Part shown: positions 1-22,255 of the stretch, piece after piece | How the letters are laid out: the number at the start of each line of letters is the position of its first letter | Numbering within the stretch: the first letter of the stretch is position 1 | Origin: a virus | Taxonomy: Duplodnaviria; Heunggongvirae; Uroviricota; Caudoviricetes | Direction: 5' to 3' (one strand) | DNA length: 22,255 nucleotides | IMG/VR virus record: IMGVR_UViG_2648501165_000011 | Made by a program: the position numbers and the translations under genes | Notes under the pieces: generated by a model | Told to the model about the DNA's origin: nothing | Databases searched by the model: none | The model's input: the letters and a program-made list of their open reading frames with translations, nothing else

Positions 1-714
1 CGCCAGCGTTTCTGAATCGCTGTTGGTGGCACTACTGAGCTGGACAAGGCCTTTTCGCGTCGTGCTGGCATCCTGCGCAGTATATTTTCCGTTAGCAAGA
101 TCATACGCGACCTTAACCGCTTTCGGCGTTGCAGCCAGCGTTTCAGAATCGCTGCTAGTGGCGCTACTGAGTTGAACAAAGCCTTTTTCGGTCAGCGAGG
201 CATCCGGGTGACGTCGTGACTGTTCATGCTCTTTCAGTTTGTCATCCACGTAATCCGCTGTGGCCATCACCATGGTGTTATCCACGGTAAGCGCCACAGT
301 GGCAGTGCTGGATACGGTCAGAATGGTGCGAAATGTTTGTGCACGTCCGGACCCTTCGGCAACGGTTGGCTTGTAACTTTCGGCAGTATTGCCCACCGCG
401 ATTAAATCACCGTGCTCATCAAACACACCAATTTCCCGGATCCAGAATCCGCCCGTTTCTGGAGGAATAACCAGCTCCGCAATAATGCGGTTCTGATGTG
501 TTGCGTCCAGGAAGACGCGATTAACAGTATGTCGCCACACCTCATGCACAAGACGGGTCTGCTTACTGTCTGGCGTGGGTAAAGTGCCGCCGCCGTCACC
601 CACGGCCATATGTGTCAGGCGGACAGGCTTACCATCTGGTGCGGCTGCCTGCGCTAATTTTTTTGCACCCGTATCGGTGATAACGGTTTTAAATTTTCGT
701 GTTGTGGTACTCAT
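1..714 (-). CDS. H: Tail fibre protein, N-terminal part (P2 gpH-like); ATG at 714, 3' end runs off the window start
   Basis: Manual translation of minus strand from ATG at 714 gives MSTTTRKFKTVITDTGAKKLAQAAAPDGKPVRLTHMAVGDGGG...IAELVIPPETGGFW...AESYKP...GKYTAQDA, which I recognise as the conserved N-terminal domain of P2-family tail fibres. Not in the ORF track because no stop lies in the window. Position directly downstream of I fits P2 order. Confidence 0.85.
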   Translation of the reverse strand, partial: MSTTTRKFKTVITDTGAKKLAQAAAPDGKPVRLTHMAVGDGGGTLPTPDSKQTRLVHEVWRHTVNRVFLDATHQNRIIAELVIPPETGGFWIREIGVFDEHGDLIAVGNTAESYKPTVAEGSGRAQTFRTILTVSSTATVALTVDNTMVMATADYVDDKLKEHEQSRRHPDASLTEKGFVQLSSATSSDSETLAATPKAVKVAYDLANGKYTAQDASTTRKGLVQLSSATNSDSETLA

Positions 715-716
715 GC

Positions 717-1247
717 TTAATCGCCTGGATAAATGGTAATGACTTCACCGTCATAAGTTGCCGCCGCTGCGAAAATATCCCCCGGAATTTCCTGAATGAT
801 ATTCAGCCCAGTCATGTGGCGGCTGACCGGGCGGGCATCAGCAATCAACCGCTCCATTTCCAGATACATTTCCTCCGTCACGCCACTGTCCAGCGTGCCG
901 ACTTCAACGGTAAATGTTCCCGGTTCTCCGCCGAACTCCCACCACTCAGACACACGAATGAGGTATCCCAGCGGCTCAATGGCCCGGCGCAGTGCGCTGA
1001 TGGTTCCCTTGTGTCGGTGTATCAGCCATGCATCACGAATCACCTGTCGCTTTGTCTCTTCCGGCCAGTTGCGATCCCAGCGGTCAACGGAAAATGCCCA
1101 GGCGAGATAAGGCAGCAGATGCACCGGGCAGGTGTCCGGCGACCACAGCGTGTTGAGGTCTACCGGGATGTCTGTAATGCGCGCTCCGACAGCTTCGGCA
1201 CAACGCATGAAATTGCTGGTTGATGGCGGTAACAATGAATTACTCAT
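717..1247 (-). CDS. I: Baseplate assembly protein (P2 gpI-like)
   Basis: ORF 717..1280; likely true start is ATG at 1247 (MSNSLLPP...), overlapping the J stop as ATGAGTAA. Content (LWSPDTCP, LLPYLAWAFSVDRWD, ISALRRAIEPLGY, TEEMYLEMERLIADARP) matches the gpI family from memory. Synteny J-I-H. Confidence 0.85.
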   Translation of the reverse strand: MSNSLLPPSTSNFMRCAEAVGARITDIPVDLNTLWSPDTCPVHLLPYLAWAFSVDRWDRNWPEETKRQVIRDAWLIHRHKGTISALRRAIEPLGYLIRVSEWWEFGGEPGTFTVEVGTLDSGVTEEMYLEMERLIADARPVSRHMTGLNIIQEIPGDIFAAAATYDGEVITIYPGD

Positions 1248-2136
1248 TGCGCCCACCTTCGCTGATGGTAAATGACTCACAGCGCGCCGCCTGTATGTCG
1301 CTGATGGTCATATTCTGTGTGGGTTCGATTATCTCCACGCGTTGCACACCGTGCACATGCAGTGCGGCAGCAATGGCGGACAACGCCACGTCCTGACCGA
1401 TAAGCCCCTGTTCAGCCAGCCACTTCCTGAATGACGATTCCGCTGCGGCCAGAATAGGTTCGGATTCCGGGCCGGGGTAAAAGTACAGTTTTGCATTCAG
1501 CCGCCATGTCACGATTCTGGCACTCTGTACGGTCAGGCGGTCGGCCACCGGGCGGGTATCCTCTGCATTCAGAACGGCGCGAACGGTATTAAGCAACGCC
1601 TCCGTTGCTGTGCCGTCGCCCTCAGTGGACAGGATGGAAACCGTCACGTTGGCCGGAGACGGGCTGATGGCCCGCGCATCGCGTACCAGACCGCTGGCGC
1701 TGCGTGCAAAATACTCGTATGCACCTGACGGGCCAGCAACACTCAGACCGTCATATGCCCGTTGCGCCCGTAGTCTCAGCGAGGTGTCACTTTCCATCAC
1801 TGCGTCGGTGGTATCCGTTGCCGGAGTGATAACCAGGCGCTTTGTGTTCATATTGCCCGCGAGGTTGTCCAGGTCTGTCCCGGCGCTGTGGCTTAGCATG
1901 CAGGCGCGTGCACCCTCATTGACCCGCTGGCGTAACAGCATTTCACGAAAAGACATGGTTTGAGCGATAACGTTCAGGGGTTCCGATTCCAGCTCCAGCG
2001 CGGCGGAGACGGCTTCACGCTGTTCGGCAGGATAGGACGCAATCATCATGGCCTTTGTGTCAGCCAGAATTGCCTCAAAATCAGGCTCCGCGATGATGGC
2101 GGGTTCCGGTAACTGGGAAAGGTCAACAGCAGGCAT
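1240..2136 (-). CDS. J: Baseplate assembly protein J (P2 gpJ-like)
   Basis: 298-aa ORF with hallmark stretches LESEPL, RQRVNE, SVAGPSGAYEYFARSASG, RPVADRLTVQSA, ALHVHGVQRVE typical of the gpJ/gp6-like baseplate family; position between W and I. Confidence 0.9.
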   Translation of the reverse strand: MPAVDLSQLPEPAIIAEPDFEAILADTKAMMIASYPAEQREAVSAALELESEPLNVIAQTMSFREMLLRQRVNEGARACMLSHSAGTDLDNLAGNMNTKRLVITPATDTTDAVMESDTSLRLRAQRAYDGLSVAGPSGAYEYFARSASGLVRDARAISPSPANVTVSILSTEGDGTATEALLNTVRAVLNAEDTRPVADRLTVQSARIVTWRLNAKLYFYPGPESEPILAAAESSFRKWLAEQGLIGQDVALSAIAAALHVHGVQRVEIIEPTQNMTISDIQAARCESFTISEGGRNE

Positions 2137-2139
2137 GAT

Positions 2140-2490
2140 TTACTCTCTCAGCGTGATGGTTAATTCAACATTCTGCATGGTCTGCATGACAGTGCCCGAC
2201 AGCGTCACCCCGGCGCGGCCTCCTGCCTTCCAGACAACGTCGATGGCGTCCAGGGCAATGCGGGGTTCCCATCGTGTCAGCGCAATCACGGCAGCACTCA
2301 TGCATTGCAGACGAGTTGTGTTATTCATGGGTTCGTCAATCAAATCAGGCACAAGGCTGCCATATTCCCGTCGCATAACCCGGCTTGCCAGCGGGGTGGT
2401 CAGGATGTCCCTGACTGACTGTTTCAGGTGCTCCGTATCGTTCAGGTTTCCCGTCCCGTCCGGATTCATTCCTGTGTAGCGGGTTGTCAC
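2140..2490 (-). CDS. W: Baseplate wedge protein W (GPW/gp25 family)
   Basis: 116-aa ORF starting MTTRYTGMN (first codon is GTG at 2490, overlapping the V stop as GTGA); size and position between V and J as in P2. Confidence 0.8.
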   Translation of the reverse strand: MTTRYTGMNPDGTGNLNDTEHLKQSVRDILTTPLASRVMRREYGSLVPDLIDEPMNNTTRLQCMSAAVIALTRWEPRIALDAIDVVWKAGGRAGVTLSGTVMQTMQNVELTITLRE

Positions 2491-3068
2491 TGCGGGCCTC
2501 CTGTCGAATCGCTGCCGCCTTTCACGCCACCGTGTTTATGCGTATGCACGGTAATACCGTTTGAGGTGAAGTTGCCGCCGCTGTGCGTGATATTGCCGCT
2601 CATCTTTCCCCCTTTTGTGACGTCAAGCGTCGCCGTTCTCAGAAGGTCTGTACATTCCACGACGGGCGTGTCCAGTGTCACGCTGACGGATGCCTGCAGG
2701 CTGGCTGTTTTCATGCCGCTGGCGATCAGTGCGCCTGCGTCCGCGTCGTAGCGGAACACCGCGCCATCCGGCGCGCTGACCACGATTTCTTTCAGGCTTT
2801 TGCCGGGGGCCGGACTGGCATCACTCCACAGGCTGCCAATTATCATGGCGGTTTCCGGGTTGCCGCCAATGCAGGCAATTACCACCTGTTCGCCTGGTGA
2901 TGGCGGCAGCCACACATTGAAGGCTCCCGCGCGCGTGGTGTTCCAGCGCAGCCAGCCTGTTTCCAGTTCGCCGCTGCGAACGCGCACGCGCCAGGACTTT
3001 TCATCAACTTCAGAGATGATCCCGGTGCGGATGATATTGCTCAGCAGTCGCATGAGTTCTGCGCTCAC
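2487..3068 (-). CDS. V: Baseplate spike/hub protein V (P2 gpV-like)
   Basis: 193 aa; motifs IRTGIISEVD, TGWLRW, PSPGEQVVIACIGG, KGGKMSGNITHSGG, HTHKH typical of gpV/phage_base_V. Start is GTG at 3068 preceded by GGAGG (alternative ATG at 3053). Confidence 0.85.
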   Translation of the reverse strand: MSAELMRLLSNIIRTGIISEVDEKSWRVRVRSGELETGWLRWNTTRAGAFNVWLPPSPGEQVVIACIGGNPETAMIIGSLWSDASPAPGKSLKEIVVSAPDGAVFRYDADAGALIASGMKTASLQASVSVTLDTPVVECTDLLRTATLDVTKGGKMSGNITHSGGNFTSNGITVHTHKHGGVKGGSDSTGGPQ

Positions 3069-3700
3069 CGTACAGCCTCCGCAATCCGGCCCAGCACCGT
3101 GTTATAAATCAGGCGTTCATCTGCCTGACTGATGCCCAACAGCTCACGTACCGGGTAATCGGTGAAAATGCCCGGCGCAACCTGATCGCGCTCACCGAAC
3201 TGATGAACGCGTGCAATACGTGCGGCCACGCCGCTGTAACCCACCGTCACACCGGAAGCATCTGCACGGGCTTTCAGGTAGCGGGCGGTGCGCAGTTTTA
3301 CGAACATGGGGACGCGCCTGGTGCTGTCCTGGTTGATGCGCCGGGTGCGTATTTCCAGAAAACGGTCGATGTCATCCCGGTAAAACGTGCGGATATTGTT
3401 TTTATCCTCATCCCACCCGGTAATGGTTCGCCCGTATTTCCCCGTGTCGTGATGCCAGTTTTTCAGCGTGCGTGCTTCGTTATTCCAGATAAAGCGAATG
3501 CGCTCCTGTATCCGGGTTACGCGGCGTCTGCGTGGTGTCCATGCGGTCCCGTCCGGCGCTTTCTGTGACCGGATACGTGCCTGCTGGGCGCGGCGTAAAT
3601 CCTGTGCCAGCTTTCTGGCGATGTTATTGATGGCCTGCTGATTCAGGCTGTCGCGGATAGCCTCAAAGGTTTCATCCACGCGGGTGAATGCCTTATCCAT
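3065..3700 (-). CDS. S: Virion morphogenesis / tail completion protein (P2 gpS-like)
   Basis: ORF 3065..3709; probable ATG at 3700 (MDKAFTRV...). C-terminal RIARVHQFGERDQVAPGIFTDYPVRELLGIS resembles the gpS family; position between R and V. Confidence 0.7.
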   Translation of the reverse strand: MDKAFTRVDETFEAIRDSLNQQAINNIARKLAQDLRRAQQARIRSQKAPDGTAWTPRRRRVTRIQERIRFIWNNEARTLKNWHHDTGKYGRTITGWDEDKNNIRTFYRDDIDRFLEIRTRRINQDSTRRVPMFVKLRTARYLKARADASGVTVGYSGVAARIARVHQFGERDQVAPGIFTDYPVRELLGISQADERLIYNTVLGRIAEAVR

Positions 3701-4160
3701 CGCTTTCACCCCACGTCACATCCTGGAATACATGCGACCAGTCGCCTTCGGAAGAGGGCAGACGGGGTTTTGGCTCCGGCAGGTGTTCTGCCTGCGGTGT
3801 GCCCTGACTGCTGCGCGTGATGCGAACGCGTTCCCGCAGGGGGAGCGTAAACAGGAGATCGGCGCTGTCATCGTCATTGATAACGGCGGAAAATTTGATG
3901 TCCTGATTACGCTCCGGATTGAGCAACAACTGTGGCTGATTTTCGGATAACCACGCCAGCAGCGGCAGCGTGAGGTCGTCCAGCTCTCCGGTGTAATCCA
4001 TGACAAACATCACCATCTGATAGCGGTAAACAAACGAGGGCGTTTCTCCGGTCGTTTCAATGTTGCCGCTCTCCACGAAAATGGTGAATTTTTCCGGGTT
4101 AGCCTGACACCATCGGCATGAACGGGTCATGGCTTCACGCAGGGAATCAGTTTTCAGCAT
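3693..4160 (-). CDS. R: Tail completion protein R (P2 gpR-like)
   Basis: 155 aa, MLKTDSLREAMT...LLAWLSENQP; same length and N-terminal pattern as P2 gpR from memory; sits upstream of S. Confidence 0.8.
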   Translation of the reverse strand: MLKTDSLREAMTRSCRWCQANPEKFTIFVESGNIETTGETPSFVYRYQMVMFVMDYTGELDDLTLPLLAWLSENQPQLLLNPERNQDIKFSAVINDDDSADLLFTLPLRERVRITRSSQGTPQAEHLPEPKPRLPSSEGDWSHVFQDVTWGESDG

Positions 4161-4437
4161 GGTTGTTGTCCTCGTTGTTCAGTCGTTGCAGCCTGCGCTG
4201 TTCCAGTAATTCAATGGCCCGTTTATCCGCGTTACAGGTTTCCAGTGCATCCAGAAGGCGGTCGCCCCATATACCGAGATTTCCCCATGTGGGAGTATCA
4301 GGGAAGGGGGGAGGTATTACCGGCATGGTCAGCGTCTGCGGTATAAGCCGGACTGACGGCGCTGACCGTGGCGCGTTCTGCGTGCCTGCGCAACCTGTCA
4401 GTAAAACGAGCGTCAGGCAAAGCGTGGGCGCATTCAT
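4147..4437 (-). CDS. lysC: Rz1-like outer-membrane spanin lipoprotein (LysC-like), embedded out of frame in the LysB gene
   Basis: ORF 4147..4467; from internal Met at 4437 the product begins MNAPTLCLTLVLLTGCAG, a lipoprotein signal with LTGC lipobox. Proline-rich body and embedding in the Rz-like gene are typical of Rz1/LysC. Confidence 0.7.
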   Translation of the reverse strand: MNAPTLCLTLVLLTGCAGTQNAPRSAPSVRLIPQTLTMPVIPPPFPDTPTWGNLGIWGDRLLDALETCNADKRAIELLEQRRLQRLNNEDNNHAEN

Positions 4438-4705
4438 CTTTTGCAATATCGTTGCGTAGCTGTTCACGTCTGGCCTCTCCGTCCTGATTTCGCTGTTGAT
4501 TTTCCACGCGAAGTTGCGCCAGCACCTGCTGCATATCCTGTACCCCGGCGCTGATGATATTCAGGGTGTCGACTGTACTTTTCAGGGTGCTGGCCTGTGC
4601 TTCGTTTCTGGCGTTCTCCTGGCCAAGCGACCATGACAGACGCATGGATGTTCCCCATCCGGCAATCAGAAGGAAAGCGACGCCAAGCGTTGGCCAGAGC
4701 TTCAT
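4298..4705 (-). CDS. lysB: Rz-like inner-membrane spanin (LysB-like)
   Basis: ORF 4298..4849; plausible start ATG 4705 (MKLWPTLGVAFLLIAGW...) gives an N-terminal TM helix followed by a charged, coiled-coil-like periplasmic domain. ATG overlaps the endolysin stop (ATGA). Confidence 0.7.
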   Translation of the reverse strand: MKLWPTLGVAFLLIAGWGTSMRLSWSLGQENARNEAQASTLKSTVDTLNIISAGVQDMQQVLAQLRVENQQRNQDGEARREQLRNDIAKDECAHALPDARFTDRLRRHAERATVSAVSPAYTADADHAGNTSPLP

Positions 4706-5094
4706 GCCGGATAGGCTCCGTGTGGTAACTGAAAATGCGGTCCGTCTTTCAGGGTCTTCCAGTCGCCGCCCCATTCCACCGGAATATTCAGTTCCCGGCT
4801 GGCCTGTCTGAATGCGGCTGCGATTTTTTCGTACAGCGGCCATTCCCATGACACCTGGCTGCCGATATAAGCCACAACATCCACGGCATGTCCCGTAAGG
4901 TGGCGGCTGTTCATGGTCTGGCTCTTACCTGTGGCCACAAGTTGCTTCTGGCGGTAACGGCTGCGCAACCCTTCGGTGATACCAAAATCCACTTCCGAAA
5001 TTTCCAGTGCCCGTCGGGTCACTTTCACCAGATCAGGATTTACGCCCTGCAAATTCTTTTCGCTCCGGCTGCTGAATTTAAATGTGTTGCTCAT
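4702..5094 (-). CDS. Endolysin, peptidase M15 (L-alanyl-D-glutamate peptidase / VanY-like) type
   Basis: 130 aa with HLTGHAVDV and DGPHFQ motifs characteristic of zinc-dependent M15 cell-wall peptidases; located in the lysis cassette between holin and spanins. Confidence 0.8.
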   Translation of the reverse strand: MSNTFKFSSRSEKNLQGVNPDLVKVTRRALEISEVDFGITEGLRSRYRQKQLVATGKSQTMNSRHLTGHAVDVVAYIGSQVSWEWPLYEKIAAAFRQASRELNIPVEWGGDWKTLKDGPHFQLPHGAYPA

Positions 5095-5414
5095 TCGTCC
5101 TTCTCCTTCCCCCTGCGATTAAAGGCCGCAATAACCTTGTCGCGTGCTTTCTCTGCGCCCATAAAACCGATTGATGCGCCGATAAACGTCACGGCATCTT
5201 CAGGAAACCCGAAGAAGCGCAACGACCCGGCCACGGCCATGGCAAGAACGCCGCACGCCAGCGATCCCGTTACGGTCTGAACCAGTGTTCGTCCGTCATA
5301 AAGACTCATCAGCGCGGAAATGCTGACTGCCGCGCCTACTGCATACACCGTTGGCAGGTGGTCAAAGAGCCACGCAATAACCTGCTCTGTGATCCCTGTT
5401 TGAATGGTGCTCAC
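5091..5414 (-). CDS. Holin (class I, about 3 TM segments)
   Basis: Long ORF 5091..5633 overlaps X and has an implausible Arg/Gly-rich N-terminus. A GTG at 5414 preceded by GGGGGGAG gives a 107-aa product with three hydrophobic segments and a charged C-terminal tail (RRGKEKDE); position between X and endolysin as in P2 (Y). Confidence 0.6.
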   Translation of the reverse strand: MSTIQTGITEQVIAWLFDHLPTVYAVGAAVSISALMSLYDGRTLVQTVTGSLACGVLAMAVAGSLRFFGFPEDAVTFIGASIGFMGAEKARDKVIAAFNRRGKEKDE

Positions 5415-5416
5415 TG

Positions 5417-5617
5417 CTACTCCCCCCACAACTGAATCATTTCTCGTTTCTTCTTCTCCGGCTCCGGCATCTCCACGTCCTGCCCGGCGTCCAGAAATAT
5501 CTGCTGACAGAGTCCGGGGTTGGCATCCAGCACCTTTTCGGTGACGCCCTGCGTCGTGCCGTAGTACCGGAAACAGAGCGAATCCACGGTGTCGCCTTCC
5601 AGTGCCTTCACTTTCAT
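5417..5617 (-). CDS. X: Tail protein X (LysM-like, P2 gpX-like)
   Basis: ORF 5417..5623; from ATG 5617 MKVKALEGDTVDSLCFRYYGTTQGVTEKVLDANPGL...LWGE closely matches the remembered P2 gpX pattern (FALQGDTLDAICVRYYGRTEG...). Confidence 0.85.
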   Translation of the reverse strand: MKVKALEGDTVDSLCFRYYGTTQGVTEKVLDANPGLCQQIFLDAGQDVEMPEPEKKKREMIQLWGE

Positions 5618-6110
5618 CAGCACAGCTCCGCAAAAATTCGCGGGCGGCGCAGAATGTCAGAGATGGCCCAGCTCACATCGCGCCACAAATCCGATGTCTG
5701 TATATCCAGTGCGTCCGCCCGGCGGTCGCCCTTATCCGTTGTGTCCGCATCGCGGTAACGCTCCAGAATCAGGGCGCGTGTGGCGGTATAAACGGCATTG
5801 CGCCAGTGCCAGAGATTGACGCTTTCTCCGTTAATTACGGGGGCCGGAACATCGGCCAGCGTCTGATGGCCAGCCGCCTGCTGTTCCTGCTGCCACGCTT
5901 CCAGCTCGCGGGTAACGTGTGCCACGGCCCCGGTGGCGGTATGCAGCAGGCGGGAGGTGGTCACACGGCCCGGCAGTCGTATCGCCAGACGCAGCTCACG
6001 CAGCACAATATCCGGCCAGAATGCGCCCGCTGAAATACGGGTATCACCATCATCGGTATCGGTGATGTCGTCCTCTGCGGGGCAGGGGTTGGTTCTGGCA
6101 ACCATACTCA
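5617..6110 (-). CDS. L: Head completion/stabilisation protein (P2 gpL-like)
   Basis: ORF 5617..6120 (track start is GTG); ATG at 6110 has a GGAG 8 nt upstream. Size and position between M and X match P2 L. Confidence 0.75.
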
Positions 6111-6124
6111 TGGGGTTCACTCCT

Positions 6125-6196
6125 GAAAAAATCGGGCGGTGGGTGCGCGGTGTAAACGGTCACGGAGTCAAACCGGAACACCGCGCACGCCGCCCG
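6125..6196 (-). terminator. Long imperfect GC-rich hairpin (arms 6133..6152 and 6179..6196) followed by U6 on the minus strand, between M and L
   Basis: CGGGCGGTGGGTGCGCGGTG ... CACCGCGCACGCCGCCCG with a 26-nt loop, then TTTTTT on the transcribed (minus) strand immediately before the L RBS. Confidence 0.45.
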
Positions 6197-6212
6197 CTGA
6201 CGGGGTCAGTCG

Positions 6213-7013
6213 TTAACCGCGCTTCGCCTTCTGCGTCGCGGTGGTTTTTCGTGTTGCAGGCTTCCGCGTTGTCTTTTTACTTTTGCTGCTTTCGTCCTGC
6301 GCCTGCGGTGTGCTGGCGTCTTCTGGTGCGGCTGCGGAATCGGCTTTTTTCAGGGCGCGGGAAAGGGTTGCAATCTCGCGTTTCACACCTGAGTTCGGGT
6401 TCAGGTGCATCGCTTCGCGCAGCAGCTTCAGTGATGAGGCCATGCTGTCTGCATCGGTCAGGCCACGACGGGCAAAGGCACACGCCTTGCATAATTTGGC
6501 GCGCACTTCGTCCGGCATGTCCTGGTTGGCAACAATTTCCCAAAGTGTGTCCAGTGGTTCGATAAAGGCGGATAAATCCGCGTCGGCATCCGTCCCGGCC
6601 TGCGTCAGTACCGGGTTGCAGATTTCTTCGGTCAGTACCGTGGCAGCAGTACGTCCAAAGTTATCCGGCATGATGAGGTTGTGACGGACCACATATGCAC
6701 CAATACGCAGCGCCAGCGGAAGATCGCCGCAGTCAATCGCCCACACCATCAGCGTGGCAATCACTTCATCCTGCTGCCCGCCGTCAGCCTCCAGCGTTCC
6801 CTCAATCCAGCCGGAAAAGTCCGGCAATAACTCTTTTTTGATGGCGGCTTTCGCGCTTCTGGCCTGTACGCCCTTAAGTCGGGCCTGTGCCAGACGCAGA
6901 CGATACAGCACCTCTTCATGCGCGGTACGCGCGGCGTGGTCCACGCCTTCATTCGCCCGGCCTGCGCGCTGTGCCATCACGTTCTGCCAGTGTTGCTGTG
7001 CAGGAGTAATCAT
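6213..7013 (-). CDS. M: Terminase small (endonuclease) subunit (P2 gpM-like)
   Basis: 266 aa; MITPAQQHW..., KKELLPDF, MPDEVRAKL, GVKREI match the gpM family from memory; basic Lys/Thr/Arg-rich C-terminal tail. Confidence 0.85.
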   Translation of the reverse strand: MITPAQQHWQNVMAQRAGRANEGVDHAARTAHEEVLYRLRLAQARLKGVQARSAKAAIKKELLPDFSGWIEGTLEADGGQQDEVIATLMVWAIDCGDLPLALRIGAYVVRHNLIMPDNFGRTAATVLTEEICNPVLTQAGTDADADLSAFIEPLDTLWEIVANQDMPDEVRAKLCKACAFARRGLTDADSMASSLKLLREAMHLNPNSGVKREIATLSRALKKADSAAAPEDASTPQAQDESSKSKKTTRKPATRKTTATQKAKRG

Positions 7014-7058
7014 TTTTTCTCTCCGTTACAGGCGGGCATGATGCCCGCCGTGAGTTGA

Positions 7059-8111
7059 TTAGCTGTCGGCGAACTTCAGGCCAGTGACCATCGCGCACTT
7101 GCCATAGTCTTCAACGACATAAGCGTCATTGATGGACTGGTAGGTGGCGATGCGGTTGTATTCCGGCTCGTCTTTCATCAGGCGACGCATTGTTCCTTTC
7201 TGCCAGTAAATCGACAGGTTGTTGAACGAGGTGATCAGCATCGTTGAATCCGGGAAGAACGGCGCAAGGAATACATCCAGTCCGCCAATGGCGCGCGATG
7301 ACAGGATGAGCTGTCCGGCAAGTAATTCCGCATTGGGATTCTGGCCGCTGATGCTGTTCAGCACGGGCAGACGCAGCGAGTTAAACAGGTTGCGCCCCAT
7401 AATCACCACGAGGTCGTCAGCTTCCTTGTGCCATTCATCCAGCAGGGATGAGCGCGCGTCCTGTACCAGTGCATCAGCGTTCGCATACTTACCCGCGTGC
7501 GCCACGGTGTTGTCCATGTTGCGGGAGGTCAGCGTCACGTCATTCATTACGCGCTCGCTGGCGTCGGTTCTGATGTGCTCCAGCCATCCCACGTTAACGT
7601 CCTGAAGCAGCTTGTTGGTGCTGAAGTTGGACTCATCTGCGTGAGACGTGCCGTTGAAACCGATCATGATGCGGTCAAGCGCCACCTGCCGGGCAATCTG
7701 TGTGCTGACGCGTGACTGAAAATCAGGGTGTGCCGCCCAGGCATCAAGCTGCGGATACGAAATAAACGTGTCGTAGTTCACCTGTTCGCACTGATATTTG
7801 CGGTTTTTCAGATCAACCACGTTATTCGGGTTACGGCGTTTTGTGCCGTCATAACTGGTATTCGTGCGCGCAATCGGCCCGGTGGTGTCCAGGAGGATTT
7901 TTTCGCCTTTCTGGTCGGTCACACCGAACACGTTAATTTTTTTTGTAAATTCAGTGCTCTCCTTTACTGCGTTTTCAAAACGCTGCTGCACCGAGGGTTC
8001 CACGGTAAATCGCGATACCAGTGCAGATACCGGGATGTTGTTAAGCGACGCCTGCTGCGCCATATAGCAACCCAGCTTGTTGCGGGTAATATCTGACATC
8101 ACCAGATTCAT
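7059..8111 (-). CDS. N: Major capsid protein (P2 gpN-like)
   Basis: 350 aa; FTVEPSV, GFNGT, LLQDVNVGWL, DLVVIMGR, MLITSFNNLSIYWQ, YVVEDYG are family hallmarks; ATG 8111 with GGAG upstream (alternative ATG 8099). Confidence 0.9.
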   Translation of the reverse strand: MNLVMSDITRNKLGCYMAQQASLNNIPVSALVSRFTVEPSVQQRFENAVKESTEFTKKINVFGVTDQKGEKILLDTTGPIARTNTSYDGTKRRNPNNVVDLKNRKYQCEQVNYDTFISYPQLDAWAAHPDFQSRVSTQIARQVALDRIMIGFNGTSHADESNFSTNKLLQDVNVGWLEHIRTDASERVMNDVTLTSRNMDNTVAHAGKYANADALVQDARSSLLDEWHKEADDLVVIMGRNLFNSLRLPVLNSISGQNPNAELLAGQLILSSRAIGGLDVFLAPFFPDSTMLITSFNNLSIYWQKGTMRRLMKDEPEYNRIATYQSINDAYVVEDYGKCAMVTGLKFADS

Positions 8112-8134
8112 AAAAAATTTGCTCCTTTGTCTTA

Positions 8135-8971
8135 TCAGAAGTCAGCCAGTTGATCGGAGGCTGCGCCCGTTGCGGTGAACCGGTTCTGCGGATCGCCGTC
8201 CTGCGTGCGCAGTTTTTCCTTCAGTGCTGTCAGCTCTGTGGTCAGTAAAGTGATTTTCTGGCTGTCCTGCTGATGGCGGGTTTCCAGCGCATTAAAACGG
8301 TCGATAATGTCGGCCTGTGACGTTGCGACACCTTCCACCGCTTCCTGAATACGGGAGAAACTGGCGTCATCCGCTTTGCGGCCACGGCCAATAATCCCCA
8401 TAACGCGGTTAAACCACTGGGTGCCTTCTTCCTGACGTTGTTCGGTGAGTTCGATAAGTTCTGACTCCATAGCGGCGGTAAACATCGCCACGTCTCCCTG
8501 CTGACAGTTGAATGTCATCAGTTGCATACGTTGTTGTGCCGCAAAGGCCAGACGTTCCGTGCCCAGGCTGGCAGGGGTGTCGGTCATTGCCAGCCCGCGC
8601 AGGTAAGGGCCTCCCGTGATGGTTGACTGTGGTTCCAGCTCAATACTGGAGTAAATTTTTTTACCATCGTTAAGCAGGGACATCATGCGAGCGGTCGGCT
8701 CAATTTCGGCATACAGTGCCGTGCGGCCTGCCAGCGGGCCATCGGTTATGTCTTCGGCGCTCAACCCCACAACATCGCCCATAGCGGAAAACTCGCTACC
8801 GGGGAGTGGTGACAGGATGTGCTCAATATTCACACGTGCACCATAAACGGACGGGTTATAACTGGTGGCGGCAGCTTTCAGCATGTCGCCGTTGATTTCG
8901 CGCCCGTCTGCCGTTACACCGGAGACAGCCACGCGAAACTTTTTGCGGGATGTCTTTTTTTCATTAGCCAT
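8135..8971 (-). CDS. O: Capsid scaffolding protein (P2 gpO-like)
   Basis: ORF 8135..9004; likely start ATG 8971 (MANEKKTSRKKFRVAVSG...) with GAGGGG upstream. VTDTPASLGTE and the coiled-coil C-terminus resemble gpO. Confidence 0.85.
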   Translation of the reverse strand: MANEKKTSRKKFRVAVSGVTADGREINGDMLKAAATSYNPSVYGARVNIEHILSPLPGSEFSAMGDVVGLSAEDITDGPLAGRTALYAEIEPTARMMSLLNDGKKIYSSIELEPQSTITGGPYLRGLAMTDTPASLGTERLAFAAQQRMQLMTFNCQQGDVAMFTAAMESELIELTEQRQEEGTQWFNRVMGIIGRGRKADDASFSRIQEAVEGVATSQADIIDRFNALETRHQQDSQKITLLTTELTALKEKLRTQDGDPQNRFTATGAASDQLADF

Positions 8972-9125
8972 AGTTTTTGCCCCTCTGACTGGTTCTTCAG
9001 TCATGATGGCAAAGCGTAACAGGCTGATACAAAGGGCTTTTGTTGTAAGAAAACGGCCAGAACAGGGGGTTAAGGAGAACAGTTTCGCGCGCGGGTAATC
9101 TTCCTGTAATTACTCAGGGGGAGCA
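8972..9125. promoter_or_regulatory. Divergent late-promoter region between O (minus) and P (plus); contains dyad TACAA-N10-TTGTA at 9028..9047
   Basis: 154-bp intergenic spacer between divergent late operons, as in P2, where Ogr-dependent promoters lie here. The exact TGT-N12-ACA consensus was not found, so promoter placement is inferred. Confidence 0.45.
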
Positions 9126-10877
9126 ATGATTCAGGACGCTTTTGTGCGCCAGCGTGCGCGGCAACTTTACTGGCAGGGTTATCCGCCCGCAGAAATATCA
9201 CGTCTGATGGGAATAAACCCGAACACGATTTATGCGTGGAAAAAACGCGACCAGTGGGATGAAACGCCACCCGTGCAGCGTGTCACGCAGTCCATCGATG
9301 CGCGCCTCATCCAGCTCACTGAAAAACAGAATAAAACAGGTGGTGACTTCAAGGAAATAGACCTGCTGACCCGGCAGCTTAAAAAACTGCATGATGGCCA
9401 GCCGGATGCGACGGCCACAGGAAAGAAAGGCCGGGCGAAAAAGCTTAAAAATCATTTCACGCCGGAACAGATTGCCGCACTGCGGGAAAAAATCATCAGC
9501 AGGCTGGAGTGGCATCAGCGGGGCTGGTTTGACTCCCTGACCCTTTGCAGGGAAGCAGGGATACGTAACAGGATGATCCTGAAATCCCGACAGATTGGGG
9601 CGACCTGGTATTTTGCACAGGAAGCGCTGCTGATGGCGCTGCGTGACGATGTGGCGCAACCTTACCAGCGTAACCAGATTTTTTTGTCTGCGTCGCGTCG
9701 TCAGGCGTTCCAGTTTAAAAGCATTATTCAGAAGGCCGCGGCTGAAGTTGATGTGGAGTTGAAAGGGGGCGATAAAATCATCCTCTCCAACGGCGCAGAG
9801 CTGCATTTTCTCGGCACTTCTGCTGCGTCGGCACAGTCCTATACGGGCAATTTTTATTTTGATGAATTTTTCTGGGTCAGTCGCTTTGCTGAACTGCGCA
9901 AGGTGGCTGGCGCTATGGCAACCCTCAGCGGACTGCGGCGCACCTACTTCTCCACGCCATCCACCGAAACGCACGAGGCATACGCCTACTGGAACGGCGA
10001 CCGCTGGAACGAGAAAAAGGCCACGCATAAACGCCAGCGTTTTTCTGTGGACTGGAAAACGCTGCATAACGGGCTTATCTGCCCTGACCGGACGTGGCGG
10101 CAAATTGTCACGCTGGAAGATGTGGTTAATCACGGCTGGAAACACACCGATATCGACGAAATTCGTGATGAAAACACCGAAGACGAGTTCCTCAATCTCT
10201 ATATGTGTGAGTTTGTCCGCGAAGGGGAATCGGCATTTAACCTGAATATCCTGATTGGCTGCGGTGTTGACGGATACGACGACTGGAAAGACTGGAAACC
10301 TTTTGCTCCCCGCCCGATGGGGAATCGTCCGGTATGGATTGGGTATGACGCAAACGGCAGCAGTGGCAACGGCGACAGCGGCGCTGTGTCCGTGGTGGTT
10401 CCTCCGTCTGTTCCTGGTGGCCGTTTTCGAACGGTGGAGACGCGACGCGTTCAGGGGCTGGAGTTTGAAGAACAGGCCAGAGTCATTGAAGAGTTCACGT
10501 GTCGCTACAACGTGGAACACATCGGCATTGATGTGACGGGCGGGAACGGGGAGGCTGTTTATCAGATAGTGAAACGGTTTTTCCCTGCCGCTATTCCGTA
10601 CACCTTCACGCTGTCATCAAAACGGTCGCTGGTACTGAAAATGCTGCAAATAATGCGTGCCGGGCGGTGGGAATACGATCGCGCCGAACGCGAGCTGGTC
10701 GCGGCCTTTAACGCCGTGCGTAAGGTGAAAACACCGGGCGGCTTTATCACTTACGAAACGGACCGCGCGAGGGGGATCAGCCACGGCGACCTTGCGTGGG
10801 CAACCATGCTTGCTGTCATTAACGAACCAATTGGCGGCGAAGGAGAAAACGAGCGTTTCACGGTTATGGAGTTCTGA
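9126..10877 (+). CDS. P: Terminase large (ATPase) subunit (P2 gpP-like)
   Basis: 583 aa; HTH-like N-terminus (ISRLMGINPNTIYAWKKR), ATPase core (LKSRQIGATWYFAQEAL, FYFDEFFWV) and C-terminal nuclease region. GGGGG RBS before ATG 9126; stop overlaps the Q start. Confidence 0.9.
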   Translation: MIQDAFVRQRARQLYWQGYPPAEISRLMGINPNTIYAWKKRDQWDETPPVQRVTQSIDARLIQLTEKQNKTGGDFKEIDLLTRQLKKLHDGQPDATATGKKGRAKKLKNHFTPEQIAALREKIISRLEWHQRGWFDSLTLCREAGIRNRMILKSRQIGATWYFAQEALLMALRDDVAQPYQRNQIFLSASRRQAFQFKSIIQKAAAEVDVELKGGDKIILSNGAELHFLGTSAASAQSYTGNFYFDEFFWVSRFAELRKVAGAMATLSGLRRTYFSTPSTETHEAYAYWNGDRWNEKKATHKRQRFSVDWKTLHNGLICPDRTWRQIVTLEDVVNHGWKHTDIDEIRDENTEDEFLNLYMCEFVREGESAFNLNILIGCGVDGYDDWKDWKPFAPRPMGNRPVWIGYDANGSSGNGDSGAVSVVVPPSVPGGRFRTVETRRVQGLEFEEQARVIEEFTCRYNVEHIGIDVTGGNGEAVYQIVKRFFPAAIPYTFTLSSKRSLVLKMLQIMRAGRWEYDRAERELVAAFNAVRKVKTPGGFITYETDRARGISHGDLAWATMLAVINEPIGGEGENERFTVMEF

Positions 10878-11923
10878 TGAGCAGAAAAAATAAAAAAGTG
10901 CGCATGAGTTCACGCATTGATCTCGCTGATGCGCTCAGGAAAGAATCATCGCTCAGTGCATTCACATTTGATGGTCCTTATCGCCTGACCGGGCATGACC
11001 TGCTGGACAATATGTACTGTGCTGATAACGGGCGGTGGTATGAAACCCCGGTGGACTGGTACGGTCTGGCAAGAGCTGCCCGGCAAACGTCCTGGCATCA
11101 GTCTGCGCTTTACTTTAAGCGCAATGTATTGCTCGGTTGCTATATTCCACACCCGCTGCTTTCCCGGCAGGATTTCTCGGCGCTGGCGCTGGACTGGTTT
11201 GTGTTCGGTAACGCATTCCTTGAGCTTCGAAGCAATATGCTCGGCGAACCGCTTAAATTACGGCACGCCCTGGCGAAATACATGCGACGCGGAAGCGATC
11301 TTGAATCATGGTGGTATGTGCAGGATGGTAAGGACGCGTTTCAGTTTCGCCCTGGCAAAGTGTGCCACCTGATGAATCCAGATATTAACCAGGAAATCTA
11401 CGGCATGCCGGAATATCTCGGCGCATTACTCTCGGCCAGCCTGTCTCATTCGGCGGACATGTTCAGAAAACTGTATTACGACAACGGATCCCACGCCGGG
11501 TGCATCATCTACATCGGTGCAGCGCAGGTAAACCGCGAAAGCATGGACTCCCTGAAAGAAACGTTACAGGGGGCACGTGGTGGTGGTGCGTTTAAAAACG
11601 TGCTCATTCATGCGCCCAACGGGGGCAAAGAGGGGGTGCAAATTTTGCCGTTCCAGCAGATCACCGCAAAGGATGAATTCATGAATGTTAAGGCGGCATC
11701 CCGTGATGATGTGCTGGCTGCGCACCGCGTTCCGCCGCAACTGATGGGGGCGATGCCGGGTGAAAAAAGTGCGTTTGGTGATGTGGAGAAGGCCGCGCGG
11801 GTTTACGCAATTAACGAGCTGATGCCAGTCATGGAGGCCATGAAGCACATCAATGACTGGCTTGGCGAAGAGGTTATCCGTTTTAACCCTTACGCACTGT
11901 TAGACACCCAGCCCACATCCTGA
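10877..11923 (+). CDS. Q: Portal (capsid vertex) protein (P2 gpQ-like)
   Basis: 348-aa ORF translationally coupled to P (TGATG overlap); content fits the gpQ portal family; last gene before the cos-proximal spacer. Confidence 0.9.
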   Translation: MSRKNKKVRMSSRIDLADALRKESSLSAFTFDGPYRLTGHDLLDNMYCADNGRWYETPVDWYGLARAARQTSWHQSALYFKRNVLLGCYIPHPLLSRQDFSALALDWFVFGNAFLELRSNMLGEPLKLRHALAKYMRRGSDLESWWYVQDGKDAFQFRPGKVCHLMNPDINQEIYGMPEYLGALLSASLSHSADMFRKLYYDNGSHAGCIIYIGAAQVNRESMDSLKETLQGARGGGAFKNVLIHAPNGGKEGVQILPFQQITAKDEFMNVKAASRDDVLAAHRVPPQLMGAMPGEKSAFGDVEKAARVYAINELMPVMEAMKHINDWLGEEVIRFNPYALLDTQPTS

Positions 11924-11950
11924 CGCGCTTCGCTTGTCTGCTGCTTCGCC

Positions 11951-11973
11951 GGGGCATAAAAAATTTATGCCCC
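11951..11973. terminator. Perfect stem-loop GGGGCATAAA-aaa-TTTATGCCCC just after the Q stop (no T-tract)
   Basis: 10-bp perfect inverted repeat read directly from the sequence; no flanking U-run, so it may be a packaging/cos-associated or RNA-stability structure rather than an intrinsic terminator. Confidence 0.4.
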
Positions 11974-12250
11974 GACTCTCCAGCTCCTGTATCAGTCAGA
12001 TAATTTCACGACGCCTTCCAATTTATCGCCACCATCGACGGTCAGACTCTTACGCAATCCCACCGCGTTGACTGCATGTTCTCGCCGCCTCAGTGCGATT
12101 TTGACGGCCTTACCTTTCACCCCATCAAATCAGAATCCCTCACGTATTTTTCACGCTCAGCGTGAGAAATACGGCCATTCTGTCGTGTCGCTGCGACATT
12201 GTTAAGGGAACGCTATTTACCCCCTGAAACGCGGGCTGTTCCCCCGTCAC
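11974..12250. other. Expected location of cos (packaging) site; exact cohesive-end sequence not identified
   Basis: In P2 the cos site lies just beyond the 3' end of Q. I could not match the remembered P2 cohesive-end sequence, so this is positional inference only. Confidence 0.25.
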
Positions 12251-12277
12251 CTGCGCGCAGAAAAAGCGCGTTTTTTT
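12251..12277 (+). terminator. Intrinsic-terminator-like element: short GC stem (CGCGC-agaaaaa-GCGCG) followed by T7
   Basis: Read directly from the sequence; would stop plus-strand read-through from P-Q. The stem is short (5 bp), so confidence is moderate. Confidence 0.45.
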
Positions 12278-12348
12278 GTGCATGCACGGATCCTTGACGG
12301 ATCCAGCCGCCACGGGGGCCGGAAGGGCAAAAAGTCGTTCAAAAAAAT

Positions 12349-12375
12349 TGTGCAAATTTGTGCACTATTGTGCAG
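12349..12375. repeat. Three direct repeats of TTGTGCA at exact 10-bp phasing
   Basis: attgtgcaaa / tttgtgcact / attgtgcagc at 12349, 12359 and 12369; helical-turn phasing suggests a protein-binding array. Confidence 0.5.
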
Positions 12376-12401
12376 CAGGGCGATGCGCGATTATCGCCCT
12401 G
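12376..12401. repeat. Palindrome CAGGGCGAT-N8-ATCGCCCTG just downstream of the Ea22-like gene stop
   Basis: Perfect 9-bp arms; shares its core (CAGGGCG/CGCCCTG) with the palindrome at 12977..12994 on the other side of the gene. Confidence 0.5.
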
Positions 12402-12414
12402 GTTTGAGAGGAAA

Positions 12415-12939
12415 TCAGGTGTTCTTTTTACCTTCTGTCAGTGGGCATAACCATCCACTATTTACATCACTTAGCTGATGCGTTCTTTCCTCGTGCTTCT
12501 CCTGCCACAATGCTTTTCCGCCAGCCTTTATGATGGCTCTTTCAACATCCCGCTCGTATCGCAAGGGCTGAAATACGTTATTAATGAAATATTCGCTTAT
12601 GTCCGGAAGCAATACTGCAAAATTATTGGTTTGTTGCGCCGTTCGGCTATGCAGCAAAGCGGCATACTTTAATGCGTCCTGTGCTTTCTGGAATTTCAGT
12701 GCATGCTCAGTGGCGATTTTTTCCAGTTCAGCGATCCTGTTGTCTTTGGTTTCCAGCTCTTCCAGCAGCTCGGCGATAATGTCCATTTCCTGATGACGGA
12801 TTTGACGCTTAAACGCCGCCACTGCTTCGCTACAATCCTGCTCAGCATTTGGGTTATCCGTGGTGGCCTCATACCACGCCAGCGTCGATTGATAGTTTTG
12901 TGCCGCCTCACGTAATGCCTGATAGTTGATTTCGCTCAT
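12415..12939 (-). CDS. Ead/Ea22-like family protein (unknown function), accessory cargo gene
   Basis: 174-aa ORF with AAGGAGA RBS 7 nt before ATG 12939. N-terminus MSEINYQALREAAQ... and coiled-coil segment ELLEELETKDNRIAELEKIA resemble the Ead/Ea22-like proteins of E. coli prophages as I remember them; C-terminal half has no recognisable motif. Confidence 0.5.
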   Translation of the reverse strand: MSEINYQALREAAQNYQSTLAWYEATTDNPNAEQDCSEAVAAFKRQIRHQEMDIIAELLEELETKDNRIAELEKIATEHALKFQKAQDALKYAALLHSRTAQQTNNFAVLLPDISEYFINNVFQPLRYERDVERAIIKAGGKALWQEKHEERTHQLSDVNSGWLCPLTEGKKNT

Positions 12940-12976
12940 TATGTCGTTCTCCTTGTTTATGTTCTGAGGTGGAGAG

Positions 12977-12994
12977 CAGGGCGAACCCGCCCTG
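12977..12994. repeat. Perfect hairpin CAGGGCG-aacc-CGCCCTG between parR stop and the Ea22-like start
   Basis: 7-bp perfect stem read from sequence; no T-tract on either side. Confidence 0.5.
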
Positions 12995-13002
12995 ACGTTG
13001 TG

Positions 13003-13314
13003 TTATTCAGGAAATAACGCCCGGATATTTCCGGCCATCTGACTGGTTATCTGTGCGGTTGGTGCTGGCTGTGACACGGGGCGTTCTGTCCTGGTTTGTG
13101 TCAGGGATAACGCTTCATCGTCAGCCCATGCAGCCAGTCGGTAAGCCTCTGCCGGATTAATTTTCATAAGTGCCAGTCCGGCCAGAAAAGCCACACGTTG
13201 ACCACTTTTGCGGGCTTCTGGTGTAAGGCTGTCCAGCCAGGCGCATGCTTCGCCTTCGTTCTTGACGGCGGCGGGCTTCAGATAGAAACTTATCCGTCTG
13301 GTTGGTGTCGTCAT
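13003..13314 (-). CDS. parR: ParR/StbB-like centromere-binding adaptor (ribbon-helix-helix), type II partition
   Basis: ORF 13003..13449; from ATG 13314 the product MTTPTRRISFYLKPAAVKNEGEACAWLDSLTPEARKSGQRVAFLAGLALMK...NIRALFPE parallels plasmid R1 ParR as remembered (RRTIAFKLNPDVNQ...LDSIPQGERSRLNRAALTAGLALYR...ILRSLFPKE). Immediately downstream of parM. Confidence 0.7.
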   Translation of the reverse strand: MTTPTRRISFYLKPAAVKNEGEACAWLDSLTPEARKSGQRVAFLAGLALMKINPAEAYRLAAWADDEALSLTQTRTERPVSQPAPTAQITSQMAGNIRALFPE

Positions 13315-13318
13315 TGGT

Positions 13319-14278
13319 TTACTCCTTGTCCATTGCGTACAGCCCATTAACCAGAGCAAACTGTGGCACCCCGTCCGCGATGAAAGTCGCATTAACTCCG
13401 CAGGCTTCGCGGATAGCGGGTGCCACAATCTCCGCCCCGCCACCGACAACCATCACCCGCCCGTAACCCGAAAAACCCGCCAGCGCGCGGATCACGCGTT
13501 GTTTCAGTGTTTCTTCCTTTTCACGAATAACCGCCATCAGGCTGTCGTAATGCGCGTCATTGTGGATGTGCTGGCGCAGCCAGGCTTCATTATGGCGATG
13601 TTCGATAATGGTATTGGCGATGTGGTGACTGGTACGCATACCGTTAGTGGCCATCACCGACAGTACGGCATCGGCCATCAGGGAAACGCCTACGTGTGGA
13701 TCGCAAAACACCTGGCTGATACCTGCCAGTTGTCCCTGAACCTTTGCCACATCCAGCGTGGTTCCGCCTAAATCCACAATCAGCAGGGATTCAAACGGAC
13801 TCATGTCAGCCAGTGCTTTAAAACCAGCCGGAATGGATTCAGGCATAACCCGTACGTTACGGATAGTGAATGCTTTTCCGTTCTGGTACGCCACCGGGCG
13901 CATGACGTTTGCTTTTTTGCGGTTGATGTTGGCCATGTCCGGCTGTGCGTTTGTGTCGAAATATTCGCTCAGTGGCAGGGTGACAACCACATCCACTTCC
14001 TGTGGTGTGATGCCTGATTTGACCAGCGCGTGATGAATGGCAATGACATTCACATCGCTGTACTGGTATTGCGTGTCGGTCGTCTGGACAAAGCGATCGC
14101 TGACCGGATCAAAACCATAGCGCACGCCATCAAGCATGTAGTTCGCGGGCTGCGTGCCACCGAACGGCGCAGACCATTCCGACTTGAAGCTGTTCGGGCT
14201 GATGGCGTTGCGGCGTTCGCCGTTCTCAGTCCATGCCAGCTTGATGTTGGTGGAGCCGTCATCGATACAAATTTTCAT
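13319..14278 (-). CDS. parM: ParM/StbA-like actin-type segregation ATPase
   Basis: 319 aa; MKICIDDGSTNIKLAW, ISPNSFK, YQYSDVNVIAIHHAL, VMPESIPAG, LIVDLGGTTLD, SGYGRVMVVGGGAE, LVNGLY track plasmid R1 ParM almost motif for motif (actin-fold phosphate-1, connect and adenosine motifs). AAGGAAAA RBS before ATG 14278. Confidence 0.85.
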   Translation of the reverse strand: MKICIDDGSTNIKLAWTENGERRNAISPNSFKSEWSAPFGGTQPANYMLDGVRYGFDPVSDRFVQTTDTQYQYSDVNVIAIHHALVKSGITPQEVDVVVTLPLSEYFDTNAQPDMANINRKKANVMRPVAYQNGKAFTIRNVRVMPESIPAGFKALADMSPFESLLIVDLGGTTLDVAKVQGQLAGISQVFCDPHVGVSLMADAVLSVMATNGMRTSHHIANTIIEHRHNEAWLRQHIHNDAHYDSLMAVIREKEETLKQRVIRALAGFSGYGRVMVVGGGAEIVAPAIREACGVNATFIADGVPQFALVNGLYAMDKE

Positions 14279-14304
14279 GTCGCTTTTCCTTATGTTGATT
14301 AATT

Positions 14305-14420
14305 AATCGTTTACGGGATTCTGAAATCCCGTTTTTGCCTGTTTTATGCGCGCTTCATATATCGCGGCGCGTTTTTTGCTCATTTACGGGATTTGTGAAT
14401 CCCGTTTCTGTCTGTTTTTT
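14305..14420. promoter_or_regulatory. parC-like centromere/operator: two 20-bp palindromes ACGGGATT-N4-AATCCCGT 73 bp apart (centre to centre), each followed by a conserved TTT(T/C)TG(C/T)CTGTTTT tail, flanking an AT-rich promoter-like core
   Basis: Sites at 14313..14332 and 14386..14405 read directly; position immediately upstream of parM matches the parC-parM-parR organisation of type II partition loci. Confidence 0.55.
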
Positions 14421-14794
14421 GTTTCCACTGGTCAGGCCACCCCGCAGCAGGTCTGCTTTGCGGCGGGCGCGTTCAGTGGTTTCACTGATTCTCTGTGCGT
14501 GCTCTGCGTCGCGGATGGCGCGCAGCATGTCAGAAAGCACGGTAACGGGTGTTTTCATGGTGTTCTGGTCTTGCTGAAGTGTGGATGCCAGGCGTGCGGC
14601 GGCTTCGGGGTCTGATGCCCCCAGCTGTTCCAGATAGCTGGCGACCGGGTTATGGCGGATCTCCGTGCTGCTTACGCCGTGGTTACGGCTCAGGCGCTGC
14701 CAGAGCTGCGTGATTCGGCTGTCCGGGCGGGTATCCGGTTTGCGTACAATTTCAAATCCCTGCGGTGCAATGATGCTGCCGTCAACGTACAGGC
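14355..14794 (-). CDS. ORF of unknown function whose 5' end lies in the assembly gap (could be a separate gene or the frame-shifted C-terminus of gpA)
   Basis: Open frame reads from the N-run to a stop at 14355. Translated segment (...EIVRKPDTRPDSRITQLWQRLSRNHGVSSTEIRHNPVASYLEQLGASDPEAAARLA...) is protein-like, but its C-terminal 20 codons run through the parC palindrome, so its true extent is uncertain. Confidence 0.3.
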
Positions 14795-14828
14795 NNNNNN
14801 NNNNNNNNNNNNNNNNNNNNNNNNNNNN
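14795..14828. other. Run of 34 N (assembly or scaffold gap of unknown true length)
   Basis: Directly visible in the sequence. Confidence 0.99.
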
Positions 14829-17139
14829 ATTCTTTAGCGAGTAATTCGTGGTTATCAGGCAAAGGCCGCTGCTGTTTGCGGCTCTGTGTCCAGCTCTGCA
14901 TTTCATCACTGCTGTTTTTTGCCTGTTTGTCACGAAGCGAACGCATCAGCGCCCGGCGTTCGTGCCGTTTCAGTGAGCGCATCCATTCGTTCACTTCAAC
15001 GCCGTCAGGGAGCTGCGGCCACGGTGCTGGCCGTTCTTCCGGCTGTTCTGTCCCGTTGTTGTCCGTTTCCTGTACACGGGGACAGTTATTGCCACGAGTC
15101 CAAGGGGCGGCAGGGCCGCCCTGAAGGTCAAAACCATTTTCGCGGGCGCTGTCTTCCGTTTCCGGTTTACGTCTTACCAGTTTCCAGTTATCCGGATGCG
15201 TGCACACACGGGAGGATTCCCCGATGAGTGGTGACCAGATCCCGTAAATCTGTACGCTCTGTTCGCCGTAATCATTCAGCTCATCTGCGAGGTCGTAGGC
15301 GGTGCGAATCAGGTAGTCTTTGCGTGGAACAAGTACGCCGCCCTGTTTTTCAATGTAGGTGGCAAAACACCCGGCATCGGCGGCAGCGAGTACCGCATCC
15401 ATTGCGTCATCTTTCAGTCGTTGCGGGCCTTCCGGGTTGCGTGCCATCTGGCTGGCAAGGCGGCGCAGTTCACGCCACACCTGACGGGAGGGGATGCCAA
15501 AGAACTGGAACTGGCGGACCCGATGAAGGCGCGCCCAGCCGATGGCGCGCTCCACACTCTCGACCATTGATTTTCCGGTTTCGTGGTCAACGCGTGGCTT
15601 GCCCGTTTTCGGGTCGATGCCATCCACGGCGCGGCTGTCCAGGTTCTTTCCGATGTAGGTCGCGATATAGCTGGTTGGTGTGCCTTTTGAGCCGTCGACA
15701 TACTCCGCCTTAAAGCGCGGAGTAATATCATTGCCCAGCTCGTGGCGGTCTTCCTGAATGGCAATATCGCGGGTGATGGCCACGATGCTGTCGATTTCTT
15801 CCGGATGAGCAAAGACCATCATATGCCAGTGCACGGTGCCGTCATGGTGAGGCTCCACCGTGCGGATGCCATACCAGCGAAGACCGTCGCGGTTCAGTTT
15901 TTTGCGGACCGCCGCAAAAAACGTGTTAACCAGGTAATCACTGGAGTCGCGCATGGTGGACCCGTTCCATTTGGGGTTCGGATGACCGTTCTCTGTTGTG
16001 GCGTGGTATTTTGACGGGCAGGTGACAGTCAGAAACACCGCTTTGTCGCCACGGGCTTCGGCCAGAAGTTCCAGCCCCTTCATGGTGGCCATCATTTCTG
16101 CCTTACGGTGAACCGGGTTACTTACTCCCGCGTAATACACCGTCTCGAGATCAAACGTGAACCCGTCTTCATTTTCCAGCATGAAACTTTTCAGGAAATC
16201 GCGTGTTTTCTCGCGCTGTGCGCGAAACTCGCTTAACGCGTCCTGGCTCAGATAGGGCGATGTTTTTCTGGAAACCAGACAGGCGGCGCGGAGTTGTTCT
16301 TCTCTCCACTCGCAACGTAACAGCCACAGTTTGCGTTTCCACCATTCTGCACAGGTCAGGCGAAGGATTGCGCCCGGCAGCAGCTCCGTGTCCGGTTCGT
16401 TCCTCCGGTCTTTGTCTGTTGTCAGTGCGTCATAATGTGGAGGCATGGCGTGCAGGTGTAACGCCATGCGGGCCAGCATCTGATACGCCTTCAGCGTTAC
16501 ATCCATGGTCAGTTCGCCATCGGTCGCGCCAAAGCCATCGCAGAGTTTTTCGAAGGTGCTGCTGAACATCGCCGCCGTCATGGTGGCCAGTGTCTGTATC
16601 TGGTGTTTGTTGAGCTGCGGCAGGTAAAGCAAATCGTCCAAGCGTTCGCGTCCGGCAAGGGAGCGATAACCCTGTGTCAGCCAGCGGTGATCGGTGCGCT
16701 CCAGACGTTCGAATATTTTGCGCAGGTTTCCGCGCGCGTAGCGTTCAGCCTGCCAGCTCTTTTTGCCTTTCTGACGATCGGCTTCCTGTTTTTTGCGCAG
16801 GAAGGAGAGGTGGCGAATAAGCGGATCGCGCAGATAGGACGGCAGCAGGCGCAGCGAGGCCATGGCTTCATCCACCGCGCCGCGTGCCTGTTTTCTGGCA
16901 TCTCCTGCCAGTGTGATGGTTTTGTCCTGTTTTTCCTGTGCGTCCAGGCTTTTATTAATCAGGTTGCCCAGCGGCGTTGCGGAGAACGCCGCATCAGCCA
17001 TTTCCTGGCGGTGCTCGTTCTCTACCCGGTAGGCATCCAGCCAGGAGGAAAGCGCGGATTCAGGAGCGGGGATCCCCGTTCCTTCACGCCCCACTGCGTG
17101 GCGCGGTTGTTGCCAGTCCCTGATGTACTCTGCCGTCAT
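14829..17139 (-). CDS. A: Replication initiation endonuclease (P2 gpA-like, HUH rolling-circle nickase); 3' end interrupted by the N-gap
   Basis: About 770 aa before the gap; HUH-type motif EPHHDGTVHWHMMVF and Tyr-rich active-site region GTPTSYIATYIGKN, typical of P2 gpA-family proteins; ATG 17139. Confidence 0.85.
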
Positions 17140-17145
17140 AGTGAT

Positions 17146-17511
17146 TTACTTCGTCATGCCATTCAGGGTGTCGCGGCAGACTGTAGCCAGCCGCTGAATT
17201 TCCAGCACGGTGTCTTCTGTGTCGGCATGGCGATGTGTGATGCGGATGCTGTCGGCAATCACATCGACGATTGCAGAGGATGGGCGCTGGTAAATGCCAA
17301 TAACGGACGGGGTGCCACCTTCAATGCGGTAAAGCCTGTAATTTCCCTCGTGGCTGTCAATCATGTAGCGACCATCAATAACAATCTTTCCGTCAGCGAG
17401 CTGCGGTACAGGCAGGGATTTCAGGTACATGTCATAACGATCACGCACGCGAGCGGCAAGATCACGTTCTGTGTTGAGCAGGTATTCAAGAAAGTCGTTG
17501 GCGAGAATCAT
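17146..17511 (-). CDS. Hypothetical protein (121 aa) directly upstream of A
   Basis: ORF with AAGAGGA RBS before ATG 17511; compact non-repetitive composition; no motif recognised. Confidence 0.5.
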   Translation of the reverse strand: MILANDFLEYLLNTERDLAARVRDRYDMYLKSLPVPQLADGKIVIDGRYMIDSHEGNYRLYRIEGGTPSVIGIYQRPSSAIVDVIADSIRITHRHADTEDTVLEIQRLATVCRDTLNGMTK

Positions 17512-17583
17512 TGCGGCAATCCTCTTGTTACAGATGTGCGAAGGCCTCCCGCCGCAAGGTGCAGGAAAGGCCCGGAACAGGAG

Positions 17584-17814
17584 TTAATGGAGTTTGTTTT
17601 GCTGCTGGATGAGCTGTTGAAGCTCGTGCAGATCATCCGCCAGATAGCTGAAAACAGAGGCGGAATAAATGTTTGATAGTGCGTGGCTGCGCTCATGCAG
17701 CATATTGATGTGCATGATTTGCGCGACGCGTGATGCGCGGGAAAGTCTGCGGTTGATTTCAGTCTGGATGTGACGACGCTCCGCGATAGCGCGGTGTGGT
17801 TTGCGGTTTGCCAT
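17584..17814 (-). CDS. Hypothetical small basic protein (76 aa)
   Basis: ORF with AAGGGG RBS 7 nt before ATG 17814; helical, Arg/His-rich, no Cys; no family recognised. Confidence 0.4.
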   Translation of the reverse strand: MANRKPHRAIAERRHIQTEINRRLSRASRVAQIMHINMLHERSHALSNIYSASVFSYLADDLHELQQLIQQQNKLH

Positions 17815-17993
17815 GGTGTGGCCCCTTGTGTAGTAAGTTGTGAAAACTCACCATCCAGAGCTGCGAAACTGTGGGTGGCGAGACGTACGAGGTTCGCAGT
17901 ACCGGCTACACAAGAACCCGGCCCGACCGAAGTCGGCCCCGTACGCCCCGCCATAATTCTGACGCGAAAAAAACGTGGCAATACAGTACGCAC

Positions 17994-18014
17994 AAAAAAA
18001 CCGCTGGCGCGGTT
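17994..18014 (-). terminator. Intrinsic-terminator-like hairpin (AACCGC-ggcc/tggc-GCGGTT) followed by U7 on the minus strand, inside the early operon
   Basis: Read on the reverse complement: stem then TTTTTTT; lies in a 320-bp non-coding gap between the 99-aa and 76-aa ORFs. Confidence 0.45.
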
Positions 18015-18136
18015 GTGCGCTTGTGTAGTCAGCAGGCTGCGAAACCCGGCACCCGTTTTGTGAGGTGCAGCGGAAATGTAACCTGACTGATTGCGGCATG
18101 GCAAGCGGTTTTTTTGTGTGTGCATGTTCTGGTTTC

Positions 18137-18436
18137 TTAGTGGTTCAGAAAAAAATCAAAAACCTTGTCAATGCGTTGCAGCAGCTCTTGCTGTATTGCT
18201 TCCGGCGTTTCCGGTTCGCCTGGCGCCTCCAACGTCGCGCAGAAATCCTCGATTTCATGACGGAGCGTCAGGCGAATGGCGAGAGGTGTGGTTCTGGCGT
18301 GCTCCAGCTCATCCAGCAGCGCCAGCACAGCAGACGGCGAGAGCATTGCGCGAAACGCCAGTAATTTTTGAGGCGTTGCCATTCGTTGCAGGTCAGTCGC
18401 CAGTTCGCGTAATTCCTGGTGGTTGATGGCGCTCAT
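18137..18436 (-). CDS. Hypothetical protein (99 aa), acidic/helical
   Basis: ORF whose ATG 18436 overlaps the upstream stop (ATGA coupling); no motif recognised. Confidence 0.5.
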   Translation of the reverse strand: MSAINHQELRELATDLQRMATPQKLLAFRAMLSPSAVLALLDELEHARTTPLAIRLTLRHEIEDFCATLEAPGEPETPEAIQQELLQRIDKVFDFFLNH

Positions 18437-18678
18437 GCTCTGGCTTCCTTCAGTAGCTGGTTAAACATGTTGGTAAGTGGATTGCCGCACCCGAACGGCA
18501 TCGGGTTTATCTGGTAAGAAAAGCGACCGCCTGTTTTGCGCTCTTTTCTTATGACTGAACCGCTGCGCCAGAGTCGGCGTAACTCCGCATTAATGGCTGT
18601 GGTTGGGGTATTCAGTGCTGCGGCGATTTCTCCACCGCTACACCCCGGATTGGCGGCGATATAGTCCAGAATGGTCAT
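18433..18678 (-). CDS. Putative winged-helix DNA-binding protein (81 aa)
   Basis: MTILDYIAANPGCSGGEIAAALNTPTTAINAELRRLWRSGSVIRKER resembles a wHTH (MarR/ArsR-like recognition helix plus wing); translationally coupled to its neighbours. Confidence 0.45.
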   Translation of the reverse strand: MTILDYIAANPGCSGGEIAAALNTPTTAINAELRRLWRSGSVIRKERKTGGRFSYQINPMPFGCGNPLTNMFNQLLKEARA

Positions 18679-18878
18679 CTGCGTGACTCCTGTACCTGTC
18701 GGATAAGGTTCACCCGCACCACATTCGTGGCGCAGAAGTAAGTGCCGTCAGTAAGATAGATGTGATGTGCATCCTTTTCTGAACGGTGTTTGTCGATTGT
18801 GGTAATCAGGCGTTCGTCGACTTCGTATTCACGCCCTCTGGAGGTAAAACGAACGACAGGAAAATGCTTAATTGCCAT
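18675..18878 (-). CDS. Hypothetical protein (67 aa)
   Basis: ORF with AAGGAGG RBS before ATG 18878; no motif recognised. Confidence 0.5.
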   Translation of the reverse strand: MAIKHFPVVRFTSRGREYEVDERLITTIDKHRSEKDAHHIYLTDGTYFCATNVVRVNLIRQVQESRR

Positions 18879-18963
18879 TACGCCTCCTTGGCGTGTGCGA
18901 ATACCTCCGCGAATGCGGATTGTTTTACATTTTCTTATTTAATCTGTGGTTTTATTTGCTCTG

Positions 18964-19077
18964 TTATTCGCCAGTGAAAAAGCGTTCAATCTTTTTTATT
19001 GAATGAATAATTCGCATAATCCCAATAGCGCAGGCCACCGAAATAATTAGAACAAGCCATGAGATAAATATACTCAT
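18964..19077 (-). CDS. Candidate small membrane peptide (37 aa, single TM: MSIFISWLVLIISVACAIGIMRIIHSIKKIERFFTGE)
   Basis: Found by manual translation (below the ORF-track size cutoff); ATG 19077 overlaps the stop of the upstream gene (ATGA). Hydrophobic core followed by a basic tail. Confidence 0.35.
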   Translation of the reverse strand: MSIFISWLVLIISVACAIGIMRIIHSIKKIERFFTGE

Positions 19078-19316
19078 GCGATATTCCCCAGCTTATACGG
19101 TTCAATATGTTCCCCGCACTCTGCGGCACAGATCAGCTCGGAAAGTTCGTTAAGTGCATCCAGATCATCAGCGTAAAAAGCCACGTCATACAGACTTCGG
19201 ATTGCTCTGGTCAATGAGTCACGGGCCGCACGTTCAGCATGAGCGCCTGATGCACTTAAGCGAAAATAAAAACGCTCAAGTGCTTTGTTAATGAGAGTTT
19301 TATATTCTTTGCCCAT
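19074..19316 (-). CDS. Hypothetical protein (about 80 aa)
   Basis: ORF 19074..19319 (first codon GTG, ATG at 19316); helical, no motif recognised. Confidence 0.5.
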   Translation of the reverse strand: MGKEYKTLINKALERFYFRLSASGAHAERAARDSLTRAIRSLYDVAFYADDLDALNELSELICAAECGEHIEPYKLGNIA

Positions 19317-19327
19317 CACAACGCCCT

Positions 19328-19615
19328 TTAATCTGCTTTCTGTATTTCAGCTTCTGAATCCATACAAATAATTTCGATATAGGGTTCATCGCCATTAACC
19401 TGGCGTGCCTTTTCAGCTTCGCTAATGATTTCTCGTACGGTCTGGTACGGAAGTTCCACAAGCAGTCGCGTGCCGTTCAGATAAACGTAAGTGGCTTCGT
19501 CGGCTCCGTTTTTACCCGCCGGAGTTACTCCGTCAATAGCGGATGCACGTAATAACAGTTCACCGCGAAAATCAATAAAACGGATAAATACACCTTGTGC
19601 ATGGTCTTTGGTCAT
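19328..19615 (-). CDS. Hypothetical protein (95 aa)
   Basis: ORF 19328..19729 overlaps the upstream gene; internal ATG 19615 gives a non-overlapping 95-aa product (MTKDHAQGVFIRF...). Confidence 0.45.
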   Translation of the reverse strand: MTKDHAQGVFIRFIDFRGELLLRASAIDGVTPAGKNGADEATYVYLNGTRLLVELPYQTVREIISEAEKARQVNGDEPYIEIICMDSEAEIQKAD

Positions 19616-19625
19616 AAAGCACCTG

Positions 19626-19967
19626 TTATAAATCAGCCTGTTTAATAAAACTTTGCCCGCGAAGCAGACGATCAACCGTGCGAAGTGCTTCGTATAATGT
19701 GAAATCCTGCCCGAACTGATTGTCGCCACTGCTTAGAGCAAAAATGCGGTTTCCGGTAAACGGATTGCGTGGGCATTTGTGGATCACGATTCCAGCTTTC
19801 TCAATCAGCCAGGCATGCTCGCCGATTTGTTTTACTGGGTAGCCATCCGGCGTTGCGTGTGTATCACTCAGGCTGTAGCGGATGTTGCTGCGTGATGCAC
19901 TGGTAGCAAAACGGTTAGCGTGGCGTTCTGCACCATTGCGAAAGCGTGAATTACGTTGCTGTTTCAT
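19626..19967 (-). CDS. Hypothetical early protein (113 aa)
   Basis: ORF directly preceded by a 35-aa ORF (TAAcATG junction); occupies the slot of P2 B / 186 cII-region genes, but I cannot assign it from sequence. Confidence 0.5.
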   Translation of the reverse strand: MKQQRNSRFRNGAERHANRFATSASRSNIRYSLSDTHATPDGYPVKQIGEHAWLIEKAGIVIHKCPRNPFTGNRIFALSSGDNQFGQDFTLYEALRTVDRLLRGQSFIKQADL

Positions 19968-19968
19968 G

Positions 19969-20076
19969 TTAAAGACTCTGTACAGATTTAATTATTCCGG
20001 CATAGAGGCCGAACTCAAAATATTTGCGATTAAATCGCATCGCATTGTTTTCACGTTTTGCGGACTGCTGGTTCAT
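19969..20076 (-). CDS. Candidate small ORF (35 aa, MNQQSAKRENNAMRFNRKYFEFGLYAGIIKSVQSL)
   Basis: Manual translation; GGAGG RBS 9 nt before ATG 20076; stop abuts the next gene's ATG. Confidence 0.3.
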   Translation of the reverse strand: MNQQSAKRENNAMRFNRKYFEFGLYAGIIKSVQSL

Positions 20077-20126
20077 TTTCGTTTGCCTCCGCACATGAGA
20101 ATTGCGCCGCTTAAGAGGTAACCGAA

Positions 20127-20151
20127 GTTAATTGATAGTATTACAATTAAC
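20127..20151. promoter_or_regulatory. Perfect 8-bp inverted repeat GTTAATTG-N9-CAATTAAC in the early-operon spacer
   Basis: Read directly from the sequence; AT-rich palindrome typical of a dimeric DNA-binding-protein site. Confidence 0.35.
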
Positions 20152-20219
20152 ATAAGGTCCAATTTGTCCATGCCACACATAATTACCCTCATTGCAGTAG
20201 TTGTGGGTTGTCAGGTTTC

Positions 20220-20426
20220 TCACCCGATAAACCAGATAACAAACGCTATAAACATCGCCCCAATAGCTGCCGGGAAAAGTCCTTTGGTATAAGCGGCGAT
20301 ATATTCAATGCTGAGTTCAATAAAGCGTTCTTCATGTCCCGTTAACTTGCGAAACAAATAGATCTCTATTACGCCTATCTCAATAAAAACAAGGGTCAGA
20401 ATGGCGCTGATGATATGGCTGGTCAT
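20220..20426 (-). CDS. Small membrane protein (68 aa, 2 predicted TM), positional analogue of P2 orf78
   Basis: ORF directly after cox; two hydrophobic stretches (IISAILTLVFIEIGVIEIYLF and LFPAAIGAMFIAFVIWFIG). Confidence 0.5.
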   Translation of the reverse strand: MTSHIISAILTLVFIEIGVIEIYLFRKLTGHEERFIELSIEYIAAYTKGLFPAAIGAMFIAFVIWFIG

Positions 20427-20432
20427 TTATGA

Positions 20433-20720
20433 CTAAAGTCCCAGCCACAACAACCATGCGTCGCGGCGTTCTTTCGGTTGCTCAAAAAACGCTTTGCGCA
20501 TGCCTTCGTTAAATGCTGGCAGATATACCCAGTTTTCTGATGCACGCGTCTTTACTGAACCTGGTTTCACAAAGTCAATTGTCGGTAGCTTTGCTGCGTC
20601 AATCATGGTTCTGACTGTGGATTCCTTGCGGCCGATCATCTTGGCGAATAGTTGATATGGCACCGCTTCAAGTGGATATGGTGCTACCTGAATGAACCCC
20701 CCAAGCTCTGATTCGCTCAT
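20433..20720 (-). CDS. cox: Cox-like excisionase / early-lytic repressor
   Basis: 95 aa; AVPYQLFAKMIGRKESTVRTMIDAAKLPTIDF...NWVYLPAFNEGMRKAF...RRDAWLLWLGL parallels the remembered P2 Cox (IPYQEFAKLIGKSTGAVRRMIDKGKLPVID...YWVYLPAWNNG...IRDGWLMWLGL). Divergent from C; GGGAGA RBS. Confidence 0.85.
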   Translation of the reverse strand: MSESELGGFIQVAPYPLEAVPYQLFAKMIGRKESTVRTMIDAAKLPTIDFVKPGSVKTRASENWVYLPAFNEGMRKAFFEQPKERRDAWLLWLGL

Positions 20721-20833
20721 TGTGGTAATCTCCCTAATTCGTTCGAATGGCTCAAAATGGCTTATATCGGCTTATTTGAGTGTTTTTATGTTTGTGCCCG
20801 ATGTGGCATGTTGCGATGGAGGATATGCCCGAT
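20721..20833. promoter_or_regulatory. cox/C developmental switch region (early-lytic and repressor promoters and operators)
   Basis: 113-bp spacer between divergent cox and C; contains three GGCT(C/T)A direct repeats at 10-bp phasing (20750, 20760, 20770) and a 15-nt direct repeat TGCCCGAT(G/A)TGGCAT at 20795..20809 and 20826..20840, the second overlapping the C start codon. Confidence 0.6.
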
Positions 20834-21154
20834 ATGGCATCTTTGTCAAGCATGGGTGAAAAATTTCGCCTGATTCGTGAAGCAGAAGGTATGACCCGCC
20901 AGGAGTTTGCGGATTGTGTTGGGCTGCCTTATGGGACGGTAACTAACTATGAGGTGAGGGGGAAGCAAGTAACAGAGGGTGCCTTACTTAAGGTTACGAA
21001 ACACCCTAAATTTAAGAAGTATGCTTATTGGTTATCAACAGATGAAACGATGCCGGAGGTCGGGCAAATTTCTCCGGCTCTCTCTCTTGATGGTTCCTGC
21101 AATTCGGAGGGAGATCGCGTTTCAACCGAAACAATCCAAAAATTATCCCGCTGA
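20834..21154 (+). CDS. C: Immunity repressor (P2 C-like, HTH)
   Basis: ORF 20780..21154; likely start ATG 20834, 10 nt after GGAGGA. EKFRLIREAEGMTRQEFADCVGLPYGTVTNYE...KFKKYAYWLSTDETMPEVGQISPAL parallels the remembered P2 C (EKIVLMRKSEYLSRQQLADLTGVPYGTLSYYE...QFTKYTLWFMTNQIAPESGQIAPAL). Confidence 0.8.
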   Translation: MASLSSMGEKFRLIREAEGMTRQEFADCVGLPYGTVTNYEVRGKQVTEGALLKVTKHPKFKKYAYWLSTDETMPEVGQISPALSLDGSCNSEGDRVSTETIQKLSR

Positions 21155-21250
21155 GGCCAGAAAACTGGTTAGACCTGCTTTTTGTCTGGTCTGATTATTG
21201 CTGGAAAGAGGCTGGAGAAATTGTAGAGCGGTTCATTGGAGGGCTTCGTA

Positions 21251-22255
21251 ATGTCGATTAAGAAGCTCGAAGATGGTCGTTATTTGCTGGACATCAGGCC
21301 GAACGGACGCAAGGGAAAGCGCGTGCGTAAGGTATTTGACAAAAAATCGGTAGCGGTGGCCACTGAACGCTACATCATGGCGAACGCTGAAAAGCGGGAA
21401 TATATACAGGGCTACCGTGATCGTCGAACGCTAAATGATTTGCTTGAGTTGTGGTGGATGTATCACGGCCAGCACAGGCGTAAGGCGGAAGAAGACCGAA
21501 AACAACTGCGCAACATAATCAATGAGCTTGGCGCTGATATGCAGGCTGTGGATCTTGATAAGCTGAAAATTATCGCGTGGCGTTCTCAAAAGATAGCTGA
21601 AGGATTGAAACCGTCATCTGCTAACAGGTACATGAATCGGTTATCCGGAATGTTTTCCGTGCTGAAAAAAATAGGTCTTTGGGATGCAGAACATCCAGTA
21701 AGGGGAATTTCTATTCTTTATGTATCTCCACGAGAAATGGCGTTCCTGTCACAGAAGGAAGTGGCGCTATTGCTCGATACACTGGAGGGCGACTACTGGC
21801 GTGTTGCGCTTTTGTGTTTAAGCACAGGGGCGCGCTGGAGTGAAGCTTGTAAGCTTCGTGGTGAACAGATAGTTCATAACCGTGTAACGTTTCTTGAAAC
21901 CAAAAATGGCCGGAAGAGAACAGTGCCAATTTCGCAGGCAGTTTGTGAGGCGATCAAAACCAGAGAAACAGGCGGCTTGTTTGAGGTGAAGTACCGGGAA
22001 TTCTGCCTGGCGCTGAAAAGAGTTAAGCCCGATTTACCAAAAGGCCAGGCTGCACATGTGCTGCGGCATACGTTCGCCAGCCATTTTGTGATGAACGGAG
22101 GAAACATTATTGCGCTTCAGAAGATTCTTGGTCACGCAACCATTCAGCAAACAATGGCATATGCGCATTTTGCACCGGATTACCTGCAGGATGCGGTGGC
22201 CCTTAATCCGCTGAAAGGTGGCGTAAGTGTCCACGCAGTGTCCACGGGGGATTAA
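21251..22255 (+). CDS. int: Tyrosine integrase (P2 Int-like)
   Basis: ORF 21236..22255; ATG 21251 lies 8 nt after GGAGGG (MSIKKLEDGRYLLDIRPNGRKGKR...). Catalytic-domain motifs LSTGARWSEA, HVLRHTFASHF, LGHATIQQTMAYAHFAPDYLQDA include the conserved Arg, His-x-x-Arg and Tyr; stop is the last codon of the window. Confidence 0.9.
   Translation: MSIKKLEDGRYLLDIRPNGRKGKRVRKVFDKKSVAVATERYIMANAEKREYIQGYRDRRTLNDLLELWWMYHGQHRRKAEEDRKQLRNIINELGADMQAVDLDKLKIIAWRSQKIAEGLKPSSANRYMNRLSGMFSVLKKIGLWDAEHPVRGISILYVSPREMAFLSQKEVALLLDTLEGDYWRVALLCLSTGARWSEACKLRGEQIVHNRVTFLETKNGRKRTVPISQAVCEAIKTRETGGLFEVKYREFCLALKRVKPDLPKGQAAHVLRHTFASHFVMNGGNIIALQKILGHATIQQTMAYAHFAPDYLQDAVALNPLKGGVSVHAVSTGD

Follow-up and report, generated by a model that had tools for sequence, protein, structure and literature searches.

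The three TTGTGCA heptamers located between the portal gene and the cargo gene of this P88-like prophage appear, from sequence comparison, to be the P88-type version of a family-wide distal cos element, in which an RTGCA motif occurs as an inverted proximal pair and as three direct distal half-sites one helical turn apart. We put the probability at roughly three in four that the array forms the outer portion of an extended cos (packaging) site whose RTGCA half-sites are recognised by terminase, and the array would most likely serve as a terminase recognition element working like cosB of phage lambda. The DNA analysed here, referred to as the window, is a stretch of 22,255 nucleotides that blastn identified as a P88-like (genus Xuanwuvirus) P2-family prophage in the orientation opposite to that of the standard P2 map; its relevant genes and sites are listed in Table 1. 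At 14795-14828, where the reading frame of replication gene A approaches its 3' end, the window has 34 N (masked or unresolved bases).

Table 1. Genes and proposed cos module parts in the window; + and - give the strand, and offsets with a plus sign are counted from the cos end towards the cargo side.
Feature	Position	Strand	Remarks
Small terminase gpM (Phage_term_smal)	6213..7013	-	Pfam PF05944, E = 1e-36; candidate reader
Capsid	7059-8111	-	
Scaffold	8135-9004	-	
Large terminase gpP	9126..10877	+	Pfam Terminase_5, HTH_23, Terminase_6N, Terminase_6C; N-terminal Terminase_5/HTH at aa 6-63; candidate GTGCA reader
Portal	10877-11923	+	followed by the intergenic region with cos and the array
Left flank of cos	12215..12232	+	ATTTACCCCCTGAAACGC; kept in P88-like relatives; bounds on the left the 160-bp module that a satellite also carries
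Probable cohesive-end sequence (cosN), 19 nt	12233..12251	-	+ strand GGGCTGTTCCCCCGTCACC, reverse complement GGTGACGGGGGAACAGCCC
GC block, short hairpin and T7 run	12252..12277	+	CTGCGCGC, GCGCGC/GCGCG; terminator-like match 12253-12271
Proximal recognition element (candidate)	12276..12287	+	TTGTGCATGCAC; inverted pair of directly adjoining GTGCA half-sites; TGCA cores at +28/+32
Spacer, fixed in length, variable in sequence	12288..12340	.	GGATCC...GGATCC repeat; G-rich block 12311-12335 in this lineage
A7 tract	12341..12347	+	directly 5' of the array; 'AAaaaa' conserved in the set-B alignment
Distal recognition element (candidate)	12348..12374	+	TTGTGCA x3, TGCA cores at +100/+110/+120; right limit of the cos module
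TTGTGCA copies	12348-12354, 12358-12364, 12368-12374	+	start-to-start spacing exactly 10 bp
Cargo gene, Ead/Ea22-like	12415-12939	-	Pfam PF13935, E = 1e-14; adjoins the array
ParR-like (Plasmid_stab_B)	13003-13314	-	0.6 kb from the array
ParM	13319-14278	-	PF06406/PF21523
Replication protein A	14782-17139	-	

A sequence-only reading had described the array as three identical heptamers at an exact 10-bp spacing, which is correct, although the coordinates it gave (12349-12375) were shifted by +1. The lone TTGTGCA heptamer is not enriched, with 7 matches in the window against 6.0 expected; the phased triple matches once in the window and was absent from all 100 dinucleotide-preserving shuffles, even with three mismatches allowed. 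A fourth copy of the heptamer at 12276-12282 lies 72 bp upstream of the first array copy and overlaps the palindrome GTGCATGCAC (12278-12287). A function as cargo promoter was considered and rejected, as no sigma-70-like site occurs within the array on either strand and the orientation of the cargo varies among relatives, and inspection of the array sequence by eye showed that neither the P2 late-promoter pattern TGT-N12-ACA nor CRP-like half-sites fit. No match to Rfam covariance models was obtained for the region 11900-12600 at E values up to 1.

The cos site was placed by comparison with characterised members of the P2 family and is probably located at 12233-12251. The reverse complement of this block is identical to P2 cos, GGCGAGGCGGGGAAAGCAC, at 13 of 19 positions in the same orientation relative to the portal gene, fits the P2-family cohesive-end pattern GGyGwGGCGGGG and would place cos 310 bp past the portal stop; cos sequences of RSA1, Smp131 and AP3 resemble it as well (PMC5694545, PMC3931495, PMC5247547). 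A different location was suggested by the linear record NC_049391 (NC_049391.1, Xuanwuvirus P88_4B11, our loci L003/L004), as its deposited ends correspond to the junction between window positions 12329 and 12330, inside the spacer that separates the proximal and distal elements. A cos at 12311-12329 derived from these ends was dropped, since the G-rich block found there is missing in the set-B (P88/T5282H-type) lineages L140, L161 and L173. The block at 12233-12251 was preferred because it is almost invariant among 21 representatives (≤90% identity), because it matches the family pattern in the right orientation and because it puts all five TGCA cores at the positions seen in P2, P4, 186 and RSA1. 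The ends of NC_049391 reflect either an arbitrary linearisation or a cut site that has shifted in this genus, and if they were the true termini the geometry would differ, with the array still 18 bp from the end. The 12311-12329 block itself repeats part of the cos-like block in inverted orientation (CCCCCGT / ACGGGGG).

Comparison of the window cos region to P2, 186 and P4 by blastn showed no homology, and the kinship emerged only from motif positions. These were taken as the starts of TGCA cores and counted from the cos end towards the cargo side, which corresponds to the P2 right arm. The window cores at +28, +32, +100, +110 and +120 are matched by cores at +26, +98, +108 and +120 in P2, at +26, +32, +98, +108 and +117/121 in 186, at +26, +32, +98, +108 and +121 in P4, at +26, +32, +98, +108 and +117 in PSP3, and at +26, +32, +97, +107 and +126 in RSA1 of Ralstonia. 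To extend this comparison, 117 loci with the exact P2/P4 cohesive end were fetched and their +33 to +95 spacers were sorted into 54 classes of less than 60% identity (set A). Against a background of 0.45% per position, a TGCA start was found at +24 to +29 in 91% of the 54 classes (100% in set B), at +30 to +34 in 78%, at +96 to +101 in 81% and at +106 to +111 in 80%; the third distal site, at +115 to +123 in 61% of the classes, is less strictly placed in P2-type elements. On average 4.33 TGCA were present per sequence within +1 to +130 versus 0.13 across 200 nt of the portal flank. For most P2 relatives blastn identity to P2 ends at +29, and therefore the distal motif has been kept by selection on the motif and its position rather than through inherited identity of the flank. 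At the proximal element the base that precedes TGCA is A in 98 of 98 set-A (P2/P4-type) sequences and G in 99 of 99 set-B sequences; taking all sites together, it is A in essentially all P2/P4-type elements and G in all those of P88/T5282H type, and this ATGCA versus GTGCA difference runs in step with the two cohesive-end sequences. Many set-A spacers (for example those of P4, 186, PSP3 and L294), though not all, also carry, at about +45 to +70, a palindrome GCGCCAG-N3-CTGGCGC that is absent from P2 and may be an optional extra cos element.

Among P88-type elements, alignment of the 21 representatives (≤90% identity) showed only three conserved blocks, namely GGGCTGTTCCCCCGTCACCTGCGCGC, TTTTTTGTGCA and AAAAAATTGTGCAaatTTGTGCAc..TTGTGCA, and the heptamer columns are conserved in 23–28 of 28 unique arrays, with 3-nt spacers that vary. 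An offset of 65 nt separates the proximal GTGCA from the array in 130 of the 131 anchor-selected loci, at spacer identities that fall to about 50–60%, and the proximal palindrome lies 72 bp from the distal site, centre to centre, as it does in P2. Such constancy of length combined with freedom of sequence points to bending or wrapping of the DNA. The terminator-like neighbour (12251-12277) described in the sequence-only reading is a real hairpin followed by a T-run; comparison with P2, 186 and P4 identified it as the positional counterpart of the P2 hairpin CGCCCGCttcaCGGGGCG and its TTTT, and it lies in a block of about 55 bp common to P2, P4 and 186, which we take to be the cos core of the literature. 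Set B retains the CTGCGCGC block and the T-run but not the hairpin.

Transcription could also account for some of these parts, if the array were an insulator or terminator that stops cargo transcripts before they reach cos. Repeats 1 and 2 on the - strand form a hairpin, GTGCAcaaattTGCAC, followed by a T7 run (a weak terminator-like match at 12365-12350), the A-tract that supplies this run is conserved in set B, and no T-run follows the cargo hairpin at 12376-12401; however, the stem of 5 bp just reaches the minimum of the scan, and the third repeat and the strict 10-bp phasing are left over. Arrays of the P2/P4/186 type have no adjoining T-run, the array persists next to cargo of either orientation (that of Chuche is on the other strand), and neither the fixed distance to cos nor the matching proximal half-sites would be accounted for, which makes a terminator function quite improbable.

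The search for the same array near cos of other P2-like genomes, as proposed in the sequence-only reading, was positive and its outcome much wider than expected. The 27-mer pattern was found at no fewer than 120 loci in viral contigs, and about 110 of the matches listed were P2-like; among these the array was always downstream of the portal gene in the same orientation, 370–430 bp past its stop, or about 1000 bp where an insertion is present. A second search was anchored on the portal side (CACCTGCGCGC...TTTTGTGCA) and so avoided selection on the array itself. The 136 anchor-positive loci included 94 with a perfect array, 29 with one mismatch, a few with degenerate arrays (L156, L159) and three with ten mismatches, among them L146 and L167. 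In the latter two an 82-bp deletion fuses the proximal TTTTTGTGCAC to the second distal repeat, with loss of the spacer and the first repeat and retention of the cos-like 19-mer. The deletion has the appearance of a microhomology recombination event between half-sites, and it may point to prophages that are defective in packaging. The 160-bp module with the array was present in 1106 of 5426 complete E. coli genomes (~20%).

On the cargo side the conservation ends abruptly. In 16 phage records blastn homology begins near window position 12100 and extends as far as 12374, where the third heptamer ends. In the anchor-positive loci the 40 nt beyond it fall into 21 unrelated classes, and the cargo of other relatives at the same place is unrelated. 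The palindrome at 12376-12401 is a real hairpin with 9-bp arms, as had been noted, but the array is tied functionally neither to this palindrome nor to the cargo gene; both belong to a replaceable cassette that starts right after the third heptamer. This can alternatively be interpreted as a recombination site through which the cassette of the cargo (defence) hotspot is exchanged, with the homology break as the crossover point. The start of the hotspot at the very base after the third heptamer, with its 21 flank classes, and the L146/L167 deletion, which runs from the proximal GTGCAC to its second distal copy, agree with such a role, and Rousset et al. noted that the hotspot abuts cos and speculated on recombination there (PMC9122126). 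In P4, in contrast, the array is on the psu side of cos and the variable gop/beta/cII genes are on the other side, and therefore the array is not tied to the hotspot. No dedicated recombinase accompanies the array, and an equally sharp boundary would arise if purifying selection acted on cos up to its last functional base; exchange of the cassette at the array is accordingly considered very improbable as its function. The boundary provides an exact sequence anchor for the cos-proximal defence hotspot of P2-like prophages, with the third heptamer as its first boundary base in the P88-like lineage.

Satellites provided a natural deletion experiment on the proposed extended cos site. P4 has been reported to share only the cos region with P2 (PMC9594776, PMC9122126), and set A, which comprises 87 phages and 21 P4-like satellites, showed that both kinds of element keep the array. 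At the set-B loci L110 and L125 the portal side of cos holds neither a portal nor a terminase gene, and blastn matched these loci to the window only over 12215-12374/5 (160 bp, 81%), besides the integrase gene of L125 and one 36-bp match. The complete element, L299 (NZ_CP033635.1, about 1332100-1344700), forms a 12.5-kb island adjoining tRNA-Arg; among 5426 complete E. coli genomes, 57 carry it. It codes for a P4-type integrase, an Icd-like protein, a toprim primase, an ogr/Delta-like activator, a P2-family major capsid protein (423–470 aa, with an N-terminal extension) next to a 236-aa protein, and MazEF, together with a P88-type cos carrying the TTGTGCA array; portal, terminase and tail genes as well as Sid and Psu were not found in it. 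L299 therefore looks like a capsid-encoding P4-like satellite of P88-type helpers. A satellite without terminase must borrow that of a P88-type phage, and this would explain why exactly the stretch from 18 nt before cos (-18) through the third TTGTGCA is kept.

Two site types other than packaging had also been proposed for the array. An operator of repressor C is unlikely, since some 8 kb lie between the array and the immunity region and since satellites with other regulators share the array. The other would be a parC-type centromere, in which the repeats would be iterons bound cooperatively by the nearby ParR and acting with ParM. Known parC sites are short phased direct repeats, which the array resembles in that its repeats are about one helical turn apart, and the window encodes ParM and a ParR-like protein in a nearby parMR operon. 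Partition systems are moreover carried at this locus by about a quarter of P2-like phages (PMC9122126). Nevertheless, an entire lineage (portal 69–78% identical, protein A about 33%) has an identical array and no ParM or ParR within 5–12 kb, several P88-like loci with the array also lack parMR, and orthologous arrays are present in P2, 186, P4, PSP3 and RSA1. The array is locked to cos, whereas parR, beyond unrelated cargo, is anywhere from 86 to 1920 bp away, and the array is located downstream of parR beyond the cargo gene instead of directly upstream of parM. That position is occupied by two palindromes, ACGGGATTnnnnAATCCCGT, at 14313-14332 and 14386-14405 (- strand; 20 bp each, ACGGGATT(TCAG/CACA)AATCCCGT, 73 bp apart), which are likely to be the parC/ParR operator of the phage ParMR system. 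A centromere function of the array is hence scarcely credible, and of the site types originally suggested it is the packaging site, proposed from a one-face array near cos, that the comparison favours.

If the array is part of cos, it could still be read by a host DNA-bending or nucleoid protein, as IHF reads I1 of lambda, rather than by terminase. The A-tract and the helical phasing suggest bent DNA and the phiCTX record annotates an IHF site near cos, but no IHF consensus (WATCAANNNNTTR) was detected at ≤1 mismatch in 12215-12374, which also speaks against IHF as the binder named in the sequence-only reading. The switch between ATGCA and GTGCA follows phage lineage and cos type within one host species, E. 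coli, and the same ATGCA code is used in Ralstonia. A switch that tracks phage lineage within E. coli argues for a phage-encoded reader, and a host protein in this role is regarded as unlikely.

Under the preferred reading, the site would be composed, from the portal side, of the 19-nt cohesive end, the GC block and T-run, the proximal GTGCA pair, the spacer of fixed length, the A-tract and the three phased GTGCA. The terminase holoenzyme would recognise the RTGCA half-sites, with gpM (the small subunit), the N-terminal HTH domain of gpP (the large subunit) or both as the reader, and several subunits may bind the phased triple cooperatively along one face of the DNA. Bending or wrapping of the DNA across the spacer would allow proximal and distal sites to act jointly in placing the nuclease on cosN, and the array would then be required for packaging. 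Diverged set-B lineages that keep an identical array were compared segment by segment to the window proteins, and identity was 80–83% for the N-terminal 70 aa of gpP (Terminase_5/HTH), about 76% for the rest of gpP, about 70% for the portal, about 58% for the gpM N-terminus and about 49% for the capsid. This N-terminal conservation gives a hint that the HTH of the large subunit could be the reader. A structure search with gpM returned no solved homolog.

The proposed element can be compared to several known packaging sites. P1 pac consists of TGATCR hexamer clusters on both sides of the cut and operates in headful packaging under Dam-methylation control. By analogy, a cluster of short motifs around a 4-bp palindrome may define the packaging site in both cases, but the window motifs are all on one side of cos, and to our knowledge TGCA is not a methylation target in E. 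coli. Lambda cosB is made up of the sites R3-I1-R2-R1, of which the 16-bp R sites are bound by gpNu1, together with IHF. The likeness to the window consists of a series of short repeats that occupy about 100 bp to one side of the nicking site and would presumably anchor terminase and bend the DNA; the differences are that the window half-sites are 5–7 bp long around a TGCA palindrome, show no sequence similarity to the R sites and lack an IHF consensus, and that the small terminase is of the P2 gpM type with no Nu1-family match. A further difference is that P2 and P4 package from monomeric circles (PMC2231350).

The closest relatives of the site are those of P2, P4 and 186, where cos likewise lies between portal gene Q and the right-arm accessory locus, has a homologous cohesive end and is followed in the same order by a GC hairpin and T-run, a palindromic RTGCA pair at +26/+32 and a distal triple at equal distance. 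The window differs from them at 6 of 19 cohesive-end positions, in its half-site (GTGCA versus ATGCA) and in a strict 10/10-bp spacing where the others have 10 and then 9–13 bp. In phiCTX, another P2-family phage, the record NC_003278 (L296, 35200-35580) annotates repeats R3-R6, with R4-R6 across cos, and right-arm TTTCTGC(A/G) repeats occur near +25/+34 and again around +80 to +110. Its half-site CTGCR, other spacing, 21-nt cohesive end and annotated IHF site about 300 bp away set it apart from the window, and this suggests a third half-site variant of the same architecture.

A 55-bp conserved cos core attributed to Ziermann & Calendar 1990 is cited in several papers (PMC9594776, PMC3931495, PMC5694545) and also appears in PMC2231350 and PMC5247547. 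The window array lies outside this published core. What these five papers say of cos in describing the core contains no mention of the distal triple (PMC2231350, PMC3931495, PMC5247547, PMC5694545, PMC9594776), which may already have been delimited in Ziermann & Calendar 1990; the P2/P4 cosmid papers contain no cos deletion map and the phiSM/P88 paper no cos data. Accessory terminase sites beside cosN are well known, while the P2-family architecture and its GTGCA variant appear to be undescribed. P2 cosmids with longer cos flanks were transduced about 1e4 to 5e4 times better, with no cause given (PMC9594776). If the present reading is true, the functional P2/P4 cos would be a module of about 160 bp (-18 to +123) and not the 55-bp core. 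This would matter for the P2/P4 cosmids and transducing particles that are engineered for antimicrobial delivery, whose yields differ by orders of magnitude depending on how long the cos fragment is (PMC9594776), and ATGCA versus GTGCA in combination with cos type would be a simple marker to predict satellite-helper packaging pairs.

Taken further, these results allow a tentative joint interpretation, which we consider possible at rather less than even odds. The P2-family cos would be tripartite (cosN, proximal palindrome and distal phased triple), with the 65-bp spacer as a sequence-independent ruler, and the RTGCA half-site (ATGCA or GTGCA, with CTGCR in phiCTX) would be a packaging specificity code that is read by an unusual N-terminal HTH of gpP and sorts helpers and satellites into compatibility groups. 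P88-type helpers would accordingly have their own, previously unrecognised, capsid-encoding P4-like GTGCA satellites.

An inverted repeat, CGTATTTTTCACGCT/AGCGTGAGAAATACG, with 15-nt arms and a 1-nt loop was also observed at 12143-12173, 60–90 nt on the portal side of cos; it is kept in P88-like phages and lies outside the 160 bp common to phage and satellite.

Follow-up and report, generated by a model that had tools for sequence, protein, structure and literature searches.

Palindromes with a common core flank an interchangeable cargo slot, separately from the Ead/Ea22-family gene that it holds, in a P88-like prophage of Escherichia coli

The window, that is, the whole stretch of 22,255 nt that was analyzed, was a P88-like (Xuanwuvirus, P2-family) prophage of E. 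coli in which the terminase, portal and gpA genes were present, and its DNA identity to P88-like Xuanwuvirus phages was 94–97%; the P2-like setting read from the letters in a first-pass annotation was therefore correct. The gene order was terminase–portal–cos region–cargo–parR–parM–gpA. The window matched 1,474 E. coli records, 226 of which covered at least 80% of positions 11900–14400 and thus carry the same cargo; E. coli U90, E92, E94 and O103:H2 12009, all with this cassette, had 96–98% identity over the same interval. The features of the locus were as follows:

9126–10877, plus strand: large terminase gene
10877–11923, plus strand: portal gene, with the cos region next to it
12253–12271, plus strand: strong terminator
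12341..12365, minus strand: weak terminator-like backbone element, GTGCA-caaatt-TGCAC followed by AATTTTTTT (terminator scan and folding)
12348..12374, plus strand: three TTGTGCA repeats with 10-nt spacing, with which the conserved backbone begins on the cos side
12376..12401, minus strand: H_L, the cos-side palindrome CAGGGCGAT-gcgcgatt-ATCGCCCTG (9-bp stem, 8-nt loop)
12402..12417, minus strand: stop codon TGA of the Ea22-like gene (12415–12417) and a 13-nt spacer ending in CAAAC
12415..12939, minus strand: Ead/Ea22-family cargo gene, 174 aa
12940..12976, minus strand: 37-nt leader between H_R and the ATG of the Ea22-like gene, with a Shine–Dalgarno sequence
12977..12994, minus strand: H_R, the parR-side palindrome CAGGGCG-aacc-CGCCCTG (7-bp stem, 4-nt loop)
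13003..13314, minus strand: parR, StbB-type plasmid stability/partition adaptor, 103 aa (PF10784, 4.8e-25)
13319..14278, minus strand: parM, actin-like partition ATPase (PF06406, 6.9e-82; PF21523, 4.7e-68; phage annotations)
17139..14355, minus strand: gpA gene, interrupted by a masked run of 34 N

On its right, the cargo slot was flanked by the conserved parR gene; 196 relatives were found in IMG/VR, and the best 80 of these 196 had 91–100% identity. The parM gene, upstream of parR in the same orientation, is presumed to be the start of a parM–parR–cargo transcription unit, and a palindrome pair, ACGGGATT-N4-AATCCCGT, was found upstream of parM, where parC is expected. On the cos side, the eight annotated phage loci had a common sequence up to the end of TTGTGCA, directly beyond which the cargo diverged. 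The stem of the weak backbone hairpin, which had a T7 run, started 10 nt past H_L on the mRNA strand. The gpA–gpQ (gpA–portal) interval beside cos is a known diversity and defence hotspot of P2-like phages, and a putative partition system is present in the hotspot of about a quarter of them (Rousset et al. 2022, PMC9122126). The slot described here is at the same locus as that hotspot (PMC9122126) and likewise has variable content among close relatives. The Ea22-like gene sits in a sub-slot of the gpA–gpQ hotspot, extending from parR to the three TTGTGCA repeats. The main texts of PMC9122126 and of a 2026 follow-up preprint mention neither this sub-slot with its hairpin edges nor any hairpins, palindromes or terminators.

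The assignment of the cargo gene to the Ead/Ea22 family was confirmed by a match of residues 2–116 to PF13935 (Ead_Ea22; 55.5 bits against a cutoff of 27, 1.2e-14). The protein had 326 homologues, and all of the named ones were called ead or Ea22-like. It was a mosaic in which variable inserts separated a conserved N-terminus, the C-terminal motif EYFINxVFQPLRYERDVERAIIKAGGK and, between these two, a core RIAELEKIATDYALKFQKAQDALKYA. Its best phage matches outside Xuanwuvirus were P22-like EaA and lambdoid Ea22 proteins (about 29–31% identity), and short segments had 58–76% identity to P22-like phage proteins. Such mosaic similarity is compatible with an old exchange between phage families and gives some weak support to the gene traffic across families that had been suggested earlier; however, Ea22-family genes were common occupants of P2-like hotspots, so the presence of one in this slot is not unusual. 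A sequence search of the PDB (E ≤ 1) returned no match, the solved C-terminal domain of lambda Ea22 included, and the C-terminal motif differed from the lambda-type Ea22 C-terminal domain. With PADLOC, no defence family was credibly matched by ParR, ParM or the Ea22-like protein, and PHROGs assigned the cargo protein only to families without known function. The AlphaFold2 model built from 26 sequences was of low confidence (pLDDT 56), in which residues 6–103 formed long helices and were followed by a small tail of alpha/beta type. Lambda Ea22 favours lysogeny (PMC7093339, PMC10834534), and the protein studied here shares with lambda Ea22 and P22 Ead/EaA the same Pfam Ead_Ea22 N-terminal/coiled-coil region (PMC7093339, PMC10834534), whereas the genomic context differs, being a P2-like hotspot here and the exo–xis region in the case of lambda Ea22 and P22 Ead/EaA. 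A role in lysogeny by likeness to lambda Ea22 is only a lead.

Both palindromes were perfect and bracketed the 174-aa minus-strand gene, as had been reported from the sequence. H_R started 8 nt past the parR stop and ended 37 nt before the ATG of the Ea22-like gene, being the last conserved element of the slot on the parR side, and H_L started 13 nt past the stop of the Ea22-like gene and adjoined the conserved TTGTGCA repeats. The core common to both comprised 7+7 nt, and each left arm was also covered by a 10-nt direct repeat, AGCAGGGCGA. The pattern CAGGGCG-N(2–12)-CGCCCTG was found at two places in the 22,255 nt, namely, H_R and H_L, and in none of 100 shuffled sequences. The predicted RNA stability was −12.5 kcal/mol for H_R (z −3.9) and −14.9 kcal/mol for H_L (z −4.5). 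In total, 10 perfect GC-rich hairpins were found in the window against 4.1 ± 1.8 in shuffles, and only four of the 10 were intergenic, H_R and H_L being two of these. The stop codon and spacer next to H_L formed a short flank that was conserved together with H_L even where the upstream gene differed; its forms were TGATTTCCTCTCAAAC in the window, TGATCCCCCTCAAAC in the L007 type, TGATCCCCACCAAAC beside the non-Ea22 cargo of L060 and TAGATCCACGACAAAC in the L028 type. In the leader, the stretch ACATAAACAAGGAG was also found in the leader of an unrelated P88 cargo, and the stretch ACATAAACAAGG was common to Ea22-type and ZnF-type cargos. A 5-bp pairing in the minimum-energy fold, by which UCUCC past H_R would sequester the Shine–Dalgarno sequence GGAGA, was considered and dropped, since leaders of the L037 type change both sides without compensation.

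Comparative analysis of the locus, aligned by BLAST anchoring, included the eight annotated phages (L001–L008), 80 ParR-anchored loci and 29 Ea22-anchored loci from IMG/VR. The limits of the conserved backbone were the region of the parR stop on one side and, sharp to the nucleotide, the TTGTGCA repeats on the other. The cargo between these limits ranged from 627 to 2,326 nt, and 58 unique cargo sequences were identified in the 68 ParR-anchored loci in which the cargo was complete. H_R was present in 65 of the 80 ParR-anchored contigs, beside at least six unrelated cargos; its neighbours were operons of the P88 zinc-finger gene, an opposite-strand ORF of 198 aa, a cargo with a 381-aa ORF, a two-gene non-Ea22 pair and Ea22-like genes. 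H_L was found after Ea22-like genes with three different 3′ ends and, in two loci (L060 and L062), after a non-Ea22 pair of 128-aa and 125-aa genes, where homology restarted at the stop codon, that is, at the L060 form of the stop and spacer followed by H_L. Among the 68 loci with complete cargo, both hairpins were found in nine, H_R without H_L in 45, H_L without H_R in six and neither in eight. Where H_R was missing, another hairpin took its place, CGGGGTG-cactgt-CGCCCCG, which a U·G pair makes more stable on the mRNA strand (−11.8 kcal/mol) than on the other (−9.9 kcal/mol). At the position of H_L, other minus-strand cargos had canonical terminators with T-tracts, for example, AAACGCCCT-cttcc-AGGGCGTTT followed by ATTTCA. 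Ea22-like genes located in a P2-like hotspot lacking ParMR and in another genomic island had different 3′ hairpins. Because all four combinations exist, unrelated cargos adjoin the hairpins and Ea22-like genes elsewhere have other hairpins, the palindromes are elements of the conserved flanks of the cargo slot and are separate from the Ea22-like gene.

A phage moron is a gene inserted between conserved genes along with a promoter and a terminator of its own. The Ea22-like gene is likewise accessory, present or absent between conserved neighbours and followed by a hairpin; it differs in that no promoter of its own was predicted and in that the hairpins on either side are retained when another gene takes the slot. 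The cassette boundary postulated in the first-pass annotation was supported insofar as the palindromes mark both edges of a variable segment, whereas the gene with both palindromes is not one unit. The three features do occur together in the window and in about 226 E. coli genomes, but the hairpins are also found where the gene is missing, an outcome that the first-pass annotation had itself named as contrary to its proposal, and each is found where the other is missing; moreover, the gene family is found elsewhere without these hairpins, and the promoter expected of such a cassette is missing from the predictions, so that acquisition of the Ea22-like gene and both palindromes as a moron cassette is extremely unlikely.

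The distribution of the two palindromes outside the locus was also analyzed. Of 5,426 complete E. coli genomes, 175 contained H_L, with one or two copies each and 178 places in total, and 23 of the 24 exact matches to its pattern in IMG/VR were at the same junction. The 18-nt pattern of H_R was matched in more than 120 viral contigs; two of the matches were in loci already under comparison, and among 118 additional matching loci only 12 had a parR-like stop context (GAATAA just upstream), and at least one of these 12 was a chance match. The remaining matches were in unrelated contigs with a median GC content of 65.5% and are taken as chance. Rfam gave nothing at threshold for positions 11800–14900, the sole sub-threshold match being a chance match to gyrA RNA (22 bits against 45). 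Like repetitive extragenic palindromes (REPs), the two elements are extragenic, GC-rich and located at the 3′ ends of genes, but only two copies of the core were present in the 22-kb window, H_L was confined to one junction in IMG/VR, and the H_R-pattern matches outside P88-like loci were in high-GC contigs unrelated to them. A REP-like nature is excluded for H_L by its copy number and is unsupported for H_R, which, in addition, is not known to match the REP consensus. The probability that the palindromes are REP-like or other dispersed or mobile host elements is accordingly close to nil.

The 4-nt loop of H_R had at least six forms (GGTT, AGTT, CATC, TATC, TATT and AACT), with the stem retained, a pattern taken as a sign of selection on the hairpin, and the loop sequence mostly tracked the cargo class. 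One variant, CAGGGCA-tatt-TGCCCTG, was fully compensatory (G–C to A–T), and another, CCAGGGCGG-aaa-CCGCCCTGG, was extended to 9 bp; the H_R variants folded at −12.5 to −19.6 kcal/mol. The scan of genome contigs with ParR for more divergent sequences, intended for covariation, yielded only three loci, and pair counting on H_R revealed a single compensatory pair, the observed score being reached in 22 of 500 shuffles. As the support from pair counts is thin, the structural claim rests mainly on the invariance of the stem against the variability of the loop and on spacing. The half-sites were separated by N4 in most H_R sequences, by N5 in the L018 type and by N12 in H_L, and this variability is easier to reconcile with a folded nucleic acid than with an operator for a dimer. 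In two variants, CGTCCTG and TAGGGCGAT, pairing was kept solely as G·U on the mRNA strand; in a third, CAAGGCGAT, G·U pairing was possible only on the plus strand; and in two further variants one pair was simply lost. The evidence on the strand from G·U versus C·A was thus mixed, with two variants pointing to the mRNA strand, one to the other strand and two neutral.

It was also considered whether the palindromes are paired binding sites for one regulator, as one of the earlier suggestions had it, here taken as double-stranded operators or centromere-like sites for a dimeric protein such as ParR. The dyad symmetry is perfect, the 7-bp half-site is identical at both places and the symmetry is preserved in the compensatory variant. 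However, spacings of N4, N5 and N12 are incompatible with one rigid dimer, which would call for a fixed spacing; either site can be missing; and it is a different palindrome pair that lies upstream of parM at the expected parC. The variable spacing disfavours such paired sites, and they are regarded as very unlikely. The shared CAGGGCG core probably reflects common descent or coincidence among GC-rich stems, with no shared recognition site. The stem of the P88-type 3′ terminator also contained AGGGCG/CGCCCT, which hints either that these elements share an origin or that GC-rich stems tend towards such a sequence. A cause at the DNA level may be a third option for the shared core, beside descent and GC-stem bias.

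Another reading is that the hairpins are recombination junctions at the DNA level: hairpins or cruciforms formed during rolling-circle replication would lead to template switching or breakage, and the cargo would be swapped, deleted or inverted precisely between them. The outer edge of H_R was, to the exact nucleotide, where conservation ended, the loop sequence was largely correlated with the cargo class, the two hairpins were cross-complementary, and cargo is known to be exchanged very rapidly in the hotspot, all of which would fit. Against this, most loci carried one hairpin or neither and were still variable, breakpoints were also located within the Ea22-like gene and at stop codons, multi-gene arrays had no internal copies, and swapping is sufficiently explained by ordinary homologous recombination, with parR on one side and the cos flank on the other. 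DNA-level junctions are therefore considered quite unlikely, and the same doubtful standing applies to the more specific proposal that hairpins with the same core act as exchange junctions through template switching or structure-specific cleavage on single-stranded P2 rolling-circle intermediates; if true, it would help to explain the fast and clean swapping of cargo in P2-like hotspots. Two known types of mobile arrangement were rejected. In the arrays of two to four cargo genes, the ORFs overlapped in an operon-like manner and no internal hairpins of the CAGGGCG type were found, which is at variance with an integron-type attC cassette array. The other, an element of the IS200/IS605 or PATE kind that has subterminal hairpins, was rejected because a change of cargo leaves the hairpins in place with respect to parR and cos.

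With respect to transcription, both H_R and H_L are GC-rich stem-loops just past a gene, as in intrinsic terminators, and both lack a U-tract on the gene strand, where their tails were CUCUCCACCU and CUGCACAAUA, respectively. The statement that neither palindrome is followed by a T-tract thus held for the minus strand; it did not hold for H_R on the plus strand, where ACGTTGTGTT comes next to the hairpin and a terminator was called in a lenient scan. The tails were slightly more terminator-like on the plus strand, an observation that runs counter to a function on the minus-strand RNA. On the plus strand, H_L is followed by GTTTG, which was kept in all four contexts. In the loci with cargo on the opposite strand (L030, L031, L049 and L035), H_R was kept with a 10–11-bp stem 17 nt past the stop of the ORF. 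These features would suit hairpins that serve mainly as plus-strand or bidirectional intrinsic terminators or insulators against transcription from the cos/late operon or from opposite-strand cargo, which would otherwise reach the cargo and parMR in antisense. Nevertheless, the T-rich tail of H_R is merely the parR stop with the last codons (TTATTC), the tail of H_L contains only three U, a strong plus-strand terminator is already present at 12253–12271 with no plus-strand promoter predicted from there to H_L, and the window contains no plus-strand gene needing termination. Taken together, this makes a main function as plus-strand terminators rather unlikely.

The reading that we moderately favour, on the basis of the sequence comparison, is that both palindromes act as RNA stem-loops on the minus-strand parM–parR–cargo transcript, H_R being intercistronic and H_L 3′-terminal; of the options listed in the first-pass annotation, an element acting at the RNA level appears to be the best. 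No sigma-70-like promoter was predicted on the minus strand from parM to the cargo gene, and the gap of 63 nt between parR and the ATG of the cargo leaves hardly any space for one. Given this, and given the overlapping ORFs of multi-gene cargos that have no hairpins between them, the cargo is probably read from the parM–parR transcript; we infer this co-transcription with parMR as well as every RNA-level activity set out below, whereas the locations of the hairpins, their independence from the gene and the pattern of their conservation are direct results of the comparison. The shared core of the two hairpins is a feature for which an RNA function does not account.

H_R would be an intercistronic stem-loop just beyond the parR stop that closes the parMR module. 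It could act as a barrier to 3′-exonucleases or as a partial attenuator, so that the level of parMR mRNA would be uncoupled from the cargo downstream, and it might double as a terminator for cargo on the opposite strand. Intercistronic stem-loops and REP stabilisers set differential expression within operons, for example, in malE–malF. H_R is similarly located between two cistrons of a presumed transcript and is placed where it could shield parMR from 3′–5′ decay; it differs from the malE–malF and REP stabilisers in not being multi-copy, since it occurs once per prophage.

H_L, in turn, would be the 3′-terminal stem-loop of the cargo transcript, in the position that canonical terminators occupy in other cargos. 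Compared with the Rho-independent terminators of the P88, PhiR44_2 and 520873 types, it has the same position, strand and GC-rich stem, but no U-tract on the mRNA strand; for this reason, it is not expected to be a terminator by itself, and its role would instead be to set and shield the 3′ end once transcription has been terminated by Rho or further downstream. In E. coli, Rho-dependent transcripts end just past stable stem-loops without a U-rich tail, which protect them against PNPase and RNase II (Dar and Sorek 2018, PMC6061677). H_R and H_L are likewise stable, GC-rich stem-loops directly past a gene end and without a U-tract. With regard to a possible C-rich, G-poor rut-like region, a modest excess of C over G was found downstream of H_L (C 24 against G 17 in 80 nt); past H_R, the counts were C 11 and G 5, in only 37 nt before the next ATG. 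The comparison has two limits: the 3′ ends at H_R and H_L are predicted from sequence, and H_R lies between two cistrons, where an ATG only 37 nt downstream leaves little room for Rho loading.

Thus, in the direction from parR to cos, the slot comprises the parR stop, a stem-loop that is conserved, cargo that can be exchanged, either a terminator or another stem-loop, and the TTGTGCA repeats beside cos. This corrects the picture of a self-contained moron with matching ends, and the outcome is ordinary biology that would not surprise a specialist. If the RNA reading is true, the hairpins would be generic punctuation, by means of which any incoming gene could rely on the partition operon for its expression and leave parMR undisturbed. 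In that case, they would aid the automatic definition of cargo boundaries and the prediction of how the cargo of P2-like hotspots, defence genes included, is expressed in lysogens.

Ea22-family genes are recurrent cargo of the gpA-portal hotspot, because one of them (positions 3001-3492 of locus L266) was found in this hotspot in a P2-like prophage without the partition pair parMR. The gene order there was gpA, a 143-aa gene and the Ea22-like gene, followed on the other strand by a 208-aa gene, Ogr and portal. Loci L060 and L062 carried an unannotated cargo of two genes (128 aa and 125 aa), with 913 nt from the parR stop codon to H_L, the cos-side palindrome of the slot; this cargo was flanked by H_L and by a compensatory variant of H_R, the parR-side palindrome. 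Judging from sequence, the 125-aa second protein may be a putative helix-turn-helix regulator, and the gene pair may be toxin-antitoxin-like. In the alignment of Ea22-like homologues, some alleles (P0002, P0027) had lost the stop codon, and readthrough across H_L and the TTGTGCA repeats in alleles of this type produced the tail ...CSPSNQGDNRASPFCTIVHKFAQFF.

The following elements were located on the cos side of the slot:
12348-12374: three TTGTGCA repeats, spaced exactly 10 nt
12253-12271, plus strand: strong terminator-like site, GCGCGCAGAAAAAGCGCGT followed by T7, adjoining the presumed cos sequence
11950-11974: 11-bp perfect hairpin CGGGGCATAAA-aaa-TTTATGCCCCG, directly past the portal stop codon

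Across all P88-like loci examined, conservation on the cos side of the slot began with the TTGTGCA repeats, which may be a packaging (terminase) recognition element. The 11-bp hairpin was overlapped by a sub-threshold Rfam gyrA match.

On the other side of the slot, parR and the end of gpA contained the following features:
13019-13027, minus strand: imperfect third copy of the core (CAGGGCG/CGCCCTG), ATCCGGGCG, at parR codons Ile-Arg-Ala
14313-14332 and 14386-14405: second palindrome pair sharing the same arms, ACGGGATT-N4-AATCCCGT, 73 nt apart
14795-14828: masked run of 34 N within gpA

The counterpart of the parR-internal core copy in P88 was ATCAGGGCG; this copy could form an alternative long-range helix with the 3' arm of H_R. 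Because of the N run, gpA appeared as two ORFs (17139..14782 and 14933..14355); the actual gene ends at 14355. The stop codon at this position was bracketed by the second palindrome pair, with the parM ATG (14278) close downstream, and the pair is a candidate parC/ParR operator. Both palindromes were also scored as terminator-like on the plus strand in the terminator scan.

ParR sequences were also detected in Gram-positive assemblies, namely, a Vagococcus sp. WN89Y contig (97% identical to the ParR of the window), which also carried the Ea22-like gene, and a 229-nt contig of Fredinandcohnia humi (88%); both are probably contaminating E. coli DNA. A further related record, NZ_CP148288.1, was a circular E. 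coli "plasmid" of phage size (34,461 bp in whole), and gpA, parM, parR and terminase all lay within the 7.3 kb examined. It has the appearance of a whole P88-like phage genome, which is consistent with an episomal (phage-plasmid) state enabled by parMR.

Follow-up and report, generated by a model that had tools for sequence, protein, structure and literature searches.

Plasmid-type parM and parR genes and a two-palindrome parC-like region beside replication gene A in P88-like, P2-type prophages

Directly after replication gene A of a P2-type prophage, in a stretch of viral DNA of 22,255 nucleotides that was analysed as a whole (hereafter the window), lie intact genes for an actin-like segregation ATPase (ParM) and its adaptor (ParR), and two 20-bp palindromes are placed upstream of them across the stop codon of A. 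The best explanation, which we hold at about even odds (a probability of roughly 0.5), is that together they make up a functional ParMRC module, expressed as part of the early replication operon, whose target is phage DNA in its transient circular form.

As a sequence feature the cassette is already known, with annotations in phage P88 and in over 1300 complete E. coli genomes. The module was noted and an episomal state was proposed earlier (Rousset 2022, PMC9122126; Pfeifer 2021, PMC7969092), and a literature search for functional work on P88 ParM/StbA gave passing mentions only. The puzzle is why a P2-type phage that integrates and replicates by rolling circle should retain, under strong purifying selection in several genera, an actin segregation system of plasmid type. 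Candidate answers are positioning of the replicating circles, as by AlpAC of the prophage CGP3, rescue, when the cell divides, of genomes that have not integrated, and a conditional plasmid state. The answer would inform how temperate phages handle their DNA from entry or excision to integration or packaging, and would also supply a very compact natural ParR-binding centromere to study.

Prophage type and gene content of the window

The element that hosts the cassette is assigned to the P88-like branch (Xuanwuvirus, Peduoviridae) of the P2-type prophages on the basis of 95–97.5% DNA identity to 14 phage records, whose Q-cos-parR-parM-A order and annotations it matches. The neighbouring genes agree with a preliminary description of this DNA and comprise terminase P, portal Q, a GPA-family A, Cox, an HTH repressor and an integrase (Table 1), and the cassette-bearing element does encode integrase, repressor and Cox, as that description had said. 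The variable slot between parR and cos/Q is occupied by an ead/Ea22-like gene with a GC content of 0.47, against 0.54 in parM. The hairpin found 3' of this gene is possibly the end of an A-parM-parR-ead transcription unit.

Table 1. Positions of the cassette, its candidate sites and the context genes in the window (strand "." where a feature is not assigned to one strand).
Feature	Position	Strand	Description
Terminase P	9126–10877		
Portal Q	10877–11923		
Terminator-like hairpin and T-run	12350..12365	-	3' of the ead-like gene; consensus match only
ead/Ea22-like gene	12415..12939	-	Pfam Ead_Ea22, 55.5 bits; outside the partition module
parR	13003..13314	-	103-aa adaptor, PF10784/StbB
parM	13319..14278	-	319-aa actin-like segregation ATPase, R1 ParM/StbA family
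parC-like region	14307..14421	.	Two 42-nt direct repeats; straddles the gene A stop codon
Palindrome 2, candidate ParR site	14313..14332	.	ACGGGATTCTGAAATCCCGT on the + strand; A-parM spacer
Gene A, 3' end	14355..14794	-	C-terminal 145 aa; phrog_6857 positions 711–855
Palindrome 1, candidate ParR site	14386..14405	.	ACGGGATTTGTGAATCCCGT on the + strand; last codons of gene A
N run	14795..14828	.	34 N replacing about 72 nt; splits gene A artificially
Gene A, main body	14829..17139	-	GPA-family rolling-circle initiator; Pfam Phage_GPA, 435 bits
Cox	20433–20720		
HTH repressor	20780–21154		
Integrase	21236–22255		

ParM and ParR

Profile searches agreed with the preliminary reading of the larger protein as ParM, both ParM domains being covered at full length: Pfam StbA_N (PF06406) scored 273.5 bits over positions 1–157 of 158 (cut-off 24.6) and the ParM C-terminal domain (PF21523) 228.7 bits over positions 1–159 of 159. 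The R1 ParM structure (PDB 1mwk) was matched by residues 2–316 with E=1e-91, and identity to R100 ParM is 46% over 318 aa. All ATPase motifs are in place, comprising phosphate 1 (DDGSTxIK), the catalytic Glu in PESIPAG, phosphate 2 (DLGGTTLD) and the adenosine motif (GGGA). Among homologues of 49–100% identity the residues D6, D7, G8, S9, T10, K13, P146, E147, S148, D169–D176 and G279–A282 are invariant, and they align with the same residues of R1 ParM.

Purifying selection on parM is strong (dN/dS = 0.064), and the gene is intact over its 319 codons in 89 of 91 related loci. Together with the conservation of every catalytic motif and the retention of the cassette across genera in which ParM identity has fallen to 53–62%, these values make it highly improbable that the cassette is a functionless, selectively neutral remnant of an old fusion between a plasmid and a phage, an explanation that would sit well with its being integrated nearly everywhere and with there being no phenotype reports.

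The smaller protein, which had likewise been named ParR beforehand, matched Pfam PF10784 (Plasmid_stab_B) at 88.9 bits (cut-off 25) and, along its whole length, phrog_2515, 'partition protein'. Its gene starts 5 nt past the parM stop, with a GGAG ribosome-binding site ahead. Residues 5–60 of R100 ParR are 34% identical to the N-terminus of the window protein, and the ParR family profile reaches pB171 ParR (2JD3) with E=0.005; a single-sequence search of the PDB returned chance antibody matches only. The AlphaFold2 monomer model had a pLDDT of 48.7, too low for fold confirmation. Judged by its sequence, the N-terminus (about residues 1–60) is a predicted DNA-binding region of ribbon-helix-helix type. 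Variants with 42–84% identity conserve the N-terminal ~60 aa and a C-terminal NIxALFPE, while the linker (about residues 65–92) is hypervariable among them. The N-x-x-x-L-(F/I) spacing in NIxALFPE is the same as that in the C-terminus of R100 ParR, KNAMKLIN.

Gene A and the parC-like region

The raw open reading frame places the end of gene A at 14782, which is wrong. In unmasked relatives A is one 940-aa open reading frame with a stop that, by alignment across the masked run, is equivalent to 14355, the true end, and RefSeq gives a single 940-aa A coding sequence in one relative (L001). Since A ends at 14355, palindrome 1 falls in its last codons and palindrome 2 is alone in the spacer between A and parM, which measures 76 bp. 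The C-terminal 145 aa of A were found only in the 14 P88-like phage records.

Both palindromes are exact, with 8-bp arms (ACGGGATT-N4-AATCCCGT), and lie where the preliminary description had put them; the parM ATG is 35–54 nt downstream of palindrome 2. The direct repeats at 14307–14348 and 14380–14421 are 73 bp apart from start to start, and each consists of an A-rich flank and a palindrome. No further match to the palindrome pattern was found in the 22-kb window with 3 mismatches allowed; 0.10 chance matches are expected, and none of 100 shuffles yielded two. The claim of a centromere-like region upstream of parM holds for its repeated palindromes and fails for its purely intergenic position, as one of the sites is inside gene A.

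Upstream regions of related loci were taken from tblastn coordinates and aligned with MAFFT. The core of palindrome 2, GGGATT-N4-AATCC(C/T), is conserved in 88 related loci and in a Hafnia variant. Palindrome 1 is perfect in 41 of the 88 loci and carries a T to C change in one arm in another 38. In the Hafnia (L010) and Plesiomonas (L016) phages the inner bases differ, and the two-site layout across the A stop is kept with a spacing of 72–73 bp, the equivalent of palindrome 1 overlapping the 3' end of A.

Rather than a centromere, the palindromes might form hairpins in RNA or DNA, such as a tandem pair of intrinsic terminators that keep + strand antisense transcription coming from the side of the cargo and cos out of A, in which case ParR would bind elsewhere or just autoregulate. 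On the + strand both are followed by T-rich tracts and both were called terminator-like by the scan, the predicted energies being -10.2 to -11.0 kcal/mol (z-scores -2.6 to -5.1); single-base changes in relatives retain G-U pairing on one or other strand, and two sites are few for a type II centromere. This explanation is weakened by the invariant core and by the finding of 0 double compensatory changes in 58 distinct sequences, as would be expected of a protein site. The spacing retained in Hafnia and Plesiomonas corresponds to seven helical turns, parC of R1/R100 is also directly upstream of parM, two more + strand terminator-like hairpins already lie between Q and the palindromes, and there is no + strand gene nearby. 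We regard the hairpin explanation as rather unlikely, and candidate ParR sites as the better description of the two palindromes.

Transcription

A crude consensus scan of both strands between 12300 and 14700 gave no sigma-70-like promoter, and the terminator scan gave no sense-strand terminator between A and parM. Because parM and parR are on the same strand as A, with no recognisable promoter or terminator between, we infer that they are read as part of the early replication operon. A promoter that is weak or under ParR control might nevertheless be present over palindrome 2 and would then permit expression in lysogens. A search with an approximate form of the P2 ori nick sequence gave no match, which counts neither for nor against its presence.

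Distribution, synteny and composition

At a nucleotide identity of at least 90% the cassette is present in 1307 of 5426 complete E. coli genomes, with up to 3 copies per genome, and 14 of 14 P88-like (Xuanwuvirus) phage records carry it. The earlier statement that type II segregation systems are not standard in integrating P2-like phages is thus wrong for the P88-like lineage. RefSeq labels the two products ParM and 'plasmid partitioning/stability family protein'. An exact 8-mer pattern scan of genome contigs gave three near-identical parM loci.

The order A-parM-parR-variable-Q is common to prophages of Escherichia, Hafnia, Plesiomonas, Serratia and Enterobacter, and parM-parR comes directly after A even in lineages with ParM 53–62% identical. 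In the 67 loci compared, the slot between parR and Q measures 989–4173 nt. The GC and GC3 of the window parM (0.545 and 0.631) equal those of phage core genes, against 0.390 and 0.355 in R100 parM. The cassette had been presented beforehand as cargo of a variable slot; its fixed position after A and core-like GC and GC3 speak against this, and the length variation begins only after parR. Going by these comparisons, parMR has long belonged to the conserved genes of the P88-like branch and of several other P2-like lineages.

A recent plasmid origin was considered and rejected, the nearest plasmid parM having about 66% DNA identity and the GC3 being far from that of R100 parM. No related plasmid ParR was found in the collection beyond 7 prophage-derived records. 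Phage 500465-2 was set aside as a comparator free of parMR, this record being a truncated prophage prediction with host genes.

A reading of the module as a defence system was also rejected, as neither ParM nor ParR had a match among 5027 PADLOC models and the module is invariant beside A. The sole PADLOC match was that of the neighbouring ead-like protein, which was weak (E=0.002). The same results bear on a function in the lysogen, whereby the ParMR of the prophage would hamper related phages or plasmids or act on a chromosomal locus bearing parC. ParR of type II systems is an autorepressor, and such autorepression makes low steady expression conceivable; the coexistence of several cassette copies in one genome is in keeping with a lysogen function, as is the position of the cassette next to the gpA-gpQ hotspot, in which old, tin and many defence systems are found (PMC9122126). 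Against it, the PADLOC models give no support to the exclusion role suggested in the preliminary description, the module is conserved and linked to A, unlike variable defence cargo, and a promoter was not detected. The collection holds no plasmid target with the same centromere, given that plasmid parM reaches about 66% DNA identity at best and related ParR is prophage-derived only. A function of this kind is in our view improbable.

Integrated or extrachromosomal state

In the 5426 complete E. coli genomes, 1453 of the 1455 places where the cassette occurs are chromosomal. Of the 31 related loci that extend far enough, 30 have an integrase, and the attP junction was found split in each of the 442 genomes with the matching integrase type. 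Near-identical cassettes were found in 7 of 72,556 plasmid records, most of which are 0.2–1.4 Mb in size and resemble chromosome pieces or co-integrates. The 34,461-bp circular 'plasmid' record NZ_CP148288.1 consists of nothing but a complete P88-like phage closed at att, which is explained equally well by spontaneous excision in the sequenced culture.

These counts bear on the idea that P88-like phages are facultative phage-plasmids, in which the cassette would secure stable inheritance of the complete prophage as a low-copy plasmid, in place of integration, in certain hosts or under certain conditions. P88 has been listed as a putative phage-plasmid that might exist in both episomal and integrated form (Pfeifer et al. 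2021, PMC7969092), with the P2-like Burkholderia phage KS14 in the same community (PMC7969092). A complete ParMR with a repeat element is the equipment of a low-copy plasmid, the P1-like phage-plasmid D6 runs on StbA/StbB with a ParM that is 47.5% identical, and the circular whole-phage record just described would fit as well. The chromosomal location of nearly every copy, the rarity of plasmid records, the near-constant integrase and the split attP all point the other way, and gene A, a rolling-circle initiator, belongs to a replicon of lytic type. Neither a theta replicon of the plasmid kind nor a region for copy control was found. A phage-plasmid is recognised by an extrachromosomal prophage and by plasmid-type replication with the integrase dispensable or absent, and the cassette-bearing element shows neither. 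The facultative plasmid state is unlikely on this evidence, and stable episomal maintenance, one of the roles offered in the preliminary description, is disfavoured by the 1453 chromosomal places.

Proposed function

In the preferred reading, that of a working ParMRC module acting on transient phage circles, ParR dimers would use their N-terminal ribbon-helix-helix region to bind the palindrome pair that spans the A stop codon, and the conserved C-terminal helix of ParR would catch ATP-ParM filaments at their ends. As filaments lengthened between two copies bound by ParR, the sister phage circles would be pushed apart. The module would act on the free circle after infection and before integration, and again after excision, during the A-driven rolling-circle output of monomeric circles, so that phage circles would be spread through the cell and into both daughters.

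Several points count against the preferred reading. The need for partition is not obvious for rolling-circle, P2-type replication in a cell committed to lysis; with two palindromes the centromere would be far smaller than R1 parC with its ten iterons; the palindrome inside the gene is imperfect in about half of the relatives; and the circular whole-phage record leaves some probability to a longer-lived episome. The more general proposition, that ParMRC is an early-operon part of a broad set of P2-type phages and uses a minimal two-palindrome centromere, built over the end of the replication gene, to separate rolling-circle monomers, is advanced only tentatively.

If this more general proposition is true, then in about a quarter of E. 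coli strains the phage would need an actin-like cytoskeleton for efficient lysogenisation, for a transient pseudolysogenic carrier state or for productive replication, and such phages would be a natural bridge from integrating phages to phage-plasmids.

Comparison with known systems

The closest functional analogue of the preferred reading is the AlpC/AlpA pair of CGP3, an integrated prophage of Corynebacterium glutamicum. AlpC is of a distant actin-like family, and CGP3 differs in its Gram-positive actinobacterial host and in being of an unrelated phage type. The pair consists of an actin-like ATPase and an adaptor that binds upstream of its own operon (PMC4446434); it is induced early on excision, and the phage circle needs it in order to replicate efficiently (Donovan et al. 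2015, PMC4446434).

The likeness to ParMRC of R1/R100 (NR1) lies in the parC-parM-parR order and in the ParM ATPase motifs. The parC of R1/R100 consists of ten 11-bp direct iterons flanking a promoter, whereas the window has two 20-bp palindromes and no detectable promoter. ParR is 103 aa long in the window and 116 aa in R100, and the window protein is without the internal ILRSLFPKE segment and the tail arrangement of R1. The host replicons differ too, the one being an integrating rolling-circle phage and the other a low-copy theta plasmid.

Apart from the P88-like phages, D6 alone among the phage records of the collection has a ParM from the same family (the 47.5% identity given above), and a StbB-type adaptor is encoded next to it; its annotators remarked on the likeness of its StbA to the StbA of P88. 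It is a 91-kb plasmid prophage that has StbA/StbB in place of the ParAB of P1 for plasmid inheritance, and its upstream repeats are unlike the palindromes of the window.

Cargo of the P2 gpA-gpQ hotspot includes old, tin, retrons and others, and roughly one in four P2-like phages of E. coli has been counted as carrying a putative partition system (Rousset et al. 2022, PMC9122126). The cassette shares the A-Q interval with this cargo but differs from it in being fixed beside A, in its core-like composition and in having no defence-model matches.

The nearest relatives are the P88-like phages themselves: P88, P884B11, 520873, 503458, PhiR44_2 and Citrobacter phage Shae_phiSM have the same arrangement of A (940 aa), parM, parR, slot and cos/Q. 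The DNA identity of P88-like phages to the window, 95–97.5%, applies across 12000–14950, and their ParM proteins are 94.7–98.7% identical to that of the window. Their records already carry the labels 'plasmid segregation protein ParM' and 'partition protein', and they differ from the window only in the cargo after parR, which in the window is ead/Ea22-like, and in the allele of the parR linker.

Identification of ParM and ParR

The two minus-strand genes and the repeated upstream palindromic element that the preliminary description had placed at 13003-14420 were confirmed by the exactness of the palindromes, their unique pattern and profile matches, and its naming of the proteins as ParM and ParR stands on Pfam and PHROG matches for both. 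ParM was matched to the StbA_N (273.5 bits) and ParM C-terminal domain (PF21523, 228.7 bits) profiles, each covered whole, to PHROG 691 'partition protein' and to the solved structures of R1 ParM (E=1e-91), and its identity to R100 ParM amounts to 46% across 318 residues. The phosphate-1, catalytic, phosphate-2 and adenosine motifs were invariant in an alignment of homologues with 49-100% identity. An intact 319-codon parM was present in 89 of 91 related loci with a dN/dS of 0.064 (mean pairwise, 73 alleles), which rules out a decaying relic. GC and GC3 of parM (0.545/0.631) are the same as in the phage core genes; the values for R100 parM are 0.390/0.355.

Features of the partition module and its surroundings in the window
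Feature	Position	Strand	Description
parM	13319-14278	minus	319 aa
parR	13003-13314	minus	103 aa
Palindromes, two exact copies	14313-14332 and 14386-14405		ACGGGATT-N4-AATCCCGT; upstream of parM
ead/Ea22-like coiled-coil gene	12415-12939	minus	Pfam 55.5 bits; GC 0.47
Terminator-like hairpin	12350-12365		after the ead-like gene; consensus scan

The parR gene starts 5 nt past the parM stop, with GGAG ahead of it. ParR scored 88.9 bits against Pfam PF10784 Plasmid_stab_B (cut-off 25), matched PHROG 2515 end to end and showed 34% identity to the N-terminus of R100 ParR over 56 residues. The best PDB match of a profile built from its relatives was the solved pB171 ParR (2JD3, E=0.005); the AlphaFold2 monomer model (pLDDT 48.7) was too poor for use. 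ParR variants are conserved at both ends, in the ~60 N-terminal residues (an RRISFYLKP strand followed by two helices) and in the eight C-terminal ones (NIxALFPE), and are hypervariable at residues 65-92. This C-terminal motif is also carried by the longer ParRs of the Plesiomonas, Serratia and Enterobacter phages, and its N-x-x-x-L-(F/I) spacing is identical at the C-terminus of R100 ParR. In R1, the C-terminal ParR peptide is the ParM binder, as Gayathri and colleagues are said to have found in 2012. The likeness is a lead that would hint at ParM binding by the P88-like ParR. By all sequence criteria that could be tested, the module is a member of the R1 ParM/StbA family, and it is apparently functional and of genuine ParMRC type.

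Gene A and the placement of the module

A mask of 34 N lies at 14795-14828, where the unmasked close relative NZ_CP068035 has ~72 nt between the same flanks, so the mask is not length-preserving. Its effect is that the replication gene A seems to end at 14782 and that a spurious separate ORF appears at 14355-14933. The ORF past the mask (14355-14792, minus strand) was matched to the last 145 positions both of PHROG 6857 and of phrog_91 'nicking at origin of replication', and the replication endonuclease of NZ_CP068035 is a single 940-aa CDS with an end equivalent to 14355. This CDS and the PHROG matches past the mask therefore set the end of gene A at 14355, and the upstream palindrome (site 1) thus lies within its last codons; only the downstream palindrome (site 2) sits in the 76-bp spacer between A and parM. 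The C-terminal 145 aa of gene A (14355-14792) matched no Pfam or NCBIfam family and was confined, within the phage collection, to the 14 parMR-carrying records. A proteins are shorter (785-789 aa) in P2-like phages with a more distant parMR, and the extension is therefore specific to the P88-like group.

Using megablast, the segment 12000-14950 was 95-97.5% identical to Escherichia phage P88, Xuanwuvirus P884B11, the phages 520873, 503458 and PhiR44_2, Citrobacter phage Shae_phiSM and others, in all of which the genes are already annotated as ParM and partition protein. Xuanwuvirus is a genus in Peduoviridae (P2-type phages), and the other window genes are P2-type as expected (terminase P, portal Q, gene A, Cox, HTH repressor, integrase). 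The segment from parR to the spacer (13003-14354) was found at ≥90% nucleotide identity in 1307 of 5426 complete E. coli genomes, EDL933 and NU14 among them, at 1455 places. Within the phage collection, this ParM family was represented by the 14 P88-like records and, outside them, only by the P1-like phage-plasmid D6 (47.5% identity). The presence of the module had already been noted by Rousset et al. 2022 (PMC9122126) and Pfeifer et al. 2021, and the phiSM gene was listed as a 'fitness' factor by Magaziner et al. 2019 (PMC6456863). The rarity earlier ascribed to the cassette is thus not borne out: it belongs to the standard make-up of P88-like phages, is known, annotated and discussed in earlier work, and is no surprise insertion. 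No functional study of a P88-type ParMR module was found in the literature.

Loci with ParR variants of 40-85% identity, and those with ParM of 62% (Plesiomonas), 58% (Serratia) and 53% (Enterobacter), were traced to contigs and all showed the order A, parM, parR, variable genes, sometimes ogr, and portal gene; a 48% ParM homologue in Dickeya belongs to a conjugative element instead. Across 80 IMG/VR loci, parR and Q were separated by 989 to 4173 nt, and in the window this space holds the ead-like gene, with lower GC. The A-linked order shared across lineages, the variable parR-Q distance and the core-like GC mark the cassette as an old, conserved, A-linked module. The DNA match of many E. coli copies to the window begins only at nucleotide 258 of the 13003-14354 query, inside parR, ~18 codons from its start, and only those first ~18 codons of parR are shared at the DNA level; the mosaic boundary of the hotspot therefore runs through the parR linker. 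The cassette had been described as cargo of the Q-to-A variable region, but it is fixed beside A, and the variable hotspot begins after it, more precisely inside parR.

Several minor observations were made on related loci. Over window positions 13003-13260, the ParR alleles of loci L004-L008 differ mainly in the hypervariable linker, with ParM ~98% identical. In L006 and L007 a 42-aa ORF directly after parR (5309-5437) holds the internal ParM fragment VEVDVVITLPLSEYFDT, corresponding to ParM residues ~95-110; this ORF seems to be the remnant of an additional parM copy and hints that elements bearing parMR have recombined in the past. L008 (GCA_008711365.1, 1137-5520) is a degraded copy: gene A is split into several ORFs, ParR (P0082, the variant with 40% identity) is frameshifted mid-gene, and fragments of IS transposases lie directly 3' of parR; its parM is still a 319-aa ORF. 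A 226-kb contig labelled Vagococcus sp. (NZ_JBQPOM010000071.1) carries a parM whose product shares 97% identity with the E. coli prophage ParM, most likely an enterobacterial contamination of this Gram-positive assembly. With PADLOC, the ead-like protein weakly matched a model for an Aga Cas4-like nuclease (E=0.002), probably coiled-coil noise.

The palindromic element

Both palindromes sit in 42-nt direct repeats spaced 73 bp apart, and even when 3 mismatches were allowed their pattern had no further occurrence in the window (0.10 expected). The core GGGA(T/C)T...AATCC(C/T) was kept among 88 P88-like loci, whose upstream regions comprise 58 distinct sequences; site 2 was perfect in 45 and site 1 in 41, a further 38 having a single T-to-C change in site 1, and no double compensatory changes were seen in this set. 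A Hafnia variant with different flanks has both GGGATT-N4-AATCCC cores 73 bp apart, the first overlapping the end of gene A. In the Plesiomonas phage, whose ParM is 62% identical and whose A has 789 aa, GCGGGACAACA-N-AACCC occurs twice, 72 bp apart, once within the 3' end of A and once in the spacer. The Serratia and Enterobacter phages, with longer and more divergent ParRs, have other inverted repeats in this region. Several of these results speak for a functional element: an arrangement and spacing (seven helical turns) that stay constant as the inner bases change would be the pattern of a protein-binding element co-evolving with its binder.

Alternatively, the palindromes may be hairpins rather than ParR sites, as each is followed by a T-rich tract on the plus strand and scored as terminator-like, its predicted stability being about -10 to -11 kcal/mol; however, there is no plus-strand gene here to terminate, the same strand has two other terminator-like hairpins farther upstream, and the U-tract is missing on the sense strand. 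Binding of ParR to the palindromes is judged likely. Whereas parC of R1/R100 consists of ten direct iterons around a promoter, the P88-like element has two palindromes, and it is unusual as a centromere-like element in being minimal, palindromic and partly within a gene. A third copy of the half-site flank TTTACGGGATC, with one mismatch, was found at 15238-15248 (minus strand, inside gene A), ~0.85 kb from the palindromes, with a similar match in NZ_CP068035; it could be chance (3 matches in 1/100 shuffles).

Transcription

A crude consensus scan of 12300-14700 gave no sigma-70-like promoter on either strand (1.7 expected) and no sense-strand terminator between A and parM; terminator-like sites were over-represented (13 against 3.6 expected). 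Plus-strand terminator-like hairpins were located at 12977-12994 and 12398-12419, between Q/cos and parR. The simplest reading of the scan would be a single transcription unit running from the early promoter through A, parM and parR to the ead-like gene, in which case ParMR synthesis would accompany that of the replication proteins and be absent from the repressed lysogen.

Possible function and state of the element

The integrated prophage CGP3 offers the closest functional precedent in its AlpC/AlpA pair: AlpC is actin-like, and the adaptor AlpA binds upstream of its own operon; both are induced early after excision and required for efficient phage replication (PMC4446434). In the mechanistic reading that we favour most, with a probability of roughly one half, the P88-like module would act on transient free circular phage DNA and be co-expressed with gene A. 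The main rival is conditional plasmid maintenance of the phage by ParMR; P88 was flagged in the phage-plasmid screen of Pfeifer et al. 2021 (PMC7969092), where episomal and integrative states were suggested. The cassette was chromosomal at 1453 of the 1455 places in complete E. coli genomes, 30 of the 31 loci of sufficient extent had an integrase, and the attP junction, taken from the sole circular record, was split at the att core in all genomes with that integrase type (442/442). Near-identical cassettes were found in 7 of 72,556 plasmid records, most of these 0.2-1.4 Mb. Stable plasmid carriage is therefore at most rare. The circular record NZ_CP148288.1 (34,461 bp), deposited as plasmid pZ1323PEC0009-2, contains a whole P88-like phage closed at att and encodes integrase, Cox, A, parMR, structural proteins, a Hok/Gef toxin and a Com/methyltransferase pair; it may represent either a true episome or an excised form that the assembly captured.

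Follow-up and report, generated by a model that had tools for sequence, protein, structure and literature searches.

The replication protein of phage P2, gpA (NP_046795.1, 761 aa), is an HUH rolling-circle initiator that nicks the origin of replication inside its own gene. The P2 record marks this origin with a rep_origin feature ('nick site at ori') at position 29892, which corresponds to codon 620 of A. P88 (NC_026014, Xuanwuvirus), which encodes its own version of this protein (YP_009113059.1), is an inducible P2-like coliphage (PMC5285337).

We studied a stretch of 22,255 bases (in the following, the window), which on the evidence of its alignments is a P88-like prophage of the P2 family (Xuanwuvirus). 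A 1.1-kb query around the gap in its gene A matched Chuche, P88 and other Escherichia phages at 96-99%, and of 5426 complete E. coli genomes, 1579 carry prophages that it also matches. Over its full length, the window can be aligned with complete E. coli chromosomes at ~97%; the alignment consists of two pieces, which are split at the gap only. This gap is a single run of 34 N, and a reading of the whole window revealed no further N among its 22255 bases. The N-run very probably corresponds to no biological feature and would represent an ordinary sized scaffold gap within a normal P88-type gene A. The run, the parts of gene A and the neighbouring genes are located as follows:

14795..14828, no strand: run of 34 N, read as a scaffold gap of estimated length; inferred content 72 bases, plus strand, TGCCGCCCCGTAACAGGTGCTGCATCTGCTGTTCACCGATATGCAGGCCGAGAGATTCGGCAGATTCCCGCC
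14355..17139, minus strand: gene A, predicted P2-family replication initiator endonuclease; after repair one ORF of 2823 nt and 940 aa, with the gap in codons 771-795
14829..17139, minus strand: 5' part of gene A, up to the gap; codons 1-770 and one further base, with Phage_GPA (residues 179-503), HWH and Y491/Y495
14355..14794, minus strand: 3' part of gene A, beyond the gap; two bases followed by 145 codons and a stop codon, residues 796-940, C-terminal tail of gpA
15082..15119, minus strand: putative ori nick block within A, homologous to the P2 nick region, with the position of the P2 nick near 15101
13319..14278, minus strand: ParM actin-like protein (Pfam), left of the gap
Left of the gap, in the ParM/StbB partition module: Plasmid_stab_B (StbB/ParR-type) protein (Pfam)

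The initial annotation had reported an assembly gap of 34 N, and our count agrees with it. The span given for this gap, 14782-14933, does include the N-run but is wider, as it is in fact the overlap of two mechanical minus-strand ORFs (14782..17139 and 14355..14933). The gap had also been placed at the 3' end of replication gene A. It does lie within A, but at ~82% of the length of the gene and 440 nt before the stop codon at 14355..14357. Its position next to the partition locus was described correctly, since a ParM/StbB module identified by Pfam lies alongside. So was the loss of the true junction, as 34 N are written where relatives have 72 bases. The amount of missing sequence, in contrast, had been given as unknown: the N count is indeed wrong, but the true amount can be inferred as 72 bases, 38 more than the count.

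The coding sequence around the gap identifies the gene. The 770-aa N-terminal part of gpA that is encoded by the window itself scores 435 bits against Phage_GPA (PF05840), compared with a gathering cut-off of 31.4, and residues 179-503 cover the full profile (1-321). BLASTP aligns this gpA with that of P2 at 30% identity (E = 2e-80). In the alignment, the HUH-type motif HHDGTVHWHMM is paired with HHDGTPHWHMM of P2, and SYIATYIGKN, which contains Y491 and Y495, is paired with GYIAKYISKN (P2 Y450 and Y454). Given what is known of P2 gpA, this motif and the aligned tyrosine pair are the predicted catalytic residues. The gap stretch aligns with P2 gpA residues ~711-734, which indicates that A continues across the gap, and the alignment runs on to residue ~800 of the P88-type protein. 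A conserved DNA block is found at the P2 nick position (GCGGC..GCCGC.CCT.GGA.TC.TG.CAATAACTGT); it is intact and lies ~255-290 nt from the gap. All of these elements, namely the Phage_GPA domain, the HWH motif, Y491/Y495 and the homologue of the ori nick, are thus located outside the gap. We also considered that the gap might have removed the replication origin and rejected this idea, since the P2-nick-homologous block at 15082..15119 is intact, ~270 nt away.

As written, gene A does not read through. Upstream of the gap one base of an incomplete codon is left and downstream of it two, so that 1 + 34 + 2 = 37 bases have to be translated; the frame slips, and a stop is reached 13 bases past the gap (14782). 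As its length of 34 is not divisible by 3, the N-run introduces an artificial frameshift, and this frameshift creates two overlapping ORFs of 785 codons (14782..17139) and, in another frame, 192 codons (14355..14933), both of which read through the Ns. An exact-protein look-up of the 785-aa product, which contains X, found no entry. With a 72-base fill, the sum becomes 1 + 72 + 2 = 75 bases, i.e. 25 codons, and internal stops are absent. The ORF, which is interrupted in the sequence as written, is restored to a single ORF of family length (940 aa) by the 72 bases of a flank-identical viral contig, L029 (IMGVR_UViG_2645727680_000003, IMG/VR). The residues at the gap then read W-RESAESLGLHIGEQQMQHLLRGG-S and occupy codons 771-795 of 940, of which 23 are missing fully and two partly.

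This length is the usual one among relatives, in which A is one gene of 927-946 aa, with 940 aa in all but three. The 'replication endonuclease' is annotated with 940 aa in P88 and in E. coli TUM13770. Eight further assemblies, read from the 1036 blocks that an exact look-up of the widespread large terminase returned and all free of N, have 940 aa in five cases, 927 aa once and 946 aa twice. The comparison of gpA length with close homologues, which the initial annotation had proposed, hence places the repaired A at the common length of its family. The repaired protein is identical to the TUM13770 protein at 923 of 941 positions and to the P88 protein at 912 of 941.

The size of the fill is taken from the relatives, which show a constant spacing at this site. 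P88 and TUM13770 have 72 ordinary coding bases between the flanks of the window, and the same spacing was found in Salmonella enterica s1, in E. albertii NBRC 107761 and in a contig labelled Vagococcus sp.; these last three loci were retrieved from genome contigs with a 25-base left flank, and none of them is identical to the window or contains N. We fetched 84 loci with the left anchor; in 82 of them the distance between the anchors is exactly 72 bases, and the remaining two lack just the exact right-hand anchor word. N occurs in none of the 84. A query made of the two 150-base flanks (334 bases including the N) was also compared with complete E. coli records, ~1356 of which contained both flanks joined. 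We sampled 60 rows evenly down the ranking. Both flanks were matched in 59 rows, and in 56 of these the full 334-base query spanned 372 bases, an excess of 38. Two of the 59 spanned 373 bases (a 73-base gap), and one started at base 2 of the query. The sixtieth row was a divergent A allele with one flank matched. The two flanks are joined within the joining distance of the search in all but at most 16 of the 1372 E. coli records, and the one of these that is listed is a divergent A allele.

The best fill is provided by L029. It shows 100.000% identity with the window along 1319 bases left of the gap (13476..14794) and 983 bases right of it (14829..15811), and it carries 72 bases between these 2302 identical bases. 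The flanks of the window end exactly where the 72-mer of the relatives starts and finishes. Directly beside the gap, the G at 14793 differs from most relatives, a synonymous change of AGT to AGC. A flank search of viral contigs found this G in 71 IMG/VR loci, among them L029, and all of these continue with the same 72-base stretch and are free of N. The G is therefore a natural allele and not a contig-end error.

The 72 bases themselves are inconspicuous. Words of at least 12 bases shared with the rest of the repaired window were sought on either strand, and none was found; the GC content is 61%, compared with 54% for the window. The 72-mer is thus neither a repeat nor compositionally extreme. 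A collapsed repeat was rejected as the content of the gap, since no 12-base word of the 72-mer recurs in the rest of the window. In the initial annotation, the gap had been suspected to hide a repeat, a collapsed duplication or more of the cargo region; this suspicion is unsupported, as the relatives have 72 unique coding bases here. Judged from these relatives, it is likely that no cargo, repeat or duplication is concealed.

Could the 34 N nevertheless reflect a real property of this prophage? If the run were a length-preserving mask or a correctly sized gap, it would stand for 34 real bases, and a 38-base deletion would shift the frame of A, leave a gpA of 785 aa and make the element a replication-defective cryptic prophage. 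Masked stretches that read as N do occur in some sequence collections, and the stop at 14782, only 13 bases past the gap, is what the frame yields as written. Such a deletion is, however, absent from 82 loci and from ~1356 E. coli records, and L029, which is 100% identical over 2302 flanking bases, has the full 72 bases. The 145 codons downstream are moreover still open and 97-100% conserved, and the flanks stop at the edges of the relatives' 72-mer, which fits the ends of contigs rather than the end points of a deletion. We consider this deletion very unlikely. An N count chosen arbitrarily could also cover a larger item within A that short reads failed to assemble, for example a tandem duplication, an IS element or additional cargo. 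Repeats often cause assembly breaks, and the 72-mer itself gives no cause for a break. Conventional N placeholders are 10, 50 or 100 bases long; 34 is none of these, and such an unconventional count suggests an estimate from paired-read distances, which would imply a short gap. The insertion would furthermore inactivate an essential replication gene, it was seen in none of the 84 fetched loci, and the E. coli records without joined flanks number no more than 16 of 1372. A large hidden item thus appears extremely improbable.

The identity of the ORF beyond the gap (14355..14794, or 14355..14933 as written) was the other question raised initially, with two options: an independent gene, or an out-of-frame continuation of A. 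An independent gene downstream of a shorter A would agree with the length of P2 gpA, which has merely 761 aa and can be aligned with the P88-type protein only up to about residue 800, and with the fact that the last ~140 residues are an extension that belongs to no Pfam family. The annotations of relatives and eight independent gene calls, on the other hand, have one product of 927-946 aa, and the gap region itself aligns with P2 gpA 711-734. The only in-frame start, a GTG at 14933, lies upstream of the gap and within the coding sequence of A. No Pfam family of their own was found for the 145 far-side residues, and their PHROG matches are to gpA C-termini only: in phrog_6857 they correspond to the final 145 positions (3e-82), and in phrog_91 ('nicking at origin of replication', 852 positions) to positions 747-852 (1.4e-11). 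The stretch is open in just one frame, and its 145 codons are 97-100% conserved. By these matches, the far-side ORF is the C-terminal tail of gpA and no separate gene; the chance that it is independent is close to nil. The second option was the right one, with the qualification that the continuation is out of frame merely through the 34 N. The end of A, which had seemed uncertain near the gap, is at the stop codon at 14355, and the ORF is uninterrupted once the gap is filled. The extension (residues ~801-940, window 14355-14780) is absent from P2 gpA, and its DNA abuts, and partly encodes, a repeat beside the partition module.

In the explanation that we favour, and to which we assign a very high probability, a sized scaffold gap hides 72 ordinary coding bases, with nothing biological at the site. 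During draft assembly, a scaffolder would have joined two contigs, both of which ended inside gene A of a P88-like prophage, with an N-run of estimated length. In the real genome, the gap would be occupied by 72 ordinary coding bases for gpA residues ~771-795, and the frameshift due to the 34 N would make one 940-aa gene look like a 785-aa 'A' and an overlapping 192-aa ORF. What we observed directly is that the flanks are identical, that the relatives have a spacing of 72 bases and that the ORF is restored. The presence of the 72 bases in the source genome is almost certain in view of these relatives, and we infer that it was the scaffolder that set the N count.

Why the assembly broke at this point may be explained by additional copies of this stretch. 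It occurs at 1533 places in 1372 E. coli records, and roughly a ninth of the carrier genomes have at least two copies. Interference with assembly by a related prophage in the same genome is consequently a plausible cause of the break. Some of the related loci (L081, L078) are 99.2-99.5% identical to the window to the right of the gap and 96.5% identical to its left, and this drop (window ~14455-14830) points to a mosaic (recombination) junction in the 3' part of A, near the gap. A real lesion in A might in principle have caused the break, which we regard as very unlikely; it could be the 38-base deletion or, at a recombination junction, a rearrangement or a short insertion. In that case, the prophage would be replication-defective and yet retain an intact ParM/StbB partition module.

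The region left of the gap has peculiarities of its own. Between the portal gene and parM/stbB, the cargo slot (11924-13320) varies widely among otherwise near-identical prophages (L007-L014); examples of its content are ClpX-type zinc-finger proteins, DUF4760 and unnamed ORFs of 458, 280 and 263 aa. Such variability is usual for this 'moron' slot in these phages. Two direct repeats of 42 nt each (14307-14348 and 14380-14421) are 81% identical and 73 nt apart. One of them is found in the 76-nt spacer, directly before the start of parM, and the other within the last ~40 codons of A, and each contains the palindrome ACGGGATT-N4-AATCCCGT. Where two palindromes are present in related loci, their spacing is exactly 73 (20 of 20 loci), and among the loci listed the arms are kept while the 4-nt centre varies. 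The paired repeats are a candidate parC centromere, or a candidate operator, for the StbB/ParR-type protein. A separate observation concerns L005 (NZ_JBQPOM010000071.1), a 226-kb SOAPdenovo contig of 'Vagococcus sp. WN89Y', in which positions 4330-4560 carry a near-identical enterobacterial P88-type gene A within a genome labelled as a Firmicute. This Vagococcus assembly is probably contaminated or mislabelled.

For the annotation of this locus, our results mean that neither a truncated gene A with an extra ORF should be recorded here nor hidden cargo be searched for. Closure in silico is possible with high confidence and would yield a normal 940-aa P88-type replication endonuclease. N-runs of a length that is not a multiple of 3 can in this way generate false frameshifts and false overlapping ORFs.

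Compared with P2, the gpA of the window shares the Phage_GPA domain, the HUH motif and the aligned tyrosines, and within the coding sequence it appears to share the DNA block that is conserved where the ori of P2 is nicked. It differs by its 30% identity and by its length, as the P88-type protein has 179 additional aa, most of which belong to a C-terminal extension (~140 aa) without a P2 counterpart. The surroundings are also different, since A is followed by orf91, tin and old in P2, and by the ParM partition module in the window. The gap itself resembles a sized scaffold gap of a draft short-read assembly in all points: a lone N-run, flanks that are collinear with complete relatives, a count of 34 instead of 72, and a frameshift in an otherwise intact gene. 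We see no difference from this type of gap, although the assignment is a best fit rather than something documented. A close described relative of the gene is the A of P88, which has the same length as the filled A of the window (2823 nt, 940 aa), is identical to it at the 912 of 941 positions given above, and is set between the same neighbours: a 121-aa ORF precedes it, and ParM and the StbB-type partition protein follow downstream. The copy in the window is distinguished from that of P88 by ~3% amino-acid differences and by the assembly gap.

Follow-up and report, generated by a model that had tools for sequence, protein, structure and literature searches.

Within the analysed window (the whole 22,255-nt stretch of DNA), positions 17815-18136 form a gap in the early operon of a P2-like prophage. 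On the minus strand it is followed by a 76-aa gene (17584..17814), a 121-aa ORF from the ORF list (17511..17146) and replication gene A (17139..14782; Phage_GPA, 435 bits). The product of the 76-aa gene matched Pfam family PF25738 'Derepression' (32.5 bits, cutoff 27) and was 29% identical to P4 epsilon (E 4e-9), a homology that makes it a putative anti-repressor or derepression protein. The scanned part held no terminator or promoter between the 76-aa gene, the 121-aa ORF and gene A; the latter two are taken as downstream cistrons of the same transcription unit, and polarity on them would be possible. The 121-aa ORF was considered as a counterpart of P4 orf151 and showed no similarity to it. 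The resident repressor, of 124 aa, is a homologue of P2 C (37% identity, E 1e-22); it showed no similarity to the 186 CI type.

Rfam searches of the window returned only two matches above gathering score, C4 at 83.2 bits and isrK at 64.1 bits, which were adjacent, on the minus strand and both full length. An earlier reading of the sequence alone had taken the gap for a regulatory node, and this was borne out: an internal promoter (found by scan, with conserved -35 and -10 elements), an internal terminator and structured RNA are all present. The small structured RNA that it had offered as one possibility turned out to be two, one IsrK-like and one C4-like, while the analysis gave no evidence for the replication or packaging accessory site that it had also proposed.

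Two RNAs and their shared motifs

The repeated motifs described in the sequence-only reading are real. The 22-kb window has exactly three copies of CTTGTGTAG, at 17825(+), 18020(+) and 17906(-), against a chance expectation of 0.07, and none of 100 shuffles reached three copies. CTGCGAAAC was likewise found where it had been reported, at 17861(+) and 18037(+), with the shorter CTGCGAAC at 17892(-). The 15-nt inverted repeat CACAAAAAAACCGCT (0.00 expected by chance) is exact, but its second arm had been placed one nucleotide off; the arms lie at 17991-18005(+) and 18104-18118(-). The minus-strand hairpin with a U-run was recovered by the terminator scan at 18014..17994.

The upstream RNA is an IsrK-family leader (17994..18068, minus strand; RF01394, 64.1 bits, GA 50, model positions 1-77 of 77), the counterpart here of the P4 seqA leader, which scored 60.8 with the isrK model, and of the P1 a1b1 leader. 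The P1-type leader family RF03163 (c4-a1b1) gave no gathering-score match in the window. A promoter scan placed a sigma-70 promoter on the minus strand directly before the leader (18075..18104), with a -35 element TTGCCA (18104..18099), an 18-nt spacer, a -10 element TACATT (18080..18075) and a predicted start near G18068. The -35 and -10 elements were invariant across the 47 modules compared below and the spacer was variable; P4, P1 and lambdoid relatives have promoters at the equivalent position. The leader is predicted to fold into two 5' hairpins, a single-stranded stretch and a Rho-independent terminator (AACCGC-GCCA-GCGGUU followed by a U run; 17994..18014, minus strand, by fold and scan). 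Hairpin 2 carries a site that we call a1 (UUCGCAG, 18037..18043), and the leader also holds a site b1 (CUACACAAG, 18020..18028), both on the minus strand and identified by repeat and covariation; they are complementary to the junction and the loop, respectively, of the downstream RNA.

That second RNA belongs to the C4 family and is the counterpart of the P4 CI RNA (17871..17958, minus strand; RF01695, GA 45, model positions 1-87 of 87, E 2.6e-15). Its score of 83.2 bits exceeds those of the P4 CI RNA (74.9) and P1 c4 (68.8). Independent minimum free energy (MFE) folding gave a long closing stem around two hairpins, the second of which has a large loop, and left the junction single-stranded; the energy was -47.7 kcal/mol (z -4.46) and the structure was the same as the family consensus. 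Motif copies sit precisely in the loop and junction of this fold: b' (CUUGUGUAG, 17906..17914) in the 12-nt specificity loop of hairpin 2, and a' (CUGCGAA, 17893..17899) in the junction between hairpin 2 and the closing stem, each on the minus strand and assigned from Rfam, fold and covariation. P1, for which the mature ends are annotated, shares the 5' flank AAUUAU|GG and the tRNA-like 3' GCCACC, which is consistent with excision from a longer precursor by RNase P; by homology with the P1 ends the mature C4 form is predicted at about 17952..17874.

Two further scan matches in this stretch were rejected. A promoter of the form TTGCCA-17-AATTAT at 17981..17953 might have served C4 separately; we discounted it because its '-10' is the conserved AAUUAU leader before the RNase P site, found in P1 and in all relatives, and because its '-35' reads TCGCCA in most relatives and a start from it would truncate the closing stem. 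A terminator-like match at 17931..17917 is spurious, consisting of C4 hairpin 1 and the U-rich loop. Since an efficient-looking terminator stands between the IsrK promoter and C4, production of C4 would depend on read-through or on read-in from the early promoter.

The 5' arm of the inverted repeat on the transcribed strand (CACAAAAAAACCGCU, 18104..18118, minus strand, an exact repeat) forms an A-tract where an UP element of the IsrK promoter would lie, at about -36 to -49, and the other arm (18005..17991) is the 3' half of the IsrK terminator. Only transcripts entering from upstream contain the 5' arm, and in the MFE structure of such RNA it pairs with the terminator 3' arm and the U-tract. 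Despite this pairing, we rejected a classical antiterminator: the 5' arm is kept in relatives, but its variants, found in six modules, are without compensation, and the arm would have to compete for the terminator 3' half and U-tract, which emerge last. The repeat may nevertheless tie use of the terminator to the origin of transcription, such that early transcripts reading in are refolded or cleaved and promoter-proximal ones stop as a short RNA.

Target sites and covariation

The remaining motif copies lie between C4 and the 76-aa gene, in the mRNA leader. Site a2 (UUCGCAG, 17861..17867, minus strand; repeat and covariation) begins 4 nt past the end of the Rfam C4 match. Site b2 (CUACACAAG, 17833..17825) overlaps the Shine-Dalgarno sequence AAGGGG (17827..17822), so that together they occupy 17822..17833 on the minus strand, again by repeat and covariation; the observation that this motif copy reaches the RBS region of the 76-aa gene was thus correct, as the copy abuts the RBS. 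The C4 loop and junction are perfectly complementary to these sites over 9 nt (17833..17825) and 7 nt (17867..17861), and the b2 duplex extends by two G.U pairs into the Shine-Dalgarno sequence; the AUG of the 76-aa gene is at 17814. Between the two sites lies GGAUGGUGAG (17847..17856, minus strand), which is complementary to the 3' strand of the C4 closing stem and, in unprocessed transcripts, is predicted to form an alternative hairpin that displays a2 in its loop. A pair analogous to GGAUGGUGAG and the C4 stem, different in sequence, occurs in the P4, lambdoid and PhiR12_3 groups. Cis pairing of IsrK a1/b1 with C4 was seen in the MFE structure of the read-through transcript.

The sequence-only reading had suggested covariance or structure prediction for a conserved RNA, and this check found a conserved fold with compensatory pairing. 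The sample comprised 47 unique epsilon-linked modules collected from viral contigs with a DNA pattern for C4 hairpin 1, and because of that pattern it is skewed to this C4 subfamily; a search of genome contigs with the 76-aa protein gave only 3 close relatives. Between the C4 loops and a2/b2, 98.1% of cells were paired (shuffles, 70.0±1.1; slid registers, 36-50%), with double changes in 11 of the 16 pairs and 177 compensatory cells. The corresponding values for a1/b1 were 98.0%, 12 of 16 pairs and 175 cells. Duplex energies were -24.4±1.9 kcal/mol for cognate and -9.6±3.2 kcal/mol for non-cognate combinations. The sample contained 22 specificity classes, built from at least 14 b' alleles and 7 a' alleles, and pairwise identity was 65% in the pairing columns versus 91% in the rest of the module. 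P88, for example, carries the alleles CUGUAGUUG/UGUGGAAA, as against CUUGUGUAG/CUGCGAA in the window. Imperfect cases were also present: the allele class with b' UCUGCGUUUG has a b2 with one mismatch and one G.U pair, and one locus has a mismatched a1.

These data bear on the idea that the repeats are DNA operators or iterons. The sequence-only reading had listed iterated operator sites among its possibilities and named the adjacent winged-helix protein, C and Cox for binding assays, and three copies of each motif, direct and inverted within 220 bp, with a gene for an 81-aa MarR-like winged-helix protein 300 bp upstream, would suit a protein-controlled promoter or terminator node or a replication accessory site. 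The copies, however, fall exactly on the parts of a high-scoring C4 fold that are left unpaired, its loop and junction, and on the known target positions; direct and inverted copies co-vary as Watson-Crick or G.U partners, with G.U wobbles tolerated only in the sense of the minus-strand transcript; and P4, P1 and lambdoid phages, which lack this winged-helix protein, are built in the same way here. The repeats are RNA-RNA pairing sites instead, and we consider the operator explanation highly improbable.

The same alignment speaks to the coding potential of the gap. The statement that it holds no convincing ORF stands insofar as we found no coding signature, although a mechanical 205-aa ORF (18125..17508, minus strand) does span it. 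A real or decayed gene for an 'Ash' family protein (Pfam PF10554), the RefSeq annotation in some E. coli genomes, would draw on the borderline score of this ORF against Phage_ASH (26.5 bits, cutoff 26), on a frame that is open in 46 of 47 modules, and on a PGAP pseudo-CDS on the homologous stretch, 'ash family protein, incomplete'. Superficially, that RefSeq pseudo-CDS is the disrupted ORF that the sequence-only reading had said might account for the region. Variable columns per codon position were nevertheless 30/30/30 in every frame, that is, without codon periodicity; some alleles carry 1-2-nt indels in a1, a2 and the loop regions; the ORF overlaps the entire 76-aa gene in another frame; and the variation preserves RNA pairing instead. 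Lacking a coding signature, the 'ash' ORF does not account for the gap, and there is very little chance that an Ash gene is the right description. The historic P4 'cI gene product' CDS likewise overlaps the CI RNA, and the P4 cI/ash mutations were shown to lie in an RNA gene.

As to conservation in P2/186-like phages, the module was found in neither P2 nor 186, even at E<=1. Of the complete E. coli genomes, 21% had it, either with no annotation or under the wrong name 'ash family protein', and a genome in the set of 1,153 E. coli genomes can hold up to 4 copies; carriers include ST131 and O157 lineages, the O157:H7 genomes at about 89.5% identity. Farther afield, isrK and C4 stood in tandem in all 14 diverged phage and prophage loci examined, and anti-repressor/Rha genes follow immediately downstream of the pair in lambdoid phages. 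The IsrK and C4 block of the window aligned with about 90 lambdoid or Stx-type phages at 67-73% identity, with both Rfam matches in all of those tested.

A proposed model for control of the putative anti-repressor

Together, these data make it very probable that the minus strand of the 17815-18136 gap encodes a two-RNA module, of the P4/P1 type, for immunity and anti-repressor control. In the model that we propose, which draws on homology and covariation, a constitutive-looking internal promoter (about 18104..18075) would produce an IsrK-family leader from about 18068 that bears a1 and b1 and stops at the intrinsic terminator (17994). Transcripts that read through this terminator, or that read in from the upstream early operon, would contain the C4-family RNA (17958..17871), presumably released as in P1 and P4 through RNase P cleavage and trimming of the 3' end. 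The b' and a' sequences of mature C4 would then pair with b2 and a2 just downstream in the mRNA. Pairing at b2, which overlaps the Shine-Dalgarno sequence, would block translation of the 76-aa protein, the first cistron under predicted C4 control, and polarity may lower expression of the 121-aa gene and gene A. Since a1/b1 binds the same C4 loops, the leader would act either as a decoy, like Gifsy-1 IsrK, or as a co-target that aids termination, like P4 seqA; on the sign of this effect the P4 and Gifsy-1 literature point in different directions. The resident repressor is a homologue of P2 C, a known class of P4 epsilon target, and we therefore suggest that the module is a second, RNA-based layer of immunity that, like P1 immI, would keep the anti-repressor silent in the lysogen.

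A variant of this model, not exclusive of it, is that the C4-like RNA works mainly as a transcription-termination factor in the style of P4, pairing with nascent a1/b1 (as seqA) and a2/b2 (as seqC). Premature termination before epsilon and gene A would then amount to true replication immunity. The leader belongs to isrK, the family that matches the P4 seqA leader, rather than to the P1-type c4-a1b1; the order of leader, C4, epsilon and replication gene parallels P4; P4 lysogeny needs an IsrK-like element (PMC3632133); and a passage in PMC4825925 describes the P4 CI RNA as terminating transcription through seqA and seqC pairing. In the window, however, b2 sits on the Shine-Dalgarno sequence itself, with 8 nt to the AUG, an arrangement like that of P1, whose record annotates an effect on translation; a scan of 17500-18500 on the minus strand showed no terminator-like element past a2/b2; and the replication protein is of the P2 A type, not P4 alpha. 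We regard predominant termination as possible but on the doubtful side.

More speculatively, the IsrK-C4-epsilon cassette of E. coli P2-like prophages could be a fast-diversifying, combinatorial RNA immunity 'barcode', possibly exchanged between helpers and satellites, and, as a separate idea, the inverted repeat could steer terminator use by transcription origin; we put both forward tentatively, as ideas that may well prove wrong. If the first is true, a resident prophage would shut down the anti-repressor, perhaps along with the replication gene, of any infecting relative that shares its barcode, and those with different barcodes would escape. Exchange is conceivable because P4-like satellites carry both RNAs before their own epsilon, and an exchanged cassette could mediate helper-satellite conflict. 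The co-varying loop and target alleles are also a natural set of orthogonal RNA-RNA pairs and provide clean data on how RNA-based immunity specificities diversify.

To return to the main model, the labels 'hypothetical protein' and 'ash family protein', or no annotation at all, give way to a concrete proposed regulatory circuit, in a prophage type that about one in five complete E. coli genomes carry, ST131 and O157 lineages among them. It is also a candidate way for P2-like prophages with an epsilon-type anti-repressor, such as Sp13, to keep that gene silent.

Comparison with P4, P1/P7, Gifsy-1 and Sp13

P1/P7, P4 and Gifsy-1 had already revealed these RNA families, the tandem in which they stand and how they act, and the conceptual advance is small; the module was previously unannotated in this P2-like prophage. 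The Sp13 prophage of E. coli O157 Sakai is itself P2-like; its C-type repressor has no peptidase motif, and it carries a gene like that for P4 epsilon, a protein that binds the P2 repressor. This gene was proposed as the reason for the unexpected mitomycin inducibility of Sp13 (PMC2669165). RNA genes upstream of epsilon are absent from that paper, and our match at about 89.5% identity is to O157:H7 genomes, with Sp13 as one possible location.

Gifsy-1 of Salmonella offers the IsrK-STnc1160-anrP locus, in which read-through of the IsrK terminator is described (PMC4825925). Like the window, it has an IsrK-family sRNA with its own promoter, whose terminator is known to be leaky in Gifsy-1, followed by a stable RNA that is complementary to IsrK, processed in Gifsy-1 and predicted to be so in the window, and then an anti-repressor gene, a putative one in the window (PMC4825925). 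Hfq binding and partial read-through to a long mRNA isoform are known for Gifsy-1 IsrK only (PMC4825925), and IsrK and STnc1160 are expressed in all conditions in a lysogen (bioRxiv 10.1101/787010). In contrast to our model, the stretch equivalent to C4 was taken there for an orf45 that is translated, and IsrK was given the role of a trans-acting activator (PMC4825925). The Gifsy-1 anti-repressor is moreover a large protein of the Ant/Rha type that switches on antQ, whereas the window encodes a small epsilon-type protein and a rolling-circle replication gene.

The order of elements in the window matches both the P4 layout (seqA–CI–seqC–…–epsilon) and the P1 layout (a1b1–c4–a2b2–icd–ant). In full, the P4 immunity region runs PLE, seqA leader, CI RNA/seqB, seqC, kil/eta, epsilon, orf151 and alpha, and P1/P7 immI runs P51a/b, a1, b1, c4, a2, b2, icd and ant1/2. 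P1/P7 immI shares a C4-family RNA of the same fold whose a'/b' pair with upstream a1/b1 and downstream a2/b2, a b2 site on the RBS of a small first ORF, and, on our model, control of an anti-repressor as a second layer of immunity that a protein repressor accompanies. In the P1 record, the promoter, a1, b1, c4, a2, b2, icd and ant are annotated in the order seen here, and a2/b2 bear the label 'repression of icd ant translation'. The locus is nonetheless not an immI: P1 matched C4 and c4-a1b1 in Rfam, the protein downstream in the window is of the Derepression family rather than Icd/Ant, and no C1-type operator is evident.

The IsrK-C4 system has been described for P4 and lambdoid prophages (PMC3632133), and P4 is similar in many respects. 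There, isrK matches the leader and C4 the CI RNA, in the same order and strand as in the window and upstream of epsilon; a promoter stands directly 5' of the leader and a terminator-like hairpin at its end; the loop and junction have complements in two pairs of sites, one on either side; and an epsilon homologue and then a replication gene follow. The window differs in that epsilon begins 57 nt after C4, without kil/eta ORFs, and in a leader-C4 spacer of 35 nt, as opposed to 107 nt in P4. Its operon is not of the P4 type, the replication gene being the P2 A type (Phage_GPA) and not an alpha primase, and its host is a complete P2-like phage of the helper type that encodes a C repressor and Cox of its own, in which the module is embedded in the early operon and is not the primary immunity system. 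The specificity loop and target sequences differ among P4, P1 and the window. Overall, the module would work like P4 immunity without belonging to a P4-like element, and is an ordinary but clear representative of a known type of phage RNA switch.

Two RNA genes and their signals in the gap

An Rfam scan of the entire window at the gathering threshold returned only two matches, both full length, on the minus strand and within the gap between a 99-aa Ead/Ea22-like ORF (minus strand, ending at 18137) and a 76-aa ORF (minus strand, starting at 17814): isrK (RF01394, 18068..17994, 64.1 bits, GA 50) and the C4 antisense RNA (RF01695, 17958..17871, 83.2 bits, GA 45). All genes flanking the gap share this orientation. 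Folded independently, the C4 stretch gave a minimum free energy (MFE) structure in which a long stem closes around two hairpins, as in the structure of the family (-47.7 kcal/mol, z -4.46). The structured RNA that the sequence-only reading had listed among several possibilities is thus present as two RNA genes.

The iterated motifs of that reading were recovered where it had placed them: CTTGTGTAG at 17825(+), 18020(+) and 17906(-), three copies in 22 kb against a chance expectation of 0.07, and the second motif as CTGCGAAAC at 17861(+) and 18037(+) and as CTGCGAAC at 17892(-). The "inverted" copies are unpaired parts of the minus-strand C4 fold, namely the 12-nt loop of hairpin 2 (b', CUUGUGUAG) and the junction strand (a', CUGCGAA), and the "direct" copies, read on the transcribed strand, are complementary to them. 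One set, a1 (UUCGCAG, 18043..18037, minus) and b1 (CUACACAAG, 18028..18020, minus), lies inside the IsrK-like RNA; the other, a2 (UUCGCAG, 17867..17861, minus) and b2 (CUACACAAG, 17833..17825, minus), follows just after C4, where b2 extends into the Shine-Dalgarno AAGGGG of the 76-aa gene, 8 nt before the AUG at 17814.

The suggested internal promoter corresponds to a sigma-70 match, TTGCCA-18-TACATT (18104..18075, minus), directly 5' of the IsrK-like RNA, and the suggested terminator was found by scan as a minus-strand hairpin and U-run (18014..17994) that forms the 3' end of this RNA. A second promoter-like sequence before C4, TTGCCA-17-AATTAT (17953-17981, minus), is probably no promoter: the '-10' coincides with AAUUAU, the conserved RNase P leader, and the '-35' is not kept in relatives, which have TCGCCA there.

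The 15-nt inverted repeat is exact (17991-18005 and 18104-18118), but its second arm had been placed one base off. Its arms enclose the IsrK gene together with the IsrK promoter. The 3' arm corresponds to the descending arm and U-tract of the IsrK terminator; the 5' arm is positioned upstream of the -35, at about -36 to -49 of that promoter, and is therefore carried only by transcripts arriving from upstream. Both arms are paired in the MFE structure of such read-in RNA (-55.5 kcal/mol, z -4.3); among the aligned modules, compensation of 5'-arm variants was looked for and not found, so that covariation support is absent. Kinetics count against a simple antiterminator, and the candidate roles are an A-tract acting as an UP element, an RNase III or processing site, or an origin-dependent bypass of the terminator. 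A conserved alternative helix joins the 3' strand of the C4 closing stem (17874-17882) to GGAUGGUGAG (17856..17847) and is predicted to display the a2 target in a hairpin loop of unprocessed transcripts; P4, lambdoid and PhiR12_3-type loci have counterparts that differ in sequence.

Covariation of C4 with its targets

A DNA pattern for C4 hairpin 1 retrieved 120 viral contigs with 123 usable copies, which carry 28 loop/junction alleles; about 85 copies sit with epsilon and gpA (P2-like), 5 are P4-like (alpha) and about 32 lambdoid. When 47 unique epsilon-linked modules were aligned (alignment A1), 98.1% of cells between the C4 loop/junction and a2/b2 were paired, compared with 70.0±1.1% in column shuffles and 36-50% in slid registers, and both sides had changed in 11 of the 16 pairs (177 compensatory cells). 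Pairing with a1/b1 was similar (98.0% of cells; double changes in 12 of 16 pairs; 175 compensatory cells). G.U wobbles occurred in the minus-strand sense only. Pairwise identity was 65% in the pairing columns versus 91% in the remainder of the module. The a'/b' alleles recombine freely, 14 b' and 7 a' giving 22 classes, and predicted duplex energies were -24.4±1.9 kcal/mol for cognate combinations, -16.2±2.2 kcal/mol with one element shared and -9.6±3.2 kcal/mol with both different. Judged from the alignment, this pattern is the signature of a specificity determinant, of the kind known at small scale between P1 and P7. The loop-target covariation and the minus-sense-only wobbles therefore rule out a reading of the repeats as operators or iterons. 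If the alleles are an immunity barcode, co-resident copies would always be expected to differ in them.

One allele class (L100, L040, L093, L033 and L042; A1 columns 209-217 / 292-300) has b' UCUGCGUUUG, with one mismatch and one G.U to its b2 (CACACGUAG) and only the G.U to its b1 (CAAACGUAG); variants of this class may be escaping or partly de-repressed. In a further locus, L019, a1 is mismatched.

The sequence-only reading had also named a disrupted ORF as an explanation that would displace its own. A mechanical 205-aa ORF (17508-18125, minus) does span the gap and matches Pfam Phage_ASH (PF10554) at 26.5 against a cutoff of 26, its frame is open in 46 of the 47 modules, and in some cases RefSeq/PGAP annotates the homologous stretch, which is that of the IsrK and C4 RNA genes, as a pseudo-CDS, "ash family protein, incomplete". 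Overlaps with Phage_ASH, 'ash' or P4 'cI gene product' fall at 17508-18125 (minus) in the window and at 1501-1764 and 8168-8584 in the loci L139 and L001. The coding signature is absent: substitutions in the 47 modules showed no codon periodicity in any frame (variable columns 30/30/30 by codon position), indels of 1-2 nt distinguish alleles, the 205-aa ORF and the 76-aa gene overlap in different frames, and substitutions keep RNA pairing. For these reasons the 205-aa ORF and the Phage_ASH family look like artefacts of translated RNA, in the same way as the old "cI gene product" CDS of the P4 record, which overlaps the CI RNA.

Neighbouring genes and distribution

The 76-aa protein matches Pfam PF25738 ("Derepression") and shares 29% identity with P4 epsilon (E 4e-9). 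The next large gene encodes a P2 A-type replication endonuclease, not the P4 alpha primase; near its 3' end, 34 consecutive N (bases masked or unresolved, 14795-14828) leave an X stretch in the translation. The element also carries Cox, an integrase and a P2 C-homologue repressor (37% identity, E 1e-22) that was not similar to 186 CI. Epsilon binds the P2 repressor, and for that reason a P4 epsilon-like gene in the P2-like prophage Sp13 was proposed to account for the inducibility of this prophage (PMC2669165).

The window DNA matches Xuanwuvirus P884B11 at 100% identity and phage P88 at about 87-91%, and no RNA genes are present in the annotation of either. Since the P2 and 186 early regions gave zero Rfam matches even at E<=1, the module belongs to the Xuanwuvirus/Sp13-like branch and is not a general trait of P2-like phages. 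It was found in 1,153 of 5,426 complete E. coli genomes, nearly always chromosomal, in up to 4 copies in some, and either unannotated or labelled "ash family protein". A 226-kb contig with a Firmicute label (L016, NZ_JBQPOM010000071.1, 'Vagococcus sp. WN89Y') holds an enterobacterial P2-like prophage module whose epsilon-like gene is 88% identical to the window's; this assembly is probably contaminated or mislabelled.

In all 14 diverged loci, some from phage records and some from genomes, isrK and C4 stood in tandem. Lambdoid and Stx phages carry the pair between a cII-like gene and an anti-repressor/Rha gene, just ahead of the replication genes. Many of these records annotate an over-long anti-repressor, Rha or 'peptidase' CDS, extended N-terminally through both RNA genes, as in L010 (1141-2292, mEp460 Rha), L009 (1146-2297), L007 (1273-2295), L008 (1141-2286) and L011 (1147-2304); translation probably begins at the AUG that immediately follows b2 (MAT...).

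A proposed mechanism and its known relatives

In hand are two RNA genes, a promoter, a terminator, the complementarities with their covariation, b2 on the ribosome-binding site, the epsilon homology and a repressor of the right class; the mechanism that follows is inferred from the analogous systems of P1, P4 and Gifsy-1. The internal promoter would be active in the lysogen, and most transcripts would end as the short IsrK-like RNA; a Gifsy-1 lysogen expresses IsrK and STnc1160 in every condition (bioRxiv 10.1101/787010). Read-through of the terminator, as occurs at the Gifsy-1 IsrK-STnc1160-anrP locus (PMC4825925), or read-in from the early promoter would yield a precursor from which C4 is cut, and the AAUUAU|GG leader and GCCACC 3' end of the window's C4 are shared with P1. 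C4 bound to a2/b2 would then block translation of the epsilon-like anti-repressor and might, via polarity, also lower the output of the 121-aa ORF and of gene A. The a1/b1 sites could serve as a decoy relieving repression, in the manner of Gifsy-1 IsrK over-expression, or as a co-target aiding termination, in the manner of P4 seqA. The MFE structure of the unprocessed transcript has the C4 loops paired in cis with a1/b1, the counterpart of "structure A" in the Gifsy-1 paper (PMC4825925).

This kind of system is already well known. The P1 record runs P51a/b, a1, b1, c4, a2, b2, icd, ant, exactly the window's order, and labels a2/b2 as translational-repression sites; P1 nomenclature calls the junction strand a' and the hairpin loop b', and Rfam assigns P1 C4 and the c4-a1b1 family. 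In P4, Rfam places isrK on the leader bearing seqA (8692..8615) and C4 on the CI RNA (8507..8420), the same families as in the window, with the RNA pair upstream of epsilon, orf151 and alpha. As far as we searched, the literature does not describe the module in P2-like phages, and what is new beside these relatives is an IsrK-C4 cassette that would guard an epsilon-type gene in a P2-like helper-type phage, within its early operon, together with the breadth of the module's allele diversity.

Follow-up and report, generated by a model that had tools for sequence, protein, structure and literature searches.

Four small ORFs, three of them predicted to encode membrane peptides, in the early operon of a P88-like Escherichia coli prophage

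Small genes lying just behind the lysis-lysogeny switch have been described in phages 186 and P2. In phage 186, fil and dhr (75 and 66 aa) are non-essential genes found after apl and cII, downstream of the switch genes, and the record for this phage describes them as inhibitors of cell division and of host replication, respectively; it also states that A is translated only if translation has proceeded as far as the end of orf84, and coupling is thus documented in the equivalent operon. In phage P2, the slot directly after cox is occupied by one ORF, orf78, which encodes a basic, non-hydrophobic protein of 56 aa and has a stop overlapping the start of gene B by 4 nt. The T4 Imm-type proteins are small, have two predicted membrane helices, are made early and bring about superinfection exclusion. 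Bacteria themselves encode small membrane-protein regulators and type I toxins, single-pass proteins 30-50 aa long that have a basic tail in the cytoplasm and either bind larger membrane proteins or perturb the membrane (PMC12648545).

The four small ORFs considered here, p37, p68, p35b and p35, are found in IMG/VR virus record IMGVR_UViG_2648501165_000011, the whole of which (22,255 nt) is referred to as the window. They resemble fil and dhr in position, being small genes that closely follow the switch genes in an early lytic operon; however, Fil and Dhr are not clearly transmembrane by sequence, whereas p37, p35b and p68 are predicted to be, and the slot after cox which holds a single ORF in P2 holds three here. 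No significant similarity of any of the four products to Fil, Dhr or Orf78 was found by BLASTP or profile comparison. BLASTP did align p35 with Dhr of phage 186 over 17 aa (53% identity; E=0.003 in a database of three sequences), but this match was not accepted, as it involves residues specific to the window allele and has a profile probability of only 0.6% (E=0.1). The architecture of p68 matches that of the Imm-type proteins, but the context, a temperate P2-family phage, differs and the likeness is architectural only; none of the four peptides has an Imm or Sie family match in Pfam. Similarly, p37 and p35b resemble the small single-pass peptides of bacteria whilst differing in being phage-encoded, embedded in an operon and apparently coupled to an upstream gene, and neither a Pfam family among the bacterial regulators and toxins nor an antisense RNA partner was found for them. 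A search of the literature on DUF4761 and DUF4754, Xuanwuvirus, the WP_ accessions, P88 and fil/dhr of 186 found no functional data on the ORFs.

The early operon and its small ORFs

Nucleotide identity places the window among the P88-like (Xuanwuvirus, P2-family) prophages of E. coli: it shares 99.8% identity with NC_049391 and with many E. coli chromosomes, and the annotation agrees. The early lytic operon runs along the minus strand in the order cox, p68, p35b, p35, DUF4761, p95, DUF4754, p37 and on to gpA (Table 1), the first gene product being annotated as a Cox family DNA-binding protein. The candidate early promoter Pe has 10 of 12 matches to the consensus and its position fits the Pe/Pc layout of phage P2; as promoter-like matches in the region are at chance level in the consensus scan (5 against 4.8 expected), this candidate is argued from position only. 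At the far end, relatives carry extra genes 3' of p37 (ORFs of 105 aa, of 136-138 aa, or of 122 and 109 aa together), and among them the starts of p37 and p67 lie about 200, 466, 640-651 or 915-959 nt apart.

Table 1. Features of the early region of the window.
Feature	Position	Strand	Description
Candidate early promoter Pe	20820..20849	-	TTGACA, 18-nt spacer, TATCCT; upstream of cox, facing divergent repressor gene
cox	20433..20720	-	First early-operon gene; excisionase / Pc repressor family; Pfam Phage_Cox E=1.3e-22
p68	20220..20426	-	68 aa, two predicted transmembrane helices
p35b	20073..20180	-	35 aa, one predicted transmembrane helix; MCGMDKLDLMLIVILSINFGYLLSGAILMCGGKRK
p35	19969..20076	-	35 aa, basic, soluble
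DUF4761 protein	19626..19967	-	113 aa; downstream partner of p35; Pfam DUF4761 E=2e-69
DUF4754 protein	19074..19316	-	80 aa; upstream partner of p37; Pfam DUF4754 E=2.8e-54
p37	18964..19077	-	37 aa, one predicted transmembrane helix; MSIFISWLVLIISVACAIGIMRIIHSIKKIERFFTGE
Intergenic gap 3' of p37	18879..18963	-	Empty in window; extra genes here in relatives

A sequence-only reading of this DNA had proposed three small ORFs, p37, p35 and p68, two of them encoding membrane peptides and all three embedded in the operon by translational coupling. All three ORFs are found on the minus strand where it had placed them, and hydropathy predicts p37 and p68 to be membrane proteins, as it does a fourth ORF, p35b, which was absent from that list and whose stop is overlapped by the p35 start. 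The best 19-residue Kyte-Doolittle window of p37 (2.68) corresponds to one transmembrane helix at residues 3-21, after which comes the basic tail RIIHSIKKIERF. In p35b an acidic N-terminus precedes one helix (hydropathy 2.13) and a GGKRK C-terminus; the ATG at 20180 is served by a Shine-Dalgarno sequence (SD) of GAGGG (-6.1 kcal/mol), whilst a longer ORF from the ATG at 20192 has none. The two hydrophobic helices of p68 have 19-residue hydropathies of 2.1 and 2.26, and an AlphaFold2 model of the protein (mean pLDDT 70) places helices at residues 2-29, 32-47 and 51-67. Its charged loop, KLTG..ERF, is conserved and Glu16, inside the first helix, is invariant. With a pI of 10.2 and a hydropathy of 0.21, p35 is not a membrane protein.

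On coupling, the overlapping and abutting junctions are conserved and favour the proposal, with caveats at p68: it abuts cox and does not overlap it, starting 6 nt past the stop with a weak SD (-3.9 kcal/mol), and an untranslated gap of 39 nt separates it from p35b. The p37 start, preceded by an SD of GGGGA (-5.5 kcal/mol), overlaps the DUF4754 stop as ATGA in 106/106 loci and again in all 71 loci of an independent metagenome sample, p37 being the next gene after DUF4754 in every locus that extends far enough. An overlap of the same form joins the p35b stop to the next start, that of p35 in the window, in 53/53 loci. All four ORFs thus have the junctions of translationally coupled operon genes, the coupling itself being predicted.

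The single helix, basic tail and size of p37 and p35b are, from general knowledge, like those of Ldr, Hok and Fst-type toxins, and the two could be toxins that depolarise the membrane, as in type I toxin-antitoxin systems. We regard this as very improbable. Neither peptide matches a Pfam toxin family, no Rfam family, antisense or sRNA, lies over 18900-20450 (only C4 and isrK, near 17.9-18.1 kb, were found), and the consensus scan, with its matches at chance level, found no promoter of their own. Moreover, in every locus both appear coupled to upstream protein genes, unlike the stand-alone, translation-blocked mRNAs of type I systems; the arrangement of Hok, Ldr and TisB, in which the toxin gene stands alone under its own promoter and is paired with an antisense or sRNA antitoxin, was not found for p37 or p35b. 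A possible lipoprotein signal in p37 (SVAC, judged by eye) was likewise rejected, as Cys16 is not conserved (it is Ser in one locus and absent from the Salmonella orthologue) and a basic N-terminal region is lacking.

Searches of Pfam, NCBIfam and PADLOC with the four peptides gave nothing above threshold, the best sub-threshold matches being to DUF5540 (E=0.039, p68) and DUF6007 (E=0.21, p37), and p37, p35 and p35b had no match at E<=0.1 among the PHROGs. The one assignment is that of p68 to PHROG 14475 (residues 1-68 of 68, E=1.1e-41), which is uninformative on mechanism as the family is without known function. The suggestion that such small ORFs are routinely missed by annotation holds for p35 and p35b, which are absent from RefSeq/PGAP, but not for p37 (WP_000021652.1) and p68 (WP_000200503.1); annotations of all four ORFs exist in the phage records NC_049391 (where p35b is gp42) and PV340564, and all four sequences are present in public protein collections.

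Selection on the reading frames

As ORFs of this size are common by chance, with 65 of at least 30 aa in 4.7 kb, their presence alone proves nothing and the evidence that they are coding must be evolutionary. In addition, most database copies are at least 95% identical, and it could be argued that the ORFs are non-functional chance frames which seem conserved since the prophages are near-identical. This explanation is scarcely credible and the data contradict it: in alleles with a nucleotide difference of 24-40%, the start, stop, length and hydrophobicity are retained and pN/pS is low in the claimed frame only, and the Salmonella orthologue of p37 (50 aa, 34% identity) keeps the ATGA overlap.

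The pN/pS values, calculated as pairwise sums, indicate protein-level purifying selection on all four ORFs. For p37 the value is 0.18 in frame, against 1.65 and 1.81 in the other frames, and its variable sites fall 11/3/21 by codon position; for p68 it is 0.39, against 0.73 and 1.22; for p35b it is 0.39-0.43, with 0.43 set against 0.72 and 1.66; and for the p35 family, in a colinear alignment, it is 0.42, against 0.93 and 1.10. Across the four ORFs the off-frame values are roughly 0.7-1.8, and only in the claimed frames is pN/pS well below 1. At about 0.4, the values for p68, p35b and p35 indicate moderate constraint only. When random mutation was simulated, a retained ORF, low pN/pS and retained hydrophobicity occurred together in 0/4000 trials for p35b and 0/2000 for p68.

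The frames are kept at 31-40% nucleotide divergence and the helices of the membrane ORFs are kept in diverged alleles. Three diverged alleles of p35b (L065, L107 and L109) each retain an ORF of 35 codons with a strong SD (AAGGAG), the helix and a tail rich in Lys. The sequence-only reading had named non-conserved frames and frameshifts among relatives as the result that would tell against it, and this was not what was found, disruptions being rare: p37 is truncated in 3/71 loci, p35 is frameshifted in 1/21 loci of the window type, and p68 is disrupted in 2/49, once by an IS insertion and once by a frameshift. These scattered natural knock-outs of p37, p35 and p68 show that prophage carriage does not require the genes. 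The p37 C-terminus is also polymorphic, a frameshift in the tail yielding forms of 37 and 45 aa.

Scans of genome contigs and metagenomes returned close relatives only and yielded no deep orthologues, and all four ORFs are confined to prophages of Escherichia, Salmonella and Citrobacter. Homologues of p68 form only 5 clusters among 1.84 billion representative proteins. A remote one lies directly after Cox in another P2-like prophage, where it is preceded by a membrane ORF of 33 aa. A 70-aa membrane ORF in a remote prophage was considered as a homologue of p37, but this was not demonstrable, its matches being to the generic LapA_dom family only.

An accessory cassette and its junction with DUF4761

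The distribution of p37, whose GC content is 34% (flanks, 47-49%), marks it as core to the P88-like lineage; about 1400 of 5426 complete E. coli genomes, roughly one in four, have a match to the P88-like prophages that bear it. By the same kind of comparison, p68, p35b and p35 are an accessory cassette in a variable slot right after the first early gene. The constant member is p68, and p35b is never found without it.

Several properties of this cassette are those of a moron-type module for fitness or exclusion, in which an internal promoter that has escaped recognition would drive p68, p35b and possibly p37 in the lysogen, and these would block superinfecting phages at the inner membrane. Such a block at the inner membrane is the mode of action of HK97 gp15 and the P22 Sie proteins. 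The cassette is accessory, occurring in 235-332 of 5426 complete E. coli genomes (4-6%) as against about 1400 for the backbone, is AT-rich (41% GC, with 47-49% in the flanks), sits behind at least four different first early genes and encodes small predicted inner-membrane proteins. However, it is placed inside the Pe operon in the same orientation, with the p68 start 0-10 nt past the preceding stop in 81/83 loci whichever gene precedes; with its weak SD, p68 also appears dependent on cox translation. No PADLOC match was obtained, and promoter-like matches are at chance level with none upstream of p68. As the latter result comes from a weak consensus scan, expression in the lysogen could still occur, but we consider a moron-type module quite unlikely and prefer to see the cassette as part of the early lytic operon.

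At its downstream end the cassette meets DUF4761, and here the relationship is modular. The p35 stop lies 1 nt before the DUF4761 ATG, a gap kept in 46/47 loci; in 14 of the 49 p68-bearing loci the two are instead fused in frame as a protein of 152 aa, and free p35 forms of 35, 48 and 62 aa exist among the loci. On these alignments p35 is a detachable N-terminal module of DUF4761, either fused or separate. It falls outside the Pfam family (PF15958): the alignment to the model begins at residue 9 of the 113 aa of DUF4761, and a search with p35 by itself gave no match. A tandem duplication of the entire DUF4761 N-terminus followed by divergence was rejected as the origin of p35, as KQQRNS alone is common to both.

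The DUF4761 gene has a weak SD of its own (-2.4 kcal/mol) and its translation probably depends on coupling as a result, whilst that of p35 is strong (GGAGG, -9.5 kcal/mol). It could thus be supposed that p35 is functionless as a peptide, a recombination scar or leader ORF left by a segment inserted into the DUF4761 5' end and kept only to deliver ribosomes to the weak DUF4761 start. This would fit with the constant 1-nt spacing, with the finding that p35 and the DUF4761 of cassette-less relatives begin with the same ATG and KQQRNS codons (both open MNKQQ), with the nucleotide alignment in which the last ~8 codons of p35 are read in another frame in the fused type, and with the toleration of one natural p35 frameshift. 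Against this, the conserved core of the peptide, [RG]F-R-YF--G-Y-G, is under purifying selection (pN/pS 0.17-0.45) with synonymous codon turnover that extends to all four Gly codons at one position; p35 is kept in its several free lengths as well as in the fusion; and a similar RRYF-G motif occurs in other contexts (L005 and L074). A mere leader is therefore unlikely, and a selected p35 peptide is the reading retained here. The predicted structure of DUF4761 gives no functional lead: a single-sequence AlphaFold2 model (pLDDT 63) has a disordered N-terminus of 32 residues, Foldseek found nothing in the PDB with E below 0.6, and comparison of DUF4754 and DUF4761 with PDB sequences gave chance matches only.

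Possible roles in early lytic growth

Taken as a whole, the explanation that we find best, and hold to be probable though by no means certain, is that all four ORFs are genuine small genes, translated from the Pe operon of a P88-like prophage of the P2 family. The C repressor would shut Pe, and because of this the four genes should be silent in the lysogen, their products being made within minutes of infection or induction. Ribosomes ending cox, p35b, p35 and DUF4754 would then re-initiate at the next cistron, so that p35 and DUF4761, and likewise DUF4754 and p37, would be made at a fixed ratio to each other. Hydropathy and the flanking charges, which obey the positive-inside rule, predict that p37 and p35b are oriented with the N-terminus out and the C-terminus in, and that p68 forms a hairpin with its charged loop in the cytoplasm. 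Conserved polar residues within the membrane, Glu16 of p68 and Asn18 of p35b, suggest that these two proteins may pair. Early in lytic growth the membrane proteins may act on a machine of the host inner membrane, by binding to it and modulating it. The sequence-only reading had suggested host takeover, superinfection exclusion or anti-defence, roles on which none of the search results bears; by the analogy of position with fil and dhr of phage 186, the likeliest function would be to take over the host or to exclude competing phages rather than lysogenic conversion, an assignment in which our confidence is low.

A more specific joint reading can be put together from these elements, but is distinctly doubtful. 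According to this, p68 and p35b, paired through Glu16 and Asn18, would make up a two-part membrane device that P88-like phages use within minutes of the onset of lytic growth, either to put a machine of the host inner membrane out of action or to keep out rival phages or defences based in the membrane. The soluble DUF4754 protein would be tethered at the membrane, or regulated there, by p37, and p35 would be a split-or-fused module controlling DUF4761.

The finding is real but ordinary and does not overturn current understanding. As P88-like prophages are prevalent in E. coli, predicted small membrane proteins of the p37 and p68 type are common in clinical and animal isolates. P88 and phiSM are inducible or spontaneously active members of the group (PMC5285337, PMC6456863), and such active phages would provide a workable system in which to study the small membrane proteins of temperate-phage early operons. 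The split or fused p35-DUF4761 arrangement, together with the strict ATGA junctions, would be well suited to the study of translational coupling and of modular evolution in very small proteins.

Four small genes under coding selection

Chance ORFs are plentiful at this size (65 of at least 30 aa in 4.7 kb), and relatives were therefore gathered to test coding: 83 loci anchored on the DUF4761 gene, 49 on p68, 80 metagenome loci on the DUF4754 gene, and one remote locus. The three small ORFs of the sequence-only reading, p37, p35 and p68, lie where it had placed them in the early operon, and a fourth that it had not listed, p35b (MCGMDKLDL-MLIVILSINFGYLLSGAILM-CGGKRK), has its TGA stop within the ATGA, a start codon overlapping the preceding stop, that opens p35. 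The p35b start is likely the ATG at 20180, where a GAGGG Shine-Dalgarno (SD) motif (-6.1 kcal/mol) stands in front; no such motif precedes the ATG at 20192.

Features of the early operon and its surroundings
Feature	Coordinates	Strand	Remark
Candidate early promoter	20849-20820	-	upstream of cox; best consensus match
cox	20433-20720	-	early operon
p68	20220-20426	-	after cox
p35b	20073-20180	-	after p68
p35	19969-20076	-	after p35b
Inverted repeat (6 bp), then T-rich run	20025-20044	both	inside p35; terminator-like score
DUF4761 gene	19626-19967	-	after p35
95-aa gene	19328-19615	-	after DUF4761
DUF4754 gene	19074-19316	-	after 95-aa gene
p37	18964-19077	-	after DUF4754
p37 3' end	18964-18980		T5 run
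Gap after p37	18879-18963		second variable slot of the operon; empty here
67-aa gene, MarR-like gene, 99-aa gene, then gpA		-	downstream of p37
isrK RNA (Rfam)	17994-18068	-	64 bits, E=1e-12
c4-a1b1 target (Rfam)	18029-18081	-	weak match
C4 antisense RNA (Rfam)	17871-17958	-	83 bits, E=4e-16
205-aa ORF	17508-18125		'transcriptional regulator' in NC_049391
ParM-like, plasmid-partitioning-family and ead/Ea22-like genes	12415-14278	-	between portal gene and gpA

Nei-Gojobori counts summed over allele pairs gave pN/pS values in frame, +1 and +2 of 0.18, 1.65 and 1.81 for p37 (35 alleles, with 11, 3 and 21 variable sites at the first, second and third codon positions), 0.39, 0.73 and 1.22 for p68 (22 alleles), 0.43, 0.72 and 1.66 for p35b (five alleles) and 0.42, 0.93 and 1.10 for p35 (core motif 0.17-0.45); since the pairs are not phylogenetically independent, the ratios serve as description and not as a formal test. 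Even so, the signal is plainly specific to the claimed frame. When random mutation was simulated at the observed nucleotide divergence (31-32% for p35b, 24-27% for p68), the ORF survived in 4-7% of trials, the observed pN/pS was reached in at most 0.3% and hydrophobicity as observed in 0.5-7%; the combination of the three arose in 0 of 4000 (p35b) and 0 of 2000 (p68) trials.

The junctions are kept as well. In the window, p68 starts 6 nt after the cox stop, 39 nt separate p68 from p35b, ATGA overlaps join p35b to p35 and DUF4754 to p37, and a single nucleotide lies between p35 and DUF4761. The DUF4754/p37 overlap recurs in all 106 loci compared and in all 71 of an independent metagenome sample, that between the p35b stop and the next start in 53 of 53, and the 1-nt spacing in 46 of 47; the p68 ATG falls 0-10 nt past the preceding stop in 81 of 83, regardless of the preceding gene. 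In-frame selection and kept junctions together bear out the view that these ORFs are real genes, and the observation is confirmed and widened from three genes to four. The translational coupling first proposed likewise appears to hold, as judged from the overlapping and abutting junctions; what was said of function is a separate matter (see below).

Hydropathy agrees with the prediction that two of the original three encode membrane peptides: the best 19-residue Kyte-Doolittle windows score 2.68 in p37, which has a single transmembrane helix, and 2.1 and 2.26 in p68, which has two, and p35, a basic peptide (pI 10.2), lacks any. For p68, AlphaFold2 modelling with 14 homologues places helices at 2-29, 32-47 and 51-67 (mean pLDDT 70). 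p35 has a strong SD sequence (GGAGG, -9.5), p35b and p37 have moderate ones, and those of p68 (-3.9) and DUF4761 (-2.4) are weak. A protein cluster look-up lists p35 and p35b, which are unrelated peptides, in one 90%-identity cluster, probably a clustering artefact caused by their very short length.

An accessory cassette after the first early gene

The genes p68, p35b and p35 make up an accessory cassette that occupies the slot directly after the first early gene. No fewer than four unrelated first genes were found to precede it, it has a GC content of 41% vs 49% in its neighbours, and many relatives lack it, a Cox or Apl-like gene standing directly before DUF4761. Among the 49 p68-bearing loci, 21 share the window's order (p68-p35b-p35-DUF4761), 14 have p68 followed by an in-frame p35::DUF4761 fusion of 152 aa and five have p68 then DUF4761 directly; p68 with a 48-aa p35 (three loci), p68 with p35b and a 62-aa p35 (two), and p68 and p35b then DUF4761 (two) were also seen. 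In the last two loci p68 is disrupted, in one by an IS element and in the other by a frameshift; broken copies of the small genes are rare overall. An insertion of ~1.4 kb divides p68 after codon 56 in the IMG/VR loci L048 and L108 and is a natural knock-out of the first cassette gene; in the chromosomes of E. coli 95NR1, 95JB1 and O111:H8 strain 8B the match is broken around an IS3-family IS1203 element, probably by the same event.

Where p35b is followed directly by DUF4761, the latter opens MNKQQ at the same ATGA junction, a start which in the window type belongs to p35. Compared with cassette-less DUF4761, the p35 forms carry an extra ~105-nt segment after ATGAAT in the nucleotide alignment, with only the KQQRNS codons repeated. 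From this shared start and extra segment it follows that p35 is a detachable N-terminal module of DUF4761, fused to it in some phages and split from it in others by an extra base that separates the reading frames; the segment may have been either gained or lost. The p35 core, [RG]F-R-YF--G-Y-G, shows synonymous turnover, with all four Gly codons at one position, and a frameshifted p35 occurs in one of the 21 window-type loci; a role of p35 as a pure leader ORF is a weaker rival of the early-lytic action proposed below. Similar motifs occur beside an unrelated ~200-aa gene in two other loci, RRYFKHGQLVG as a separate 31-aa ORF in L005 (about -1285 to -1190 from DUF4761) and RRYLKKGKFLG as a C-terminal extension of a 181-aa ORF in L074.

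Distribution, p37 and the surrounding prophage

p37 was found in every relative whose sequence extends far enough and is, on this comparison, a lineage-core gene paired with DUF4754; 3 of 71 metagenome loci have it truncated. The Salmonella orthologue (50 aa, 34% identity), which follows a DUF4754 of 53% identity, keeps the ATGA overlap and the single helix followed by a basic segment. A one-base slip in the T5 run at the 3' end gives a 45-aa form (...KKIERFSLANNRANKTTG). Both forms are common in databases, their tails differing after KKIERF and the alternative tails themselves having diverged, and the tail is thus not under constraint. In the distant P2-like prophage L136, a 70-aa single-pass protein (6245-6457; LapA_dom match) has its start overlapping the end of an 80-aa gene in a layout resembling DUF4754/p37, homology not being detected.

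Homologues of p37 and p35 were confined to Escherichia, Shigella and Salmonella, with p68 also in Citrobacter. p68 belongs to PHROG 14475, a family without assigned function, and its profile retrieved only five clusters from 1.84 billion representative proteins; the most remote homologue (71 aa, E=2.8e-5) lies just after the Cox gene of L136 (4001-4216), where a 33-aa membrane ORF (3877-3978) precedes it. None of the four matched Pfam, NCBIfam or PADLOC. The supposition that such genes are missed by annotation holds in part: RefSeq/PGAP omits p35 and p35b and gives 'hypothetical protein' for p37 and p68, annotation in the phage records extends to all four, and the exact sequences are all in public protein collections. 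The genes are thus already in databases, two of them lacking in RefSeq annotation.

The 2.2-kb stretch around the small ORFs shares 99.8% identity with Xuanwuvirus P88_4B11 (NC_049391, Peduoviridae). Of 5426 complete E. coli genomes, 1400 match this stretch, 260 of those over at least 80% of its length; of the same 5426, 235 carry the full cassette and 332 any p68 match. An identical copy annotated on a chromosome shows the window to be the right half of a P2-family prophage that is inserted beside pdxB, in the order tail, lysis, capsid, terminase, portal, ParM-like, gpA, early operon, cox, repressor and int. Promoter-like matches in the early-operon region are no more frequent than chance, and terminator-like matches only slightly exceed the number expected from shuffling (7 against 4.1). 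In relatives the gap after p37 holds, in the same orientation, genes of 105 aa, of 136-138 aa, or of 122 and 109 aa. C4 antisense and isrK Hfq-binding RNAs lie between the 99-aa gene and gpA; the 205-aa ORF overlapping them is absent from the PGAP annotation and was probably miscalled across a P1-like c4/icd/ant-type module.

A possible role early in lytic growth

We infer that transcription would start from the early promoter upstream of cox, so that repression would keep the small genes silent in the lysogen and their expression would begin at once upon infection or induction; lysogenic conversion is a weaker reading than action early in lytic growth. Ribosomes ending cox, p35b, p35 and DUF4754 would re-initiate at the next cistron, on which DUF4761 and p68 should depend most because of their weak SD sequences; the phage 186 record notes a like translation dependence of its A gene. 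The positive-inside rule would place the N-terminus of p37 and of p35b outside and the C-terminus inside, and would make p68 a hairpin whose charged KLTG..ERF loop faces the cytoplasm. The fact that p35b is never present without p68, together with a conserved polar residue inside a membrane segment of each (Glu16 in p68, Asn18 in p35b), suggests that the two may pair with each other; similarly, the strict overlap suggests joint action of DUF4754 and p37, and the split and fused forms that of p35 and DUF4761.

Phage 186 has two small, non-essential genes at the corresponding place in its early operon, fil (a cell-division inhibitor) and dhr (a host-replication inhibitor), and P2 orf78 is a small ORF in the same slot that overlaps gene B by 4 nt. 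The likeness is positional, and no sequence likeness of fil, dhr or orf78 to the four ORFs was found in the comparison. On these precedents we tentatively favour a role in which a host inner-membrane process is acted on early in lytic growth, either to take over the host or to exclude competitors; that the small peptides are a type I toxin is again weaker. Of the original interpretation, then, real, coupled genes encoding mostly membrane proteins are supported by sequence comparison, and the proposed function is a suggestion from positional analogy. The four ORFs are an ordinary example of the small accessory genes found in the early operon of a temperate phage.

Follow-up and report, generated by a model that had tools for sequence, protein, structure and literature searches.

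The immunity repressor C of phage P2 acts at an operator of two 8-bp units spaced by 22 bp, that of phage WPhi at two 10-bp units spaced by 34 bp, and both pairs flank the -10 element (PMC1904268). In P2 Hy dis the two 8-bp units are spaced by 26 bp, i.e. 2.5 turns, and flank the -35 element (PMC1904268). Each half-site of P2 is bound by one symmetric C dimer, and two dimers cooperate (PMC2995052). P2 C down-regulates its own synthesis at high concentration (PMC3448106); autoregulation is also described in PMC1904263. The cox-boxes of P2 start 10-11 bp apart and are located over the promoter Pc (PMC3936717). By definition, C proteins within one immunity class are at least 95% identical (PMC3448106).

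The locus described here is part of a 22,255-nt stretch of viral DNA, in the following called the window. Its switch region (20400-21240, 841 bp compared) was 100% identical to Escherichia phage P88_4B11 (Xuanwuvirus, Peduoviridae), and the same region was present in 296 of 5426 complete E. coli genomes. The region very probably constitutes a bistable switch between lysis and lysogeny, belonging to a temperate phage of the P2 type, in which C would operate on a pair of TGCC repeats and Cox on a set of GGCTYA boxes (Table 1).

Genes, predicted promoters and repeats of the cox-C spacer

Cox was identified by Pfam Phage_Cox (E = 1.3e-22) and by the P2 Cox structure 4LHF (E = 3.5e-26). It is 53% identical to P2 Cox and 42% to WPhi Cox. 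C matched the P2 C structures 2XCJ and 2L49 over residues 6-88 (E = 4.4e-16) and shares 33% identity with P2 C and 41% with WPhi C. Judged by these matches, Cox and C are clear homologues of their P2 namesakes. As in P2, the genes are ordered cox <- -> C-int. The two genes are divergent and separated by a spacer of 113 bp, counted from the cox ATG (20720) to the C ATG (20834). Directly downstream of cox, in the early operon, is a strongly hydrophobic 68-aa ORF (20220-20426, minus strand) which had no match in Pfam.

C most likely starts at ATG 20834, the start assigned by NCBI PGAP in E. coli genomes; this codon is kept as CATATG in both aligned heteroimmune relatives and is preceded by GGAGGA at 20818-20823. 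RefSeq NC_049391 puts the start at ATG 20852 instead.

A promoter scan of the spacer returned a single strong sigma-70-like site, TTGACA-18-TATCCT on the minus strand, which matches the consensus at 10 of 12 positions and is the predicted early promoter Pe. Its -10, TATCCT, is a mediocre hexamer; the counterparts read from the alignment of relatives are TAAACT and TATACT. On the plus strand of the spacer the scan found no consensus site for Pc. By analogy with P2 we place the Pc -10 at TTATAT (20762-20767) in the middle GGCTYA box, where it would match the P2 Pc -10 TATAAT. Blocks used both as Shine-Dalgarno sequence and as -10, such as GGAGTATA, GGAGTTTA and GAGGATA, among others, recur in most C classes.

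Table 1. Features of the switch region and of the adjoining int gene in the window.
Feature	Position	Strand	Remarks
cox	20433..20720	-	95 aa; first gene of the early (lytic) operon; ORF, Pfam and PDB matches
Predicted cox-box 1	20749..20754	+	GGCTCA; extended ATGGCTCAAA
Predicted cox-box 2	20759..20764	+	GGCTTA; extended ATGGCTTATA; overlaps the inferred Pc -10
Predicted cox-box 3	20769..20774	+	GGCTTA; extended TCGGCTTATT
Exchangeable immunity cassette, about 285 bp	20775..21060 (approximate)		Both C operators, Pe, C residues 1 to about 75
Predicted C operator O2 (repeat copy 1)	20795..20809		TGCCCGATGTGGCAT; about +4 to +18 of the predicted Pe transcript
GGAGGATA	20818..20825		C Shine-Dalgarno GGAGGA on +; predicted Pe -10 TATCCT (20825..20820) on -
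Predicted C operator O1 (repeat copy 2)	20826..20840		TGCCCGATATGGCAT; between Pe -35 and -10; includes C ATG 20834-20836
C	20834..21154	+	Immunity repressor, 106 aa; first gene of the C-int operon; PDB match
Predicted Pe -35	20844..20849	-	TTGACA; inside the C coding region
int	21251..22255	+	Tyrosine integrase; annotation; Pfam Phage_integrase, Int_N
Two arm-type Int sites	22228-22234, 22239-22245		TGTCCAC; 3' end of int

The preliminary description had claimed two separate repeat families in this spacer. The sequence was as claimed, and both patterns exceeded chance. A direct-repeat comparison yielded the two TGCC copies at a distance of 31 bp, start to start. The pair lengthens to 18 nt at 89% identity, and no further 15-mer with fewer than three mismatches was present in the 22 kb. 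A direct repeat of 14/15 was obtained in none of 5000 shuffles of 20721-20850; the best shuffle, 13/15, was reached 19 times. The copies are C-proximal as had been stated, except that the repeat region ends at 20840 and not one base further at 20841. The second copy was correctly said to cover the C initiation codon. Three GGCT(C/T)A half-sites in 10-bp phasing had been described on the cox-proximal side, and they were found there, starting at 20749, 20759 and 20769. Across the window the hexamer GGCTYA is not enriched (16 found, 19.7 expected); a second in-phase triplet does not occur there. In a look-elsewhere test on spacer shuffles, in which any three in-phase 6-mers with a period of 10 or 11 and at least 5/6 identical columns were counted, the probability of three in-phase 6-mers was 0.004. 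A search of the whole window with the P2 cox-box consensus TTAAASNCM, allowing up to two mismatches, was uninformative (491 matches, 450 expected).

Within cox, at 20654-20662, the 9-mer GATATGGCA of operator copy 2 occurs again, and a second GATATGG is located 21 bp beyond it (20650-20681). A third C site inside cox was considered and rejected: the source of these matches is two Pro-Tyr codon pairs, which are identical in heteroimmune phages.

Natural variation leaves both families untouched. Among 11 natural variants of the window-type spacer 14 columns are variable and 3 carry indels, and none of them is in either 15-mer or in the three boxes. The footprint probability is 0.024 if only the repeats are counted and 0.0014 if the boxes are included; these values presuppose columns of equal mutability and independent variants, and the variants share descent. 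The spacing of the TGCC copies is 31 or 32 bp among them. Three variants (L095, L120 and L014) carry T20824C or A20825G, which alter the T and the A in the hexamer predicted as the Pe -10. Possibly these prophages are Pe-down and locked in; otherwise the -10 may be mis-assigned.

Co-inheritance of the repeats with C and Cox

The Citrobacter phage Shae_phiSM and the Escherichia phage Chuche have Cox proteins 97-98% identical to that of the window, and both retain the GGCTYA boxes. Their C proteins are only 48% (Shae_phiSM) and 42% (Chuche) identical to that of the window, and at the positions of the TGCC repeats each has a repeat pair of its own. ESSI2_ev239 is the reverse case. Its C is 75% identical and its sites, TTCCACATGTGACA and TTCCTTACATGGCA, spaced by 33 bp, are related to those of the window; its Cox is 39% identical and the cox-side repeats are different. 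Among 26 distinct spacers, obtained from 43 IMG/VR contigs which share the 5' end of cox, three immunity types were present, and the GGCTYA boxes were found in all 26. This is a double dissociation: each repeat family is co-inherited with its own protein, TGCC with C and GGCTYA with Cox.

A sliding comparison with Shae_phiSM and Chuche gave identities of at least 0.9 up to position 20775 or so, of about 0.45 up to approximately 21060 and of 0.8-1.0 beyond. In keeping with this profile, Chuche aligned to the query in two pieces with a coverage of 66%. From the drop in identity between about 20775 and 21060 it follows that one exchangeable cassette is made up of both TGCC repeats, Pe and roughly the 75 N-terminal residues of C. 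The C-terminal tail of C is outside of it, as are int, cox and the GGCTYA boxes. In Shae-type and some Chuche-type spacers (L002, L089, L096) a fourth box, GGCTAT or GGCTAA, is in phase with the other three. In the window type the fourth box is degenerate (GAGTGT, 20779-20784) and is located at the left edge of the immunity cassette.

With respect to the predicted promoter, copy 2 fits exactly into the spacer between the Pe -35 and -10, and copy 1 starts 10 bp past the -10. Most likely, the TGCC repeats are a C operator pair on the leftward early promoter Pe, and the GGCTYA boxes are most likely the sites of the Cox protein at Pc, the repressor's own promoter. The scheme that we infer, comprising promoter positions, binding, stoichiometry and autoregulation, would operate as follows. 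In the spacer two promoters would be face-to-face, Pe directed leftward into cox and a weak Pc, set among the GGCTYA boxes, directed rightward into C-int. Each 15-bp TGCC...GGCA repeat would be bound by one C dimer, and the two dimers would cooperate on one face of the DNA. At O1 and O2, C would occlude and bend Pe; by this lysogeny would be held and the specificity of immunity set. In lytic growth Cox protomers would bind the three boxes cooperatively as a filament over Pc and so shut off the synthesis of C and Int. C at O1 and O2 would also be in the path of transcription from Pc and next to RNA polymerase at Pc, possibly with negative autoregulation as a result; autoregulation via O1/O2 is plausible by likeness to P2. 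The overlap of O1 with the C start codon would follow from face-to-face promoters, with the predicted Pe -35 inside the C reading frame. The overlap with start codon and ribosome-binding region would then be a packing consequence of convergent promoters. In many other C classes, too, the C ATG is inside O1 or at its edge.

Alternatively, the TGCC repeats might chiefly control C expression, either because bound C or Cox blocks the start codon or the ribosome-binding site, or because the leader RNA folds over the start. Copy 2 does hold ATG 20834 and directly adjoins the Shine-Dalgarno sequence; in the minimum-free-energy fold predicted for the leader, the 5' arm of copy 2 can pair with the 3' arm of copy 1 (GGCAUGUU); and the down-regulation of C synthesis by P2 C, cited above, points in the same direction. 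However, C and Cox are DNA-binding proteins, and a DNA site does not block a ribosome. The fold of the C leader was no better than that of shuffled sequences (z = -1.44; 14 of 200 shuffles equalled it), on which ground a role of the repeats as RNA structure in the C leader was rejected. In the heteroimmune relatives the sequence of the repeats is wholly replaced, yet their placement relative to the Pe -35 and -10 is kept, which argues for a promoter operator, and the specificity of Cox follows the GGCTYA family. We consider control of C expression as the chief role improbable. For the second copy the preliminary description had suggested autoregulation or a Cox-mediated occlusion of C translation or transcription. 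A link of the TGCC repeats to Cox or to translational occlusion was not supported: the TGCC pair is better read as the C operator on Pe, and Cox goes with the GGCTYA family over the presumed Pc. As a secondary effect, a roadblock to Pc transcription is possible.

The repeats might also be non-functional remnants or by-products of coding or composition. This would agree with the lack of a window-wide enrichment of GGCTYA and with the recurrence of a 9-mer of copy 2 in cox, which is due purely to Pro-Tyr codons. Against it, the 14/15 repeat and the phased triplet far exceed what shuffled sequence yields, both families are invariant among natural variants whose flanks vary, and both have positional counterparts in the footprinted P2 and WPhi switches (PMC1904268, PMC3936717). 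We regard this explanation as highly unlikely and retain the assignment of the TGCC repeats to C and of the GGCTYA boxes to Cox.

The attachment region was inspected for further sites. The P2-type arm consensus is tgTGGaCa (PMC3448106). In addition to the TGTCCAC pair at the end of int, a second pair was present about 270 bp past the end of the window (L001 5103-5125), and the two pairs bracket attP. P2 Cox binds attP just past the int stop; at this place (L001 4863-4882) a single CGGCTTAAA and an inverted GGCTAT are present. Around attP in L001, matches to TGGCTYAWW were no more frequent than expected by chance (14 found, 13.45 expected). The att region is shared by the three phages with this Cox, and therefore they provide no independent att evidence.

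Spacing and symmetry of predicted C operators across 27 classes

To place the window switch in its family, 80 loci encoding C relatives were condensed into 27 classes whose identity across the DNA-binding region is below 85%. In 24 of the 27 classes GTCAA, the Pe -35 on the other strand, was found at a fixed distance from the helix-turn-helix motif of C. In most classes the second copy of the best direct repeat was located approximately 19-22 bp upstream of this conserved GTCAA. The commonest spacing of the repeats was 30-34 bp, present in about half of the classes; the 22 bp of P2 was among the shorter values. A spacing of 31 bp is within this commonest range and does not qualify as a departure from the P2 arrangement. 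On the cox side in-phase 10-bp triplets were a family-wide feature, with a summed score of 121 versus 65.9 ± 3.7 in shuffles. The known P2 cox-boxes, used as a positive control, were recovered by the triplet search.

Each window copy contains the dyad TGCC-N6-GGCA. It is possible, though we hold this tentatively and would not yet favour it, that each 15-bp repeat is a complete dyad-symmetric operator which is read symmetrically by the two helix-turn-helix motifs of one C dimer. The window would then have two palindromic operators, like the controller protein C.Esp1396I or lambdoid repressors. The size of the units fits: 15-18 bp offer room for both recognition helices of a dimer, and the 8 bp of P2 are too short for this (PMC2995052). 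Across the 27 classes copy 2 had a mean of 4.89 paired positions out of 7 versus 3.94 in the background (MWU P = 4e-8), and in the copy-1 zone the sum was 158, whereas shuffles matched for composition gave 130.4 ± 3.6. Palindromes of 16 bp, perfect or nearly so, occur in many classes; their arms are not related in sequence. Perfect or near-perfect palindromic units of 16-22 bp, e.g. GGTACGTATACGTACC and GGATTACATGTAATCC, were seen at loci L042, L085, L047, L050, L054, L079, L044, L088 (UTI89) and L003; they do not agree with published accounts, in which C operators are direct repeats and non-palindromic. In the Chuche-type relative, which has the same Cox, TTTCTCAAYTTAGAAA and TTTCTCATATGAGAAA flank GGAGTATA.

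Several points speak against such a reading. In the window copies themselves only 5 of 7 pairs match, which has a background probability of about 0.2 and is, taken alone, not beyond chance. In ESSI2 the right arm is better conserved than the left, and the characterised sites of P2 and WPhi have no dyad. The classes share descent, so that the family-wide statistics overstate independence, and the cox-side control zone also had a weak dyad excess (P = 0.0085).

Taken together, the sequence comparison suggests that, in many P2-type C classes, what is called a 'half-site' is the complete site of a dimer. That the half-sites of the window class and of many other C classes are complete dyad operators of 14-22 bp, each for one dimer, is a conjecture to which we give serious but less than balanced weight. 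Were it true, binding to non-palindromic direct repeats would be a peculiarity of P2 and WPhi and not a family trait, and how a symmetric dimer can occupy an asymmetric site would no longer be a puzzle in most of the family. In the literature searched we found no statement on dyad-symmetric operator units of P2-type C proteins. The family-wide dyad symmetry is the one point which could modestly revise the published picture.

Immunity class and comparison with described switches

The window C is below the 95% threshold of a common immunity class with respect to P2 (33%) and WPhi (41%); this comparison covered P2, WPhi and PhiECO5. Class IX of Nilsson, PhiECO5 of UTI89, was rejected as the class of the window on account of its 173-aa Cox and its different C. 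That Cox-family protein (L088 2861-3382) is nearly twice the usual length. Among deposited phages solely P88_4B11 and PhiR44_2 have a C at least 99% identical to that of the window, and 5 of 139 matching phage records reach 60% C identity. The C of phage P88, the namesake of P88_4B11, is just 29% identical to the window's; P88 and P88_4B11 are therefore almost certainly heteroimmune. The paper on phage P88 contains nothing on the switch, and we found no experimental work on the present immunity class.

The switch type is well known; within it, the locus represents an uncharacterised immunity class. For this class of P2-like prophages a concrete predicted operator map is now at hand. In this phage group immunity is swapped as a cassette of about 285 bp while Cox, its boxes and int stay fixed. 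Map and cassette may be used to predict superinfection immunity among prophages and to engineer these phages; they leave the view of how such switches work unchanged.

In phage 186 the lytic and lysogenic promoters are also face-to-face. Apl, the Cox-family protein of 186, binds at att and between these promoters, on direct repeats spaced by one helical turn (PMC7498355). However, 186 uses a large two-domain CI on inverted repeats plus CII, whereas the window has a small P2-type C and no cII. The restriction-modification control element C.Esp1396I can be likened to the window by description. Its small helix-turn-helix dimer has a P2 C-like structure and binds cooperatively, one dimer per directly repeated palindrome (PMC2995052), with sites 15 bp apart centre to centre. 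Possibly it is a model of how the 15-bp TGCC-N6-GGCA units are read.

The P2 switch shares most of its layout with the window. The P2 spacer is also about 110 bp long, with the same order of genes. According to the P2 record, O1 is between the Pe -35 and -10 and O2 just past the -10, as predicted for the window. The P2 Pe -35 is over the C start codon, and the predicted one of the window also overlaps the 5' end of C; in P2 the C ATG is inside the Pe -35 and O1 is three bases off. The cox-boxes of P2 and the predicted ones of the window have one orientation and a 10-bp phasing and adjoin cox. The P2 box TGTCTTATAA contains the Pc -10 TATAAT, and the position of box 2 in the window is analogous. 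Compared by eye, the window boxes on the other strand (TATAAGCCA, TTTGAGCCA) agree with the P2 consensus TTAAA(G/C)NC(A/C) at 7 of 9 positions. The differences concern the units: the half-sites of P2 are non-palindromic, 8 bp long and 22 bp apart, whereas those of the window are 15-18 bp long and 31 bp apart, and P2 has at least six cox-boxes whereas the window has three good boxes only. P2 Hy dis also has a direct-repeat C operator at Pe, but that of the window flanks the -10, at a spacing of 31 bp.

The arrangement is WPhi-like. Of the characterised repressors the C of WPhi is the nearer one to the window C; in both phages C is followed by int, and the convergent promoters of WPhi have predicted counterparts in the window (PMC1904263, PMC1904268). 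In WPhi GTCACCAATA occurs twice, flanking the Pe -10 with O1 in the -35/-10 spacer (PMC1904268), and the window repeats are in the same places. The distance from one repeat centre to the next is close to three helical turns in both (WPhi, 34 bp; window, 31 bp). The operator sequences are unrelated, GTCACCAATA in 10-bp units versus TGCCCGATRTGGCAT in units of 15-18 bp, and the C ATG is outside O1 in WPhi but inside O1 in the window. WPhi Cox recognises a 12-nt direct repeat (PMC5009727). An operator design different from the classic P2 arrangement had been considered for this locus. Yet the repeats flank the predicted Pe -10 and the phased boxes are on the cox side, as in P2 and WPhi. On its predicted layout the window switch is a WPhi-like three-turn variant with longer units, and no break from the P2 design.
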